DNA of 64,000 bases from Sporopachydermia quercuum (taxonomy: Eukaryota): NCBI GenBank assembly GCA_001599295.1, contig BCGN01000002.1, positions 310,001 through 374,000 on the forward strand. Direction: 5' to 3'. The position numbers were made by a program, and so were the translations under genes. This document shows, one piece after another, positions 1 to 64,000 of this stretch. The notes below the pieces were generated by a model, which was not told where the DNA came from, did no database searches, and saw only the letters and a program-made list of their open reading frames with translations. How positions within the stretch are numbered: position 1 is the stretch's first letter; every line of letters starts with the position of its first letter.

Positions 1-3000
1 GATGATGAAGTGAAAACTTTGTACGGAAATGATGAACTTTAATTAGTATGTGAAGTTAAAATAAAGTTAAAAGCTAGCTAAAGCTTATTACCTGCTCTAT
101 CCTCCTTTTGCGGGCCGAGAAGTGATTATGAAGAAGAGCAAGGATCGATTAGTTGCGGTTGATACAGTTTTAGCAGTAAACCACTGCTATTTGTGGGGAA
201 AAAGCTAGAAAGAAAAGTCTATGTTTATTGTCTTTCTTTTCAGCATGCGGAAATCAAAATTGGAAAGGCCGATTATTGGAATTAACTTCCTGGGTTGATT
301 TCCAGCTATCTGGATGCAGATCTAATAGGATTTAGGGCTGAATTGTGTTATATTCCTTGGATTATTTGTAGAATTAATAATCGGTGGATTTTTTGAAGAC
401 TTTTATTCTTTCCTTCAAGATTTCTGATTTTCATTATTGTCCAAACTGCCTTTGTTCTTTCGTTTCAATGTGCAGTTATTATCAGCTTTTTAAAGTCAAA
501 GAGCTGCAACTGCAGCAAAGCTTGTAAGAAATAAACTTTGAGATTCCGCTCCGTAAATTTCCTAATTAGTATTATTTTAAATTTTCGGAAAATTGACAGA
601 AAGCTTATTTCTAAATCAAAAAACTCTCTTATGATTTGAAGGTGAAATATCAAATAAATGCTGTTTTCTCTCTACATTTTTATTAATTTACTGCTTAATC
701 TTTTGTGTTGTGGGTTAATTATTTGAATTTTGGATTATAATAGTTGAAGTTTATACGGAGGTTGCAGTCTGTTCTTGTGCTTCAATCAAAAGAAGTTTCT
801 TCGATCGGGGAAGTGAAAACTAGAGTAGAGCTATCTATCATACCATTATTACTTATAAAATCTAAAATTTAGAATGCCAAATTATTAAATCTGCTAAATA
901 AGTAACTGATTTCAATTCCTTCAGCAATATAATTTCTTCTCAGTTGAGAGCATTTTGCTTGTTGTAACGTTTTTCAGTATAGTCGTCCCAACCAAAGATC
1001 AATTACTGACAGGCTTGCAACTTGTTGATACAGGTAGTTAATATCTTATTATGAGGCCAATAAGTTGAATCTTTGGCGGATTCTCTATTGTGAGAATAAA
1101 TTGTCCAAAAATATCTAATAATGCTGTGTGGAGGAGTATGGAGATCGATAGTTATTCCAGTCTTTTTCTTGTGTTTTAATCGAACATACTTCCGCCTCCT
1201 AGCTTATTCTACATATTGGATACATCAAACATTCTCATGCTTTTGTCAAAATTGATCAGCTGCAAGCATCAAGCACCAACAGTCCTTGATTACTCAAAAT
1301 TTAAATATACAACAATGTAATCAATGGAACATTTTTCTTTTAGTGATCTAAATTTATAGATTGTTTTCGATGACTCATTAAACCATACCATACAAATAAA
1401 GTTTACTGATCGGATTAATTCTCCGGAATCTTATTTAAACAAAATGCGGTCCGTAAACGGTTTAGCTTTTGGGCATTCCACTCAAAACTCAAGTTCTTCG
1501 GTATATTTTTGAGACATAGGCACTCCTTTCTTTTCGCATTGGATAACAGCCGTGTTGTAGACGCCGATATTCACCGTTACAGGATCTTTGTCTATGTATG
1601 GTTTAGCTCTGGATTATCAATATTAAGCAATTACAGGGATTTTAGAATGTGGGGTATTGTTTGGGGTTCGTTCAACTCCGATGAATTTAGTTCACTTAAA
1701 TGGCAGCGAATGGATCAAAGAAACGAACAAAAAATAACTCCAAGTTACATCTTGTTTAAGTTTCATTTTGCCAGGTGCAGACAAAAGCAGAAAAAAGCCG
1801 AAAGACTGGTGCTCTTATAATTATTAGTGTTTTCCAAGAAGATCGAGTGACAGAAATTAACCGAAAAAGAACTGTGCTTTATGGTAGAATGAGAATATGA
1901 AGCAGTGTGAGAAGTGCCTCCTAGAGAGAAAAATGATTCAAACAAAACGAGCTTCAAATAAAGATATTGAAGATATTATAAGGAGCCTTTTTTGGATTTG
2001 CTAAAATTTCTGGATAGCACTCTCCATTCAGAGGAAAGAAATATTTGTTATTGGTTCTTTCATACAAATAGAACAGGAGAAGAACGAGCATTATCAATAA
2101 GGTTTCGAGAGTAGTCCGTTTTCCTAATAAAGGTTAAAACTTAATGTATTTTTGTTCTTATTCACTCAACAACGAAAAGTATATTGAAGGCAAACGTGAA
2201 GATGTCCTGTTGATGATATTTCGTTTTCATCTTCCCAACAGTCAATTCAAGAAGATGTAATTGCAGCTTATTATTGTTAATCTCAATACTGCTATTACTC
2301 TTACAATTGGAATTATATATAAATGGAGAACTTGCTGGTAATATAATATAGTTCCTAGTTAGTCTAGTTTACATTTAAGGTTGAACCCAATTATATTTCA
2401 CCTTAATGTTTTAGTTGACAGTCCAATTTGATGCCTGGTTGTTTCGTCAGATTAAATTCATCAATCCCTTAAATGACAACAGGATTGAGTAAGGCATATA
2501 ACAAAATTCTCCGTTCTTTTTTCATCCAGTTTTTTTGCAAATTAACATCAGTGCTTTTCTTATTTCTTTCAATTTATTTTGAATCGTCTCGGTTATTATC
2601 CCTTCGAGATTGTCCTAGGCTGGGAATATTCCCTTTACTCTACCATATCTCAGCACATTCTGTTTGCTACTTTTGTCGTGTTTCACTTTTCAATCAACCT
2701 AAATACTAAACAGAAGTACTCAATAATGGATCATTTAGTCAGTTTTTTTTTCAGTATTTCACCGAACTTCGACATATCCCATTCTTTTTGTACCTCATTA
2801 ATAAATACATTATCAATCAACTCTTCCCTTGCCTAGCAATGCTTCTCCGTCTTTCCATTTCCCCTCCCAACTTATCTTGCTCCACACACCTGTTTTGAGA
2901 CAATATTAATCTTTCCACTCTCCCCTACAAAAAAATATGTTTATATTCGTCCCAATTAGGAAGGATTCTATATTTAACCTCATTAAAACACAATTTTGCT

Positions 3001-3231
3001 TTACAAGCAAATCAGATCAAATCACATCTTCACTTCCAGCTTTTACCATATGTAATGACAGTTTGTTTTTAGTACTGAACGAAACTGTATGTCTTATACA
3101 AAAGCCAATCAGTAGATATTGCAATTAAACACCATTTAACAGTGCTGTTCTATTATTTGAACTGCAAGTGCTGAATCAAAGTATTTACCTTTAGCTTGCG
3201 ATAGTATATAGTATCATGGTGCTAAGTCAAT

Positions 3232-6200
3232 ATGGCATCTGGGAATATCAACAATGGGAACCATTATCAGGCCGCTGATCTGACGAATATTCCAGCATTG
3301 AGTGTTGAAAACTCAAGTGTTATCTCACAATTAGCCTCGGTTTATCACCATAGCAATCCAGTAGCTAAAATATCCAGCAAAGCTCTGGTGAGTATCAACA
3401 CCTTTGCAGGAGTGACCCAAGCACATACTGAGGCATTTAGCCAATTAGCTATCAATGCATATAAAAGATTATTGCAACAAGATGAAGACCAAGCAGTGTT
3501 ATTTCTGGGAGAATCAGGTACCGGGAAATCTCAGTATAAAACGGAGGTAGTCAATTTTTTGCTCTCGCAAGCTAATAATCCTATCTCGGGTAGAATATCT
3601 GACGCTTTAAATGTGTTCTCTGCCTTCACTACTACTAAAACTAATAACGGACTGTTCACATCGCGAGCGGGACAAGTGATTGAACTCCAGTATAGCCAGG
3701 ACTCAACACTAATTGGTGCTAATATTTCAGACTATCGTTTAGAAAGATCGCGAACTAGCAAAGTACCTATTGGAGAAAGAAACTATCATGTCTTTTACTA
3801 CTTATTTGCTGGTCTTTCTCCAACTGAGCGAACCCATTTATGTTTACCAGCTCCTTCAAGCCAGGAACGACTCTGGTATTTAGGCCATCCTTCACAATTG
3901 AATATTACAGGGATTGATGATGCAGAAAAGTTCTACGAGCTGCTGGGAAGCTTCCGGGTTTTGGGCTTTTCTAGAACAGACATAGCTAATATATGTCAAC
4001 TTCTAGCTGCCATTCTTCATATCGGTCAATTGACGTTCAGACCTACTGAGAATTCAGAAACAGGAGCTTTAAGCGAAGTTGTGTTCTATGACCGTTTAGA
4101 ACGTATCTCAAAGTTTTTGGGAGTTCGCACTGAATTGCTAGAAACAGCCTTGAGCTTCAAATCTACTATTGTTCACAGGGAAAGGATTACCAAAGTATTA
4201 GACGTTGATGGTGCCAAACAAAGTGCGGACGACTTGGCACGTTGTTTATATGCATTCCTATTTTCTTGGATTATGGAAAAAATCAATAATAGGATATCTC
4301 AGGATCATTCAACGGGGGATTTTTCTGATATCCACAATGTTTTCACTATTGTTGATTTTCCTGGTTTTACAACTTCGCATACTATCCCAGTGTTGGATAA
4401 GCTATTGCATAACTCTGCCAATGAATATTTTCATAACTTCATGCTTACTACATATTTCCAAGCGTCGGCAGAGTTGCTGGAAACTGAAGAAATCACTGTC
4501 CCGGAGAATGAATATTTTGATAACTCTGATACAGTTACCTCGCTATACAGACCCCAACTAGGACTACTATCAGTAATTGATGATTACTCTCGTCGGGGAA
4601 AAAGCGAGAATTCCTTCTTGGAATCCGTGCGAAGAAGATATGAGAAAAACGAGATTATTAGAGCTCCACATGATGGTTCACGTAATTTTATTATTACACA
4701 TTATGCTGGTGAAGTTGATTATAAAGTAACTAATCTGTTGAGCAATAATATGGAGGCCATATCAGGAGACTTTATTAATCTGTTCACGTCATCATCAACA
4801 TCGGATTTCCTACAAGTGATTTTTTCATCAAAGGCAGTTGTCAGTGATAGTGATGACCAACCGGACTCTGCAGTAAATTCTGGCAGTATTACAAGAATGA
4901 AAAGTGTTAAACTATCATCAAAACCAACTCGACAGCCAACATTGGTAAGGAAAAGTACAGTTAAGCGAAAAGAGAACTCCAATTCCAAAGTGGCCGAATC
5001 GGGTAAGGAAGCCATTACTAGTTCAAACTTAAATCTAAACTCTAATCTTACATTGGAATCAACTCGTTCAGACGCTTGTGTTCAGTTTGCAGAATGTATG
5101 GACGATTTGATCTCTTCTTTGAAGTCTTCGAACGTTTATTTTGCGTTTTGCATAAAGCCTAATGATAGGAAAATCCCCGGGCAGTTTGATGCTCGCTGTG
5201 TAAAACAGCAGGTGATGGCATTCCAGTTACCAGAGATAATAAAACGGGTTCAAACTGTCGATTTCGGTTTATTCTTACCTTTTAGCGAGTTCCTAAAGCT
5301 CGTAAATGAAAACTACGATCCAAACTCCGAGGGTTCACTTAATAATAGCACGGATAATATATCTGAACGGGAAAAAACTATAGCTTTAGTCAAATACCAC
5401 AACTGGTTAGATAGAGACATACGGGTAGGCACTACCGGAGTTGTGCTTTCAGAACCTTTATGGCAATTGATACTTGGATCCTCAAACGCTATTGATATAA
5501 CTAAAATAGCTTTGAAATCAGCTGCTGCCGATAACGACAATGATGCTGATGGTATCGGATATGCTGGTGAGCAAGCTTTTGGTTATGATCCTAACTCTTC
5601 TCTATTGAAGATTACTCCAGGAAGCGATAATGACAATTTGTTTAAATTCACTGACACTAAATCAATATATGGGCCTTCTCTAATGCATTTAAAACATGAC
5701 GATGCTGACCATACAGCACTGGCGGCTGCGGAGGCTGCTAATCAACAGGGCATTCAGACTGTCTCATTCCAGCGGAAATTCTGGCTGGCAATAGTGACAG
5801 CATTAACCTTCTTTATACCAGAAGTTCTTATGAAACATATTGGCAGAATGAAACGGAAAGATGTCCGTGTTGCCTGGAAAGAAAAGCTTGCGATTAACAT
5901 TCTCATATGGCTTTCCTGTGGCATCATGATCGTCTTCCTTATTTTCTTCCCAATCTTAGTATGCCCTAACCAAGATGTGTACTCGCAAGGTGAACTAGCC
6001 GGTTATAGCTTCGGTGCTAACCCCAAAAAGACATACCTAGCTATTCGTGGCACAGTGTTTGATATTACCAAATTTTCTGCTGCCCATTATCCTTCTATAG
6101 TGCCTCAGAGTAGTATTCAGAACTACGGTGGTTCAGACTCCTCCGACTTGTTCCCGATGCAAGTATCTGAATTGTGTCAAGGAACAACCGGAGAAGTCAG

Positions 6201-8727
6201 TAAGTACATTATCATGGGCACTAATACTAAATATCAAGATACCAACGCTCAATATCATGATTTCCGATATTTCACCGGTGACTATAGACCGAATTGGTAT
6301 TCCGATATGATGCTCCGGTTCAATCACAACTATAAAGTAGGCCACATTGGCTATACAGGCTCTGATATTGATGAAAAGCTTGTTGGGGATAATGGGAAAA
6401 TCGTAGCTGTCATCAATGGTAATATATATGATCTTACTATGTATATCAACAACGAATTCTCAACAAGAGCTCCCTCTGGCGAAAAAGTCCCCAATGACGT
6501 TGATCTACAGTTCATGGACTCTTCTCTGATTAGCCTGATACAGACAAATAACGGACAGGATATAACGAGTGCGTATAACAAGCTAAACATGGATTTAGAC
6601 CTGAGAGAAAGAATGAACGTTTGTTTGGACAATCTCTTCTTCATAGGCAAATTAGATACCAGAGACTCTGTCCGATGCCAATTTGCTAGGTATTTCCCTT
6701 TGGCTATATCCTGTTTTTTGGTAACAGTGATTGCATTCAAATTCTTTGCTGCTTTACAGTTCCATAAGGCCTCAGCACCAGAACAATCAGATAAGTTTTT
6801 CATTTGTCAAATCCCTGCTTATACAGAAGACGAGGGATCTCTCCGCAGAGCAATTGACTCTCTGGCATGCTGCAAATACGACGATAGAAGGAAACTACTG
6901 TTTATTGTATGTGACGGTATGATTATTGGTGCTGGAAATGAAAAATCAACGCCAAGAATTGTTTTGGATATTTTGGGAGCTCCTGAGGATGCAGAAATCC
7001 TTAGCGAGCCACTCAGTTTTGAAAGTTTAGGCGAAGGAAGCAAAAGGCATAATAGGGGTAAAATCATCTCCGGCTTATACCAAGTAAACGGCCATATTGT
7101 TCCTTATATTGTATTGATCAAAGTAGGTACCATTGATGAGATCAATAGACCTGGTAACAGAGGTAAAAGAGACTCACAAATGATACTTATGAGGTTCTTC
7201 AACAGAGTTCACTTTGAGCTACCTATGTGTCCTTTAGAGCTAGAGTTGTATCATCATATGCAAAATATCATTGGTGTGGACCCTCATTATTATGAATTTC
7301 TACTTCAAGTTGATGCTGACACTGCTATTGATAAATCAGCAGCAAGCAAAATGATTGCTGCTATGGTTTCCGATACTAAAATCATTGGGTTATGCGGTGA
7401 AACAGAATTGTACAATGCTAAACAAACAATCATTACTATGATTCAAGTGTACGAATATTATATTTCTCATAACTTCACCAAAGCTTTTGAATCATTGTTT
7501 GGTTCTGTCACTTGTTTACCTGGTTGTTTCACCATGTATCGTGTTTATGACGCCTTTGATAGAAAGCCTTTGTTTGTTGCCCATTCAATTATAAGAGCTT
7601 ATCAAGTCAATGAGGTAAACACCCTCCATATGAAAAACTTGCTTCATTTAGGTGAAGATAGATACCTCACAACTATCTTATTAAAACACTTCCCCAGGTT
7701 TAAAACAAAGTATTTACATGATGCTAAATGTAATACTATTGCTCCTGATAATTTCAAAGTTTTTTTATCCCAACGAAGACGATGGATTAATTCTACTGTG
7801 CATAATTTAGTTGAATTAACATCCATCAATCAGTTATGCGGTTTCTGTTGCTTTAGTATGAGATTCATCGTTATTTTGGATCTTGTAAGTACAATTATTC
7901 AACCTGTGATTATTGTTTATTTGGCTTACTTGATTTACCTGATCGCCAGTTCTGATAATGGTGTTCCTGTGACTTCTTTAATAATGATTGCAGCTGTTTA
8001 CGGCTTACAAGCACTGATATTCTTATTGAGAAAGAAATGGGATATGATAGCTTGGATGATCATATATATGATAGCAATACCTATATTTGCTGTCGCTTTA
8101 CCATTATATTCTTTCTGGAATATGGATGATTTCTCTTGGGGTAATACCAGAGTTGTTATGGGTGAGAAAGGCAAGAAAGTAATCCTTGGGTCTGTTGGTG
8201 TGTTTGATCCCGATGAAATTCCTTTATTGAGATGGAGAGAATATGAAAACGAAGGGCTTGGAGGAATAGGAGGAGAAGGAGGTGTGGGAAGAGATTTTGT
8301 TGCAAATGGTACAGGAACTAACACTTATGGACGCTCACCCTCTTTCACATCTCTATCGAATGTTATGGCAAGAAGATCGTTCTATGCTAACAATGATACA
8401 ACATACTCTCAAGGATCATTTTCTAGATCACCTTTCAGCGATTCCAACGCTATAGATAATAATAATTACGATCTCCAATCATTAACTGTTGCTGCCGCTG
8501 CTAGTGCTGTTGGGGGTGCCGGTACAGGGTTTACGCCAGATGTAGCCGCTATCAGTGANAGCGAGATTATACACGAATTGAAGGATATAATTGCTACCAA
8601 TGATTTAATGCAATTAACTAAAAGAAGTATTAGGACTGAGTTAGAAAAACGGTTTGGTGTTTCTTTACAGGCTCGAAAAGAGTTTATTCGATTTGCAGTT
8701 GAGGCTATTTTGAAAGGAGAACTATGA
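3232..8727 (+). CDS. Chitin synthase with N-terminal myosin motor-like domain (class V type), 1831 aa
   Basis: P-loop GESGTGKS and myosin motifs ERNYHVFYYL and DFPGF; cytochrome b5-like region (VFDITKF...HYP); division-2 chitin synthase core (GNRGKRDSQ, QVDADT, LHLGEDRYL, QRRRW, WNMDDFSWG); C-terminal DEK-C-like tail. Confidence 0.96.
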   Translation: MASGNINNGNHYQAADLTNIPALSVENSSVISQLASVYHHSNPVAKISSKALVSINTFAGVTQAHTEAFSQLAINAYKRLLQQDEDQAVLFLGESGTGKSQYKTEVVNFLLSQANNPISGRISDALNVFSAFTTTKTNNGLFTSRAGQVIELQYSQDSTLIGANISDYRLERSRTSKVPIGERNYHVFYYLFAGLSPTERTHLCLPAPSSQERLWYLGHPSQLNITGIDDAEKFYELLGSFRVLGFSRTDIANICQLLAAILHIGQLTFRPTENSETGALSEVVFYDRLERISKFLGVRTELLETALSFKSTIVHRERITKVLDVDGAKQSADDLARCLYAFLFSWIMEKINNRISQDHSTGDFSDIHNVFTIVDFPGFTTSHTIPVLDKLLHNSANEYFHNFMLTTYFQASAELLETEEITVPENEYFDNSDTVTSLYRPQLGLLSVIDDYSRRGKSENSFLESVRRRYEKNEIIRAPHDGSRNFIITHYAGEVDYKVTNLLSNNMEAISGDFINLFTSSSTSDFLQVIFSSKAVVSDSDDQPDSAVNSGSITRMKSVKLSSKPTRQPTLVRKSTVKRKENSNSKVAESGKEAITSSNLNLNSNLTLESTRSDACVQFAECMDDLISSLKSSNVYFAFCIKPNDRKIPGQFDARCVKQQVMAFQLPEIIKRVQTVDFGLFLPFSEFLKLVNENYDPNSEGSLNNSTDNISEREKTIALVKYHNWLDRDIRVGTTGVVLSEPLWQLILGSSNAIDITKIALKSAAADNDNDADGIGYAGEQAFGYDPNSSLLKITPGSDNDNLFKFTDTKSIYGPSLMHLKHDDADHTALAAAEAANQQGIQTVSFQRKFWLAIVTALTFFIPEVLMKHIGRMKRKDVRVAWKEKLAINILIWLSCGIMIVFLIFFPILVCPNQDVYSQGELAGYSFGANPKKTYLAIRGTVFDITKFSAAHYPSIVPQSSIQNYGGSDSSDLFPMQVSELCQGTTGEVSKYIIMGTNTKYQDTNAQYHDFRYFTGDYRPNWYSDMMLRFNHNYKVGHIGYTGSDIDEKLVGDNGKIVAVINGNIYDLTMYINNEFSTRAPSGEKVPNDVDLQFMDSSLISLIQTNNGQDITSAYNKLNMDLDLRERMNVCLDNLFFIGKLDTRDSVRCQFARYFPLAISCFLVTVIAFKFFAALQFHKASAPEQSDKFFICQIPAYTEDEGSLRRAIDSLACCKYDDRRKLLFIVCDGMIIGAGNEKSTPRIVLDILGAPEDAEILSEPLSFESLGEGSKRHNRGKIISGLYQVNGHIVPYIVLIKVGTIDEINRPGNRGKRDSQMILMRFFNRVHFELPMCPLELELYHHMQNIIGVDPHYYEFLLQVDADTAIDKSAASKMIAAMVSDTKIIGLCGETELYNAKQTIITMIQVYEYYISHNFTKAFESLFGSVTCLPGCFTMYRVYDAFDRKPLFVAHSIIRAYQVNEVNTLHMKNLLHLGEDRYLTTILLKHFPRFKTKYLHDAKCNTIAPDNFKVFLSQRRRWINSTVHNLVELTSINQLCGFCCFSMRFIVILDLVSTIIQPVIIVYLAYLIYLIASSDNGVPVTSLIMIAAVYGLQALIFLLRKKWDMIAWMIIYMIAIPIFAVALPLYSFWNMDDFSWGNTRVVMGEKGKKVILGSVGVFDPDEIPLLRWREYENEGLGGIGGEGGVGRDFVANGTGTNTYGRSPSFTSLSNVMARRSFYANNDTTYSQGSFSRSPFSDSNAIDNNNYDLQSLTVAAAASAVGGAGTGFTPDVAAISXSEIIHELKDIIATNDLMQLTKRSIRTELEKRFGVSLQARKEFIRFAVEAILKGEL

Positions 8728-9141
8728 GTAGATAAGTAGAAGCAGAACAGAAGCAAAACGGAATGGAATGGAATGAAACTTAATGGAACGGATGTAACGG
8801 ACGTAGCTAATGCAGAGAAAAGAATGTCAAGCGTGTGTTCTACGTAACAGTAACATAATCTCGGATTCTCGGAACTTTACTGTTCTATTGAATAAAGTAA
8901 TTCAGATGGGATCAATCGTAGTAGAGCAAACGGATAACCAAAGTAATTGAAGCTATGGAGATCTTTTTCTGTATGGGATTATAATTAAAGAAGGCTTTAA
9001 GATGATTTACTTGATACCCATAGTGATACCATATTCTTGGTGATAGACCATCTATATTATATAAAAGGTCTAGACCTTTAAAAAACATCAAATAATTGAA
9101 TGTGTTTTCATTCAAATGAAATTATTTCATGAATCTTTACA

Positions 9142-9184
9142 GTAACTACTACTAATACTACTGCTACTACTACTGCTACTACTA
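9142..9184. repeat. Imperfect (CTA/CTG)n trinucleotide microsatellite
   Basis: taactactactaatactactgctactactactgctactacta, between convergent CHS and RPB8. Confidence 0.8.
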
Positions 9185-9683
9185 AATGAACAGTGGCAGC
9201 TGACATAACTACCATTAAATGAATACTCGAGAACCAACAATATGGTTTCTCAGCAGTTATTAATTTAATATGCACGTACTATTCGTTTTCCCTCTCTCCA
9301 CGTTATAAAAAGTCTACTAATCACTTTTATATTTCAATATCAATAGTTAATTTCTTAGCTCGTTTCTAATCCATTCTTGATTTCTATTATTACATTCGGT
9401 TAGTGATAGAGCAGCCTGTTATTATTTGATATCCTGGGGAAAGCTGCTAAAGTTAGCTTCCATTAGTTTCTAGCCACCGGCTTTCAGTTCTAGCAAACTC
9501 CACCAAGAATTCCAACAATCCGACAGATTCTATCACTTTTTCACTATTTTCCCTTCTTTCATTGCCTTTCACTTATTAACAGTTACTCTTCATCGCACAG
9601 TATCATCTCATTCAGCACATGTAAAGCAATAAAACAGCTTTATTCCATCCCACATTACTAATCAAATACTCCTCCCAAGTGTT

Positions 9684-10696
9684 TCATCGTCTGATTAGAA
9701 GATAGACATTTTCTAGTTTCAAAGCAGATAGTGATCTGTAATCACCTTCTAAACACATCAAAAGGCCACCAAAGGATACATAGACAGAGCTGCATATTTA
9801 GTTAATATGATAAGTCCTTTATAGACCAATAGGTAGAGATATAAGTCTAAGGAAAGGAAAGAAGGAAGAAACAACAATTATCATGATATGAGTAAAAACT
9901 ACTCGTGGTTTGATTGATCCAGCAACAAAGAGGACAAAAAGCAGAAGAGAAAAATAATGAAAGCGGGAGAATAGAATGTATTACCTGCTCTAATAATTAA
10001 GAGATAACTATCAGTTCGATTTCCATTAAAGCAGCAGAGAACCGAAACCCTTTCGAATTACTGAGAATTGTTAAATTCTCACATGCTTGCCATTCAATTC
10101 AAATAATGATTTCAAGTACCTTGTAACATAATGACAATAGTACCAGAGACACTTTTCATTGAATATTCAAAGAAATTCAGTGATTTCTACTAATTTCGCT
10201 TTCCACTACTCAATTGTTCTTCTGTTGCTCATGCTGTCTATCTCTATTCGCACTCCTTCCTATCCAATGCTAATTCAATCTCAATCAAGACATATCAAAC
10301 ATTTCTTCCTTACTCTTTCTTCCCATCCTACATCATCAACACTCTTCTAATAACAAATATTACTTACACTTTATCTCCAGTTGATTCATCAAACTTATAA
10401 ACAGTTCCATACATAACATACTCATAATCATCAGCTAAGCTTCTTTCCCCGGCCTTAGGTCTTCTCCATCCTCTGGACGTTTCGGTTTCTCCCTCTCCAT
10501 CAAGTGACAACGATTGCGCAACACTGACAGTGAAAGTTTCACCATTGGAAATAGGAAATAATTCACTATTGACATCGAGGGTCAACGACATATCTGATGA
10601 TGTTGTTGATGATGCTGTTAATCTTGTAACTCTGTCATATTGGCCAGGGTCAACTTCAGATACTTTGAATACATCATCGAATAATAAGGAACTCAT
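9684..10696 (-). CDS. RPB8: RNA polymerase I/II/III shared subunit Rpb8 (RPABC3), 2 exons (10696-10368, 9789-9684), 144 aa
   Basis: [10 protein letters not shown]...[22 protein letters not shown] donor at 10367, TATTAAC branch, CAG acceptor at 9790; exon 2 reads [20 protein letters not shown]...VYLLIRR*. Confidence 0.96.
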
Positions 10697-12273
10697 TGTC
10701 AATATATCGGACTGAGTATAGTATGTTATATAGTGATGATTTAATCGTTTTCTACAATGAAAAGGGCTTCCAACGATAATTACTGCTGAATGATAAAGCT
10801 CCTTTGTTGATTGATTGGTTTGATGAACGGAAAGAAGAAAAAATTTCAGTTTTGCAAGGCAGAATAAGATTTAGATTTAGAGATGAAGAGAGATGTGAAG
10901 TTATTTAAATGATTATGTAATGTTAAATAGGTGTTGAAATAGGGATAGAAAAGTAAGCAGGTACAGAGGATATAAATTATTTAACATGCAAGGGAAAAAG
11001 GGAAGAATAGTTTAGTCTAAATAAGTTCCAATGAAAGTTTTGAAGGTAGCTTTCATCGAGAAAAGGATAAAACTCATTGGCGCTTTTGATGGGCATTGAA
11101 GTTGAGACACAATATATGCTGTACAATTTCTGCATCCATTGAGCATATGATTCAAACTAATGATTGGATATTTGGATATTAAAAATAGAAAGCATGCTCT
11201 TTCTTGCAATTGAGATAAATTACAAGCCACAAAGTTCAAGAAAGCTAGGCTATTAGCTATGGTGTACCTATAATATAAATTTTCACTATCCTACTTTCTA
11301 GTAGAGCAACTTCTGATGTATCTATTACAAATTTCGATCTTCTGAATCATCTCCTAGATGCACAACTATGCATATAGCAGAATATCCACCACAAGGATTG
11401 AATTGTCATAGATTTTAAATTTTTCTATTTTCTATGTATTTGTCTTATCGAGGTAGTTTATATATCAAAAACTAAACGCATCTTAGGTATAATACGTGCA
11501 TTACCCTCCCATGACTTACATTTCTGAATGCATTCCCTCCTTTTTTTTGGCTAGCACCCATCCAATCCGGCTAAACTGTTGTTAGCATTACACCACTCGT
11601 AGCTAGCTAGATAAATCACAACCCCAGACAACTATTCAGACCTCCTCATCCCCAATTATCTCACTTTTTATTCCATTTCTACCATACTATTCCTCGAATA
11701 AGTCCTAGCATTTCTCATACTCCTTCTCCTCTCCATCTGACTCACATGACTTCCTCCACTTCCATTTCTGTCACATGTCTTATAACCGTCCCTTGTCTCA
11801 TATCTCATTCCTTTTCCAGAACTCTCAAACTCTATATGAAACACAAACTCATTACTTATAATCCACAGATAGAAAAAATCATCATTATTATTGTCTGCCG
11901 TTCTTTGTATTCCTCCTGCTTCTTTTCTACGGTTCTTTCTTTCTTATAATACGCCAATTCCTTATGTTTTCACTGAAGTAGATCAATTGATAAGCTGAAA
12001 TCTTCCGCAAACTATCGGAAGCTCGTTTTTGGTCTCAGAAGACAATTTTTGGATCACCATATCTCATCCTAGACACACCATCTATCCAGTGAGGCTCTAA
12101 CGAGTACTGATTTCCCCTTAATACTATTCAAGTATTGGCACTAAACGCTGTGCATTTATTACATTTTCTTGCAATTTTATCACCAGTCGCACATTTTAAA
12201 TCGCAGTTTCACACTATATCAAGCTCGAGGATTCTAATGGTGCATTTAGTTTTTTCTCTGATGAATATTGATA

Positions 12274-15200
12274 ATGTTTAAACTTATGAATTTCAAGCTG
12301 TTTGGCTCATCTTCGCGCTTCACACCTATCAGCAGGCACTCCAACGATATGACGGAAAGCGGATCACGAGAATCACTGCATGATGGATTGACTTCCTCTA
12401 CGAATCCTTATGACCAATCAATTGTCCTACAAGATCTCAGCCCGAGATCCAGTACTTCGGAGATACTGGAAAACATAAACGAAGTTGCACAGTTCATCGA
12501 AAGGCAGGGGTACAACATATATAAAAATCACAGCAAAAATGCACCTGATCTGGAAAAGTTCTATATTGATGAAGATGATAAATACAATGAATTATCCTCT
12601 GGGACGTTGAGTCGGAGGATCCCTCCAAGCAAGTCATTGAAGTCACTAGTATATTACGGTCTCCTTAGCATGGTATGTCTTTGGTTTATAGCCCTACTGG
12701 CGTTTAAGACTTTAGGCAGTAGTAGCAGTTCTGGTGCAGCTGGCAATGCATTGCAGGGGAATGATTCTGATTTAATAGTGCCTGGTGCACAGAACATTGT
12801 CACGCTGGACCTGAACCTTGGCACAGAATTATCAGGCACCAAAGTATCCCTAGCCGCTCTTCGGCGAGGGGAATTCAACGTCTGGAACGATTATATCGAC
12901 TGGCTGCCTATGTCNTCTGTAAATTCTGCCACTGACAAAGGAAAATATCTCCTGCGCATGGGAGATAAATATGACATTTACGAAGGCTTCAGCGACACTT
13001 CTACACCGTTGTTTACCAAAGGCTCGTTTGAATATTCTGGCGAGGAGTATTCTTTGCGCTCGGTAGAACTCAATGGAGACTGGAACAAAGTATTGATCAA
13101 TGCCGAGGAAATCAAGGAATGGCGACATTCTAGTCGGAAATGCTATTTTGTGCTGGACATCGCCAGCGATACAGTCGTTCCGCTTCATGAAGACACGGAG
13201 GGTAAGCCAGCGTTTGTCTGGTTAGCATTCTGGGACCCCACAGGTGATCGTGTCTCCTACGTGTATGAAAACAACGTGTACATTAAAGAATTTGATGAAA
13301 GCAAGTCTGATAAAATCAGTGCCCCGAATCAGGTGACCCACGACGGGAGCCCAGACATATTCAATGGGAAATCAGACTGGGTGTACGAAGAAGAAGTGTT
13401 TTCTTCAGACAGAGCTCTTTGGTGGAACAGTGATAGTTCCTTTCTAGCGTACATGAAGACCAACGATACCAATGTTCCTGTGTACCCTCTGGAGTACTTC
13501 ATCGAGCACGGGGATCAAAAATATCCTGTAGTTCAGGAACTGAAATATCCCAAGCCAGGATTCGGCAATCCCGTGGTCAAGTTATATGTGTATAATATAG
13601 AAACCAAACAGCAGCAAGAGGTTCTACTGAAAGACAAAGATTTAGACCCTGAATTCATTATTCTTTCTGTTACTTGGTTAGGAAATAATCAATTGTTGAT
13701 ACATTCGACCAACAGAGAGTCTGACGTTCTGGTAGTGTTTCTAGCAGAAATTGACATCTCCAGCAATACTATAAGTACAACGCAGGTCTGGAAACAGTAC
13801 ATTCACGATCTCGATGGTGGCTGGGTAGACAAAAAGCATAAAACTGTGCCTGTGAATTTCATCACCACTAGTACCGGCGCCGGTGCTGAAACAACTTCTG
13901 GTGGTAATCCTCAGCATGGCTATCTAGACATCGTTGCTTATAGAGGCTTTGATACGTTAGTTTATTTCCCTTCAGCAAAATCAGGCTTCGACGATATGAT
14001 TGTATTGTCATCTGGAAATTTCGATGTAGCAGAAATCTCCCTGTTCGACCCTGTCCTAAAAAGAGTTCATTATGTCTCTACAGAAAAATCCTCTAGAGAC
14101 AGAACATTGTACTCCGTAAAGCTGGATGGTACGGGCAAAATAGCCATCACCAACGACACTGCACCAGGTTACTTCAATGTTGCCTTCTCTCCCGGCGGTA
14201 GGTTTGCCATGCTATCCTATAGCGGCCCTAATACCCCTTTCCAGAGAGTCGTTGACGTTGGGGGATATCTCGAACAGGTTGCCGCTAAGAAACCAGAAGG
14301 CAGTAGTAAATCTGCCAGAGAGATTGATTTCCCTGTGAATAATACATCTACTGGTGATGATACTGGCTCTACTGAACAGTTTAAACGCTCTGACGATGAT
14401 TCTACCTCATTTGAACCATTGTTGTCCTCAGAAGAAGATACGTCACCTTTCATCAGTATTCCCAAACGTACACTTTCACTATTGAGTTCTGTAAATCGTT
14501 ATTCTATGCCAACAGAAACATACATGCAAATACCTATTGACAAAACATCCACAGGGGAAGACATTCTTGCAAACGTGGTAGAGATCAGGCCGGCAAACTT
14601 CAATGCGTCAGCCAAATATCCCTTACTGTTTTTCGTCTATGGAGGACCAAACTCTCAACAGGTGTCCCACAAAATCGATATCAGCTTCCAGCATGTCATT
14701 GCTTCTAGTCTTGATGCGGTAGTAGTCACTGTTGATGGCAGGGGCACTGGGTTCAACGGCAGAGCATTTAAATCAGCTGTGAGAGATCATATTGGCGAGT
14801 TGGAAGCCCAGGACCAAATAACAATTGCCAAATTGTACTCGGCAATGACATATATTGATAGCAGCAAAATAGCAATTTGGGGTTGGAGCTATGGAGGTTT
14901 TGTTACTTTGAAAACTCTTGAAATCGATGGAGGAAAGACTTTCAATTATGGTGTGGCAGTGGCACCAGTCACTGATTGGAGATTATATGATTCCATATAC
15001 ACTGAAAGGTACATGCATACACCAGAGAATAATAAGCAAGGTTATGAGAAGAGTAAAATCAGCGACGTAGATCAAATGGGTAACAACGTTCGATTTCTAA
15101 TTATGCATGGTACTGGAGATGATAATGTTCACTATCAAAATACGTTACAGCTTGTGGATAGATTGAATTTATATTCAATTGAGAATTATGATATGCAAGT

Positions 15201-15330
15201 GTTCCCAGATTCAGACCATAGTATATATTATCACAATGCTTATAAAATAGTGTTTGATAAGTTGTACGAATGGTTGAGAAAGGCATTTAATGGAGATTTC
15301 GAAAGAATGAAAGCAGAAGATAACTTGTAA
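12274..15330 (+). CDS. STE13: Type II membrane dipeptidyl aminopeptidase (DPP IV/S9B family); long cytosolic N-tail favours STE13 over DAP2; exact start ATG uncertain
   Basis: Single TM segment after ~125 aa; propeller motifs WRHS, FNGKSDWVYEEE, YPKPG; catalytic GWSYGG, HGTGDDNVH, DSDH. Confidence 0.85.
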   Translation: MFKLMNFKLFGSSSRFTPISRHSNDMTESGSRESLHDGLTSSTNPYDQSIVLQDLSPRSSTSEILENINEVAQFIERQGYNIYKNHSKNAPDLEKFYIDEDDKYNELSSGTLSRRIPPSKSLKSLVYYGLLSMVCLWFIALLAFKTLGSSSSSGAAGNALQGNDSDLIVPGAQNIVTLDLNLGTELSGTKVSLAALRRGEFNVWNDYIDWLPMXSVNSATDKGKYLLRMGDKYDIYEGFSDTSTPLFTKGSFEYSGEEYSLRSVELNGDWNKVLINAEEIKEWRHSSRKCYFVLDIASDTVVPLHEDTEGKPAFVWLAFWDPTGDRVSYVYENNVYIKEFDESKSDKISAPNQVTHDGSPDIFNGKSDWVYEEEVFSSDRALWWNSDSSFLAYMKTNDTNVPVYPLEYFIEHGDQKYPVVQELKYPKPGFGNPVVKLYVYNIETKQQQEVLLKDKDLDPEFIILSVTWLGNNQLLIHSTNRESDVLVVFLAEIDISSNTISTTQVWKQYIHDLDGGWVDKKHKTVPVNFITTSTGAGAETTSGGNPQHGYLDIVAYRGFDTLVYFPSAKSGFDDMIVLSSGNFDVAEISLFDPVLKRVHYVSTEKSSRDRTLYSVKLDGTGKIAITNDTAPGYFNVAFSPGGRFAMLSYSGPNTPFQRVVDVGGYLEQVAAKKPEGSSKSAREIDFPVNNTSTGDDTGSTEQFKRSDDDSTSFEPLLSSEEDTSPFISIPKRTLSLLSSVNRYSMPTETYMQIPIDKTSTGEDILANVVEIRPANFNASAKYPLLFFVYGGPNSQQVSHKIDISFQHVIASSLDAVVVTVDGRGTGFNGRAFKSAVRDHIGELEAQDQITIAKLYSAMTYIDSSKIAIWGWSYGGFVTLKTLEIDGGKTFNYGVAVAPVTDWRLYDSIYTERYMHTPENNKQGYEKSKISDVDQMGNNVRFLIMHGTGDDNVHYQNTLQLVDRLNLYSIENYDMQVFPDSDHSIYYHNAYKIVFDKLYEWLRKAFNGDFERMKAEDNL

Positions 15331-16511
15331 ATATTTCAGAAGGGTAAAGCATATAAGTAGGACTATTGTGTATGCTGTGAATATGACTATACGGAACAAT
15401 GACATTGAAACGTATGAGAAGGTTTAGATTATGATGGTATGGTGCACTGGTAAAAGATTAAAAGCAAGAGCAATAGAGAAATAATTAATAAGAACAGAGT
15501 TAAATATGAACAAGAACTATTAAGGAAAAGGAGCAGGATGACCCTTAAAGTAGGATAAGATATGAATTTGTCATTGTTATTCGCTGATGATAATGAATCG
15601 TTCAATATGCTTTTCAAATTGGAGGCAAAGGTTTAGTATTCGCTCTAAACTCTTAGTTACTCTTACAGGATCTCGTTCTGTTTCAATAAAATCAACAATC
15701 AGAATTCAACCGGTTCAATCATTATAGATAGCCTTATATGATAATGTGTGATAATATGGTGTCTGGTGATACTACTAATGGGCATAATATATGAATAGTG
15801 TATTAATAAGTAATCTACTGGAAATAGATATAGATAGTATAAAAACATACTAAGGATATAATAGTATTTTCTAATCAATCGTCTGAGTTACCAATGTGCT
15901 AGTATGTTAGTATTACATCATTTGCTTGGAGATATAAGAACTCCTACTTCAGTCATGAATGCCTGCTTCCATAATCGGTTTTCTCTTATAAGTAAGGCTG
16001 TTTGACTATCATCAAACTAATCATCAAAACCAATTTCTAGTACTATTACAATCAACAATAAAGAATTGTTGCTCATACATCAGAAGGCCATTCAAATATC
16101 AAGCAACATTTAGTTTTCACACATTTAGATTTCACACACATTATTTCGTAGTAGTATATACTAATAACAAGACAAAACACTACAAAAAATATATATAGAC
16201 TTCTTTCCCAAGACATCTAATAAAAATAGCTATAACCAATAACAATCAAACAGCTGTCTGCGTTGGGGAATATCCAACAGTAGCTATTCGACAATAAGGT
16301 AAGTCGTATCACCTACTTTCAACCAGAAAAAAAAATATTAAAATTTTAAAAATTCAAAGAAACCATCTTCGTTAAATGAACTGTCAATAGTGCCATCTTA
16401 ATCATATTCATCCTGTTGTTTATATGTATGGTTAATTCTAATAGACTTAACACACTTTTAGTACAGTGACATCAACATAAAGTATGTCCTATCATCACAT
16501 AATAACTTACA

Positions 16512-17833
16512 CTACTTTGAACTTGCAACTGTTCCACAGTGTTTGCAAGTCCTCTTTTCCATATCACCGTCAAAATCTAATACAGCTGATTTGATCTGGG
16601 TACCTAAGTCAACTAATTGGAAAAATTTCTCATAGACAACTTTCCCACATTCTTTGTTAGGACAGTACCATCGAATTCCGTCGAGTGTACCTTCTGGTCT
16701 GTCTTGTTCAACAACAATGCCGATAGTATCTGCATATCTAACAGGATTATGCGGAGTATTTCCCGGTAGAAGGAACATTTCTCCTTCATTGATTGTGATG
16801 TCTTTGAATTCTCCATCGTCTACAACTCGAAGCGTCATATATCCTTTATATTGGTAGAACCATTCTGGTGTTTGGTTTATATGGTAGTCTGTTCTTTCGT
16901 TAGGTCCTCCCACAATCTAGCGTGATATGTTAGTATTGAAGAAGAAAATTAAGTGGATGATATGATATGATATGATAGTATTATGATCCTCTAGTGGAGT
17001 ATATGCTATTGATGTGAATGAGCAAATAGCCTAGATAATGACTAATGTTCAAGCTGTACAAGCTATGAGTGTGATTATAAACAATGTCGATGATACCAGT
17101 TGAGTAATAGACAGAAGTAGGAAGAACTATAACTAACAAAATTGCCTATTGTTGTTTCAGGTGCCGCTTAAATCTTTATTCGGTATACCGTTGGCTGCAG
17201 TTGTTTCCTAGTGCATTTGCTTGCTCTCAAGTCTGTCACATCAGCCATTCAAAAGCAGGAATTGTGCGACTCAACAATAATTTCTGACCGGAACAAACTC
17301 CTTCTTTTTATTGAAGTAACTGACTGTTTATTTGTGGTATTTGTAGCTATGGTGAGGACGCTGATGTGTTCTGGCTGCTAACATAATGTGGCTATGGCAG
17401 GTTGATGACTGGGCTCTATAATGGAATGGTTTCACGGAGAGGCCTCAATTTAGAATCCTGGTTTGGATACAAATAAACTATTCTATAAACGGAAACCGAT
17501 AATTTGAGATGTTTCCCAATTGGAGCCATTATCCGACCCCGAACTTCTCTTCCGACCTTTCTTCCTATCCATTTCGTCAGGTTCCATATAATTCCATGCA
17601 ATTCCTTACCAAGCAAGAATCATATCGATTATCATATCTCAGTGTTCTTGTGATCTCCTATTATTTTCTTCGTATGCAGGCCCAATTAGAATTGATCAGA
17701 TCCATCGAATGTTATTTCTACTTACCATAATAGTAAAACCACCTCTTTGAATGCAATAGTTATTCACTGGTGGTTTCAGCAAATAGGAGTTCTCCTCTAG
17801 CCAAGCAGGAAGGTTGATTGGAGCTGCAAGCAT
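16512..17833 (-). CDS. BNA1: 3-hydroxyanthranilate 3,4-dioxygenase, 2 exons (17833-17726, 16916-16512), 170 aa
   Basis: Exon 1 [33 protein letters not shown]...TACTAAC...TAG intron of 809 nt; exon 2 [12 protein letters not shown]...PHNPVR...CPNKEC...CKHC. Confidence 0.96.
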
Positions 17834-19334
17834 CTTGAAATTCAGCTAAGTAAGCCAAAATATACTGTTTGATTTAAGTTGTTTTCCCTAATGTGTAGAT
17901 TCAGTAAACCAGTAAAAAAGTAGCGCCTTGTTTCTAGTTCTTTGCTCCTTATATCTGTGACATCAATTCAATGATGATAAAGATTATACAGGTGGCTTAG
18001 ATGTACTTTCTTTACCTTACCGCTAAGACCGCGACTGGTACTGTGCTGTTCGATCCTTCTTTGATAGCCCAATAGGTATCAGTAAATCTTTGTCTATGAC
18101 CCAAACATAGTAAACTGAAGGTTTTCATCTGTGTATGTTGATAGTTTTGTGTAGTTGATTATCTGATTAATTGATTCACAATGGGGTGATTGATGGTAGA
18201 GCGAAGTACTTGATATGAGACAGGATAATACAGGATGAGACGTGAAGTAAGGATACTGTAAGAATGCAACTACGTGATTATTTAATAAGGGACAGTGCGT
18301 ACTGATAAGATGGAAAGAGTATATTGTCGATAAAGCTGATAAAAGGGAAACCGTCGGATAAGAATAAATAGCTGTCCTGGTTGCTGTTTCGAAGTTACGG
18401 GGCTGGATTTTCTGGCAGACTATTAGGTGATTCCACAGATTGATTCTCTGCAAGCTTGCCCTATCGTCCATGGAGAAACCAACGGCCAGACTCCTGGGTT
18501 CCTAACAAACAATCCCAAATTGATGTGATGTCATCGACTATTTAGAGCATCCACTGGAACCCATTTAATCTAGATATAACAGAATTAAAAGATAACCAAT
18601 AAATAACAACGATCAAGTAACCATTCCATTCCATTCATATCTAATAATCAAGCGTCTACCACCCATTACAATAAACATCACCTAATCAAAAAAGCTCTTA
18701 CTCACAGTCTCCATCTGGTATCACATAATCACTAATCTATCACCTCACCGGGTAATACTCAAATTACAAATCTGGAAAATCAATTACATCTCGACATTTC
18801 TCTCACAGTAACTAACAATCACGTAATGTTTTCGATCAGTTAACTGTGTTTATAATCATGAACCTTCGTCAGCTAATCAACCAATCGAGCAAGAATTGTT
18901 TGATCAAAGCTGATATTTGATATGTTCTGGAATTGGCTGTAGATGAATCATTGAGACCACTAGGAGAAACAGGCCAACGGGTGAACGTGAATACGAGAAC
19001 AGACAGAGCACTTATATATCAAGTACAATATACACAACATCGTGCTGCAGAGACATATTTTCCGTTCACAATTGGGCATTCAATAACACAGGAAGTGCTT
19101 TTTAGTTACAGGAGAATATTGCCTAAATTGCTGTATAAATTTGGCTATTTATTACGGTTGACATATCTTCTGATTACCAGCAATTAATCAGTGCTATCTA
19201 ATACTGAGTATTTCATCAGAAACAATAATACTATTAGAACCACGTTAGAAAAGAAACAGAAAGCACAACGCAAAACCTTTTGCAACTTTTGAAATAGCCC
19301 AAAGATAACAGATCATTGTAATATAATCGTCAGA

Positions 19335-22300
19335 ATGTCTCAATCTCTTAACATCGACGACACCCTGGCTTACTATGTGAAGCCGGTGTCCCACCTAGTA
19401 GAAATCCCCATCGGAGGTGGATCTGAACAGGAAGAAGGTCTCGTTACGATCGATCAAGTTGAAGACGATCCAGAAGATCTCATGCGTCTACTTGAAAACG
19501 AACAGGCTGAAGCTCACTATTGGATAGACATCTCGTTACTATATGTATCTCAATACAAGATAGATCAAGCGATGGAGTTTCTTCAAGCAGGGCTTCAGTT
19601 TTTCTCTCAAAGTGAGTACGAGCTCCCTGACAACGAGAAATGCGTTTTTCACTCAGTACTTGCTTGGATCTACCTTTTGAAAATAAGGAAAGCAGGGAGC
19701 AATGCCGAAGCCTTGAAAAAGTACTTTGAAGAAGCCACAGTGCATATCACCGCTTCTATGGCTCTTAATGGTGACTATATTCCCAGCCAGCTATGTGCTG
19801 GGGCGTTGAACACGCTGAAACGTGAATTCGATGAAGCTTTGCGTGTATTCGATAAGGTCATTGCTACCTCTAAACAGCAGAACATTGCTGCATTGTTGGG
19901 TAAAGCAAGAGTGCTCTATAGCAAGAAAAATTACAGGGGAGCTTTAAAAGTCTATCAACAAGTGCTGACATTCAGACCAGACTGCAAACCTGATCCTAGG
20001 ATTGGAATTGGATACTGTTATTTCAATCTCAACCTTCATGATCGCGCATTGGCTGCTTGGGAAAGAGCTTTAGAACTAGACCCAGAAAACTCTAGTGTGA
20101 ACACTTTAGTGGGTCTGCTTCTATTAGACCATGCTATCAAGCTTACAGACGGTAGAAGGTTCCAATCAGCTTATTTGAAGGCTATGGAGTACATCCAACA
20201 GGCATATAAAACCAGTGATAATGGCACCAGCAACCCAGCATCAGCTGTTGCCCTAGCAAGTTACTTCTACTCATTGAACGATCTCCAGGCAGTTTACAGA
20301 TTGTGTGATAAAGCCAGAGCTGCCTCCACTGTTCCAGGGATTATTTCCGAAGCTACTTTCTGGACCGCGCGAGCCAAATATAAACAGGGAAACTTCTCCG
20401 AGGCCCAAACGCTGTTTGCCAAGGCATTTGAACTAAGCCACCAGAATTTATTGGCAAAAATAGGTGTCGCACAATGCCAATTGGCCCAAAACTCTAGCGA
20501 GGCTCGGCTGACGCTGGAAAGTATCATACAGGAACATCCCAATTGCAAAGAGGCTGTATTTCTATTGGGCATGGTATACACACGAGGCACTGCCAACATG
20601 ACAGATATGAAAAACAAAGCTATCAACATGCTCGAGAAATATATCAGACTCTGTAAAGGTGGGACTGCTACTGGCACTAACAATAGTTCGTCTCATACTA
20701 GCAATATTGTTGAGCCTACAGCATACTTGGTTTTGGCTTCACTACACGAAAAATCAGACGAAAAGAAGGCCTTGGAGTTTTTGACAAAAGCTATGGAATC
20801 TATCTCTGATATTGGTGCGTCAGAAGTACCTGCTCTAGTAGAAAACAACGTAGGAGCTTTCCATTTCGTCAGAAACAACTTTCTATCAGCTAAGTCGTTT
20901 GTTGAAAGATCTATCGGGAAATTGCCAGACCTCTCAGAACTGCCTGCAGAATCAAAGGAGAGCGATGTTGATAAAGCACATAGAATTACGTTGACTTATA
21001 ACCTTGGTCGTATTGAAGAGTCTCTAGGTAATAAAGAAGCTGCAGAAAAACAGTATAAAGCAGTGCTAGAACTTCATAACAATTATGTACCAGCAAAACT
21101 GAGATTGGCATTGCTTCGTTGCAGCGGCAGAGAAGAGTTTTCAGATGAACTCTACGAGTCAGTAAAGCAGCTATTAGAAAGCCACGGAGATGATTTGGAA
21201 ATACGCACACTATACGCTTGGTTCGTGAACAAGTATAAAAAGGCATTGCTTAAGAAGTTTGGTGCGACTGCCCAATCGTTTGAGAGCAACCATTTGAAAG
21301 AAACACTGATGAACTATGACCACCATGATTTTTACTCAGAAGTAGCTATGGGAAATATATATTCTGCATTAGGAACAGAAGCTAAGGATAAAAGGAGCCA
21401 AAAGGAGAAAGCTTTGTTTCGGGCTTCGGAACTTTATCACTCTGCCTTAAAAAACGATCCGTTGAATGCATATGCAGCTCAAGGTGTTGCCGTAGTACTT
21501 GCGGAATTGAAACGGTTTAATAAAGCCGCCGATATCCTACGGAAAGTCCGGGACACTCTTCAGGACGCATCCGTGTATTTGAATCTCGGACACTGTTTCT
21601 GCGAATTGGGACAATGGTCAAAAGCAATTGAAGCATACGAAATCGTGCTTCATAGGTTCTCTAGTAGTGACGATAAACTGCTTCTCACGTGCACATCTTT
21701 GCTAGGAAGGGCTTGGTTGTTCCGAGGTCAGCAAGAACGAAGCATTGAAAGCTTTATCAATGCCTTATCATACTCACGTGATGCATTAGACATATCACCA
21801 GAAACCCCCCCTCTAATGTTCAATGTAGGATTAGTGCTTTTTTATATGGCAGAATCAATATATAAAAAGCCCCAAATTGATAGAACTGTTGATGATATTA
21901 GAAAGGCCTTAAAAGGGCTGAAAGAGGCAGTTCAGTTATTTGAGAAGTGCTGCAAAGCAGCTAAACCACCATATCCTACTAAGGACTTACAACAACGAAT
22001 AAGTGTAGTGGAAACATTAGAGAAACAACTGGAGAAAGCATTAGAATCCCAACAGGAGTTTGAAGAGTCTCAGAAAGAACGAATTGCTGAAGCATTAAAA
22101 AAGAGAGAAGAAGAAAAGGCTAAACTTGAAGCTGAACGATTAGTGAAGGAGCAAGCAGAGCAGGAAAGAAAAGCGAAACTAGCAGAGGAAAGAAGAATCC
22201 TTGATGAACAAGCAAAAGAATGGGCGATTCGTATGGAAGAGCAAATGAAAGATGAGGAACTGCGGGGAGAAGAAAAGAGAGCTCGCAGGGGAAAGAAAAC

Positions 22301-22757
22301 GATCTCAGGATCCGACTTTAGTGATGATCAAGATGATGAAATTATAGGAGAAGATAGGGAAACGATCAAGAAGAAGGGTAGGAGAAGAATTATTAAGAAA
22401 AGAAACACCAAGGGTGAAGGAAATGGTGTTGCAGCCCCTAAAAGACGTAAGATTAATCCAAAGATTAAGAGTAGTGAAGTTGTTAGTGACTCTGATGACT
22501 CAGAGGGAAACAGCATGGATGTTGATGATAGCAAGGAAGAAGAAAAAGAGGAAGAGGAAGAGGAAGAGGAAGAAGAGGATTTGTTTGGGGAAAGCGGAGA
22601 TGATGCAGAAGAAGCAAACGGAAAGGATGAAAATGAAAATGGAGACAATGTTGAAGAAAGTGGAGATGATAAACAAGAAAATGGGGAAGAAAATGGAGAA
22701 GATGAGAGGAAACCGGAAACTATCAATGGCGAGAAATCAGATGCTGAAACGGAATAA
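19335..22757 (+). CDS. CTR9: Paf1 complex TPR subunit Ctr9, 1140 aa
   Basis: Tandem TPR repeats (PDPRIGIGYC, DPLNAYAAQGVA, SVYLNLGHC), coiled coil, basic/acidic tail. Confidence 0.93.
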   Translation: MSQSLNIDDTLAYYVKPVSHLVEIPIGGGSEQEEGLVTIDQVEDDPEDLMRLLENEQAEAHYWIDISLLYVSQYKIDQAMEFLQAGLQFFSQSEYELPDNEKCVFHSVLAWIYLLKIRKAGSNAEALKKYFEEATVHITASMALNGDYIPSQLCAGALNTLKREFDEALRVFDKVIATSKQQNIAALLGKARVLYSKKNYRGALKVYQQVLTFRPDCKPDPRIGIGYCYFNLNLHDRALAAWERALELDPENSSVNTLVGLLLLDHAIKLTDGRRFQSAYLKAMEYIQQAYKTSDNGTSNPASAVALASYFYSLNDLQAVYRLCDKARAASTVPGIISEATFWTARAKYKQGNFSEAQTLFAKAFELSHQNLLAKIGVAQCQLAQNSSEARLTLESIIQEHPNCKEAVFLLGMVYTRGTANMTDMKNKAINMLEKYIRLCKGGTATGTNNSSSHTSNIVEPTAYLVLASLHEKSDEKKALEFLTKAMESISDIGASEVPALVENNVGAFHFVRNNFLSAKSFVERSIGKLPDLSELPAESKESDVDKAHRITLTYNLGRIEESLGNKEAAEKQYKAVLELHNNYVPAKLRLALLRCSGREEFSDELYESVKQLLESHGDDLEIRTLYAWFVNKYKKALLKKFGATAQSFESNHLKETLMNYDHHDFYSEVAMGNIYSALGTEAKDKRSQKEKALFRASELYHSALKNDPLNAYAAQGVAVVLAELKRFNKAADILRKVRDTLQDASVYLNLGHCFCELGQWSKAIEAYEIVLHRFSSSDDKLLLTCTSLLGRAWLFRGQQERSIESFINALSYSRDALDISPETPPLMFNVGLVLFYMAESIYKKPQIDRTVDDIRKALKGLKEAVQLFEKCCKAAKPPYPTKDLQQRISVVETLEKQLEKALESQQEFEESQKERIAEALKKREEEKAKLEAERLVKEQAEQERKAKLAEERRILDEQAKEWAIRMEEQMKDEELRGEEKRARRGKKTISGSDFSDDQDDEIIGEDRETIKKKGRRRIIKKRNTKGEGNGVAAPKRRKINPKIKSSEVVSDSDDSEGNSMDVDDSKEEEKEEEEEEEEEEDLFGESGDDAEEANGKDENENGDNVEESGDDKQENGEENGEDERKPETINGEKSDAETE

Positions 22758-23980
22758 ATATCATGATGTAAAAAAATCACTAAAAAAGCTACAAAATGAC
22801 TTGTTACAATCAGAGAACACCTCGCAATAAGTAATGAACTGTATGCATATTTTATTTCTCCATTCTACACTCTATGGAATTAATATGCTATTGATCATCT
22901 CATTTGCTTCAGATAGTTCATTTCATTAGTCATTTGCTCTACTATCATTTCTGCAGCTAATTTTTCTTCTCCTTGCCCACATATTCAAATTGATTTACCA
23001 GCATATTCTGAACTAATATTCTAAATTTCAAATGTTGAAATGTGTTGATCGTGTTTTTGCAGTAATATTGCATGTATTTTATATATGAATATATAATATA
23101 GTTGTTCCATTTGTTGTATCAGGTATATTTTCAGTTTTGAATTGATTATATGTACTAATAATGTGCTGTTCTTAAGGCGAAGAGGTGAATTGTTTAATAT
23201 TATCTTAATAAATTTGAATTAAAATAAATATATCAGCTTTCTATACAAATTATCTGTCTTACTAAAAAGCTCATTCATGCAGAAACCATAGTATTTCCAC
23301 TATTTACACGATTTCTACATACGATTGAAGTAAAGATCTCAATAATAGGTTCAATATCATTCAATAGAAATACTGACAAAAGGAATAACAGTTCCCTTTA
23401 GTAGATACCAAACTAATGCTTGACAGCTTAATTACATTTACATTCAATACATTTAGTTCGTTAACTTTAGCTCTGCCAAAATCATATCCAGAATATTAAG
23501 GCGCATTATTATTTACCCTTTGAATTGGGAGCTCCTTCTTGTGAGTTTGATATGAGTGATTTAAACAAATAGTGAAGTTAATTCATTCATAAGCTGCAAT
23601 GTGTGCCAGCAGTGATTTCGTTCTCGATGTTCTTAACTAGCTGAATCTCTCGTCCTTTATATTCTAGTTCATTTACTCTTTCTCTCTTTATATAGCACAG
23701 GACGGAGTTGAGTCATATAACATGAACAATAAAATGAAAGTATTAAAAAGTGAATCTACAGATAACTTCTCTCCTGTTTTTAGGATTGAAAACAATACAA
23801 TTGGCTGATTCAATTGCAATTCACGCCTGAGTCATTTGGTAACAATCACATGCTATTGTTGAGCTATCATGCTATAATTTCTGCTTTATAGCGATTCAAA
23901 TCATCATTTGTTGAGTAGGAATATGCTATCTTCACTTCCTTTTTTTGCCAAATTACTAGAAATTTGCTTAAATTGCTGAT

Positions 23981-24705
23981 TTATTTGTCATTTAACAGCT
24001 TTTTCATCTGCTTATGAGCTTCGTGAGTTCTATTGAATACTATGCACAAATAAGGTTAGTAAATCTGCAGTTATATGCAGATTACTGCGTGGTCACACAT
24101 AAACCCAAACTTATTTATTGGAAGCATCAAGTCAAACAAAAGCAAATTGGAATACTCACAGTTCTTCTCATATTCATCCATAAAATAAACAAAAGACGCG
24201 TTTTGACTCTTGTTATAATTGGAATTATAGGCAAAATCAAAGATTTGAGCGGCACGGTCCCGTAGTGTATTACGTAACACTTGAGCGAACTCTTCATTGC
24301 CAAATAATAACAACCATCGTTCAGCTAGTTTATAATATACAGGAGATAAAGAATGCAAATCAACACTTATAGGAGAAGTTTTCAAGGAGTTGACAACTCT
24401 TGATGAGAAAGCGTAAGGCGACAGCATGGAGATAAACGCTGATGCAATTTCTTCTGTCATCCCACTGACGACTAGCACTTCCGAAAGCCATAATGGTAGA
24501 TCTACTTTAGATCCTTTAGCAATATCACCACCAAGATCATTTTCAAGGTAGTTTAGACCTGGAACGTCAAGTTCAAACACTGATGGAATTTTCTAAAACA
24601 AAACGCCTATTGTTAGTCAGGCACGTAGATAGTCGTAATAGAAGGTATGGTACATACTTCACCATCGGCTATAATATCGTCTAGATCATAGTAGCTGTTT
24701 GACAT
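23981..24705 (-). CDS. PSF3: GINS complex subunit Psf3, 3 exons (24705-24658, 24592-24160, 24039-23981), 179 aa
   Basis: MSNSYYDLDDIIADGE|KIPSVFELDVPGLNYL...KVDLPLWL; GTATGT and GTGAGT donors, ACTAAC branches and TAG acceptors keep the frame. Confidence 0.93.
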
Positions 24706-26236
24706 GGTTTGAAAAGGCAGTTTATTAACGTTAAAAAAAAACTTAAGGGTTCAATTATGTTCAATTGTGGGAAATCTGATCACTTTTTGATAGACCAATT
24801 AACTCGTGATTGGTAAGAAAGAAGAAAAGAGCATTGATATGTTGATTGTAGTTGTTGGCTGAATGCAATGTAGGAATACTATGCATACATTATGCATAAA
24901 CACCGTAAGATAAGTATGCCCACTCCCCGTAGGAACGAATGATGAGGAGAGACGCAACGTATTGGGCTAGCTAAAATGTCATAATTATACATCAGAATGG
25001 ATGCTATTCACTGAATTGAAAATGAAAAAGAAACTTGACAACTGATTATAAACTTCTGATAATTGATAAGCACCACATACATTATTTTTACAATGTCAGG
25101 AGAATAACTAAACAGCATAAGTAAAGTCTTATTCGCATTTAAAGTTCTAGAGCAAGGTTCAGAAATCTGACACTACATGATTTATGCATACATATATTGA
25201 ACCGTTAGTTACTCACATACCAGTTCAAATACTATTTTCTACCCTCTTTCACCATTGAAATACCGCAAAATTTTCAATCACATATTGTTAACCTAACTAT
25301 AGAAAATTACATTTTAACATATACATTTAGAACCATGTTTATGTGGCTTTATTGCTTGCCAGTGATTCCTACCTCCAAATAGTCTCCAGAACCACCTAAA
25401 CATTGGGTCGTATAAACTTTACGTCTCCTTTTGGAGGATTTTTCTTTTAATTCCTGAACGAATATCTGCATAATCTCCGTAAAACCGGAAACAATAATTC
25501 AACTCATTTTACAAACCAATCTCGGTAACTTTCGTACCTTCTGCGGTGTGAACGAACAATAACAATTTATCGGTATAAGAACGGTTTTTAAAGCACTATC
25601 GGAACATCCGCCCTGAAGCAATCAATTAAAGTTTTGGGCTATTTCGGTTACCAAAATTTAAAAAACACTAAAATATCCTACGAAACTCTGTGTTTTCACC
25701 TCTTAAACTCACCCTTAACGTTGTGTTGTTTAAAGGGAGAGTAATCGGGACTGGTGATAATTACAGAACGGAACGAAACGCGGAGGGAACCCAAATTGAG
25801 GTTTTTCTGAGATACAAACAGGAGAAACGGATAGAATCGTAATACTTGGAGCAATAATATTGTTATACTTAAGTCCAAACCCAGTAATCATCCGAAATTG
25901 CTAAGGGAAACAGTTGTCTGCGTGAGCTTAACCTAACTTTCGGCTTAGTTCCTTCTTTTGGACATTTCAGACCTATTTTGGAACAACATAAACACTATTG
26001 TATATTTCAGGAAAGCTTTCTGCTTTTCGGAAGTCTTCGGCCTTATTCCGTCAAAAATCCTCGGCAATTGNCTTATTCAACCCTTTTTAGAATCACGAGC
26101 AAGTAGTCCCTTAGTACTCCCTAGTTACAACAAACAACGGAAACGGAACCTAGTTTAGATATTAGGGTTGTATTTCCCATTAAGGTAAAAGCCCCGTGTG
26201 TTTTTTAACCTAGTATCTGTTCTTTATACTTTAATA

Positions 26237-28522
26237 ATGAACTACATACCGAGCAACTTCCCAGCAACAGATAGCGGGGATAATCAAGATCGGAAACGAT
26301 CCCGTGAAGATCCTGTGTCTTCCGCCGGTTCCGAATTATTGCGGCCACCTAATAAAATAACCATTCGGCTGAAACCGGATCCTGATTCGTCTTTTCCAAA
26401 CAGTCCAAACGGGATAGCTGGTCTACCGGTTAATCAAGTCAAACAGGGAAATCAGGTGAACCAAGTCAATCGGATATCTGGCGGAACAGTTAACGCGGCA
26501 ACTCACGTCAATAAAGAGAACCAAGTTAATTTGAGCTCCGCAAATGGTTCCGTAATTGGAACAGGATCTGGATCTGGATTTGAATCTGGCTCTAGTCTTA
26601 ATCATGGCGTACCATTACCAAACAGAATTAATTCAAATGAGAGAAAATCTTTATCTGGAAACGCAATAAACTCTGTTTCAAACTCAAGTCCTAATCCCGT
26701 CCTAAAAGCATCTGTCGGAGCTCAAAGAATACCCAAATTTTGCACCTCCGACGAAGACTTCTTCCTCAAATATGCAAATGCCCCTCCCTCTTTAGAGTTC
26801 CACATATATGAAAAACACTACCGGTTCGGCCGCCAAGAAGGGATAATACCCCGCAGTAATCCGATGATCAATCAGTTTCTAGAATATGTTGCGCGGGAGG
26901 AGATTCCGCCGTATATTTCCGAGATTCTTCGGGATTCTGGAATTCGGTATTATGAGGGGTGTTTATTNCTGCATTTGTACGATCATCGGAATACAAATGC
27001 CGGGTCTGAAAATGGGAATGGGCAGAAGCCAGGCAACCTTAATTCAGTTAACTCGGTTAACTCGATTAATGCTCCCAGTGCATCTATGAGCTCTGCTAAC
27101 AACTCCGTTAGCTCGGCTCAATCACCTAATCATGTAGTCAAATCGGCTAAAATGTTCAAAGTCATCCTTCATCCTACCGAATTGGAACAATGGTACGACA
27201 TAATTTCGCTTAGCGACCCTCTTCAGCACAGATTTACCGATGATTTTGCAACCTTTATAACGGCACAAATCACTAATATCACCAAAGTTAAGGTTAATAC
27301 GATTGTACCTTTGAATCCCTATACGGCAAGTACTTATATTCCATTACCCAAACAGGATACCGGACCTAGAAATAGTTCTAATCTTAAACCGGCTCCGAAA
27401 CCTAAGCCTAATACCAACCCTCATTCTCATGCCCATCGGCCCGAATGTCAAGTGAAACGGATAAGAGCCCTCCATGAAGATTTACCCCACAATTCCTCGG
27501 AATACGAAGATTTGATGCTTCTATTAGACGACTCGGCAAACGAACGCTCGGATCAATTGGTTCGGATAAGCTTTATTGAGCAATGGCGACGAAGACGAGA
27601 GAAAATGACGCAAATAGCGTTAGCGCATCAGATGAGCCGAACGCAAGCTGCACGAAAGAAACTTGGCGGGGCTGCAGCGTCATCCTCGGGTTCCGGATCT
27701 GAAATTATGCCTGATCAGCACACTCAAATACAATTGCAACAGCAGATGATGCAACAAGCTCGGCAGAACTTCTCGTTATCAATAAACTCGGTAGCAGCTG
27801 CGGTGGGTGGAAGCAGAAGCGGGGTGGGCGGGGTGAGTGGAAATGATAATAGTGGAGTAAATGGAAAAAGCGGGAGAGTTAACAGTACAAGTGGTAGCAA
27901 TAGCGGAAGCAATAATAATAATAATCTCAACTCAACCGGAATTGGAAACTCGGGCACGGCAAACCTCTCCGAATCGGGTGATATGACCGGGACAAGATCT
28001 CCTAGTATTGCCGGAAATGGCAACATGGCCGGTGGAATGGGGGCAGATTTATCGGAAAAGGAAAAGGAAACAGTGAAGGGTAAAGCTAAAAAGACAGTTA
28101 AGCGAGGGAAAAAAGCTGCTACAGGACCCACTGCTGCGGGTAAAGATGGAACTTTATCTGAAACCGTCGGGGCCGGAACTGCAGCTAAAACGAAACGGAA
28201 GACTAAAAAGCAGAAAGAAGCCGAAATTCGGAATAACTCGGGTAAAACTGTTGCAGGAAAGACTATTCCGGGTAAGACCGTTCCCGGGAAATCGTTACCA
28301 GGGAAGACAGTACCCAGGAAAACAATTCCTGGTGGGGTAAGCGGAGCTGGTATAGCAAAGGCTAAAAAGCCGAAGAAAGAGACAAAGAAACAACGGGAAG
28401 CTCGGTTGAAGAGCGAAGCCGAAGCCGCGGCTAATTTACGTAATGCGCAAGGAGGAATAAGTGGGGTGGCAGGGGTCAATACTCAATTCGGAATGCTAGA
28501 CGGAAGACTGAATGAGATATAA
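26237..28522 (+). CDS. SPT20: SAGA complex subunit Spt20-like protein
   Basis: Spt20 domain motifs LKYANAPPSLEFHIYEKHYRF, IPPYISEILRDSGIRYYEGCL, ILHPT, LHEDLPHNSSEYEDLMLLL; low-complexity flanks; first ATG at 26237. Confidence 0.85.
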   Translation: MNYIPSNFPATDSGDNQDRKRSREDPVSSAGSELLRPPNKITIRLKPDPDSSFPNSPNGIAGLPVNQVKQGNQVNQVNRISGGTVNAATHVNKENQVNLSSANGSVIGTGSGSGFESGSSLNHGVPLPNRINSNERKSLSGNAINSVSNSSPNPVLKASVGAQRIPKFCTSDEDFFLKYANAPPSLEFHIYEKHYRFGRQEGIIPRSNPMINQFLEYVAREEIPPYISEILRDSGIRYYEGCLXLHLYDHRNTNAGSENGNGQKPGNLNSVNSVNSINAPSASMSSANNSVSSAQSPNHVVKSAKMFKVILHPTELEQWYDIISLSDPLQHRFTDDFATFITAQITNITKVKVNTIVPLNPYTASTYIPLPKQDTGPRNSSNLKPAPKPKPNTNPHSHAHRPECQVKRIRALHEDLPHNSSEYEDLMLLLDDSANERSDQLVRISFIEQWRRRREKMTQIALAHQMSRTQAARKKLGGAAASSSGSGSEIMPDQHTQIQLQQQMMQQARQNFSLSINSVAAAVGGSRSGVGGVSGNDNSGVNGKSGRVNSTSGSNSGSNNNNNLNSTGIGNSGTANLSESGDMTGTRSPSIAGNGNMAGGMGADLSEKEKETVKGKAKKTVKRGKKAATGPTAAGKDGTLSETVGAGTAAKTKRKTKKQKEAEIRNNSGKTVAGKTIPGKTVPGKSLPGKTVPRKTIPGGVSGAGIAKAKKPKKETKKQREARLKSEAEAAANLRNAQGGISGVAGVNTQFGMLDGRLNEI
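28241..28330 (+). repeat. Coding 15-bp tandem repeat, six copies of GK(T/S)(V/I/L)(P/A), in the Spt20 tail
   Basis: GKTVA GKTIP GKTVP GKSLP GKTVP RKTIP. Confidence 0.85.
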
Positions 28523-29524
28523 AATGGGGGATAGCATAATAAAATTTGAACCTAGAACCTATTTGGTTAATGTTTTGTATCTTCAACTTTAACTGGATAA
28601 TAATAAGATGTACCGGTTTGGAAAACTGGAATCAACTCAAGTACACGAGAATACAGATTCAGAGAATAATACATCCAAACTTCACATACGAATTTTCCAT
28701 TTGGAAGTATCGGAACACCGGAAAACTTCTCTTTCCGATCCAAGATTCTTACCGCCTTTCTCTGGTGTGGGAAAAGATGGTTTTCACTACTGGAAATGTC
28801 ACCAATACATGCATAATGCTATCGCCACAACCATTGTCAAATACACGATGCTAGACATAACAAGCTCCTTCCGACTATCCTGTAGATTAAATTAAACATA
28901 CGTCATAATCACATCAACAATGAATAATAAGATCAATGATATACTATTTTCATTACTTAATGATAAGAGATGTTGCTCAATTTGTTACTTCTCCAGATCA
29001 TTAAATGTACTCATCAATTCTCCGTTCGGAGCCACAGTCAAATCCTCTACTGCATATGCATATCATCAATGTTTACTACTGCTAGAGGAGCTCTTGTTAC
29101 GTTAACAGCCATTGGTTATTGATCTTGAAAACCCCATCATGGGATTCGATCAGATAATAGTGTTTGGCAGGGTGGTTATTTTGGGAGGAGGGTTAGATTA
29201 CTTATTGGGCCATTCATTGGATCAAGATTATTCAATTTAAAGTATAAGACCAGCTTACGTCAATTTAAGGTGAGACATGAGTTGTCTTTACAGAAATTCA
29301 AGAGTCATCGAGTAAACCCGTCATCACAGTCATTTTCCAACACAGTGATTGATTATTATGGGGAGAGATTTTACTCTCTCAAGCAATACAAGCAGTGGTT
29401 GAGAGACTGTAATGCGTATAGAAGAAAAACCAAGGAGTTTTTCTGAACTTCGAGCATGAGCGTGAAAGGAGTGGGTACCTTTGTAAATATATAAAGGAAT
29501 AAAATTAGCTGAACGAACGCGAAG

Positions 29525-29995
29525 CATAATTTCGTTAGGTGGTCAGGAACTGTTCTAGGAGCATATACAAACACTTCCACTCGTTTAACTGTTATGCCCT
29601 GAAGATCCAAGAGAGAATCAAAAGATTGGAATTGAACAAGAACATCTTCGACATAGGTAACTACATGGAAGCAAAATTCAAGACTTATTTGTTACCCCAC
29701 AATCAAATCACCGCGGATGTTAGAGGTATTAGAGGATTCTGGTCCAGTGAGTTTACTGAATCCAAGGAAACGTTAGCCCCTTTTGATCCTAAGATCAAGG
29801 TTGCTTTGAGAGTTCAGAAAAAGTGTGCTGTCAAAGGGTTGACGCTTATGGCTGATAGCTGATGTACGGGAGAAAAGGTGATCACATCTTATTGGCACCG
29901 TCGTTCATCATTACCAAAGAAGATGTGGATAAGCCATTGCCACCAAGACCATTGATCAGATTACTGGAGATTTAATTGCTGAGGGTCTTTTATGA
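29525..29995 (+). pseudogene. 3' fragment of a class-III PLP-dependent aminotransferase, frameshifted
   Basis: Across several frames: SGTVLGAYT / HSFNCYALKIQERIK...NIFDIGNYM...ADVRGIRGFWSSEF...TLAPFDP...KGLTLM / GRKGDHILLAPSFIITKEDVD / IATKTIDQ...*; no recognisable 5' part. Confidence 0.75.
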
Positions 29996-31308
29996 TAAAT
30001 GTTATTTACATGAAATTAACGTTATACTAATGGTCTTATTACCTAGGGTTTGTATTGAATAAACTCCCTGTTATATTTGCCAAGTGTTACTGTCTCCTGA
30101 GTTTCTTCTCCTGAGTTTTTTCCTTTTGGTCAGCCAGCACTTCCGTTCGGTTACACGCACGGTTTGGAATGGAAAACCAACAATAAAGCATCTCTCAATT
30201 CGTCTTCATTTAACATTTGTTGTAATTCTTCTGTGGTTTCAGCAATTCTATCTCTATCGTTAGAATCGATCATGAAATCAATGCACTGAGTGTTTGGCAG
30301 TAGTACCTCCATAAAGATCTAATTTTATCTTGTCTACCGACACCCAAACAGTGAAGGAGATCTTGTAAATTTTCTTTTTTATGATTTGTTTATACGATAA
30401 TTTTTAATGCAAAAGAAAAAAAAAAAAGAAAAAAAACAGAAAAGCACACAGAAAGCGATCCAACTAATGTTCCATCAATTCGCTTGTATAAAATTTTGTT
30501 ACTTAAACCAACCATAATTCTTGATTACAATCAATCGATTGTAACGTCAAAATCGATTAGTGAATCAACAAGAAGAAGAAAATTACCAAATGAGTGTTGT
30601 TATTTTACCAGTGACCAAAATAATTGTTTCAGAAAATCCGAATTTGGCTTGGTCATGATTTTGGTTAGTTTTTGCTCCAGGGAAACGAAGCTATGTATAC
30701 GATTTCTGCGACGCCACATAGCGACAAGAATAGGGGAGAGAATTATATGAAATAAGAGCAAAATATGGAGACAAAAGGGAAATAGAGAGAAAGGAAACGA
30801 GATAAAGAAATTAGAGAAGTAGAGACTAAAAAGGTTGATTGTCAGTAAGCCTGGATAGGGATAGTAATTAAGTTGTATTGTTGGGAGTTTGAAATAAGTA
30901 GTTTCAGGTGTACTTAGAATGAAGAAGTGTATGAACTGATTGACAAGTGAATGATTATATAATTGTTAGAATTATTGTAGGAGTGCCTAGAATGTTTTAG
31001 TAAGTGCTTAAAACGAGTATATAATAAATGAGTATAATTGTTACAATCCTGCAGCATCGTTTGTTAAGGTAATACTTTGCGCATTCCATATGAAGACCCT
31101 TCAATGGTCGATATTGCCGATGAGTTAGACATTTATATCCATGGAATTACATTACGTGCAATTAAGCTATATGTAATTGGGTTGTATGAACGTTACTTAT
31201 AGGGACTCCGCCGCTTAATTGTGGGAACCTGGAACAGCCCTAAAAAAAATAAGGAAGCACGATCAGCAGCAGCAAACCAGACGAGTAGTAGGAAAATAAG
31301 CTACTGTA

Positions 31309-31372
31309 ATTTAGATGCGAAGGTTTTCTTCGATCTTGGCGCCAAGATCGAAGAAAACCTTCGCGTCTAAAT
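31309..31372. repeat. 64-nt loopless palindrome (32-bp arms, one mismatch; central 48 nt perfect)
   Basis: atttagatgcgaaggttttcttcgatcttggc|gccaagatcgaagaaaaccttcgcgtctaaat, centre at 31340/31341. Confidence 0.97.
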
Positions 31373-31388
31373 ATGGACCTAATTACAG

Positions 31389-31396
31389 TATATAAG
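31389..31396 (+). promoter_or_regulatory. Probable TATA box of the downstream surface-protein gene
   Basis: TATATAAG 100 nt upstream of ATG 31489, followed by a CT-rich leader. Confidence 0.55.
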
Positions 31397-31488
31397 CACA
31401 GTGCGAGAAGCTCCCGTGGAACTTTCTCATACTTTCTCGTTCTCTCATGCCTGTCTCTTATAGTCATTCTCATTCTCTAATTTTCAAG

Positions 31489-32364
31489 ATGAAGCACCTT
31501 ATTTTCCTACTACTCGTCTGGTTTGCTGCTGCTGCTGCTGCTGCTGCTGATTATGCTCCGTACAGAGGTCCGAAAGTATGGTCAGGAGCATCGTGTACTA
31601 CTGATGCAAGTGTGTTCCAAACGCTCAAAGTACATTATTATGACACAGGTGGCGACGCAGACGTGGGAAACATCATGAGCGAGGACCACCCTGTGGGTAA
31701 TACCATTCTCAAGCAGGTCAAATCTTGGGGTGGTTTCAATGGTAGGTGTGGTCAATTCATAGGGTGGTCTGACATCGAAGACCAGGAAGGGTATAGATGG
31801 TTTGTGCATATTCGACAGGGATATCAGTACCTCGATTCTTTCGATGACCCTGACGAACAGTGCTACTTTGACAACTACTTCTGCGACAACCTTGGTGCGC
31901 TGCAAGTGTTCGGTGTCATCCGAGAATACAACATAGTGGGTGCTTGTGTGCAATTGCACATCAACCACCAGACCACCAATTTCTTCTTTGCTAGAAAAGA
32001 TGCTTATGAGGATGCCAAAAATGATCTTTACATTCGTACTGAAAACTGGGATTTAACTAGAGCCAGTGGGTATGACTGTCGGAATGCTATTGCTTTAGCC
32101 GGAGTGCCTCTCGTTAACTTACCCAGTGAAAACGGCGGTGTCCAGCCCTTCACCGTCAATCTCGGGGACTCCCCATCGCTGACAGATGGATCGGGTATTC
32201 CCTCCATATCAGATTCTCTCTCTACCAGCTACATAGATGAAGCTAGTGAATCTACCACCAGTTACATAGATGAAGCTAGTGAATCTACCACCAGTTATAT
32301 AGATGAAGCTAGTGAATCTACCACCAGTTACATAGATGAAGCTAGTGAATCTACCACCAGTTAA
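31489..32364 (+). CDS. Orphan secreted/cell-surface protein: signal peptide, Cys-containing domain, Ser/Thr repeat stalk. Truncated by TAA; the frame continues to a GPI-type tail ending at 32565
   Basis: MKHLIFLLLVWFAAAAAAAD signal; 6 Cys in the domain; YIDEASESTTS repeats; after TAA 32362-32364 the frame reads on to SGNEAGELVSLSKWLQLFACIMSLVI*. Confidence 0.85.
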   Translation: MKHLIFLLLVWFAAAAAAAADYAPYRGPKVWSGASCTTDASVFQTLKVHYYDTGGDADVGNIMSEDHPVGNTILKQVKSWGGFNGRCGQFIGWSDIEDQEGYRWFVHIRQGYQYLDSFDDPDEQCYFDNYFCDNLGALQVFGVIREYNIVGACVQLHINHQTTNFFFARKDAYEDAKNDLYIRTENWDLTRASGYDCRNAIALAGVPLVNLPSENGGVQPFTVNLGDSPSLTDGSGIPSISDSLSTSYIDEASESTTSYIDEASESTTSYIDEASESTTSYIDEASESTTS

Positions 32365-32481
32365 ATAGATGAAGCTAGTGAATCTACCACCAGTTACATA
32401 GATGAAGCTAGTGAATCTACCACCAGTTACATAGATGAAGCTAGTGAATCTACCACCAGTTACATATATGAAGCTACTGAA
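32230..32481 (+). repeat. 33-bp coding minisatellite, 7 full copies plus a partial eighth
   Basis: Unit tacatagatgaagctagtgaatctaccaccagt; copy 3 starts TAT, copy 5 starts TAA. Confidence 0.97.
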
Positions 32482-34235
32482 CCTAGCGGTAATGAAGCTG
32501 GTGAACTTGTTTCCTTATCCAAGTGGTTACAGCTTTTTGCTTGTATAATGAGCTTGGTAATCTAAGATAAGCTGGCTGCAAAAAAAAAAAAAAAATTAAA
32601 GGGAGATTTCTCACTATTGCTCTATAACCCTCTATGCTTATTTGATCCTATCCTTTTCAGCATTATTATTCGCACTACTGCTAGAATAAGCGTGTGGCAA
32701 GACCACTACTTTCGGTTTGAGTAGAATGTAAGCTTGAATCGGCTGAGCTGGTACAGGTTGAACTGAACTGAGTTGTTTCGAAGGTATGAACTGTTGAGCA
32801 AGGAATTCAGCTTGAGGGATAATTAGGNTTTTGAGTCTTCGTGGAATAGCTGGTTTGCAGTTTAGTAGCAACCATACTACTGTGGTTCCTACCCGCCTGC
32901 CCACCAGAAGACTCAAATCCAAACTTCGTAGGTTAGAGCAGAGCTGTTAGAACAGTGATATAGGTGGTAAGAAGAGCCGGTTTGTCACCGGTAAACGGTC
33001 ATCTAAGCTGAAGATCCAATTTGCTATTGGTATGAATGAAATGAACATATATTATATTCCATTCGGTATTGATGAAAATTTCAGTGAAAGCAGCAATTCT
33101 ATTTCAAGTAATCTTTTTTTTTTTTGAATAAATCTATGAGCATAAAAATTAATAAGAGATGGTGTATGATGTAAAACAGTTCATGGGAGAGCATTCGTCA
33201 AAAGTTCCAATATGGTGCTTTCTTTGCGGAGAGATCTAAGTGAACTGATACTTCAAATACAGCTTGTTTGTATTTCACTAGATTTTTCAGTCACCATTGT
33301 ACTAAAATGGGATAATCTGAAGAATAACTAACTGTAAACAACTTCTTTTTGGTTTAGCGTCCTCTGGTAGTTGAAACTGCAAGAACTGAAGGAGTACAGT
33401 TACCCCCATTACTCAAATGATCGGGTCCACAATATACCTCCCAAGTGTATAGTATCTTTGTTTTTGTTATCGGCTCAACTACATCGAGCCAGAATTTAGG
33501 CTGCGAAAATGGTTCCCAAACAAAAATTATACCGAATAGAGGTGGTATAACTGCAGGGATCACAGCTTCAGAAAGTATAGATCACCCCAAAAATATTAAG
33601 GAAAAGCATGGTAATCAATTGCTAGCAAAGAAATCTATAATAACCAGTACCAGGATAATAGTTAGAACAGTTGTGAAGTTTAAAACTTGGTGAGAATTGC
33701 AAGATAACCTTGTAACTGCCAGCTTGTTCTCTCGGACAAGTTTTGGCATGTGAAACAACAATCGAGTATATACCCCTTTAGTTTTGCTGATTCATCCTTT
33801 ACTGAACATTCACTAATGCTTGAAAACGATAGACTCTGTTCAAGACTTTGTATGCTGTACGCAGGTGATCAGAATTCTTACTGTACTCACCTTATTATCT
33901 TTTTGATAGCTTTATAACATAAAACTTCTGCATGAAAAAAAGATCACCAATAAACCAGCTAAAATAAAGGACCCTCTCTCATTCGAAAGCTACCTTCCAC
34001 CTTATATCCTTTCTTCATTTCTATGTTGCCGATTTCCGACCACAACAGCAGTTCAAAAGTGTTCATGTACCCTCAATTTACATGAATCTTATCTAGCATA
34101 ACATTTTCCTACTCCATTCGGTGAAACGCTCACAAAAATATATAAATAAATCCCAATCATACCTTGTAGATATACATTAAGTACCGTCGAACACATTCTT
34201 TCTTAGTTTACTATATTTAATCAACATTCACTCTG

Positions 34236-34565
34236 TCGGACATACAAGATTGTCCCGATATATTAGATTTATCCTCAAAATGTCAGGATAAACGAGATAG
34301 CCGGGGAAAACCTCTCATCAATAATCTAATTTGATTACAATGAAGATAATCAACAGTATAAATAGAATCAGATAATCCTCTTAAAGCTCTATACTTCCAC
34401 TATATAACTGCGTGTAACATGAATAAAAAATGATTATCATCTTTATAATTATATTATTATACTAATGAGGGGAAAAATCCCCTCATCTTGTTGAAAATCA
34501 TTCATCCTGACATTTGTTAGGGATGAATTGTCAGGTTCTATATTGGGACAGTATCATATGTCCGA
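34236..34565. mobile_element. Degenerate MITE-like/foldback element with ~120-135 bp imperfect inverted arms
   Basis: Nested complementary blocks: tcggacata/tatgtccga, tgtcccgatata/tatattgggaca, aaatgtcaggat/atcctgacattt, ctcat/atgag, gataatca/tgattatc; ~78-nt spacer; non-coding. Confidence 0.6.
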
Positions 34566-36088
34566 TACATTTAAAGGATGTCTGAGTCATGTATTACATC
34601 ATTTCCGTAATTCAGAGATAGATGGGAAACTATACCATCAATCTCAACTTCATCTTCGTAAGCATCAACATAGATGCTTACGAAAAATATTCACGAAAGA
34701 GAAGAAATAACAGCTCAGCAAGCGAAGAACGAAAAAGATTGATCGTTCAGATTACTTGAGTAATTGGTTTTTCGGTACAAATACATCATATGGTTATTGA
34801 ACTGAATTCTGAGGACCAAAATAGAACAGAACCTTTTAATCATCAAAATTACAACAAAAGGCAATTATAGTATATGTCAGTGGTTAAACGGCAGAAGGTT
34901 GCCAAATCTGATGGTAATGGATGAACTGCATTAACGATCAGTGTAAGTATTAGTTTCTTTTTGGAGAAGTGAATTGATATATTTTCGCCGAATCTCACAT
35001 TATGTATGAACAAGAGTTGTACACTCTGGCTTTCCTCGTATCTAAGCCAAGGCTTTGCGATAAATTTACATCAGGGCATTTCGGCATCTAGCAAGCATGT
35101 AGAGCCCTATTTCGGAAACTAGCAACTATAATAAAAGGCTGTCACTCCTATTCCACTTTTCCTGACTTTTCCTGATTTATTCCCCGTTTCTTTTGTATTA
35201 TACTCTATGAATGTTTAGTTTCAATAAATAATTACTCTGGTTCTGCTTACTTGGGTTGACGTAGGCAATAAATTGATACATAACCTACTTTATTATATTC
35301 ATTGCATAATTGAATGAGTTGGATTAACTATTATGTATCGGACAGGCAGCTGATGTTACTATTGGAACTTGGGTTACTATTTCACTATCTTAGCGCAGGT
35401 ATGAGATAATACTTTTCACTACATAGAGGTAGGTTAGCTGTTTGGTTCGTTTCATATCTGTGAAATATCTTCATAAACAATCATTTCTAACTCCTGTTGT
35501 ACGTCAGATAGTCAGTGTACTTGGATGATTCGATATACAACAAAGTAAAAACAAAGCAAATCATCTAGTACGTTAAATGTTTCGATATTTCGGCTGTCTT
35601 TCTTATGTTGAAATAAATGATTGCTTCCTCTTGTGCCCTGTTTAACACTTGAAACGTTGATTGGTTGGTTGTTGATTTGCTAGTTCAACCGACTAATTGA
35701 GTAGTTATTATTGGATTTTGTATCACATAGCTTTCTGGGAGTAATAGTACTATGGGTTCTTCTGATCAGTTTGTATGTAAATGAGCTCATAAAGTGCATG
35801 TCTAGTGCTTGTCGTTGAACAATTCAGTAAACAGTTATCAACCGGTTAAGTTCTAGTTGGCTAATGGACTTTAGGTCTGATTGAAAGTCCTTGGCAGTTG
35901 TGATTAAACTTCCACAATTCAATTATTCTCTGGCTTCTGTCGGTTTGATCAATTTGCTTAGTTCTGTTTAGTCGATTCCCTTGGTTCCGTTGTTCCTCGT
36001 TTACATCTAATTTCTGTTTACTATGACTTTCATATCATTCATGCTGCTTCTAACGATCGTTTCTATATCCATAAATCATAATCTTTTC

Positions 36089-36769
36089 CTAGGCATTATC
36101 TTTATCCTTTTTCAGTTCACTCGGAAGTAATAAATCAGGTGGATCATTTACTATCAAATACTCCAAAAGCTCTCGCACAGGCTCTCTATCCTTTTCATCA
36201 AACAACCAGAGCCCATATGTCTTACCAGCAACACTTTTCACCAGTAATATCTCATCGCTCAAACTAACCTCCATAGTATTCAAGCCATTGGCTTCTGTAA
36301 CTGTGTTAGGACTCACTCCTAAACAAAAATTTTCTGGTGATAGTCTATTGAACACTATTATACCGTAGGCATATGGATCTTTGTATGGAGAGAACTTCAG
36401 TTGCTCTTCTTCGATTTCTTTTTGCCTTTTTTCTTCTTTTTCTTCGTCTTCATCAGCGTATACGCTGAATACGTCTTCATCATATCCGCCAATATTTGAT
36501 GGTACCGATAGTTGGAAATAACGTGAATATACTATCATCACACCTTGTGGTTGAAGTTTTTTCCACTCATCTGCTGATTCGTTGAACTCGTAAAGAACGC
36601 AATGAGACGCGGTGTAATATATCTCTTTCAGTTTAGGGTCATACCTGTGGAGAACACGATAGTTTAATGCTTGTCGATATACTTCGAATACTTGATCTTG
36701 CGATAGTTGAGGTTGAGGCTGCTGTGCTTCAGGTACTGTTTCCGTTGTGTCTTGTATCGAAGGTGCCAT
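36089..36769 (-). CDS. DCP1: mRNA decapping subunit Dcp1 (EVH1 fold), 226 aa
   Basis: ALNYRVLHRYDP...TASHCVLYEF...EWKK...YGIIVFNRLSPENF...YGLWLF. Confidence 0.93.
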   Translation of the reverse strand: MAPSIQDTTETVPEAQQPQPQLSQDQVFEVYRQALNYRVLHRYDPKLKEIYYTASHCVLYEFNESADEWKKLQPQGVMIVYSRYFQLSVPSNIGGYDEDVFSVYADEDEEKEEKRQKEIEEEQLKFSPYKDPYAYGIIVFNRLSPENFCLGVSPNTVTEANGLNTMEVSLSDEILLVKSVAGKTYGLWLFDEKDREPVRELLEYLIVNDPPDLLLPSELKKDKDNA

Positions 36770-37020
36770 TGTGGACGATTTTGTTCTGACTTGTAATGCT
36801 TAAATCTGTTTTGATGATTAGCACCAACTTGAGCTGAATTCCAATATTAGAAGAGCCAACAAACATGTGTGATGTTGTAGTTAGAGTTAAATAGAGAAGG
36901 CTTTGGTATCAATTCACTAATAGAACAGTTACAAGTATAATCCTATTCATATGCTTTCAATTTGCAGTGGGAGAAACTTGAATGGAGATGTCACACATAC
37001 CGTGCATGAAGAACGAGAAT

Positions 37021-37030
37021 ATCACGTGAC
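37021..37030. promoter_or_regulatory. bHLH (Cbf1-type) site ATCACGTGAC in the divergent DCP1/HIRIP3-like promoter
   Basis: Matches RTCACRTG on both strands. Confidence 0.5.
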
Positions 37031-37482
37031 GCCTGTTTGCTTATAATATGGATTACTCTTAAGTAGACTAGATAAGACGTGAAGCACTTATTTATAGTGC
37101 TTATAGGTAAAGCGATACAGAATTACTATGTCTCTAATTCTTTGTTTTAGACTAGATAAATACCGTTGAATCTAACACTTTCTTTCCTCTCAAGGATCGA
37201 TGTCCCTTTCTCCAACCATGATTCTCACACTGTTCTTCACCTGCATTAATTATACATATTACCTGCATCTGTCCAACGCAAATCACACATATTCTCTTCA
37301 AACACGCGGTTTGACTTTCTCTCTTTACCAATAAGCATTTCTTTCTTTAGCTTAGTTTTATTATTTCCATCATTTTCATTCAAGAAACATCATACTTATC
37401 ATATTGTCTTGCTTGCTATCCGCTATGTTAATTCATTAGTTCATTTACTGAAGTGCGGAAATACGAACAACAAATCATTACG

Positions 37483-38568
37483 ATGGCTCCAGCCCCATCT
37501 GATGAAACGATTAGAAATGCCATAATTCACGAAGTATGGTCAGTGGACTTACAAACGACAACTATGCAGAAAATAAGGAAAAGCCTGAGAGAAAAATTCA
37601 ATCTAGAGAGCAGTTTCTTCGACAAGGGAACTGACTGGTACAGTAAAAGCAGAGAAATCATTACTTCTACCTTGAAGGACCGCGTAGCAGGTAAACCAAA
37701 TCCTACAAATGATAAAAGCTCTCCTAAAGCACCATCCGCAGAATCATCTAAATCTGCTACTTCTTCACCTTCTAAACCAACATTTGTCAAAGACAAGACA
37801 AAGTCAAGGAAATCAAGTGTGAAGAAACGAAAATATACTACTGACGATGTCATTGACGAAGAAGATGATTCTAGCAATGAACAAGAGGAATCGGTTCCTG
37901 AATCTGCCGATGAACAGCCAAGGGAGTCCACCAAGTCACCAAGAAACAAACAAATCAAAGTGAACCCGAAGAAGACAAAGCAAAACAGTAAATCTCAACC
38001 GTCAAAACACGCGGAGACAATAAAAACGCTGCGGAAACAGTTGAGGATGTGCGGAGTGAGAAAAACATTCAACAAAGAGATAAAAGATCTGACAGACGGC
38101 GAGAAAGTGAGATTTTTGAAAAGGGAGCTCGAAAACATTGGAATGGTGGGCAGGTTTAACCAACAAAAGGCCAAGGAGATAAAAGCGCGAAAGGAGTGGG
38201 AAGAGGAACTAGGCGAGCTAGGAATAGATGCTGAAGGGTCTGAAAGACCAAAGGAAAACGAAGAAGAGCAAGAGCGAGGCCATAAGCAGAAAGAGGAACA
38301 GGGAGAGGAAGATGGTGATGATGTGAAAGAGACAAAGAAAGTCAATACTGCTGCCAAGCGTGCAAAGAGGTCAAGGAAACGAATAGAATCAGAAGATGAA
38401 CCAGAAGAACCAGAAGAATCAGAAGAATCAGAAGAATTAGAAAGAACAGCACAAGATGACGAACAAGAAATCGAGGAACATCGTACCGAAGACAGTGACA
38501 ATGAATCCAATGATAACGATGAAGAAGAATCAGGTGAAAGTACTAACAAAGTCATCCACACAGACTAA
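37483..38568 (+). CDS. HIRIP3-like putative histone chaperone; may extend by splicing to 39243
   Basis: N-terminal DEK-C-like segment (TTMQKIRKSLREKFNL); conserved block LRKQLRMCGVRK...LENIGMVGRF...KAKEIKARKE; acidic tail. Confidence 0.7.
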   Translation: MAPAPSDETIRNAIIHEVWSVDLQTTTMQKIRKSLREKFNLESSFFDKGTDWYSKSREIITSTLKDRVAGKPNPTNDKSSPKAPSAESSKSATSSPSKPTFVKDKTKSRKSSVKKRKYTTDDVIDEEDDSSNEQEESVPESADEQPRESTKSPRNKQIKVNPKKTKQNSKSQPSKHAETIKTLRKQLRMCGVRKTFNKEIKDLTDGEKVRFLKRELENIGMVGRFNQQKAKEIKARKEWEEELGELGIDAEGSERPKENEEEQERGHKQKEEQGEEDGDDVKETKKVNTAAKRAKRSRKRIESEDEPEEPEESEESEELERTAQDDEQEIEEHRTEDSDNESNDNDEEESGESTNKVIHTD

Positions 38569-39496
38569 TCTTTCAGCATTCGCTAGTGGCGATGAAGACG
38601 AAACATACAATACTCCAGCGAATGTATCTCCAAAAGTACGTATAATTTTAGATGAAATGAAAACGAAATAAAAAGAAGAAACTCTAGGTAAGCAAAACTT
38701 GAGACAGCCAGTACAGTAGATTCTGCATTTACGGATGACTGTTTGATTAATTAAATAAACAGGGAATACATAGGGGCGAGATGTTGTACTAAGAAGGGAA
38801 ACTCTAAGGCAACAGTAAGTCCAAAGAATGTTTATTTGTATACTTGCTTATTATTGACAACGCTATGAAAACACCAATTGATCTATCTAGTTGTACTAGC
38901 GATGTTTTCACGATCGGGAAGATATTTGATCATTGGTGGGTNGACTAATAGCAAATATACGTGTTACTACTGGTATAGTGTTGTCACGATGCCACCATGT
39001 TGATAGCTCATCATTGGATAATCATTTTCTCTGATATACGCCGTAAACAAAGTAATCCACCATTCAATCATGTCATATCCTTTCTGCATCAAATGCTTTC
39101 TACATTTAAGCTTACTTCACCGAACATATAAACTTTTATTTTGTTTTTGCCGATATATCAGAAAAGGAATAAATACTAACATAAAATAGCTTTCGAAACA
39201 AACACTAAGACAGAGAATCATCAATAGTGATTCAGATGAATAATAAATCAACAACAAAAATGGCAATGATACTATAATAACTATCGACATATCAAAGGTG
39301 TAACATATACGAATATATATATAAAAGGAACCATTCCACCATAATAAACCAGATTCAGTCCCTCGTCCTGCAGTTCTTTACCTCTAGATAAATAACCATG
39401 CCATACTACTCAACCATGTTTATAAAAATCAATTAAATCCATTAAGAATACAACGCACAATATGAGGGTCATTATAGCAAAGATATGTGTTCACAT

Positions 39497-40267
39497 TTAG
39501 AGCTCTTTTAGAATATTCTCTGCCTTAGAAACTAGAGGTTCGTTAGTAGGTACAGATTATCAAACAACGACAATTCAACACAAAAAATACAATGAAATAT
39601 CACAAGAATATAACAAATTCACTTACCATTGACTCCTGTTCCATCTGGTTCTTCAAAAGCCTTAACGATAACACCATCTTCAACTACAACGGCATATCTT
39701 TTATTTCTTTCATTTCCGAATACTTTCTTGGCATCCAAAACAACATCAAGTTTTTTAGCTAAAGAGCCATCAACATCACTGAGGAATCGGAACTGAAATA
39801 TCAGCTGTTAGTTATACAAAGAATGAATTGGTGGTTTCAGTTGGATTTGAATACGTTGTATGAAATCAGAATTCCACTATTGAACAAATATGACTTACAT
39901 CCTCAGGCGCACCGAGATCCTCTTTCCAAGCCTTCATAACAAAAGGATCATTGACGGCAACAATAAACACGGTTTGAATCCCTTTGCCTTTCAATTGCTC
40001 ATACTCTTTGATATAGCCAGGAACATGGCTAGCAGAGCATGCAGGAGAAAAAGCCCCAGGGACACCAACTACTACATTCTTTCCTGATTGCAATTCCTTA
40101 CTTATATCAACAGAATTTCCAGGAGAACTTTCCAAGAGATTAACAGAAGGAAATTTACTGCCAACTTGGATCAATTGGCTGGCGGAAACATGAAAGTTTC
40201 TGAGGGCTGGACCAGCAATTGACGAAGCATTGGCAACTCTGGTAATGGCAAATAAGTTTCTAAACAT
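39497..40267 (-). CDS. Prx5/AHP1/PMP20-family peroxiredoxin with mitochondrial-type presequence, 3 exons (40267-39899, 39792-39627, 39531-39497), 189 aa
   Basis: GVPGAFSPACSASHVPGY, AVNDPFVMKAW, FGNERNKRYA; two GTAAGT introns with CTAAC branches; Arg-rich, acid-free N-terminus. Confidence 0.92.
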
Positions 40268-41027
40268 TTTTTCTCGTTATAAGAATTGATAGATGGTACG
40301 AAATGACCTTTACAAGGCTCAATTGATATTTCTGTATGTGGAAATATTTGTTGTGGGTGGATTAGCTGATAGATCCCAAAGTAGTTGATAATAGGGAAGA
40401 GATGGAATAAGAAGTATGCGGAGAAGAGCTTAGATGATTCATGTTTTAACGATGACGTAATTATAAAAAGGGTTGGATAGGGTATTGAAAACTGATGTAC
40501 AAGAAATGGGGCTAGTCGAGAGATAGGGTCTAGTTATACCTGGGAGTAGGACCTAATGATTGATTTGGTTCATTGATGGAAATCATTTAATACTGACTTG
40601 ACAATGTTATCTGAAATAACAAATATCCTCATGGTTGTGATCTGAGTGTCATCGTACATTGAAAATGAGAAAATACTATTTTGCATGGTTTACTTTGCCT
40701 ATACTCCTGATACATCTTTCTCGAGAACACCCGGATTTTTTGTTAGCATAATTCAAAAATGTGTCCAAAGGTCAAGAACAATAAGAAAAATGGAAAAAAG
40801 ATAAGGCAAGAATGACCCACATCAAAAAAAATACGAAAGACATGTTTCCTATAGTTTGATATATCTTTTCGATTAAACAGAGAATTCTATTAATTCGGCA
40901 TTGAAGGCATACGAACACAGTGTTAACCTGCTTAAAGATTCCTTACTCGCTGTGTTAACAAATACAGCAATCTACGTAACTCGCTCATTTTCCTCACTTA
41001 ACTCCGATGACCTAAGTATCTATTGCT

Positions 41028-41979
41028 ATGGTTCGTTTTTCAACAGTTTTATCAGGATATACAGCTCAATTGCGTTACAGATCTTGCCATTCACTGATTT
41101 CAAAATATACGGTTTGGAGTATTTTGAGCTTTAGGTCGGACATTTTTAGCAGTCGCGTTAATAACCGTGGACCCATCGAATGTACACACATATCCCATAG
41201 CCATTATTCAACTGATACCAAACTTGTAGCATTAGATGAGCTTTTACCAATATTTACAACTGAGGAAATCAATGAGGCTCGTGATTGGGTCGAGAAATTG
41301 ACTGCTGATAAGATCCCACAACATGAGTTCGATGTGCAGTTTTCTAGATCTTCTGGACCTGGAGGTCAGAAGGTGAATAAAAGTATGATATATTTGATTT
41401 TCATGTACAAAACAAGTAGAAAGTAAGAAAAAAAGGATGCTAAACTTTTGGAAATAGTATACTTGTTACAAGAAGAAAGGGATGAAGAGTATTTCCATAG
41501 AACCGATAAAAAGTAGCAAGAACTGAAGGCTAACACCGATGACTCAAAGAGCCTCTAGATGATGTATGACAGATAATAAAAGAAAGCAAAAGGGTTCATC
41601 CCTACCTCTACCGCTACTACTAACACCGTACTCTTTAGCCAGCTCAAAAGCTACTTTAAAATTATCCCAACAACAATGGAGTACTGCCTGGTGGATCCCA
41701 AAAGCATTTAAACACATTCTTCAAAATAACCTACGGTACACTCATAAAAATGGATTGGTGATCCAATCAGACAGTTCAAGAAACCGCCAGGAAAACATAA
41801 AACTTTGCTTCCAGCGCTTAGTTGACGAAATCAAACAGTTTCAAATAGCCAAACCACTGACTGAAGAACAGAAGGAGAAGCTGAATAAACAGGCAAAGAA
41901 AGCAAATGAGATACGATTGAAGTCTAAAAAGTTCCATAGTGAGAAAAAGAAAGCAAGAGGCAAATATTTTGATTTGTAA
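41028..41979 (+). CDS. PTH4: Mitochondrial peptidyl-tRNA hydrolase, ICT1/mL62 family, 2 exons (41028-41382, 41639-41979), 231 aa
   Basis: FSRSSGPGGQKVNK|TSSKATL; GTATGA...TACTAAC...TAG intron; LVIQSDSSRNRQEN; basic tail RLKSKKFHSEKK. Confidence 0.9.
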
Positions 41980-42984
41980 GGTAACTGGATTAACAATGAA
42001 TGAACTTTGGACAAGAAATTCGTTTCTTATTAAAATTGATGATAAATGATGCCCTATCTTCTGAAAAAGATGAGAAGGTATGAACAATTTATGGGAACCC
42101 AAATTCATGATATACAAATGAATGTGATTATTGGGTTTTGAGAAGTTAAGAGAGTTCCATGTTTGAAAGAGAGTCAAAGACCGAAAATACTGTAGTAGTA
42201 AACAATTGTTCTATCGACTATTTTGTACACTACAACCAGATTTGCTAATAAGAAAGTTTTGTCAAAAGAAGTGAATTTGGCTAATACAACGTAATTTCCC
42301 TCATTGACTGGGCAAAAACGATTGGAATAATAACATGAAGCATGAAATATATTGCATGCAAAGCAATAAGAATAATTCAAAAGAAAAAGAAAAAAGGAAT
42401 GAAATAAGGAGAAATTAATTGGCATACACGTTAAATGAGAGGTCTCATTCAGTATAGAAATACTCACCATGGAACCTGCTTTTTTCTTGCTTCATTAGAA
42501 TATCTAGGATTTAAAAGTGACCGTTTGATACTGTAGCTAATATTGCAGTAAATCAACAGATACCGATAAAATCCCAAACTTGTTCGACACTCATCAGCAT
42601 TATGATCATTATCGTATACAATTCGAGAGACGTATCGGGAATTATTCAACTTCTCATTACACCAACGAGAACCGGCAAAAATATAGCATGTTTCTGATAA
42701 ACAATAAACAACAGGAATAGAAACAAGAGTGAATATAGTATCTGAATCATTATAATTGCCCCAGTTATTATTTATCTCCTTGTTACTATTTATTTCATTA
42801 TTCATTCTTGATTATGACAAGTGATAATCTATTCTTTATTCCAGTTTGACCAGAATTTTGAACTATACATATCTGTATAACTTGTAGAACCTCCAGAACT
42901 GGACATCATTATTTTGTCAAACGACGCCTTTCTATGACGGCTAGATATAATACATGATCTCCCAGCTGTGGCTTGTAATAGGAT

Positions 42985-45078
42985 TTATGAAATTCTTGGT
43001 TTTTTGGGTAAGGAATCGGGCAATTTGGCCAAGGAAGTAGCATCATTTTCATCCTCCAACTCTTGTAACGATCGTTTTTGAGGAGTTGTTGGTAAGGATG
43101 TTTTAGCTGAAGTGGAATCAAGAGCCGGAAGTTCCGAAGAAGGCAAAAGTGAATCAGTTTTGCCCGATGATTCGGATTCGGATTCCAGCTTTTCAGTACT
43201 TTCAGTGATACTTTTTTCGGGTTTGGGTTTATCTTCTGTAAAGATTTCTGGTTCCGGTACTGGTTCTGGCTCCGCATTTTCCATTTGAACATCTTCTTCC
43301 TTCGGCTCACTTGGTTCTTTCTCTTCCACTGCAGCCTCCGGTTCCTTTAGATCCTTTGGTTCCTTCTCTTCTGCAAATTCCAGATTCTTTTCTTCCGTAG
43401 TTTCCTTCTTCAGACTCCTCGTCTCCCGCTCCTTTCTACTAATCCCAGGATTAAACAACCCGGCTACCCCGCTTCTAGCAGTAACAGTACTCAGACCCAT
43501 CCAATTCTTACTCCTCATCGCGCGCATTGCTCTCCATGATCGGATCCCTAACACCTCGGTATAATACGCCTTATCATACACAGAGAGCTCTTTTCCCACA
43601 TCAGCCACAACTTCCTGCAGATCCTGCAGACTCTCTTTGAAACTGTCCGGTGCGGGAATCTCAAATTTGCCAGCCAGGTACTCCATGCCTGTGGGGGTCT
43701 CCCAAGCTACTGTTAATTCACCTGTACCCAAAGGATATCGACAGGAAGGTCTCTGTTTCCTACTGAACTGTCTGTAGGTTTCTGCTAAAGAATCGAGCGT
43801 CTCCTGCTGCAAACCAGGGAGCTCAAAGGACGCACAGTTTCCGGTTTTCCATACTTGCCAAGCCTCGTCTCTGATGAGAATGTTCTTTATGGTTCTCCAC
43901 AACGGGGGTAATAGTAATGATTTAGCATCGTTTTCCAATAGTTGTGACAGCTCTAATTCAAGTTCGGGAGATAATGTGAAGTTCAGGAAGGGCTTGTCAG
44001 GCAATTTGATACCTTTTTCTATCAGAATGTCCTTATAGCTTTGGGACAAAGTCTGTAGATATTTCACAGTGATTGCTATTTGTAGGGTAATGGTATTTCG
44101 GAATGATGTGTCCTGTAGCTGAAGGTTGAATAGATCGTGCTGTGTGAGCCATTTCGGTATGAAATAGAAGTCACTAGTAGCTGTGGAACTATTGTTGATA
44201 TTTATATTACTGTTGGTACTTACATTGTTATTGTTAATGCTATTGTTATTGCTGTTACTACTACTCTTAAACTTAGCAAGAACATACTTCACATTCTCAA
44301 CAAACTGCTCAAGCTCTCCTTGCTGAAACAATAACACGGGACTGTTCAAATACTTCTGTAAACTCCAAAACTTAACATAAAACTCATCTTGAGACCGTTG
44401 ATCATAATTAGTGATGTTTCCTACGTTGAACTCTCCTTTGATGTTCAGACCACTCTTTTCACTAAGAGGAAACGCATTCGCCAAATAGCTGAGAATCTCA
44501 CCAGAAAATTGCGAATCTTGCGTCTTGGAAATCCTTCTTAATAACGCATTGCAAAGTCTGATTAATATGATACCAGGAAGCTTTTGTCCATTGATATTCT
44601 CGGTGATGGTCTTGCTGCGAGTCTGGAGATAACTCCAGAACCCTTGACACCAGGAAATGACATTGATGTCAAAAAGATCTTCCAGAAGATAGTAGACAAG
44701 ATTCCTCTCACAAAGGGAGTGCTTGTAAGAAAGCTCAATAACAGTATCTAACACAGCTGCCGAGAAATGCAATTGGTGATGCTGTCGTGGAGATTGATCT
44801 GTCTGAGGTAATGAAGCAGTGTGTTGCTTCACATGCTGGTACAGAACAGCTTTTATAGGTACTTCAAGAAAGCTGGATGGGTCTACATTTGATTCCGGGT
44901 CTTTTTTTTCTTTGATCCGAGTAGCAAATTGGTCAATTGAGATGTAGAAACTTTCAGGATGTTTGTTTGAATCAAACTGTACACCTTGTTGTGTGGAAGA
45001 ACTCTCAGATATCAGACCCTGTATCAGGGACGCAAACTCCTCTTCAGTTTCCTTGAGTAGTGAAATATTTACCGTCAT
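42985..45078 (-). CDS. HPR1: THO complex subunit 1 (Hpr1/THOC1), 697 aa
   Basis: LIRLCNALLRRISKTQDSQFSGEILSYLANAFPLSEKSGLNIKGEFNVGNIT; FWSLQKYL; ILIRDEAWQVWKTGNC. Confidence 0.9.
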   Translation of the reverse strand: MTVNISLLKETEEEFASLIQGLISESSSTQQGVQFDSNKHPESFYISIDQFATRIKEKKDPESNVDPSSFLEVPIKAVLYQHVKQHTASLPQTDQSPRQHHQLHFSAAVLDTVIELSYKHSLCERNLVYYLLEDLFDINVISWCQGFWSYLQTRSKTITENINGQKLPGIILIRLCNALLRRISKTQDSQFSGEILSYLANAFPLSEKSGLNIKGEFNVGNITNYDQRSQDEFYVKFWSLQKYLNSPVLLFQQGELEQFVENVKYVLAKFKSSSNSNNNSINNNNVSTNSNININNSSTATSDFYFIPKWLTQHDLFNLQLQDTSFRNTITLQIAITVKYLQTLSQSYKDILIEKGIKLPDKPFLNFTLSPELELELSQLLENDAKSLLLPPLWRTIKNILIRDEAWQVWKTGNCASFELPGLQQETLDSLAETYRQFSRKQRPSCRYPLGTGELTVAWETPTGMEYLAGKFEIPAPDSFKESLQDLQEVVADVGKELSVYDKAYYTEVLGIRSWRAMRAMRSKNWMGLSTVTARSGVAGLFNPGISRKERETRSLKKETTEEKNLEFAEEKEPKDLKEPEAAVEEKEPSEPKEEDVQMENAEPEPVPEPEIFTEDKPKPEKSITESTEKLESESESSGKTDSLLPSSELPALDSTSAKTSLPTTPQKRSLQELEDENDATSLAKLPDSLPKKPRIS

Positions 45079-46751
45079 TAGACAGAAATGGATTTATATA
45101 TTTTTGTGGTTTGCTTTCTGAGCGGGAGATGGAAATGAAGTTGGCAATTCTGATCTGCTGATAAAATCTGATAGTTCTCAGTAGCTGGAATAAGGAAAGA
45201 TATTTCTTTCCTTAATAAGGAAGAGTAGAAGAACTTACAGGAGGGCCTATTAGGGGGTCTAAAAGAGTATCTTCAGAGACACCTGTACATCAGACAGAAA
45301 ATATAATTGTCTTCAGAATGACCTTCAGATATCTAAGACATATCATTGATACTATTATGCGATGTGATATTAGACAGTAAATGCTACTTGATAAATGTAA
45401 TGGACAAGGTTTTGAGATCGCTTCAACAGAAAAATGATTGGATATTGTAAGAAAATTGAGTATATTTGTTATGGAAACTGAATAAGTCTACTTCATTCCT
45501 TTTACAAGCTTTCTTCCAAATTTTTCTGATAGTAGAGTGAAAGTAAAGGCGGCTTTCTCCTGGTTCACTACAATAACTGTCCGAGGAAATACCTAGAAAA
45601 TGTCCGTTCAACAGAGTTGTGGTCGGTGATGGGAGCAAAATATGAATGAACCTAACTAAACGAGAGGGTTCAATTGAGCTAAAACTCATACACGTCTATA
45701 TCGACATGAGGGAAGGCTAAGCCATAAAAACCAATAAGCAAGAAGAGCAGAAGTAACCATATATGTCCTGAAAACTTGTTCTTCTCAATAAGCTGATCAC
45801 CAAACTGATAGTTAGTTTCTTTGCGACTTTGGACAGTGTGATGTGGTTCTCATTTTGTTCCAAGAATAACCAACCACTAACTTGATCTCAATTGATATTC
45901 CAGTTTCATTTTCGCGAAAGAAGTCGATAATTACAGTGTTCATTTTTCACCCAAACGACATACCAAACTGCTTCAGAACAAAGTAAAATTCTTGAGAACT
46001 AATTAATTCCTTAGATTGGGATTAGCTCATTCTTTATACTTGAAGCTAATAATTTTCATCCAATTACTCTGTAAGCTAATTTAATACATACATTTATAAC
46101 TACTTTGGAACTACTTTGGATTATGAAATAGTGGTTCTGGTCGCGTTGATACTCCTAGAGTATTCCCCCTGGCGAGTTTAAGGTTATTCTGAACTTTAAT
46201 TTCATGATTTTACTCTAAATTTAAAGTTTCGAAGAAGCTCAGACACTCAGTTCCAACATTCTCTTTCCATACAAACATAGGTGTGGTCGATCCATGAACG
46301 TTCCAATAAAAAAGAAAAAGCGTTTCTAATTTATGTTTACATATATGTATCTTCTATAGCACTTTGGGTGTATTTCAAAGCTTCTTTATGATTTTTTTTT
46401 AGTTATGACGAAAAGGTGAAACTTGGTATTGAAATTTTCATCATAGAAAACTTATCTAGATCGACGGTTACTTTTCCATCTAACTGATAGTAATATAAGA
46501 AGTATATATATATATGGTTTAGTCCCAGGAGAGCAGACTTGGAGAAGCAACAGATTCTCAAACTCAACAACATTAGCACTAGTTAGTACTGACAATATTT
46601 GCCTATTGCTTTTACCAGTATTAGGGAGTTTGTTGTCTTGTTGGCCATCAAAGAAATACACCAGCTGGTGAATATATTGAAACACAATCCAACAAAAGGA
46701 GACTGTATATTCATTGCAATCAGCTTCTGAGAAAATTACCATCTTTATAAA

Positions 46752-47249
46752 ATGTTTTATTTTCCCATAGTTCTTATCTCTGCTTTCCTTTTGGGGTCAG
46801 CGTTTGCTGAGGCATCAGAACCTGCGGTTCTTACTGACACCCAGTCTTTTGCTGCTGCTGGAACTGTGTCTGTTCTATCATTGCTGACTGCGTTGAATAC
46901 TGTCCCAACTGCTTTGAGTAGTAATGACAATACTGATGAAACTAATAACGAAATACAGACATCGGAATCAAGCCCTCTATTAGAAAGTGCAAACAGCGTG
47001 ATAACTCTTCATGGTTTAGAAGGGCCATTTATCACATCAAGCCAACCTATAAACAGTACTAATATCACTGTTACTTCATATCAAGAAACTGGTACCACAT
47101 TGGAAACGTTGGTGTCTTCTACATCGTCAACTGGTTTTAGTCAGACGGTGAACAATGCAACAACTCATGAGGGAGGAGCTGCAAGCTCTAAAGACAGATC
47201 TACGGGAGCTTATATGTTATGTTTTGGGTTGATGGCATTCTTGATATAA
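46752..47249 (+). CDS. Small Ser/Thr-rich putative GPI-anchored cell-wall protein, 165 aa
   Basis: Signal peptide MFYFPIVLISAFLLGSAFA; S/T-rich body; C-terminal GGA...AYMLCFGLMAFLI. Confidence 0.75.
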   Translation: MFYFPIVLISAFLLGSAFAEASEPAVLTDTQSFAAAGTVSVLSLLTALNTVPTALSSNDNTDETNNEIQTSESSPLLESANSVITLHGLEGPFITSSQPINSTNITVTSYQETGTTLETLVSSTSSTGFSQTVNNATTHEGGAASSKDRSTGAYMLCFGLMAFLI

Positions 47250-49175
47250 TACAAAAATAAGGATGATATTGATACGTGAAGTTTTTGGGTTATAAAAAAA
47301 GGATTATGAAATATGTAAGAATTTGTTATAGGTTTAATGAATAAATAGTAGACAATATGTGGAATTGGTCTAAAAATAAAAGCTGTAAATAACGAAACTC
47401 ATTCAATCTCGAGACCTATAAAAAATACAAGCTATCCCACCATCCATTTTTCAGGCAAAGTAACGGCAGAAGGAGTTTATCACAAAATAAGCTTGCAGTA
47501 TCAGGAACGATTTCTCTATTAGGTTTCAGGTACTAAAAAAAAAACCAAAAATAGTATACAAAGTTTTTTTGTCATGCAGGTACTAAAGTTTAATTTACTT
47601 TTCACTTGTTTCATTGATAACGAAACAAATATGATGAAATAGTAATTAAATATAATATTAGATCTGATTAATCAGTTAAGAACTTCATAATTAACTGAAA
47701 TATAACAATGGTAATTTTGAATTATGCCGTGGACATTGCAAAGTAATGTTTACATGAAACATAGTGGTGATCCGCCCTTGTACCCAGGTTTGTGTACAAA
47801 TTTCTAAATATAATGCTTTTATTTTCTATTGCTTGGAATGGCCTTGTTTGGGTAGTAGTTTGATCCTCCCTATCCTCTTCCTGTTGGCACGATAAGAATT
47901 TTAGGGAATGAAATGACTATTTTACTAGTTTGAATGTTGAAAACACAATTGTGAATGTCAGGAATCTCCCCTTTATATCCAAACATCCTACCTTAATCAA
48001 GGGCTTGGTTGAGCATTTTATTGTTATTTCTTGCAGAGATTTATGTCTCCAACAATGTTAAACTGAACTGTAAGCAATCTATTAATCTATTGAAACGAGC
48101 AGACGAGTTGTTGGTACTTACAATTTAGTAATAAGGAAGCTATGAAGCTACTGGGTGGCGTACGGGCCTAATGAACCATTTTAACGTTGAAGTCAAGAGC
48201 TCGTCTCTTCGCACAAACAATTTCTGAATGGTTCTAATCAGGACTCCGAGGAGTACACAGTTGTATGTTTGCTCTAGAATAAATCTAGCCCTATTACAAT
48301 TAAAACTGAATGCCTCAATTTGTTCAGTATACAGGAAAGCTTCGATCGACTTCCTATCATATTTTATTTTTCCTATGTTTCAAGCCTTAGATCTATTCTT
48401 CCGAGGTAATCATAACAGTATGTCTTAACAAACGATAATGATACTTTGGAATAATAAGGTAAGATCTTGAATGGTCAATGAGTATGTATCAACCAATAAG
48501 ATATAAATAGTCATTGAAGATATGGGATAAATCAAGAATAAAGCAAATTCACATAATGCTTTTACTCCATCCTGCTTTTACTCCATTAAAAAAAGAAACA
48601 GGGGAGGATCACAGCGGCAGAGCACTGTTTACCACCACGATCTGATACACATCCATTCATGTTAATGTTATAGAACTACGACATGAAAATCTCAATTATA
48701 ATTAAATCAAATGCTTCTGGAGGAAATAAATCATTCCCTATTCACGGTGCTCTATACAGTTTAGCTGAGCAAATGATATTGAGCCAACTAAACCCGAACG
48801 AAGCCTATTAGTTGAAATCCAGTTTAGCGACTACGTAATTTCACATAACCTCCAAAATTTAACGTTTGAAACGTTTTTAAGGTTTCGTTTTACGGCATTT
48901 AATCAGGAACCGGAACTTTAAGCGCATTTTGATATGAGCTTAAATAGAGCGCTCTGTTTTTCAATCTCCATCATAATACTATCTATCCTGTGTATCGGCA
49001 ACTCAATGTTCTTATCATATAAGTTCTTTTTGTTTTACTTTTAAATGTCCTCAAATTTGAAAAGTGCTATAGACAGACAGCTAGCTAATCCATTTCATCA
49101 TTACACATGTTTTCTGCACCTTCTTCTAATTACATGGCTTCTCTCATCATTTGCTTCCTTTATTCCTCCGTTCTA

Positions 49176-51503
49176 TTACAGACCACCAGCTTTTCCTATC
49201 CAGTACTTGCGCTTTTGTATCGCGTTCAGAGACCTTGTACGACTTTCACTATCATCATCATCATTATTACTGACATCTCTGCTTACATCCTTTCGCAAAG
49301 GAGATGATTTTTCATCTTCTGTTAGATTCATTATCTCATTCATACGATCAGCTTTATTTTTGGTCTCTTCAGGTTTGGTTGCTCTTATTTTCGCGACTTT
49401 TTTTCCTTCCTTTACTTTTGCTGTATTTTCCTTTGTTCGGTTGATGTAATCAGTCTGTGTTTCTTCATGCGAATCATCTGATAAATCACCACCATGTAAA
49501 TCGAAATGTAACTCTACACCGGGTATCTCATCATATGTATCATGGTATACATGATCAGATCTATTTCGATCCTCATCTTCTTCTGTGACAGTTCCACTCG
49601 TTTCCCAAGCATCAGTTGCCTTTACAGCCTCGTTCACAACTATTGCTCTATGATCTTCAAACGTCCGTTGAGGCCCTCTAAGCTTGATTATATGTCCTAA
49701 TAACGACTGTCCTTTACGTTCTTTGTATGTCTTATAGTGCATTTCATAGCTTCTATTCGTCAAAAGCTCATAAGCACCACCAAGGGCTTTTTTAATATTG
49801 GGCATGTTGAATGAACCTTTTGTTAGATTGTTCTCGCGATCGGATGGATCTCTGATAGCTAAGAAGAATGATCGGCGATTCTGCAAAGCTGGTTCATCAT
49901 CTTTATTTACATAGCCAATGAAATCATCTTCTACGACAATTCCAAGGTTATCATAACCAAAATTCCGTCCATAGAGTTCAAAAAACTCAATCAACAGTAC
50001 TCCTAGGTTATCTTCGGCATCGATAGAACCAGATGCCAGTCTTGGGTGCAGTCTGAAAAAAGAGTACACCATGCAAATCACAGCATACCCTCCTAATCCT
50101 CCAGTATGCACATCGTTTAGTTTTCTGGTAGCGAAAAACTGTTTGATAATCAGTACTAATTCCCTGAGTCCCGGTGTCTCTTTCAACCATCTTCTGATCC
50201 TAATGGCAGAATCAACACCATTGACCTTTTCAAATGACACATCTACCTTCACGCCGCTTTTTGCTTCGACAAACTTGATGATAGGTACTTTTGCTTTAGC
50301 TATTACTTCCACCCTATTAGCAATACCAGTATTACGGAAATGGGCCGATAGGTTGTATAGTGAAGACCTTGTAGCATATTTCCCTCTCTTCGATATAACA
50401 ACGACGTCAATATCAGATCCCGGGAGATACAAATCAGTAGCAAATGAACCAAATACATGAGCAGTAGCATCAGGCCATAGCCTGTTAACTGATTCTTTGA
50501 TTCTTCTTACTGCGCTATTACGATTGGTGATCTCTTCTTTGCTAGGGGAAATGTACCTGACAAAGTCTTTGATTTCTGACGTTAGCCAATCAGCAACTTC
50601 TTTCTGTTTATGATGAGATCTTTGTTTTACCCAGTGAAACTCTGAGTTTGGAGATAATTCATCATCAGACTCTTCATACAAATGTCTCCCCGTAGTATTG
50701 TTAGTAACATCAGATGTGTTTCTTGCTGACCCAGGAGACCCCTTAGCAGTAGCAGTAGGAACGCCAGAATCATCGTCAGAAAAGTCGAAAGCAATGAAAT
50801 CATCATTATTAGCGGAGATTTTGTTTCCTTTTGCTGGTTTTGTTTCTGAAATAGGTTCTTCGTGTGAAATTTCACTTATTTCGTCTTCGTCTGACGGAAT
50901 ATCAATGATAGTATCATTGTTAGTAATTATGACATCACTGTCGTTATCAGATCCTTTATCAGACTCATCCAATAGGATTATATCCTTGCTCGACCTTTTT
51001 TCTGCATTATATGTATCATCATCTCTGTCAGAGATTATATTTACATCAGAGAGATTGTCAGGTATGTCGATAAGAATATCGAACTGATTATTAGCATTGG
51101 GCTTGGGCAGTTCGGGTATCAGAGGAGCATTACCTTTTATATTTTTTCTGATTTTATTTTTCCTTTTATTGCTCAAATCTTTGTTCGTTTCTCCAGACGT
51201 AGAGTTCGTACTTTGTAGCCAATTCACATTCTTGCTTTTGGTTATTAAGTCTTCCTTCGTTTGGGCGATTTGAGCTTTACCCTTTCGTTGCTTTCTGCTT
51301 TTCTTCTGGATTTTATTTGCTTCTGATAGAGGTATCTCGTTCTCAATGTGATTTTTTTTCTTATCGTGCATGCTCTTCTTCTTCTGCTTCTTTTGGCTAC
51401 TGTTGAAGCTCTCATTATTTCTATACTTAGCTGTAGAATTAGATGTTGACGTTGAGAGTGAATTTGAACGCGATCTCGTGCGAGGTTTCTTGCTTTTCCC
51501 CAT
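49176..51503 (-). CDS. PAP2: TRAMP non-canonical poly(A) polymerase Trf4/Trf5
   Basis: FGSFATDLYLPGSDIDVV, AKVPIIKF, LNDVHTGGLGGY, LLIEFFELYG; first ATG at 51503. Confidence 0.93.
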   Translation of the reverse strand: MGKSKKPRTRSRSNSLSTSTSNSTAKYRNNESFNSSQKKQKKKSMHDKKKNHIENEIPLSEANKIQKKSRKQRKGKAQIAQTKEDLITKSKNVNWLQSTNSTSGETNKDLSNKRKNKIRKNIKGNAPLIPELPKPNANNQFDILIDIPDNLSDVNIISDRDDDTYNAEKRSSKDIILLDESDKGSDNDSDVIITNNDTIIDIPSDEDEISEISHEEPISETKPAKGNKISANNDDFIAFDFSDDDSGVPTATAKGSPGSARNTSDVTNNTTGRHLYEESDDELSPNSEFHWVKQRSHHKQKEVADWLTSEIKDFVRYISPSKEEITNRNSAVRRIKESVNRLWPDATAHVFGSFATDLYLPGSDIDVVVISKRGKYATRSSLYNLSAHFRNTGIANRVEVIAKAKVPIIKFVEAKSGVKVDVSFEKVNGVDSAIRIRRWLKETPGLRELVLIIKQFFATRKLNDVHTGGLGGYAVICMVYSFFRLHPRLASGSIDAEDNLGVLLIEFFELYGRNFGYDNLGIVVEDDFIGYVNKDDEPALQNRRSFFLAIRDPSDRENNLTKGSFNMPNIKKALGGAYELLTNRSYEMHYKTYKERKGQSLLGHIIKLRGPQRTFEDHRAIVVNEAVKATDAWETSGTVTEEDEDRNRSDHVYHDTYDEIPGVELHFDLHGGDLSDDSHEETQTDYINRTKENTAKVKEGKKVAKIRATKPEETKNKADRMNEIMNLTEDEKSSPLRKDVSRDVSNNDDDDSESRTRSLNAIQKRKYWIGKAGGL

Positions 51504-52461
51504 CTTATATTCTATGCTTTGCTGTTCGGTTATTATTTTGGATACCTGTCTAGTGCAAATGTAGTAGTTCTGTGGTAGACGCAAGTAGTGTTCTCTTTAA
51601 TTTTAATCTTTTTAGCAAGCTAAAGACCTTCGTAGTTACAATAGGAGTTCGGCTTTTCTTCGAAGTGAAGTGACTGTTTCAACAATTATAGTAGAGTATA
51701 TCCTTCCCCATAATATTAATAGTCTACCAGTTGCTTTGTAGGTATACCATTCAAAATCAAATGTGTTATCAAAATAGCGGTTTCTCCCTTATCTCCTACT
51801 CGTATAGCATATGCAATCTCAGATCAAAAAGTGGAGAGAATAGATAGTCTTGGTACTAGAATTAGGATTAGCCCTATCTTTTTAACAACTTTTCGTCGTG
51901 ATAAATGACTCCCACTAAATTGAATATAGCCTAGGATATTAGGCACTGACGGAATGCAATTTTGTTTATCTCTATTGTTTCTTTCTTCAGGCCATGTTTC
52001 CTCTTATGTTTCCTCCTACACTTATTGATTCCTTACTGTACCACACAGGTTATAAATTTTTTTTTTTATCATTGAAAGTAAGTGCTGATAATGGTATGTA
52101 AGAACCCCAGATTACGTGATCTTATTTTATTATAGTTTCTTGTTTTGTGATTATGTAATCGTTATGGTATCTTTGTGACCCCAGATTATGGCCCTTGTGG
52201 AAACATATGCAGATGATCCGAGCCACAAAATGATTGTTGAAGTGGACAGAAGCTCAAGGGAAGAACAGACTCGACCAATAAAAGTAACATGGATATTATA
52301 AAGAGAATAAATCCATCAGAGAACAAATGCGCTAGAGGGTGATTGTAGTCTGGTTATTCATACTCGTAAAAATTCAATAAACGGTATCATAGAGGTTCAC
52401 TGCGAACTCTTATCTGGTATTTTATTTTGAAACATTATACGATGATCTAGAAATCCAAAAA

Positions 52462-54507
52462 ATGTCGATTGTTCTGTACAACCAAGTGATTGACCAGCGA
52501 AACCCGAACCTCAGCATTGTACTGTAAGTCAAGTACACTTGCTTGAAGGAGTTTGCTCAAAGCGATGATTTTGCTTTCAAATTCATTCAAACTCATTTTT
52601 TTCAGACCCATTGATACAAGGAGCTACCAACGGTCACTAACATTGAGACTAGGAGAGATGATTCTAAAGGAGCACTTGTCGTTTACGACAAAGAATCCAA
52701 ACAACTATCCATAGTCAAAGACTATCAAAAGCCCGCCACGAACGAACTACTAATCTCAAACAAAGCATTTGCCTACTCCAACCAGAACCAGAAGGATGAT
52801 CTGACATTGGCTTTAACAAAAACCAGATCACATCCTGGTACATTCCCGAGCTATAATAATGTGATTATATGTGATAATTGCGGACATATTATACCCGGCC
52901 CAAACGCTTTCGACTCACGAGATGTTCCAGATGAAAATACCACCGAAGATATGGCACCCAACAAAATTGCTTACTTAGGTGATAACAACCATATGGCTCT
53001 GGATACGGTAAAGTATATTGATGCCGATTATTTCAGTCTTCTCGAGGTTGACAAAGACAGAGAAGGCANCAAAAGTGAAGAAGATGACAACAAATATAGC
53101 GACAATGGGATCTCTCTTACTGCATTCTCTCAAGGATATTTTGACCAGTTCTTTGTTACCAAATCATTTCTGGGAAGGGGATCTAGAGGCTCAGTATACT
53201 CGGTAGAGCATATACTCGATGGTGTATCACTAGGTGATTTTGCCCTGAAGAAAGTTCCGATTGGCAATGATCATCAATGGCTTAAAAAAGTACTTAGAGA
53301 GGTCAACTTACTTAGAAATCTATCACATCCTAATCTTGTGAGCTACAATCATGTCTGGCTGGAATACTCTAAAGTAACTGAATTTGGACCCGAGGTCCCT
53401 TGCGCATTCATATTACAAGAATTTTGTGGAGGTGGAACTGTTGAAGATCTTGTGTGCTCTCTGTCAAACCCAGACGACGGTCATTTATCACCTGAGGAAA
53501 TAAAGGCACGGTTTAGAAAAAACAGGATATCGGGGAGCAAGATGTTCAACAAGCCTGGGAGATTACTGAACTTCCAAGAAATCAAATCAATATTCAAAGA
53601 CATAACGGAAGGTGTGAACGAGCTCCATAAGAACCAAATAGTCCACCGTGATCTGAAACCTTCCAATTGTCTTCTAATGACACCTTTCGACCCTGAAAGA
53701 CCAAATGATAGTTTCCCCACCGTTTTGGTGAGTGATTTTGGCGAAGGACAGATTGAAGGGGACCTACGCACAGCAACTGGTTCCACAGGTACACTGGAAT
53801 ACACAGCACCAGAAACATTTAAAAGAGTCAACGGAGTTTTAACTCAATTTACTAAGAAATCTGATGTCTTCTCTCTTGGTATGATTTTACATTTTCTATG
53901 TTTTGGCAAACTTCCTTATAAACATCGACCTACTGAATTCGATGAACTGCGAAGAGAAATTATTAGCTTTTCTTATACGATATCTAAAAGCAAACCAAGA
54001 ACTGATTTACCAATCCAAATCCATGAGCTGTTAGGTAAGATGCTTTCCAAGCGACCTAGTGATAGACCAGACACAGAGTATATATTGAGTGTCATGGAAG
54101 ATTTTGATCGTATATCAACAGTGTCAGAATCTCCAGCTTTCTCGTCCCTCGAAAATTCTGAAGATGAAATGGTTGACGGAGCATCGGAAGAGTTAATTTC
54201 ATATGTTCCTCAATTGACATATGATGTGAAGAAAAAGTCTTTTTTTAATACATCTACTATCCCTTTGCTTAAGATCATGTTCATATGGATGATGTCATTG
54301 ATAAAGCTCGGATTGTTCTATTTATTAATAAAGATCGACAGCATCCAACTGAAATCTCCTATTATATCAGGAATTCCATTTCTGCTAGGAATGGAATTTA
54401 GAGAAAGCCTCTACAGATATAACTATAGATTAAGTGCACTAACGACATTGTTACTGTTACTGTCATATTTCTACTTTTCCAGAGAGATCGAGATCATTCA
54501 CGTATAG
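52462..54507 (+). CDS. IKS1: Iks1-family protein kinase with C-terminal hydrophobic segments, 2 exons (52462-52523, 52653-54507), 638 aa
   Basis: MSIVLY...ALVVYD N-terminus after splicing (GTAAGT...CACTAAC...TAG); YFDQFF, FALKKVPIGNDHQWL, VSYNHVWLE, HRDLKPSNCLL, DFGE. Confidence 0.9.
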
Positions 54508-54850
54508 AAGGAGAAGGGACAGCAATACGAATATAGGAAAGAAGATATTTATGCAGAACTTTGGAAAGGTTATCTAGTTTTTAAGTAAGAAAATGCACAC
54601 GGAATAAATCAAAGAATACGGATAGTAATTGAACAGAAAAGTCAGACGGTAAATAGCCAGAAAATGTTAATCATACGCTTTATCATAGAAAAAACCTCAC
54701 ATGTGTTCAGCAACCATCAAAACAAACACATTCTTTCATTCAGCTTCAATAAAAATATTCTTATTATACATGACAATGACTACACGAGGCTAACCAAAGT
54801 CGGTGTGTGTTTCCATCTACCCATATTCCCTACTCACCATCCCAAACATA

Positions 54851-55784
54851 TCAACATGCACACGATTGTTTTCCATCAGGTCCGTTGCTCGGCTGCTGTA
54901 GCTCAATTCCTGAAGCATTCTTACTTTGATCTGCTATAGCCTTATCCAATGGCAATGCATTAGCTATACGTTTGAAAAGGGATTGAATACCGACTCCTGA
55001 CTTGGCAGAACACTCATAAAATAGTAGATTGTTTTCCAAGCAGTAACGTTCTGCCTCCGTTTTATCTACATCTCGCATGGACTCTAAATCTATCTTATTT
55101 CCCACTAATGCAATTACCAAATTGGACTTCCTTGAAGAAAGTTTCAATTCATTCACCCAGCTTTGAGCTCTTGAAAAAGAAAACATCTGAGTTATATCAT
55201 ACACAACTATTGCTACGTCAGCATTTCTATAATACATCGGTGCTAAACTTTTGTATCTTTCCTGTCCCGCAGTATCCCAGATCTCAAATTTAATAGTCGT
55301 GTTATCATCTATCTGAAATTTGTGGGTTACGAATGCTGCGCCAATTGTTGATTCTCGTAATTCATCGAACTTGTTCTGATACACGGTTAGAGCACTTGGA
55401 ACAAATAATGAAACAGGGTAACACTAGTAAATATGTTATCATTTTCCAATAGAAGAGGGCTAGATAGTTTGCTTTATACTTACTTTGGCGAAACGTAGGA
55501 CCATAGAGCTCTAAACAACGAATTGTTAGTAGAAAATAAAGGAGTCTTGCTCATATAACTATTGACGTATCACAATTCCAGAGTACCTAAAAGAAGACAA
55601 AGGCTGACTTGAATCCACAAAAAGGTTACTAGTCCTTCTAATATTGCACTCAAAATTTCCTGTCCTTTGCTTCATAATATTCAAAAATCACAATACATAC
55701 CTTTCCTACTGCAGACTCCCCTAGCAGAACAACTTTGAACTGTGCAAACCGTTCGGCGGCATTGCTATTATTCGAAGAAGACAT
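54851..55784 (-). CDS. YPT52: Rab5-family GTPase, 3 exons (55784-55701, 55510-55484, 55375-54851), 211 aa
   Basis: QFKVVLLGESAVGK|SSMVLRFAK|NKFDELRESTIGAAF...WDTAGQERYKSLAPMYYRNA...GNKID; CAC prenylation end; canonical introns. Confidence 0.88.
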
Positions 55785-56433
55785 TATGAAGACTTCAATT
55801 ATGTCATGTAATAACAACGGCCTATTCAAAAGATTATCCTATTATCAGTATCTCTATACGGACAATTCAAGTTTTAACTGGCTGATTTGTTTCTTGTTTT
55901 AGCTTTCTGGCCCGGTTGCAAAAGTTATGAAGTTGTCTGTATATACTCCCTACAAAATAACAAAGAGATACGAATCTTGATAAATGTAACAGATGAAANA
56001 TCTCAAAAAACTAAAACACGGAAGAGTTAGTCAAAAGTACATCACATAACTTACTCAAGTATAATTACGGTAGCAATAGGATATCAATCAGGGTTGAAGG
56101 CAATGAGATTGATAATACATTGATTGCAAATTGATAAAGAGTAGTATCAAGGGGAGAAAGCTGGAGATTAGGGATGAAATGATAAGATAATTAATTACAT
56201 AATCAAAAAGATAACATATTTGAGTTGGAAATTAGTTAAAGTTTGAATTTAGAGTTCACAAACTTCATGCGTTTACAGTGAATGTAGCTGAATCTTCATG
56301 TTTTTAAGAAAGTGAAATTATTCATGTTCTTGATCTTGAATTACTGATGAACAATGAATGTTGAGTGTTGATTGAAGGAAAGAAAAAAGAGAGGCCTTCT
56401 TGCCATGTAGTCAGAGCCAAATAATGGTCAAAA

Positions 56434-58220
56434 TTATAATTCTGCAGAGAAGTCAATAACCTCACAAGATAAATCAGCCAAGTTCACCAGCACCAATTGT
56501 TTATGAGTTTTAAACTCAGGAAGACAAATAAGCCTGGAGTATATCATATCACCATCTGGTGACTTTTCAATAAGAAGTTTAGTCTCAAACTGTGGCTGGT
56601 TCCCAGCAAAAAGTACATGCGGTGTTTCGGTTATAATGAAAGGATCAGAGTCTTTAAATGGATAACACCAAAGGGTATCAGGAGCCGTTGGGAATAAATG
56701 TTGAAGCAGTAGCGTGTCCTCTAGTATTTTCAAATGAGAGATCGAGTCATTGGCTTTTGTTTCGACATCAAACTCTGCTTTAGGAAGATTCAATTCACTT
56801 CTTATTTTATCTTCAGGTAAAAGATACTTAGCCATATCATTGACATTTTGACCACCTGTACCTAAAGCTCTTATTCCTTCAAAATCGTACCAGGTAGGAT
56901 TATCTTCCAGATGTAATAACCCTTGTTGAAGATTTGATAAGTTAATATATTTTCGGGATAATGGAAGAAGAGAATGGTGAATTGCCTGCTGCGGAACAGA
57001 AAAGGAGGTCGGATCTGTAGCACCAGGCATAACAGATACCGTAATAGATGGAAGAATATCTGCAAGAAATTGATCAAATTGTTGAATAGAAGCTGGCGTA
57101 CCAGAAAGATTAGCTGTAGCTTGACGATTACTTAAATCGACTTTGTCTACTTCATTGAAATACTCTGGAGATACTGAATTGCCAGCTATTATTAACTTAA
57201 TGATCTGTGAAGCTTTTACCCTATCAGACAACCCACCTAACACCCCCGTTAAAAACTCTTTCATCAGTTCAATCTCTAACCCAAAATCTTCAGTACTACC
57301 AAATTGAAGGCCAGAAACTAAGGCCACGTATTTTGGCTTGTTCGTTTCTTTATCAATGCCTCTAGAAGGGATGGGATCACCATCATTACTTAGCTCTTTT
57401 CTGACGGCACTTTCTTGACTATCCATCATTTCTAAATCCAACAGAACATCATTTTTGAGTACATCAGTCAAATCAGGTAATGCAACTTGTGGTGGTAAAT
57501 CTGGAACACATATATCTAGGATTTGAAATTTACCAGGCTCAAGCTCAATGCCAAATACTGCAACTACAGCACCCGTGACAAGTTGAACATTCATTTGGTT
57601 AAGCTTTTCTAGACCACTTAATTCCACTCTTCCACTTTCATCTTCAATAGTAATAACATCTGAAGCATCATTATATGCATAATGAACCGGAGGAGGGGCT
57701 CCCCATTGCTGCCTACCTAACTCTTCAAAGATATCAGGTTTATATTTCATTTCATAGTAAATAGTACCAACAATCCAGCACGGTTTATTGTTTGTGATGT
57801 CAAGCACTTTTTCTACGTATTCAGCATTTTGTTCTTTTATAACTTTTTCCCATTTAATCTTTGCTGTTTCAACAAGTTTCTTCCGTAACTTTGTTAACCG
57901 GATAAAATATATGTTAGCATATTGTTGATTATAAGATCTGTCACGCAGTTTAACTGAATATTCCTCTTTCCATTGATCTATGCTTTTAAAATTCGCATTA
58001 TCTGGAGTAACCGGAGAATCTTCCACTTGACACCTCACTGGATTTCCTAATTCTTTTTCAACCCTTGAATATATTTGTTAATATTCATACAATTATTCGA
58101 TTATCTGAATTTACCCATTTATTGAAGATTACCCAAGAAACAAAAGGTAACTCACGGTTTATCAAGATAACTGTCAAAGCTATCCGATCGACTTTGACTC
58201 AAAGAAACGTCTGGCATCAT
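56434..58220 (-). CDS. POL31: DNA polymerase delta small (B) subunit, 2 exons (58220-58156, 58063-56434), 564 aa
   Basis: QYANIYFIRL, EDESGR, LIIAGNS, MPGATDP...PQQ, PTAPDTLWCYPF...DPF...PHV.FAGNQ; GTGAGT...TATTAAC...AAG intron supplies the ATG. Confidence 0.92.
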
Positions 58221-58401
58221 TCACAGAGTTGCTGTTATAATTTGAAAATACTTCGCTTCAGCTTAGAAGATTTATCTAGATTCCAGTCATTGTATGTTTA
58301 ACAAGGTGCTTAAACTGGCTTAGGTTGAGATAATAAAGTGAAATAATAGAGTGAGATAATATAATAATGGCGTTTCTAAACCCAACCACAAATCAAATGT
58401 T

Positions 58402-58420
58402 ACGCGTCGAGTCACGTGAT
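58402..58420. promoter_or_regulatory. MCB box (ACGCGT) next to a Cbf1-type site (GTCACGTGAT) upstream of POL31
   Basis: tacgcgtcgagtcacgtgat ~180 nt upstream of the ATG of a DNA replication gene. Confidence 0.6.
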
Positions 58421-58824
58421 ATATGATAAATGAAGTATTACGTAATGGCGAAGGGCATACCATAAAACGGCCTTCAATTGTAAATCTGCGAATGACACAA
58501 TTAGTTGGAAATTGAGAAAGATTGATGAGGAAAATAGTGATTATTTATTTGCTTATGAGTCTACAACGATTGAAATATTGAATGAGCGAATCATTATATG
58601 AAAATGGGATCAAATGGGATCAAATTTTCCTTCTGTTTATTGTACATACCACTTCTATGCCTATGACTATGCTTAGTTATATTTGGCTTATAATCTTAGA
58701 ATTATTTACTTATAGTAATAAAAGTAGTCAGCATTATGAATGCATATTTACAACCATTAATAAGTTTCTCTATCTTCGTTAAAACGTATATCTTATGTGG
58801 TACTTTAAGTTTCACACTTTGCTT

Positions 58825-61800
58825 TCAGGTATTGTGCTCATTGGACTCACTTCCATCCAGCTTTAAAGGTGTGAAATCCTCAGGATCAGAATAGTTTTCC
58901 AAATCCCGATCATTAGTCAAGTCATCATAATCTAAATTATGTGCTTCCCAGCTCAAAGCTCCATCTAAAGGAGTCATAGGATTATCCCGAACAACTGCTG
59001 ATCCCCTTCTGCTCACAACTCTAACAAAAGTACTATTCCTTCTTTTTCTCGCCCCAAGAGGACTTTGCGGAATGATAGTATCATCGTTCTCCGTATTCAA
59101 ATCATCGACATTGACATTGTATTGACCAGTAAGATTATGTACAAGCTTCAACTTCTCATCAGGCTGCATGTCATCAAATGCCTTAGTTGTTCGTTCTTGT
59201 TGTGGGACATCATTTCTATGACCTATACTCTGTCCTACCCTTATCAAAGTTTCAATAGCCGCCCTGGAACTCTCTACCAAATCTTTATCCCATTCCAAAC
59301 CAGCTTTATCGCTAAACAAGACTACTAAAGTAGATCCGCCAAACTTGAAATATCCAAGCTCATCACCGCGCTTAACTTTTTGACCCGGCTGGGCCGTTAT
59401 AACAGTACTTCCTACCATCATTGCACCTATGCAAACTACTACTACGGTACCAAAATATGGAGATTCTATAGGTACCACATATCTAACATTTTCACCGTAA
59501 ACATCTAGTGCGCTTCTGACAGCCATAGGATTCACAGTATAGTACTCGCCATCGATAAACCTTGGTTTACCAAGGATTCCATCCACAGGAACATGAAATC
59601 GATGATAATCCTGTGGTGCTAAACGAAATATCGCAAGTTTGCCTCTAAGAAATTCAGAAACTAGCTCTGGATAACCTTTGCGGCCATTTTTACCCGAGAG
59701 CAACTTGGTGATGGAGAAGCTCCTTCCTTTAATCCAAATCTCAGTGGCAGAAGAAATACTATCAAACAAAGTACATCGGCAATCAGCAGATGAAACAACA
59801 ATTTTAGGCTCATCAGCAGCCTCTACAGGTCTTGCATCAGGTGCTAATTTTCTGTAGAAAAAATCATTGAATGTTCTGAAGGCCTTAGGGTCTTTTATCA
59901 AACACTCTTCCAAATTTAAATGGTGAAATTTAACAAAGCTGGCTATACCTGCAGCACTTTCAGGCATATCATATTTCCTACCTTGTTTAACACTAAGTGA
60001 TTTCAACAGATTTCTGACTTTTTTCTGTTCAACACCATGCTTAGAACTGAGTACCTTGTATAGTAAACGGATGCCCAATCTCACATAAACGGACATTTTC
60101 TCCTCCATGATAACCCCTGTTTCTCTATCTTGAACCAACAGATTCGCAGAATTGGCACCTAAATCATACTTACCATAAGATAACCTTACTAGTATCTTGG
60201 AATACCATTTCTTGGTAGCCATAGAAGGAGTCAAAAAAGAAGAACCACCCCCAAGATCCAAATTATGCCAGTCTTTAAATAAACAAGTAGCTATATGTGT
60301 AATTATATCCTTATCATCTTTCTTTTTTAATTTCTTATTCCCGCAAATAGGGCATGCTTCTATTCTAATCACTCTGTTTTGCTCTGTCGATATTATTGAG
60401 AACGATCTGAGCCCTTGTGCTAAATCTTTCATAGTCATTGGAAACTCCGCAGTCAAAGGTCTTTCCATTGCGACGAGGTTTACCTCCTCCTCAAGGCATA
60501 TCACCGTTTGATCAAATGTCAATTCATCCTCGTCTCTATCATGCTTACCCCAACGATGGAAAAATCTTTTAGTTTTCTCTTCAGGATCAGTTGCTCCTAT
60601 ACCATCTAGAAGACTAAAGAGCTCTAAGTATGACATAGTTTTTGTAAGGTTTATGTCATATATCTGGAGTAGTCTATACCATAGAATTTGTCTTAGAGCA
60701 CGATATGGAGCATACTTCACTCTTATTTTCAACACGGGAGTTTTATCTATCGTTACATTCTGATTTCTAATTAAATCACTATCAATTGAACAAGGAAGAT
60801 CTATCTCTTCAAAGCTTGGACTGCTAGCGGTGGTAAGATATTCCAAGTTGATATCATACAATCCAGTTGCATAGTTCTTCTTAGCTCCTGTATCTTCAAT
60901 AATAGAAGCCATCTTAATGGAGGCAAAAGCAATGTTGCTATGTAAACTTATTCTGTCATGTTCCATTATTTGAAACGAAATAGAGTAGTTTCCATCAGTT
61001 TTGGAAACCTTCAAAAGAAACTTTTCTTCGAACACAGGATTCAAATTGTGTCGTTTGAATTTTGTTCGGAACGTTTTCCTACCTAAAGTTACTGTTACAA
61101 AGGGATCAACATCAAAGTCCCGCTTTTTTGTGCTCGGAATTGGTGGCAAGTTAGAGATTGACACTACTTCCAAATAGCATATTCCAAGAAGATTATCATC
61201 ATTCAGTAGTTGATATCGTGATAGTTTTGGCAATTTCAGATTTCCAATTCCGTTGCTGGAAGATAGAGATGTACTAGACGAGGTAGGTGCAATATCTACA
61301 TCCTCATTCAGAGCATTCTTATGTTTATGATTTATTATGGACACTGAATCGTTATCAGAATCAGATTCATCAAGGAATATTTGGTGCCTAGGGTAAAAAC
61401 CTTGATCATCTACTTCATCATTGAAGTTCATACTCCCATCAGCATTTTGAGGAACACCCAGTAACTTAGCATTTGTTCTCACTTTCACTTTCCAAAGGTT
61501 CCATCTTGTTCTGACCCTTCGTTTGATAATATCAGCACTAATCTCAATAGCTCTATTATCAGCTACGACATTCAACATAGCTGAATCAGATATGGGGCCA
61601 TATTCAACCAAATCTGACGTAGGAGTGATTGCTATTTTGATAAGAAGCCGACCTGTAATGTACCTTTTCTTCATACTTGAAGAATGTATTTCATACCATT
61701 GAGGTTCAGCAGGTGGGAAATAGTCCTCGTATTCAATAGGAGGTTCGTCCGAGAATATTTTGAATAAGACCAATCTGACTTCACCTAAGTAGTCTTTACG

Positions 61801-62079
61801 ATAAAATTCCTTATTCCAAACAATGAAGTTGAGTAAAGGAATCCTGTTTGACATCGAAATGGGCACTGAAATGCGTTTATTCCATACTGGATTTACGGTC
61901 TTATATGCCACCTGAGTTTTCACCCTATAAGAATCAAACCTGCATACAACATAAGGGTTAGAGGTATCTCCTTTGCCCATAGGTGCTAGATTTTCACCTT
62001 TGAGAATGCATATATTTAGTAAAAAGTCTTTCTTATCTTGATCTTCTACTTTTTTAGCTTTGGCTTTCATTAATGGCAT
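58825..62079 (-). CDS. PSD2: Phosphatidylserine decarboxylase 2 (C2 domains plus decarboxylase domain)
   Basis: Two C2 domains; FRTFNDFFYRKL, SSADCR, FRLAPQDYHRFH, YYTVNPMAVRS, self-cleavage motif FGGST; first ATG at 62079. Confidence 0.95.
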   Translation of the reverse strand: MPLMKAKAKKVEDQDKKDFLLNICILKGENLAPMGKGDTSNPYVVCRFDSYRVKTQVAYKTVNPVWNKRISVPISMSNRIPLLNFIVWNKEFYRKDYLGEVRLVLFKIFSDEPPIEYEDYFPPAEPQWYEIHSSSMKKRYITGRLLIKIAITPTSDLVEYGPISDSAMLNVVADNRAIEISADIIKRRVRTRWNLWKVKVRTNAKLLGVPQNADGSMNFNDEVDDQGFYPRHQIFLDESDSDNDSVSIINHKHKNALNEDVDIAPTSSSTSLSSSNGIGNLKLPKLSRYQLLNDDNLLGICYLEVVSISNLPPIPSTKKRDFDVDPFVTVTLGRKTFRTKFKRHNLNPVFEEKFLLKVSKTDGNYSISFQIMEHDRISLHSNIAFASIKMASIIEDTGAKKNYATGLYDINLEYLTTASSPSFEEIDLPCSIDSDLIRNQNVTIDKTPVLKIRVKYAPYRALRQILWYRLLQIYDINLTKTMSYLELFSLLDGIGATDPEEKTKRFFHRWGKHDRDEDELTFDQTVICLEEEVNLVAMERPLTAEFPMTMKDLAQGLRSFSIISTEQNRVIRIEACPICGNKKLKKKDDKDIITHIATCLFKDWHNLDLGGGSSFLTPSMATKKWYSKILVRLSYGKYDLGANSANLLVQDRETGVIMEEKMSVYVRLGIRLLYKVLSSKHGVEQKKVRNLLKSLSVKQGRKYDMPESAAGIASFVKFHHLNLEECLIKDPKAFRTFNDFFYRKLAPDARPVEAADEPKIVVSSADCRCTLFDSISSATEIWIKGRSFSITKLLSGKNGRKGYPELVSEFLRGKLAIFRLAPQDYHRFHVPVDGILGKPRFIDGEYYTVNPMAVRSALDVYGENVRYVVPIESPYFGTVVVVCIGAMMVGSTVITAQPGQKVKRGDELGYFKFGGSTLVVLFSDKAGLEWDKDLVESSRAAIETLIRVGQSIGHRNDVPQQERTTKAFDDMQPDEKLKLVHNLTGQYNVNVDDLNTENDDTIIPQSPLGARKRRNSTFVRVVSRRGSAVVRDNPMTPLDGALSWEAHNLDYDDLTNDRDLENYSDPEDFTPLKLDGSESNEHNT

Positions 62080-63981
62080 TTTGATGGTTCTGCTTAGTCT
62101 CAATTCTTCAAGTAACTGTCGTGATTCAGATTCTATCGAACAATTGTTCCGATAAAGTGGCTTGATTCTGTTGCTGAAGAGGAAATAACCTTTTATCGAC
62201 ACTTATAGTTTCTTGATGATCATCCAACTAAGTACCATGTTTTATCTCGTAATTTCCTTTTCCCCTTGCACTGAACAATCAAGGGTTTCCCTATAGAGGC
62301 TAGTTAAATATATAAAAATTCTTGCTGATGATTCTTGGAGAAGTAATGAGAAAATCCTTAACCAATTCTTATTTGGATCATGAAATTCAGAACTAAAGCT
62401 TATCAAGTTTGGACCATCAATATCTGTGTTATAAATTGTTTAGTAATTATAGTTTTCAGCATTTCAACCACATATGTCATAATCCCTATAATGTTTATTA
62501 ATATTCGTTTATGTAAAAACGTGGAAGGTTAAAAATTAAGGAACAAAGTTTAAACAATGGGGTTACATTACAAAAAGAAAGAAAAGAAAAAAAGAGTTAT
62601 TTTTATGTTAGTTTTAGGACGTCATCATAGAAACCAAATTCTTTTGAAGCTGAAACTGACTTTGCTCAGACGATTATTGATGCTGCCTGGGCTGTATGTA
62701 TTATTGCTGCTTAAATTATTGCTCCAGTTAAGGGTTTAAACTCCATTTTAATAGTGGATGGATCTCTATTTCAATGATTTATTTTGTGGGGTTTCCTCAT
62801 AATGCAAAGTTTCGGACGATTACGGACAACATTCACTGGGACACACATACCTGGACAGCTTATATGACAATAGCCCGAATAATAATATTTTGATCTCTTA
62901 ATCCACGTAGTATTTTTCTATATATGATAAAATAGCTACATAGGTAAATAGANGTATATTGGATTTAGCCTGTTATTTATACTAAGGATTAATTTATTTA
63001 TGTTCGTCGTTCAGGAGCGAAAACAGAGAAACACTGGTCAGTTCAATCTTGTCCCTTCTCCGATGAGTATCCGACAATTCTATTACATTCTACAATTGAA
63101 GGCTCCAATATCTTTCTATTCTATTACCAAGGAAGACAGTAAGTATACTTAAAGGCACAACGCTTGTAGAGGAATAGAGGAGCATTGTTGGCTTGCAATA
63201 TCAAGTATCCTCAATGTTGATTGATTTTTCTGCACCTCCATTTTGGAATGATAAAGTGAGTATAGGACAGTTAACTGATGAGGTGTGCCTTGGGAATTGA
63301 GAAATATATTCAAATTGTTTGTCTTAGAATATAATATATTGCAGTTGAACGGACGGATCTTATTCATTTTTGAAAACACAAATGCTACAAAGTTTTCAAA
63401 AGTATGATTTATCGAAGTCTTACAATTTTTTCTTTCTTTTTTATTCTTTACCTTTAAGAGAGTAGAGAGAGGATTGTCCCGAAGCATAATGGCTCAGTAC
63501 TATACACTTTGTTGATAGGCTGAATCACTGAGTATTATTTACACAGCGTCTTGTGTTGTATTTTGTCTCAAGTCCATAGACCTTCTTTTATTCTTCATGT
63601 AATCATTGTTTCAGTCATTAAGATCGGTAAAGCAAACATATTCAATATCAAAGTAAACACTGAAGCTCTACTTGGTAATTTTTAACGAGAAATTAGATTT
63701 CTTATGGCATTTAGTAAATTATAGATATCGTCTGAGAGATTAGTACCAAGCTCGATTCTTTTATTTTGTCAGGGATGACTGAGAAGTACGATACCACCAA
63801 TACCTCTCGAAATTTGTATGTCGGTAGGAATCTCGTCACTTAATAGCTCTAAATTGTTGGTGGGATAAGTGGTTGGCCAGGATCAACCAAAAAAGTGTTA
63901 ATTGGGTTGTAGTCTTCAGCTTGAAATATATTGATCCTTGATTGCAATGTTGAAATTTTTGTTCAACTACGCAGAATGAGG

Positions 63982-64000
63982 AATAATAATAATAATAATA
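63982..64000. repeat. (AAT)n microsatellite running off the window end
   Basis: aataataataataataata. Confidence 0.8.

Follow-up and report, generated by a model that had tools for sequence, protein, structure and literature searches.

The window analysed here is the whole stretch of 64,000 nucleotides, in which a gene of 291 codons lies downstream of SPT20 and upstream of DCP1, with pieces of other genes and a long palindrome located between SPT20 and the start codon of the gene. The coding features that frame the locus are the following.

26237-28522, plus strand: SPT20, upstream of the gene
29129-29446: PAM17-like piece, between SPT20 and the palindrome
29539-29862: relic of the C-terminal part of a class-III aminotransferase, between SPT20 and the palindrome
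30151-30403, minus strand: frameshifted relic of an ARF-family gene, between SPT20 and the palindrome
31489..32364, plus strand: the gene of 291 codons, with a signal peptide, a cysteine-containing domain and 33-nt tandem repeats, its TAA lying inside the repeat array
32365..32565, plus strand: in-frame continuation past the TAA, whose translation adds three repeat units and ends in a hydrophobic tail
36089-36769, minus strand: DCP1, downstream of the gene

The host is an early-branching budding yeast without a close annotated relative; the best matches to its DNA polymerase delta subunit B (56434-57750), which come from Nadsonia, Pachysolen, Lipomyces, Blastobotrys and Geotrichum, reach only 35-38% identity. 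The gene behind the palindrome had been described as an orphan, a label that is too strict, because HMMER, run exhaustively against 1.84 billion cluster representatives, returned one relative (342 residues, 42% identity) in Candida (Sungouiella) intermedia. No further relative was found by a profile search of 6242 candidates, and a word-indexed protein search gave none among 6759 candidates. Furthermore, the gene product matched no Pfam family, only chance-level entries in a PDB sequence search and nothing usable in the ESM Atlas, and its AlphaFold model is too poor to use (mean pLDDT 47.3). The TAA at 32362-32364 stands where other repeat units have TAC and is a premature stop; the tblastn alignment with the homologue crosses the stop and reaches 32550. 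Neither promoter similarity nor synteny was found between the window and the homologue's locus in C. intermedia. The GC3 of the gene, 0.443, is the highest of the 13 ORFs in the window, the difference from the next (0.428) being small, and neither this raised GC3 nor the patchy distribution of the gene involves the palindrome.

The palindrome and the inverted duplication around it

The preliminary description had placed a spacerless palindrome at 31309-31372, flanked by a further complementary pair of 10 nt and followed directly by a TATA box, and each of these elements is present in the sequence. The parts of the palindrome, together with the TATA box, are these.

31309..31340, no strand: left arm of the core palindrome, an inverted copy of 31341-31372 (31/32, mismatch at 31316)
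31317..31364, no strand: perfect palindromic core of 48 nt, with a 24-nt pattern on both strands, recovered as a contig record
31341..31372, plus strand: right arm of the core palindrome, the native upstream promoter, contiguous with the TATA box and the coding sequence
31389..31396, plus strand: TATA box TATATAAG, 100 nt upstream of the start codon

The two 32-nt arms abut at an axis between 31340 and 31341 and are complementary at 31 of 32 positions, the sole mismatch setting 31316 opposite 31365. At the centre, CTTGGC meets GCCAAG, forming a short natural palindrome (CTTGGCGCCAAG). The outer pair, 31302-31311 and 31381-31390, is 100% complementary and overlaps the left arm by 3 nt. The TATA box begins 16 nt past the end of the right arm and is the only plus-strand match to TATAWAWR within 30800-31500. 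The GC content of the palindrome (42%) is similar to that of its surroundings. As single-stranded DNA the 64-nt core has a predicted folding energy of -31.7 kcal/mol. The sequence criteria for a cruciform-forming perfect palindrome are perfect arms and the lack of a spacer, both of which are found in the 48-nt core, and it could extrude a cruciform or form hairpins in replication.

Chance is excluded as the source of this symmetry. Within the window, the 24-nt arm pattern matches the two arms only, and none of 100 shuffles contained any match. With one mismatch allowed, no other spacerless palindrome in the 64 kb has an arm longer than 12 nt, and the longest spacerless arm in 100 first-order Markov simulations was 15 nt. 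With a minimum length of 24 nt and arms no more than 400 nt apart, just two inverted repeats occur in the whole window, and both are found here, on one axis. Furthermore, the 301-nt stretch 31250-31550 is predicted to fold, as single-stranded DNA, into one long hairpin of -86.4 kcal/mol, compared with -32.3 +/- 4.3 kcal/mol for shuffled sequences (z -12.7; none of 100 shuffles equal).

The second of these inverted repeats pairs 31256-31305 with 31493-31542. When the reverse complement of the left flank was aligned against the right flank, the matching segments could be ordered outward from the axis as blocks A to D, separated by two gaps.

Block A: left 31340 to 31309, right 31341-31372; 31/32
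Gap 1: 31373..31383, plus strand; 11 nt present in the right arm only, between the near-repeats CTAAAT and CTAAT
Block B: left 31302..31308 (no strand), right (original) 31384..31390 (plus strand); 7/7
Gap 2: 31391..31497, plus strand; 107 nt present in the right arm only, comprising most of the TATA box, the 5'UTR, the ATG and codons 2-3
Block C, left copy: 31264..31300, minus strand; signal-peptide codons 4-16 inverted, ending in three GCT units
Block C, original: 31498..31534, plus strand; within the signal-peptide part of the coding sequence, 37/37 identical to the left copy
Triplet repeat TGC/GCT, 8.7 units: 31524..31549, plus strand; encodes the poly-alanine of the signal peptide
Block D, the uncertain outer end: left 31256..31263 (no strand), right 31550-31557; 6/8, doubtful

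Judging from this alignment, the gene's promoter and first codons were duplicated in inverted orientation, and the palindrome is the best-preserved part of that larger, decayed structure. The right arm of the duplication, 31341-31557, runs from the upstream region through the TATA box, 5'UTR and start codon into the signal-peptide codons. The left arm, 31256-31340 (85 nt), is its reverse complement without three stretches, namely the 11 nt of gap 1, the 107 nt that hold the TATA box, UTR and ATG, and five GCT units. Opposite the 107 nt the left arm has a single base (31301), and the alignment displays no clear microhomology at this gap. Three GCT units are found in the left arm, and the five further units are found in the right arm only. 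The inverted coding segment was also recovered by tblastn, whose minus-strand match at 31300..31265 covers protein residues 4-15 at 100% identity. Homology ends at the triplet repeat or within 8 nt of it, in a boundary region of 31256-31274, and left of 31256 neither blastn (word size 7) nor tblastn detected similarity to the gene. The larger duplication had been overlooked in the earlier account of the locus.

The sequence context of the two arms indicates which is the older. Since the right arm leads unbroken into the coding sequence, and since the N-terminus of the ORF aligns with the signal peptide of the homologue, the original is the right arm and the left arm its copy. This copy contains neither a TATA box nor a start codon in the corresponding frame, and it encodes nothing; a 77-codon minus-strand ORF lies in another frame and was set aside as spurious. 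Blocks A to C differ at one position in 76 aligned nucleotides, and the inverted duplication would therefore be young. The inserted DNA is thus the reverse complement of the adjoining sequence, with the blocks in the same outward order from the axis and with no spacer there. We infer an ancestral allele without the left arm.

Support from independent sequencing runs

Three public runs were available, from two studies and at most two samples; the source strain may be among them. That a palindrome of this kind might be missing from independent reads was a concern that the runs largely dispel, as the contigs of all three cover the locus with no differing letters. Over 30800-32150 the contigs have no alternative junctions and no loose ends, and the depth of the records at the locus is like that of the flanking genome. 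The asymmetry between 31316 and 31365, together with the differing flanks, is reproduced in each run. The contig records of each run, which are those that nested inverted repeats should give in a k=31 graph, are as follows.

Block C: 37-nt record
31271-31346: 76-nt record
Perfect core: 48 nt in two of the three runs, 39 nt in the third
31335-31516: 193-nt record

Neighbouring records overlap by 30 nt, since these are k=31 contigs of a palindrome. In no record do at least 31 letters lie on each side of the axis, so the support consists of 31-letter words and not of long reads. The depth of the core record is about 1.9 times that of its unique neighbours in every run (38.1 against 20.5 and 20.6; 166.1 against 86.7 and 87.9; 43.3 against 22.1 and 24.8), a rough measure that is not itself a copy number. 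This ratio fits two copies per genome, which would be the two arms, and argues against further copies. Heterozygosity, with one allele lacking the insert, was rejected: no alternative junction or contig was found, and the lower depth of unique records in one run (X1) was not repeated in the other two (X2 and X3).

Proposed copying from a folded strand

The sequence gives the outcome only, from which we infer every step of the mechanism. On this footing, the palindrome is probably the axis of a young, partial inverted duplication, the scar of a broken end that folded back and copied itself (fold-back or snap-back copying). The event would begin with a double-strand break or a collapsed fork just upstream of the promoter, after which the 3' single strand on the gene side would fold onto itself. 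A plausible seed for the fold is the short natural palindrome at the present centre (CTTGGCGCCAAG). Polymerase would then copy the strand's own sequence outward, as far as the signal-peptide codons, and the new strand would unwind and join the other broken end. The internal gaps could reflect template jumps during synthesis of low processivity, or later deletions that trimmed an unstable long palindrome; the 11-nt gap between CTAAAT and CTAAT looks like a slip. If the gaps were later deletions, the original structure would have been a perfect palindrome of about 430 bp, copied over 217 nt of template. The idea of a fold-back or hairpin-ended event that brought the gene in had been raised before, and one half of it survives: a scar of fold-back copying is consistent with the structure, whereas the left side copies the gene's own upstream region and first codons, so the gene would already have been in place.

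Local fold-back inversions at HO breaks in Saccharomyces cerevisiae, as described in the available part of PMC11724301, range from 2 to about 150 bp, most being 5-34 bp. In these events one end primes its own synthesis, and capture of the other involves 0-5 bp of microhomology. The present locus resembles them in carrying, at the presumed break, an inverted copy of break-adjacent sequence that lengthens an inverted repeat, and 85 nt falls within the range given in that part of the paper. An observation that fits fold-back copying less well is that an 85-nt copy, drawn from 217 nt of template, is beyond the usual 5-34 bp. The two internal gaps, the larger of them without clear microhomology, likewise sit less easily with it. 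The HO events, as far as this excerpt describes them, were recovered as amplicons after an induced cut and kept a 41-nt spacer, whereas the structure here is a natural allele with no spacer. It also differs from them in having two internal gaps and in extending into a coding sequence (PMC11724301, in part).

Experimental fold-back products, in the excerpts of PMC10622511 and PMC11724301, retain the spacers of their priming repeats, of 6, 35 or 41 nt. The axis here has no spacer, so a self-complementary seed must be assumed, for which the central 12-mer would serve and which it would hide. The excerpt of PMC10622511 describes fold-back priming at natural inverted repeats of 3-15 bp after resection, giving hairpin-capped chromosomes, and reports that proofreading by Pol delta corrects imperfect repeats to yield a perfect palindromic centre. 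The events described there are chromosome-scale inverted duplications with dicentric intermediates, frequent only without Mre11-Sae2; unlike them, the present locus has an undisturbed chromosome order and 85 nt added only (PMC10622511, same excerpt). A chromosome-scale fold-back inversion or ODIRA-type amplification was accordingly rejected for this locus, since 85 nt are duplicated, no third, direct copy is present and the depth over the gene body equals that of the flank. In Drosophila, the available part of PMC5728401 describes snap-back SD-MMEJ, in which a resected strand forms a hairpin, primes short synthesis, unwinds and anneals to the other end. There too the insert joins a longer inverted repeat, but the typical SD-MMEJ insert is a few nucleotides long and the organism is a different one (PMC5728401, in part).

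A further point of comparison is the survival of the centre. According to the accessible portions of PMC8053094 and PMC7999016, the formation of hairpins or cruciforms and attack by Mre11-Sae2 are most likely where the centre is perfect and has no spacer. The fragile palindromes engineered in yeast that are described there have arms of 320 bp to 2.7 kb, in contrast to the 24-nt perfect half-core found here (PMC8053094, PMC7999016). A census of S. cerevisiae, as excerpted from PMC2908449, found inverted repeats of cruciform-susceptible length, of which 'none is perfect', and the long natural palindromes of yeast are described in the available part of PMC7999016 as highly AT-rich. The locus differs from the census repeats (PMC2908449, in the same excerpt) in having a perfect 48-nt core with 42% GC. 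This base composition would reflect an origin by copying of ordinary promoter DNA, as opposed to expansion of AT repeats. Resolution by a break at the centre of the palindrome was ruled out, as the centre is intact. In S. cerevisiae, palindromes have reportedly been observed to induce recombination above a threshold of about 70 bp.

Competing explanations and significance

One alternative, which we consider unlikely, is that a head-to-head duplication of far greater size, produced for example by a hairpin-capped end or by sister fusion, once stood here and that its left copy was later deleted down to 85 nt. It would leave the same inverted-duplication geometry and the same spacerless axis, and the region upstream of the palindrome is littered with gene relics. 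Rapid trimming would also be expected, given that long perfect palindromes are reported in the available part of PMC8053094 to be strongly unstable in yeast. However, this history needs at least three deletions in one arm only while the axis stays perfect, and no resemblance to the gene, in DNA or protein, is found left of 31256. The near-identity of the surviving blocks, furthermore, leaves little time for such trimming. A trimmed larger duplication is in any case a variant of the fold-back idea and is separable from it only with relatives.

Less probable still is a selected cis-regulatory promoter element, acting either as a cruciform that switches with supercoiling or as a site for a multimeric factor. 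The location invites this interpretation, with the only TATA consensus 16 nt away and directly downstream, as do the very stable hairpin or cruciform predicted on paper for the 64-nt core (-31.7 kcal/mol) and the report, in the part of PMC8053094 available, that transcription near the centre of a palindrome favours cruciform events in yeast. Yet the symmetry runs on into the coding sequence, for which a regulatory site would have no need, and is far longer than factor sites. The promoter of the sole homologue carries no comparable repeat and no sequence similarity, its best upstream inverted repeat being 22 nt at 73%. The premature stop in the gene, moreover, argues against strong selection at the locus. 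The more specific suggestion of a site for a dimeric factor fares no better: a 64-nt symmetry reaching into the coding sequence is far larger than such a site, the homologue's promoter has nothing similar, although a palindromic factor site would be expected as a short motif, conserved or repeated in related promoters, and the motif does not recur in the window.

A regulatory role could also have been acquired after the event, in that a fold-back scar may serve as a switch for a cell-surface gene, through a supercoil-driven cruciform beside the TATA box that alters promoter firing, or through a long hairpin RNA, produced by read-in transcription, that silences or throttles the gene. We give this only a slim chance; if true, a single repair accident at a surface-protein locus would have supplied a ready-made, reversible on/off device. 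A hairpin-RNA source in its own right, in which a transcript begun upstream of 31256 would pair the left arm with the 5' region of the mRNA in perfect stems of 32 bp and 37 bp and so could feed an RNAi-type pathway or block translation, is extremely unlikely. The 301-nt stretch is predicted to fold as one hairpin, and generic hairpin models of Rfam matched it, but all of these fell below threshold (mir-548, 47.1 against 90 bits; CopA, 26.1 against 60 bits), and no match in the whole window reached a gathering score. The left arm, moreover, lies upstream of the TATA box, and no upstream promoter or transcript is known. The structure is regarded as a neutral or mildly harmful scar with no function shown.

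Chimeric molecules in a library are a well-known source of palindromes, and no record bridges the axis under the 31-letter rule. However, identical records with no differences and flank-like depths in three runs from two studies make an artefact confined to one library very unlikely, and leave a fold-back chimera of assembly or library preparation largely refuted and barely credible as the source of the palindrome.

We hold it similarly remote that the palindrome marks the terminus of a mobile or hairpin-ended element (whether fold-back transposon, MITE, linear plasmid or virus) by which the gene arrived, an origin suggested by the patchy distribution of the gene, with one homologue among 1.84 billion representatives, and by its GC3, the highest of 13 ORFs, but opposed by a right arm that is the gene's own promoter and coding sequence. 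The GC3 difference is a small one, and no direct, terminal or target-site repeats flank the gene. The 24-nt arm had no exact match in viral contigs, blastn of 31240-31560 against plasmids returned no match, and the contig depths fit two copies only and so speak against further copies of the arm. The hairpin-ended insertion envisaged in the preliminary description is thus not borne out. Opening of a hairpin after transposase-type cleavage was also rejected, as the palindromic 'P' additions that this leaves are only a few nucleotides long, too short for the present arm, and no element is present.

The details of fold-back copying come from laboratory yeast, and the process has been invoked to explain palindromic amplifications in tumours; to our knowledge, fixed natural products that still show their history have seldom been pointed out. 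No natural yeast example of fold-back was among the top matches of a literature search, which was not exhaustive. The proposed scar appears fixed in a wild budding yeast, and we file the locus as a putative natural, seemingly fixed case of the laboratory type of fold-back insertion, the mechanism itself being already known; its practical weight is modest for that reason. The locus retains its axis, the blocks in their copied order, both internal gaps and a boundary at a triplet repeat, and it may thus offer a natural test case for the reach of fold-back synthesis, for template jumping and for the survival of a perfect 48-nt palindrome that is not AT-rich in a wild genome. It also carries a warning for annotation, in that a striking palindrome beside a TATA box is not necessarily regulatory. 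The variable elements of the locus are the triplet repeat, the 33-nt repeat array and the stop codon within that array.

A single homologue and a patchy distribution

Among 1.84 billion cluster representatives, exactly one homologue was found for the gene that the preliminary description had labelled an orphan, a protein of Candida (Sungouiella) intermedia with 42% identity. The best yeast identity for a housekeeping protein of this yeast, DNA polymerase delta subunit B, is only 35-38%. The two related loci are

31489-32364, the gene in the window
1742-2770 of L001, the locus of the homologue (42% protein identity)

and no synteny is common to the surroundings of the gene in the window and L001. 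The distribution of the gene is patchy, which could possibly reflect transfer between yeasts or massive loss.

Repeats at the two ends of the gene

In the stretch 32224-32565, the gene is terminated by a TAA codon (32362-32364) that lies within its own array of 33-nt repeats, at a position occupied by TAC in the other repeat units. Past this stop codon, the frame stays open for 66 further codons and closes at 32565 with a hydrophobic tail that resembles the tail of the homologue. A stop codon inside the repeat array, followed by an open frame with a homologue-like tail, suggests from the sequence a recent truncation of what would have been a surface-anchored protein, the product of which would now be a secreted form or be heading towards a pseudogene.

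At the other end of the gene, a triplet repeat codes for the run of alanines in the signal peptide:

31524-31549, TGC/GCT triplet repeat of 8.7 units

The inverted copy of this region, the left arm of the duplication centred on the palindrome, carries only three GCT units, and the length of the repeat was therefore altered after or during duplication.

Relics and repeats upstream of the palindrome

Two gene relics, of an aminotransferase and of an ARF-family gene, are located upstream of the palindrome, in a region that includes the following features:

29129-29446, within 28896-29446, PAM17-like coding piece (Pfam Pam17, E 4e-27)
29539-29975, + strand, class-III aminotransferase relic, last ~80 residues (PDB GABA transaminase, E 9e-6)
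30151-30403, - strand, frameshifted fragment of an ARF-family gene (Pfam Arf matches in separate frames, with E 2.5e-11 and E 0.0037)
30906-31047, degenerate tandem duplication of ~73-75 nt (direct-repeat pairs D4, D5, D7 and D8, with spacings of 62-75 nt)

The match at 29129-29446 covers only positions 86-164 of the 165 in the Pam17 profile; the N-terminal part of the PAM17-like piece must lie in another frame or beyond an intron.

Other features of the window

A 165-codon ORF (46752-47249), to which no Pfam family could be assigned, starts with a signal-like segment at the N-terminus, continues with a body rich in serine and threonine and ends in a hydrophobic C-terminus; it may encode another surface protein. 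In a much longer ORF of 1831 codons (3232-8727), a myosin motor head occurs together with a cytochrome b5-like domain, with chitin synthase and with a DEK C-terminal domain. Nine single, isolated N bases (8559, 12915, 26071, 26968, 32828, 38942, 53069, 55999 and 62953), several of them within ORFs, may mark sites of ambiguity or heterozygosity in the assembly.

Follow-up and report, generated by a model that had tools for sequence, protein, structure and literature searches.

An assembled stop codon in one unit of a tandem array separates a yeast cell-wall protein gene from its GPI-type anchor signal, in a form that repeat contraction could revert

A gene of Sporopachydermia quercuum whose layout is that of a fungal GPI cell-wall protein carries, in the assembled genome, a stop codon within one unit of a tandem array, upstream of what appears to be its own anchor signal. 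Is this stop part of an evolved switch between released and wall-bound forms of the protein, as the original prediction proposed, or is it an accident of mutation or of assembly? The locus lies in the window analyzed here, a stretch of 64,000 nucleotides (C2:310001-374000) from an assembly of 16.4 Mb in 15 contigs, and positions below refer to that window unless a contig is named. The layout of the gene, the homology of its tail to that of an intact relative and its single-copy status were established directly. The explanation that we favor, at a rough probability of 0.55, is that a single-copy GPI cell-wall gene recently acquired the stop by accident; the product of this nonsense allele would be unanchored, and ordinary repeat contraction could revert it.

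The reading frame runs for 291 codons from 31489 to the TAA and then for 66 codons to a stop at 32563-32565, with no further lesion across the 291 codons. The start codon is followed by a predicted signal peptide of 20 aa (31489-31548, plus strand), judged by eye from its basic N-region, hydrophobic core and Ala8, and its N terminus aligns with that of the relative described below; an upstream in-frame ATG also occurs at 31447. The alanine run of the signal peptide is encoded by a GCT tract of 8.7 copies (31524-31549, plus strand). Next come a Cys-containing extracellular domain of about 214 aa (31549-32190, plus strand), assigned by sequence comparison to no described family, and a stalk of eight 33-bp units (32224-32487, plus strand), each encoding 11 Ser/Thr/Glu-rich residues; the Ser/Thr-rich stalk expected of fungal GPI cell-wall proteins is thus present. 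By its layout, this is a GPI cell-wall protein gene. The original prediction had spoken of the layout of a GPI adhesin, of which the cell-wall part is supported; a Pfam search at E 0.1 returned no family, and hence none of the known adhesin domains (Flo, Als, Epa/PA14, Iff/Hyr, Flo11), and an adhesive role for the protein would be a guess from its layout. The domain had no sequence match in the PDB and no usable hit in the Atlas. Structure models reached a pLDDT of 32 from the single sequence and of 42 (pTM 0.48) from an alignment of five rows. A Foldseek search with this low-confidence model gave no match at E 0.001, and the best VIA Z score was 4.1; these fold searches are uninformative and provide no evidence of a new fold.

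The array (32224-32487) has a period of 33 bp, 7.9 copies and 96% matches. Seven near-identical units had been counted originally, and a repeat search recovered these seven as full units together with a degenerate eighth that the count had missed. Units 2, 4, 6 and 7 are identical, unit 1 has a silent change at 32229, and the in-frame TAA of unit 5 (32362-32364, plus strand; codon 292 of 358) falls at the unit position where unit 3 reads TAT, a silent change. The stop is, as first described, restricted to unit 5 of the assembled array. All seven genome matches to the repeat unit fall within the array, and the presence of only about three variant bases in seven units argues that the array is young. 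It was also proposed that loss of copy 5 could restore the anchor in frame, and this holds, since 12 of the 21 contiguous interior unit deletions eliminate the stop. The two interior variants share one unit position, an event expected about 1 time in 33 by chance, which could signal a mix-up during assembly. The variant bases are spaced 69, 66 and 103 bp apart, a largest gap that becomes 169 bp without the stop A; reads of about 105 bases would have been able to thread the assembled array only if that A is real. The stop lies at 81% of the reading frame, a region in which nonsense decay in yeast is weaker.

Downstream of the stop, the 66 open codons (32365-32565 with the terminal stop, plus strand) end, as predicted, in a small-residue site and a hydrophobic tail, and translation and homology identify the last 24 (32491-32562) as a GPI-type signal. 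With Asn as the omega residue, 24 residues from the end, it conforms to the pattern for fungal GPI proteins printed in the accessible part of PMC5555451 (omega, omega+1, omega+2, spacer and 10 hydrophobic residues); the GPI signal foreseen for the repaired frame is therefore intact by published consensus, and the truncated product has no match to it. Only 1 of 65 ORFs of at least 200 aa in 264 kb, namely this gene, has a GPI-matching segment past its stop. When the last 26 residues of the tail and of the relative's C terminus are compared, in windows chosen once the likeness had been noticed, the BLOSUM62 local score is 44, a value attained by 1 of 20,000 full shuffles and by 8 of 20,000 shuffles that preserve the layout by keeping polar and hydrophobic parts apart. 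The natural stop codons of both genes also align at the DNA level. On this homology, the segment beyond the TAA is the ancestral anchor signal of the gene. Because the tail is homologous to the C terminus of an intact relative, the stop is derived and the ancestral gene was anchored.

That relative is the only one found. A phmmer search of 1.84 billion representatives gave two hits, of which the real one (E 9e-32) is CIC11C00000000011 of Sungouiella (Candida) intermedia (UniRef100_A0A1L0BWJ3, a four-member cluster); the other, a butterfly repeat protein (E 1e-4 over 31 residues), was dismissed as chance. A word-based search with residues 20-245 yielded none among 325 candidates, a profile search recovered CIC11C00000000011 alone among 8000, and a metagenome scan reduced 132 pattern matches to one locus (L013), which holds the same gene. 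The protein, originally described as an orphan, is hence not a strict one, as one homologous cluster exists in S. intermedia. When the truncated protein and 10 further proteins of the window were looked up exactly, none was present in the protein collection, so this genome is poorly represented there and sampling may account for part of the family's rarity. CIC11C00000000011 resembles the S. quercuum protein in its predicted signal peptide, N-terminal domain, Ser/Thr stalk and C-terminal hydrophobic signal, with 38 to 43% identity in the domain (38% over 229 columns) and four invariant Cys residues. It differs in being intact (342 aa), with a non-repetitive stalk in place of an array, no upstream inverted repeat and a CUG-Ser host, and it fails the strict GPI consensus itself by one residue (Glu). 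A genome search with it aligned residues 4-338, straight over the single TAA. The L013 locus contains no tandem array, no stop and no upstream inverted repeat or palindrome; a single, distant relative provides a weak test of whether a switch design is conserved. In L013 (1-7368), which starts at a contig end, the homolog stands isolated, with no other ORF of more than 104 aa in 7.4 kb. Look-alikes of CIC11C00000000011 in the Atlas are fungal wall proteins with scores below 0.9 and serve as leads only.

The neighbors of the gene are ordinary yeast genes. A Pfam scan of 14 ORFs in the window identified SPT20, DCP1, CTR9 and a myosin-motor chitin synthase, and neighboring genes end normally in TAA. 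The wall-protein gene is the sole gene in a gap of 7.5 kb between SPT20 and DCP1, flanked on either side by decayed dispersed repeats and away from contig ends, and genome searches with both the gene and the relative's protein show it to be single copy. Its GC3 is 0.47, compared with 0.26 to 0.43 in 11 neighbors. Patchy distribution and GC3 together offer only a suggestion of horizontal transfer, and two taxa are too few for a tree. Sungouiella intermedia reads CTG as Ser. CTR9 offers 12 CTG codons within its aligned part; in a comparison by eye with the best structure hit only, the columns opposite them had six Leu, two Ile, two Lys, one Gln, one gap and no Ser, from which it follows that the host is not a CUG-Ser yeast; it appears to decode CTG as Leu. 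No tRNA was found within the window and no Rfam match within 28500-36100, and a scan for bacterial promoters, irrelevant to a yeast locus, was empty. There are 62 runs of N in 264 kb of the assembly, of which 61 are single bases, as would fit a collapsed diploid. They are patchy (41 in C2:400001-500000, 12 in C2:200001-300000 and 9 in the window), as patchy heterozygosity would give.

Several other features of the window were recorded alongside. The chitin synthase (3232-8727, plus strand) combines a myosin motor with cytochrome b5 and DEK_C domains, a class that to our knowledge is missing from S. cerevisiae and C. albicans. An ORF of 165 aa (46752-47249, plus strand) that starts like a signal peptide and has no match in Pfam may encode a small secreted orphan. 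A decayed palindromic dispersed repeat at 34233-34573, with arms about 70% alike, has matches of 70 to 86%, on either strand, at no fewer than six further genomic places; it is possibly the relic of a foldback element and is unlike the palindrome at the promoter described below. The segments 34582-35009 and 33947-34099 match C2:906865-907639 at 79% and 68%, respectively, with order kept, and by these matches represent an old duplicated non-coding stretch. Finally, 30173-30364 has a 76% match to C3:985264-985457, a locus without a tRNA.

Does the assembled array reflect the DNA in the cell? The locus was recovered as simplified contigs from three public runs (X1, X2 and X3) of two studies, and the array flanks are identical to the contigs of both studies, with no differing letter, where one of the two may have supplied the reads of the assembly itself. 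In all three runs, the array collapses to a 39-bp and a 54-bp record, none with the TAA or the TAT of unit 3; single-base variants in such a cycle are bubbles that assemblers drop, which makes the absence of the TAA from the contigs uninformative. Read depth is more telling. From the assembled array one would expect the two records at 5.44x and 4.00x single-copy depth, compared with 3.40x and 2.40x found in X1 and 4.16x and 2.91x in X2, and in X3 the depth is 2.2-3.1x against a predicted 4.39x. Nearby two-copy repeats sum properly (in X1, 38.1 for the core of the promoter palindrome against 20.5 + 20.6). Depth loss caused by a hairpin in the array was ruled out, the array folding no better than shuffled sequence (z, -0.03). 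We compared 15 genotype models with Poisson reads, assumed read lengths of 100 or 150, local depth free by 10 to 25% and dropped bubbles taken to add no depth, a treatment that can furnish a hint only. The worst of them is an array of eight units in which the stop was miscalled (delta lnL, -27 to -35), and the assembled array in homozygous form is also disfavored (delta lnL, -5.5 to -10). The best models are tied: the assembled allele with a second allele of four or five units, two six-unit alleles, or a homozygous array of six units in which a single unit is a variant, be it TAT or TAA. The homozygous six-unit array with the TAT variant only, at a delta lnL of -0.1, is on par with the two-allele models. 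The original call to look for heterogeneity in copy number or allele is thus answered in part, in that depth fits a second, shorter allele and fits a uniform six-unit array equally. Depth hints at arrays of several lengths or at an array shorter than assembled, and the assembly is not the full picture of the array state; depth is blind to the identity of the stop-bearing allele.

The gene start holds a second structural peculiarity, which could bear on a switch of another kind. The 37 bp of signal-peptide codons at 31498-31534 (right arm, plus strand, defined by arm alignment) recur as a perfect inverted copy at 31264-31300 (left arm, minus strand, marked by contig breaks in three runs), from which decayed similarity runs on outward to about 31256. 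The 197 bp between the arms include a spacer-less palindrome of 64 bp with one mismatch found by repeat search (31309-31372, centered on 31340/31341, perfect core 31317-31364), a TATA-box-like TATATAAG (31389-31396, plus strand) that is present in the right arm only and to which a promoter function is attributed from sequence, and the ATG. Within the window, no local inverted repeats are stronger than the 37-bp pair and the palindrome, and these two are the only perfect pairs with arms of at least 20 bp within 1 kb in the 264 kb examined. Contigs of all three runs end at the positions that the repeats predict (records of 76, 193 and 755 bp), which places the inverted repeats in the DNA of both studies, and the depth of the palindrome core record is doubled in X1 and X3. 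Moving outward from the center at 31340/31341, the left arm repeats the right arm except for two deletions, one of 11 bp and one of about 115 bp, the latter taking out the TATA box, leader and ATG. The best reading is a single foldback duplication, about 90 bp long and since decayed, which is probably the scar left when DNA broke a short way upstream of the gene and received a foldback (templated inverted) insertion, with internal deletions. The available part of PMC11724301 describes foldback inversions at breaks in yeast, with sizes of 2 to ~150 bp. The S. quercuum case shares with these insertions a spacer-less palindrome with a nearby inverted copy, short shared junctions and a total below 150 bp; it differs in being natural and partly decayed, in copying adjacent coding sequence and in bracketing a TATA box and ATG. 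The inverted copy of the GCT tract has only about three repeats; growth of the tract, or its skipping during copying, would account for this.

Other origins and roles for these repeats were considered. In a genome repeat search that skips very common words, 31240-31560 matched only itself, and the palindrome arm had one hit elsewhere, with three mismatches; this speaks against a dispersed foldback or MITE element, which would have multiple genomic copies. The left arm also resembles the GPI-signal codons (82% over 22 nt), a likeness put down to chance, as the colinear N-terminal match explains these bases. Modeled as RNA, 31240-31560 would form a very stable hairpin (z, -15.2), provided that a transcript starts upstream of the TATA box. 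Silencing of the gene by hairpin RNA was rejected, because the sole genomic match to Argonaute (Piwi) is broken by four in-frame stops (two TGA and two TAG). This match (L017 1486-3879, minus strand; C4, about 1039000-1041500) extends over about 830 codons with no frameshift, and the reading frames of two RNase III genes (Dicer/Rnt1 type) are uninterrupted. From these sequences, RNAi looks to have been lost recently in the host. The geometry of an invertible promoter, inverted repeats around promoter and start, is present. If the 197-bp spacer were flipped, no in-frame ATG would precede the ORF, the next Met would be codon 63, and the moved start would open 38 codons only, leftwards; the contigs are based on 31-mers, shorter than the 37-bp arms, and spacer orientation is invisible to them. 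No dedicated recombinase was found among the 14 window ORFs scanned. In the part of PMC13100816 available, growing promoter inverted repeats are described as able to alter expression, and PMC8604942, in its accessible text, describes spacer inversion by template switching in yeast as reversible, 2-5 bp in size and favored by short spacers.

How, then, might the stop have arisen, and what would it do? Most likely, an accidental nonsense mutation recently hit a single unit of the young array in a GPI gene of patchy phylogenetic distribution. The stop allele would yield a precursor of 291 aa that enters the secretory path without a GPI anchor and may be released or loosely bound to the wall. Anchor-less Flo11 is reported in the available part of PMC8617999 as secreted and also still at the surface, from which it follows that release of the truncated protein is not certain. 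Slippage or unequal recombination could then delete the stop, and because it sits in a near-perfect in-frame array, anchored alleles could reappear, or could coexist already as a second, shorter allele. In this genome, the four in-frame stops of the Piwi gene likewise suggest that nonsense alleles accumulate. On the best reading, the stop is a reversible lesion and not an evolved switch; the original caveat, that a recent nonsense mutation or a consensus error would look the same, has become the more likely account.

The strongest contender to an accidental allele, though we regard it as unlikely, is that the assembly is wrong: the true array would be shorter (about six units) and free of the stop, or two alleles were spliced, and the gene is intact. 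Depths of 2.4x and 2.9x where 4.0x is predicted point this way, as do the place of a six-unit, stop-free model among the best fits and the frequent misassembly of adhesin arrays, in which premature stops were fixed by Sanger sequencing (PMC6499006, in its accessible part). Such an error, however, demands an expansion plus an invented base, none of the 15 models fits worse than a correct array with a miscalled stop, and the flanks are identical to contigs of two studies. Distinctly less probable is a fixed truncation, in which the gene is a young pseudogene or encodes a secreted-only protein and reversion is irrelevant. A dispensable-looking single-copy gene in a 7.5-kb gap among decayed dispersed repeats, with a repair scar at its promoter and a second nonsense-broken gene in the genome, would suit this account, but the tail is still open and GPI-like, marking the stop as very recent, and depth disfavors the homozygous assembled array, though a homozygous six-unit stop allele does fit. 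Readthrough, which would give a small anchored fraction from unchanged DNA, is the least credible of all the readings. TAA is the tightest stop and CARYYA the leaky context; here the TAA is followed by A-T-A, CARYYA is absent, and the neighboring genes end normally in TAA.

There remains the recombination-driven switch of the original prediction, extended to the promoter: a selected contingency locus in which the array toggles between released and anchored forms and the 197-bp flip between on and off. Geometry permits both toggles (12 of 21 deletions drop the stop; the flip loses the start), the inverted pairs are the only perfect ones of their arm length in 264 kb, depth hints at mixed alleles, and template switching can reversibly invert spacers in yeast (PMC8604942, accessible text). 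We nonetheless consider selection for such a switch very unlikely. Loop-out is one-way, a lost stop being regained only from another allele, and the design is absent from the relative, which has neither array, stop nor inverted repeat; these two points weaken the case most. Moreover, the spacer inversions given in the available text of PMC8604942 are of 2-5 bp, not 197 bp, and a left arm colinear with the right arm minus two deletions is the pattern of a foldback scar. With one relative lacking array and stop, and with accidental truncation and restoration of yeast surface genes documented, a selected switch is unsupported. Slimmer still are the odds of a broader scheme of two enzyme-free DNA switches, a palindrome-stimulated flip of the 197-bp promoter and start combined with stop-bearing and stop-free alleles, in a gene whose domain possibly moved between distant yeasts.

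Known systems offer parallels for an accidental, revertible break. Like Flo11, Flo1, Als and Epa/Awp, the S. quercuum protein has an A-B-C layout with Ser/Thr repeats, which in those proteins vary in number, and a GPI signal; unlike them, it has no Pfam adhesin domain, only 88 aa of repeats and a single copy. Loss of the C terminus can release a fungal wall protein, according to the available part of PMC8617999. In C. glabrata, a 299-bp deletion in the repeat region of B1J91_E00110g1/g2 restored a single adhesin CDS between sequential isolates (PMC5555451, Table 8, as far as accessible), and the stop of S. cerevisiae BSC1-PRM7 (IMI1) is missing in another strain (10.1101/2020.01.09.900480, in part); disabled ORFs in yeast provide comparable reversible breakage (PMC1657058, in part). 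These cases share with ours a surface-type gene cut in one strain and continuous in another, the changes falling in repetitive DNA, except that ours is a point nonsense in one in-frame unit, involves no frameshift and is known from the stop allele alone. The promoter resembles fimS-type and Bacteroides capsule promoters in geometry only, with short inverted repeats around the promoter of a surface gene. Those invertible promoters need a site-specific recombinase, an enzyme that one would not anticipate at the yeast locus. A literature search by title and start of abstract, outside which most subscription journals lie, found no programmed anchored/released or invertible-promoter switch in yeast.

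Under the most likely reading, this locus shows in a natural genome how surface genes with internal repeats break and are able to mend. It also presents a clean natural foldback scar at a promoter and a surface domain of no known fold, seen in two species. Should one culture contain both array states and both spacer orientations, the locus would control a fungal surface protein in an enzyme-free manner that resembles phase variation.
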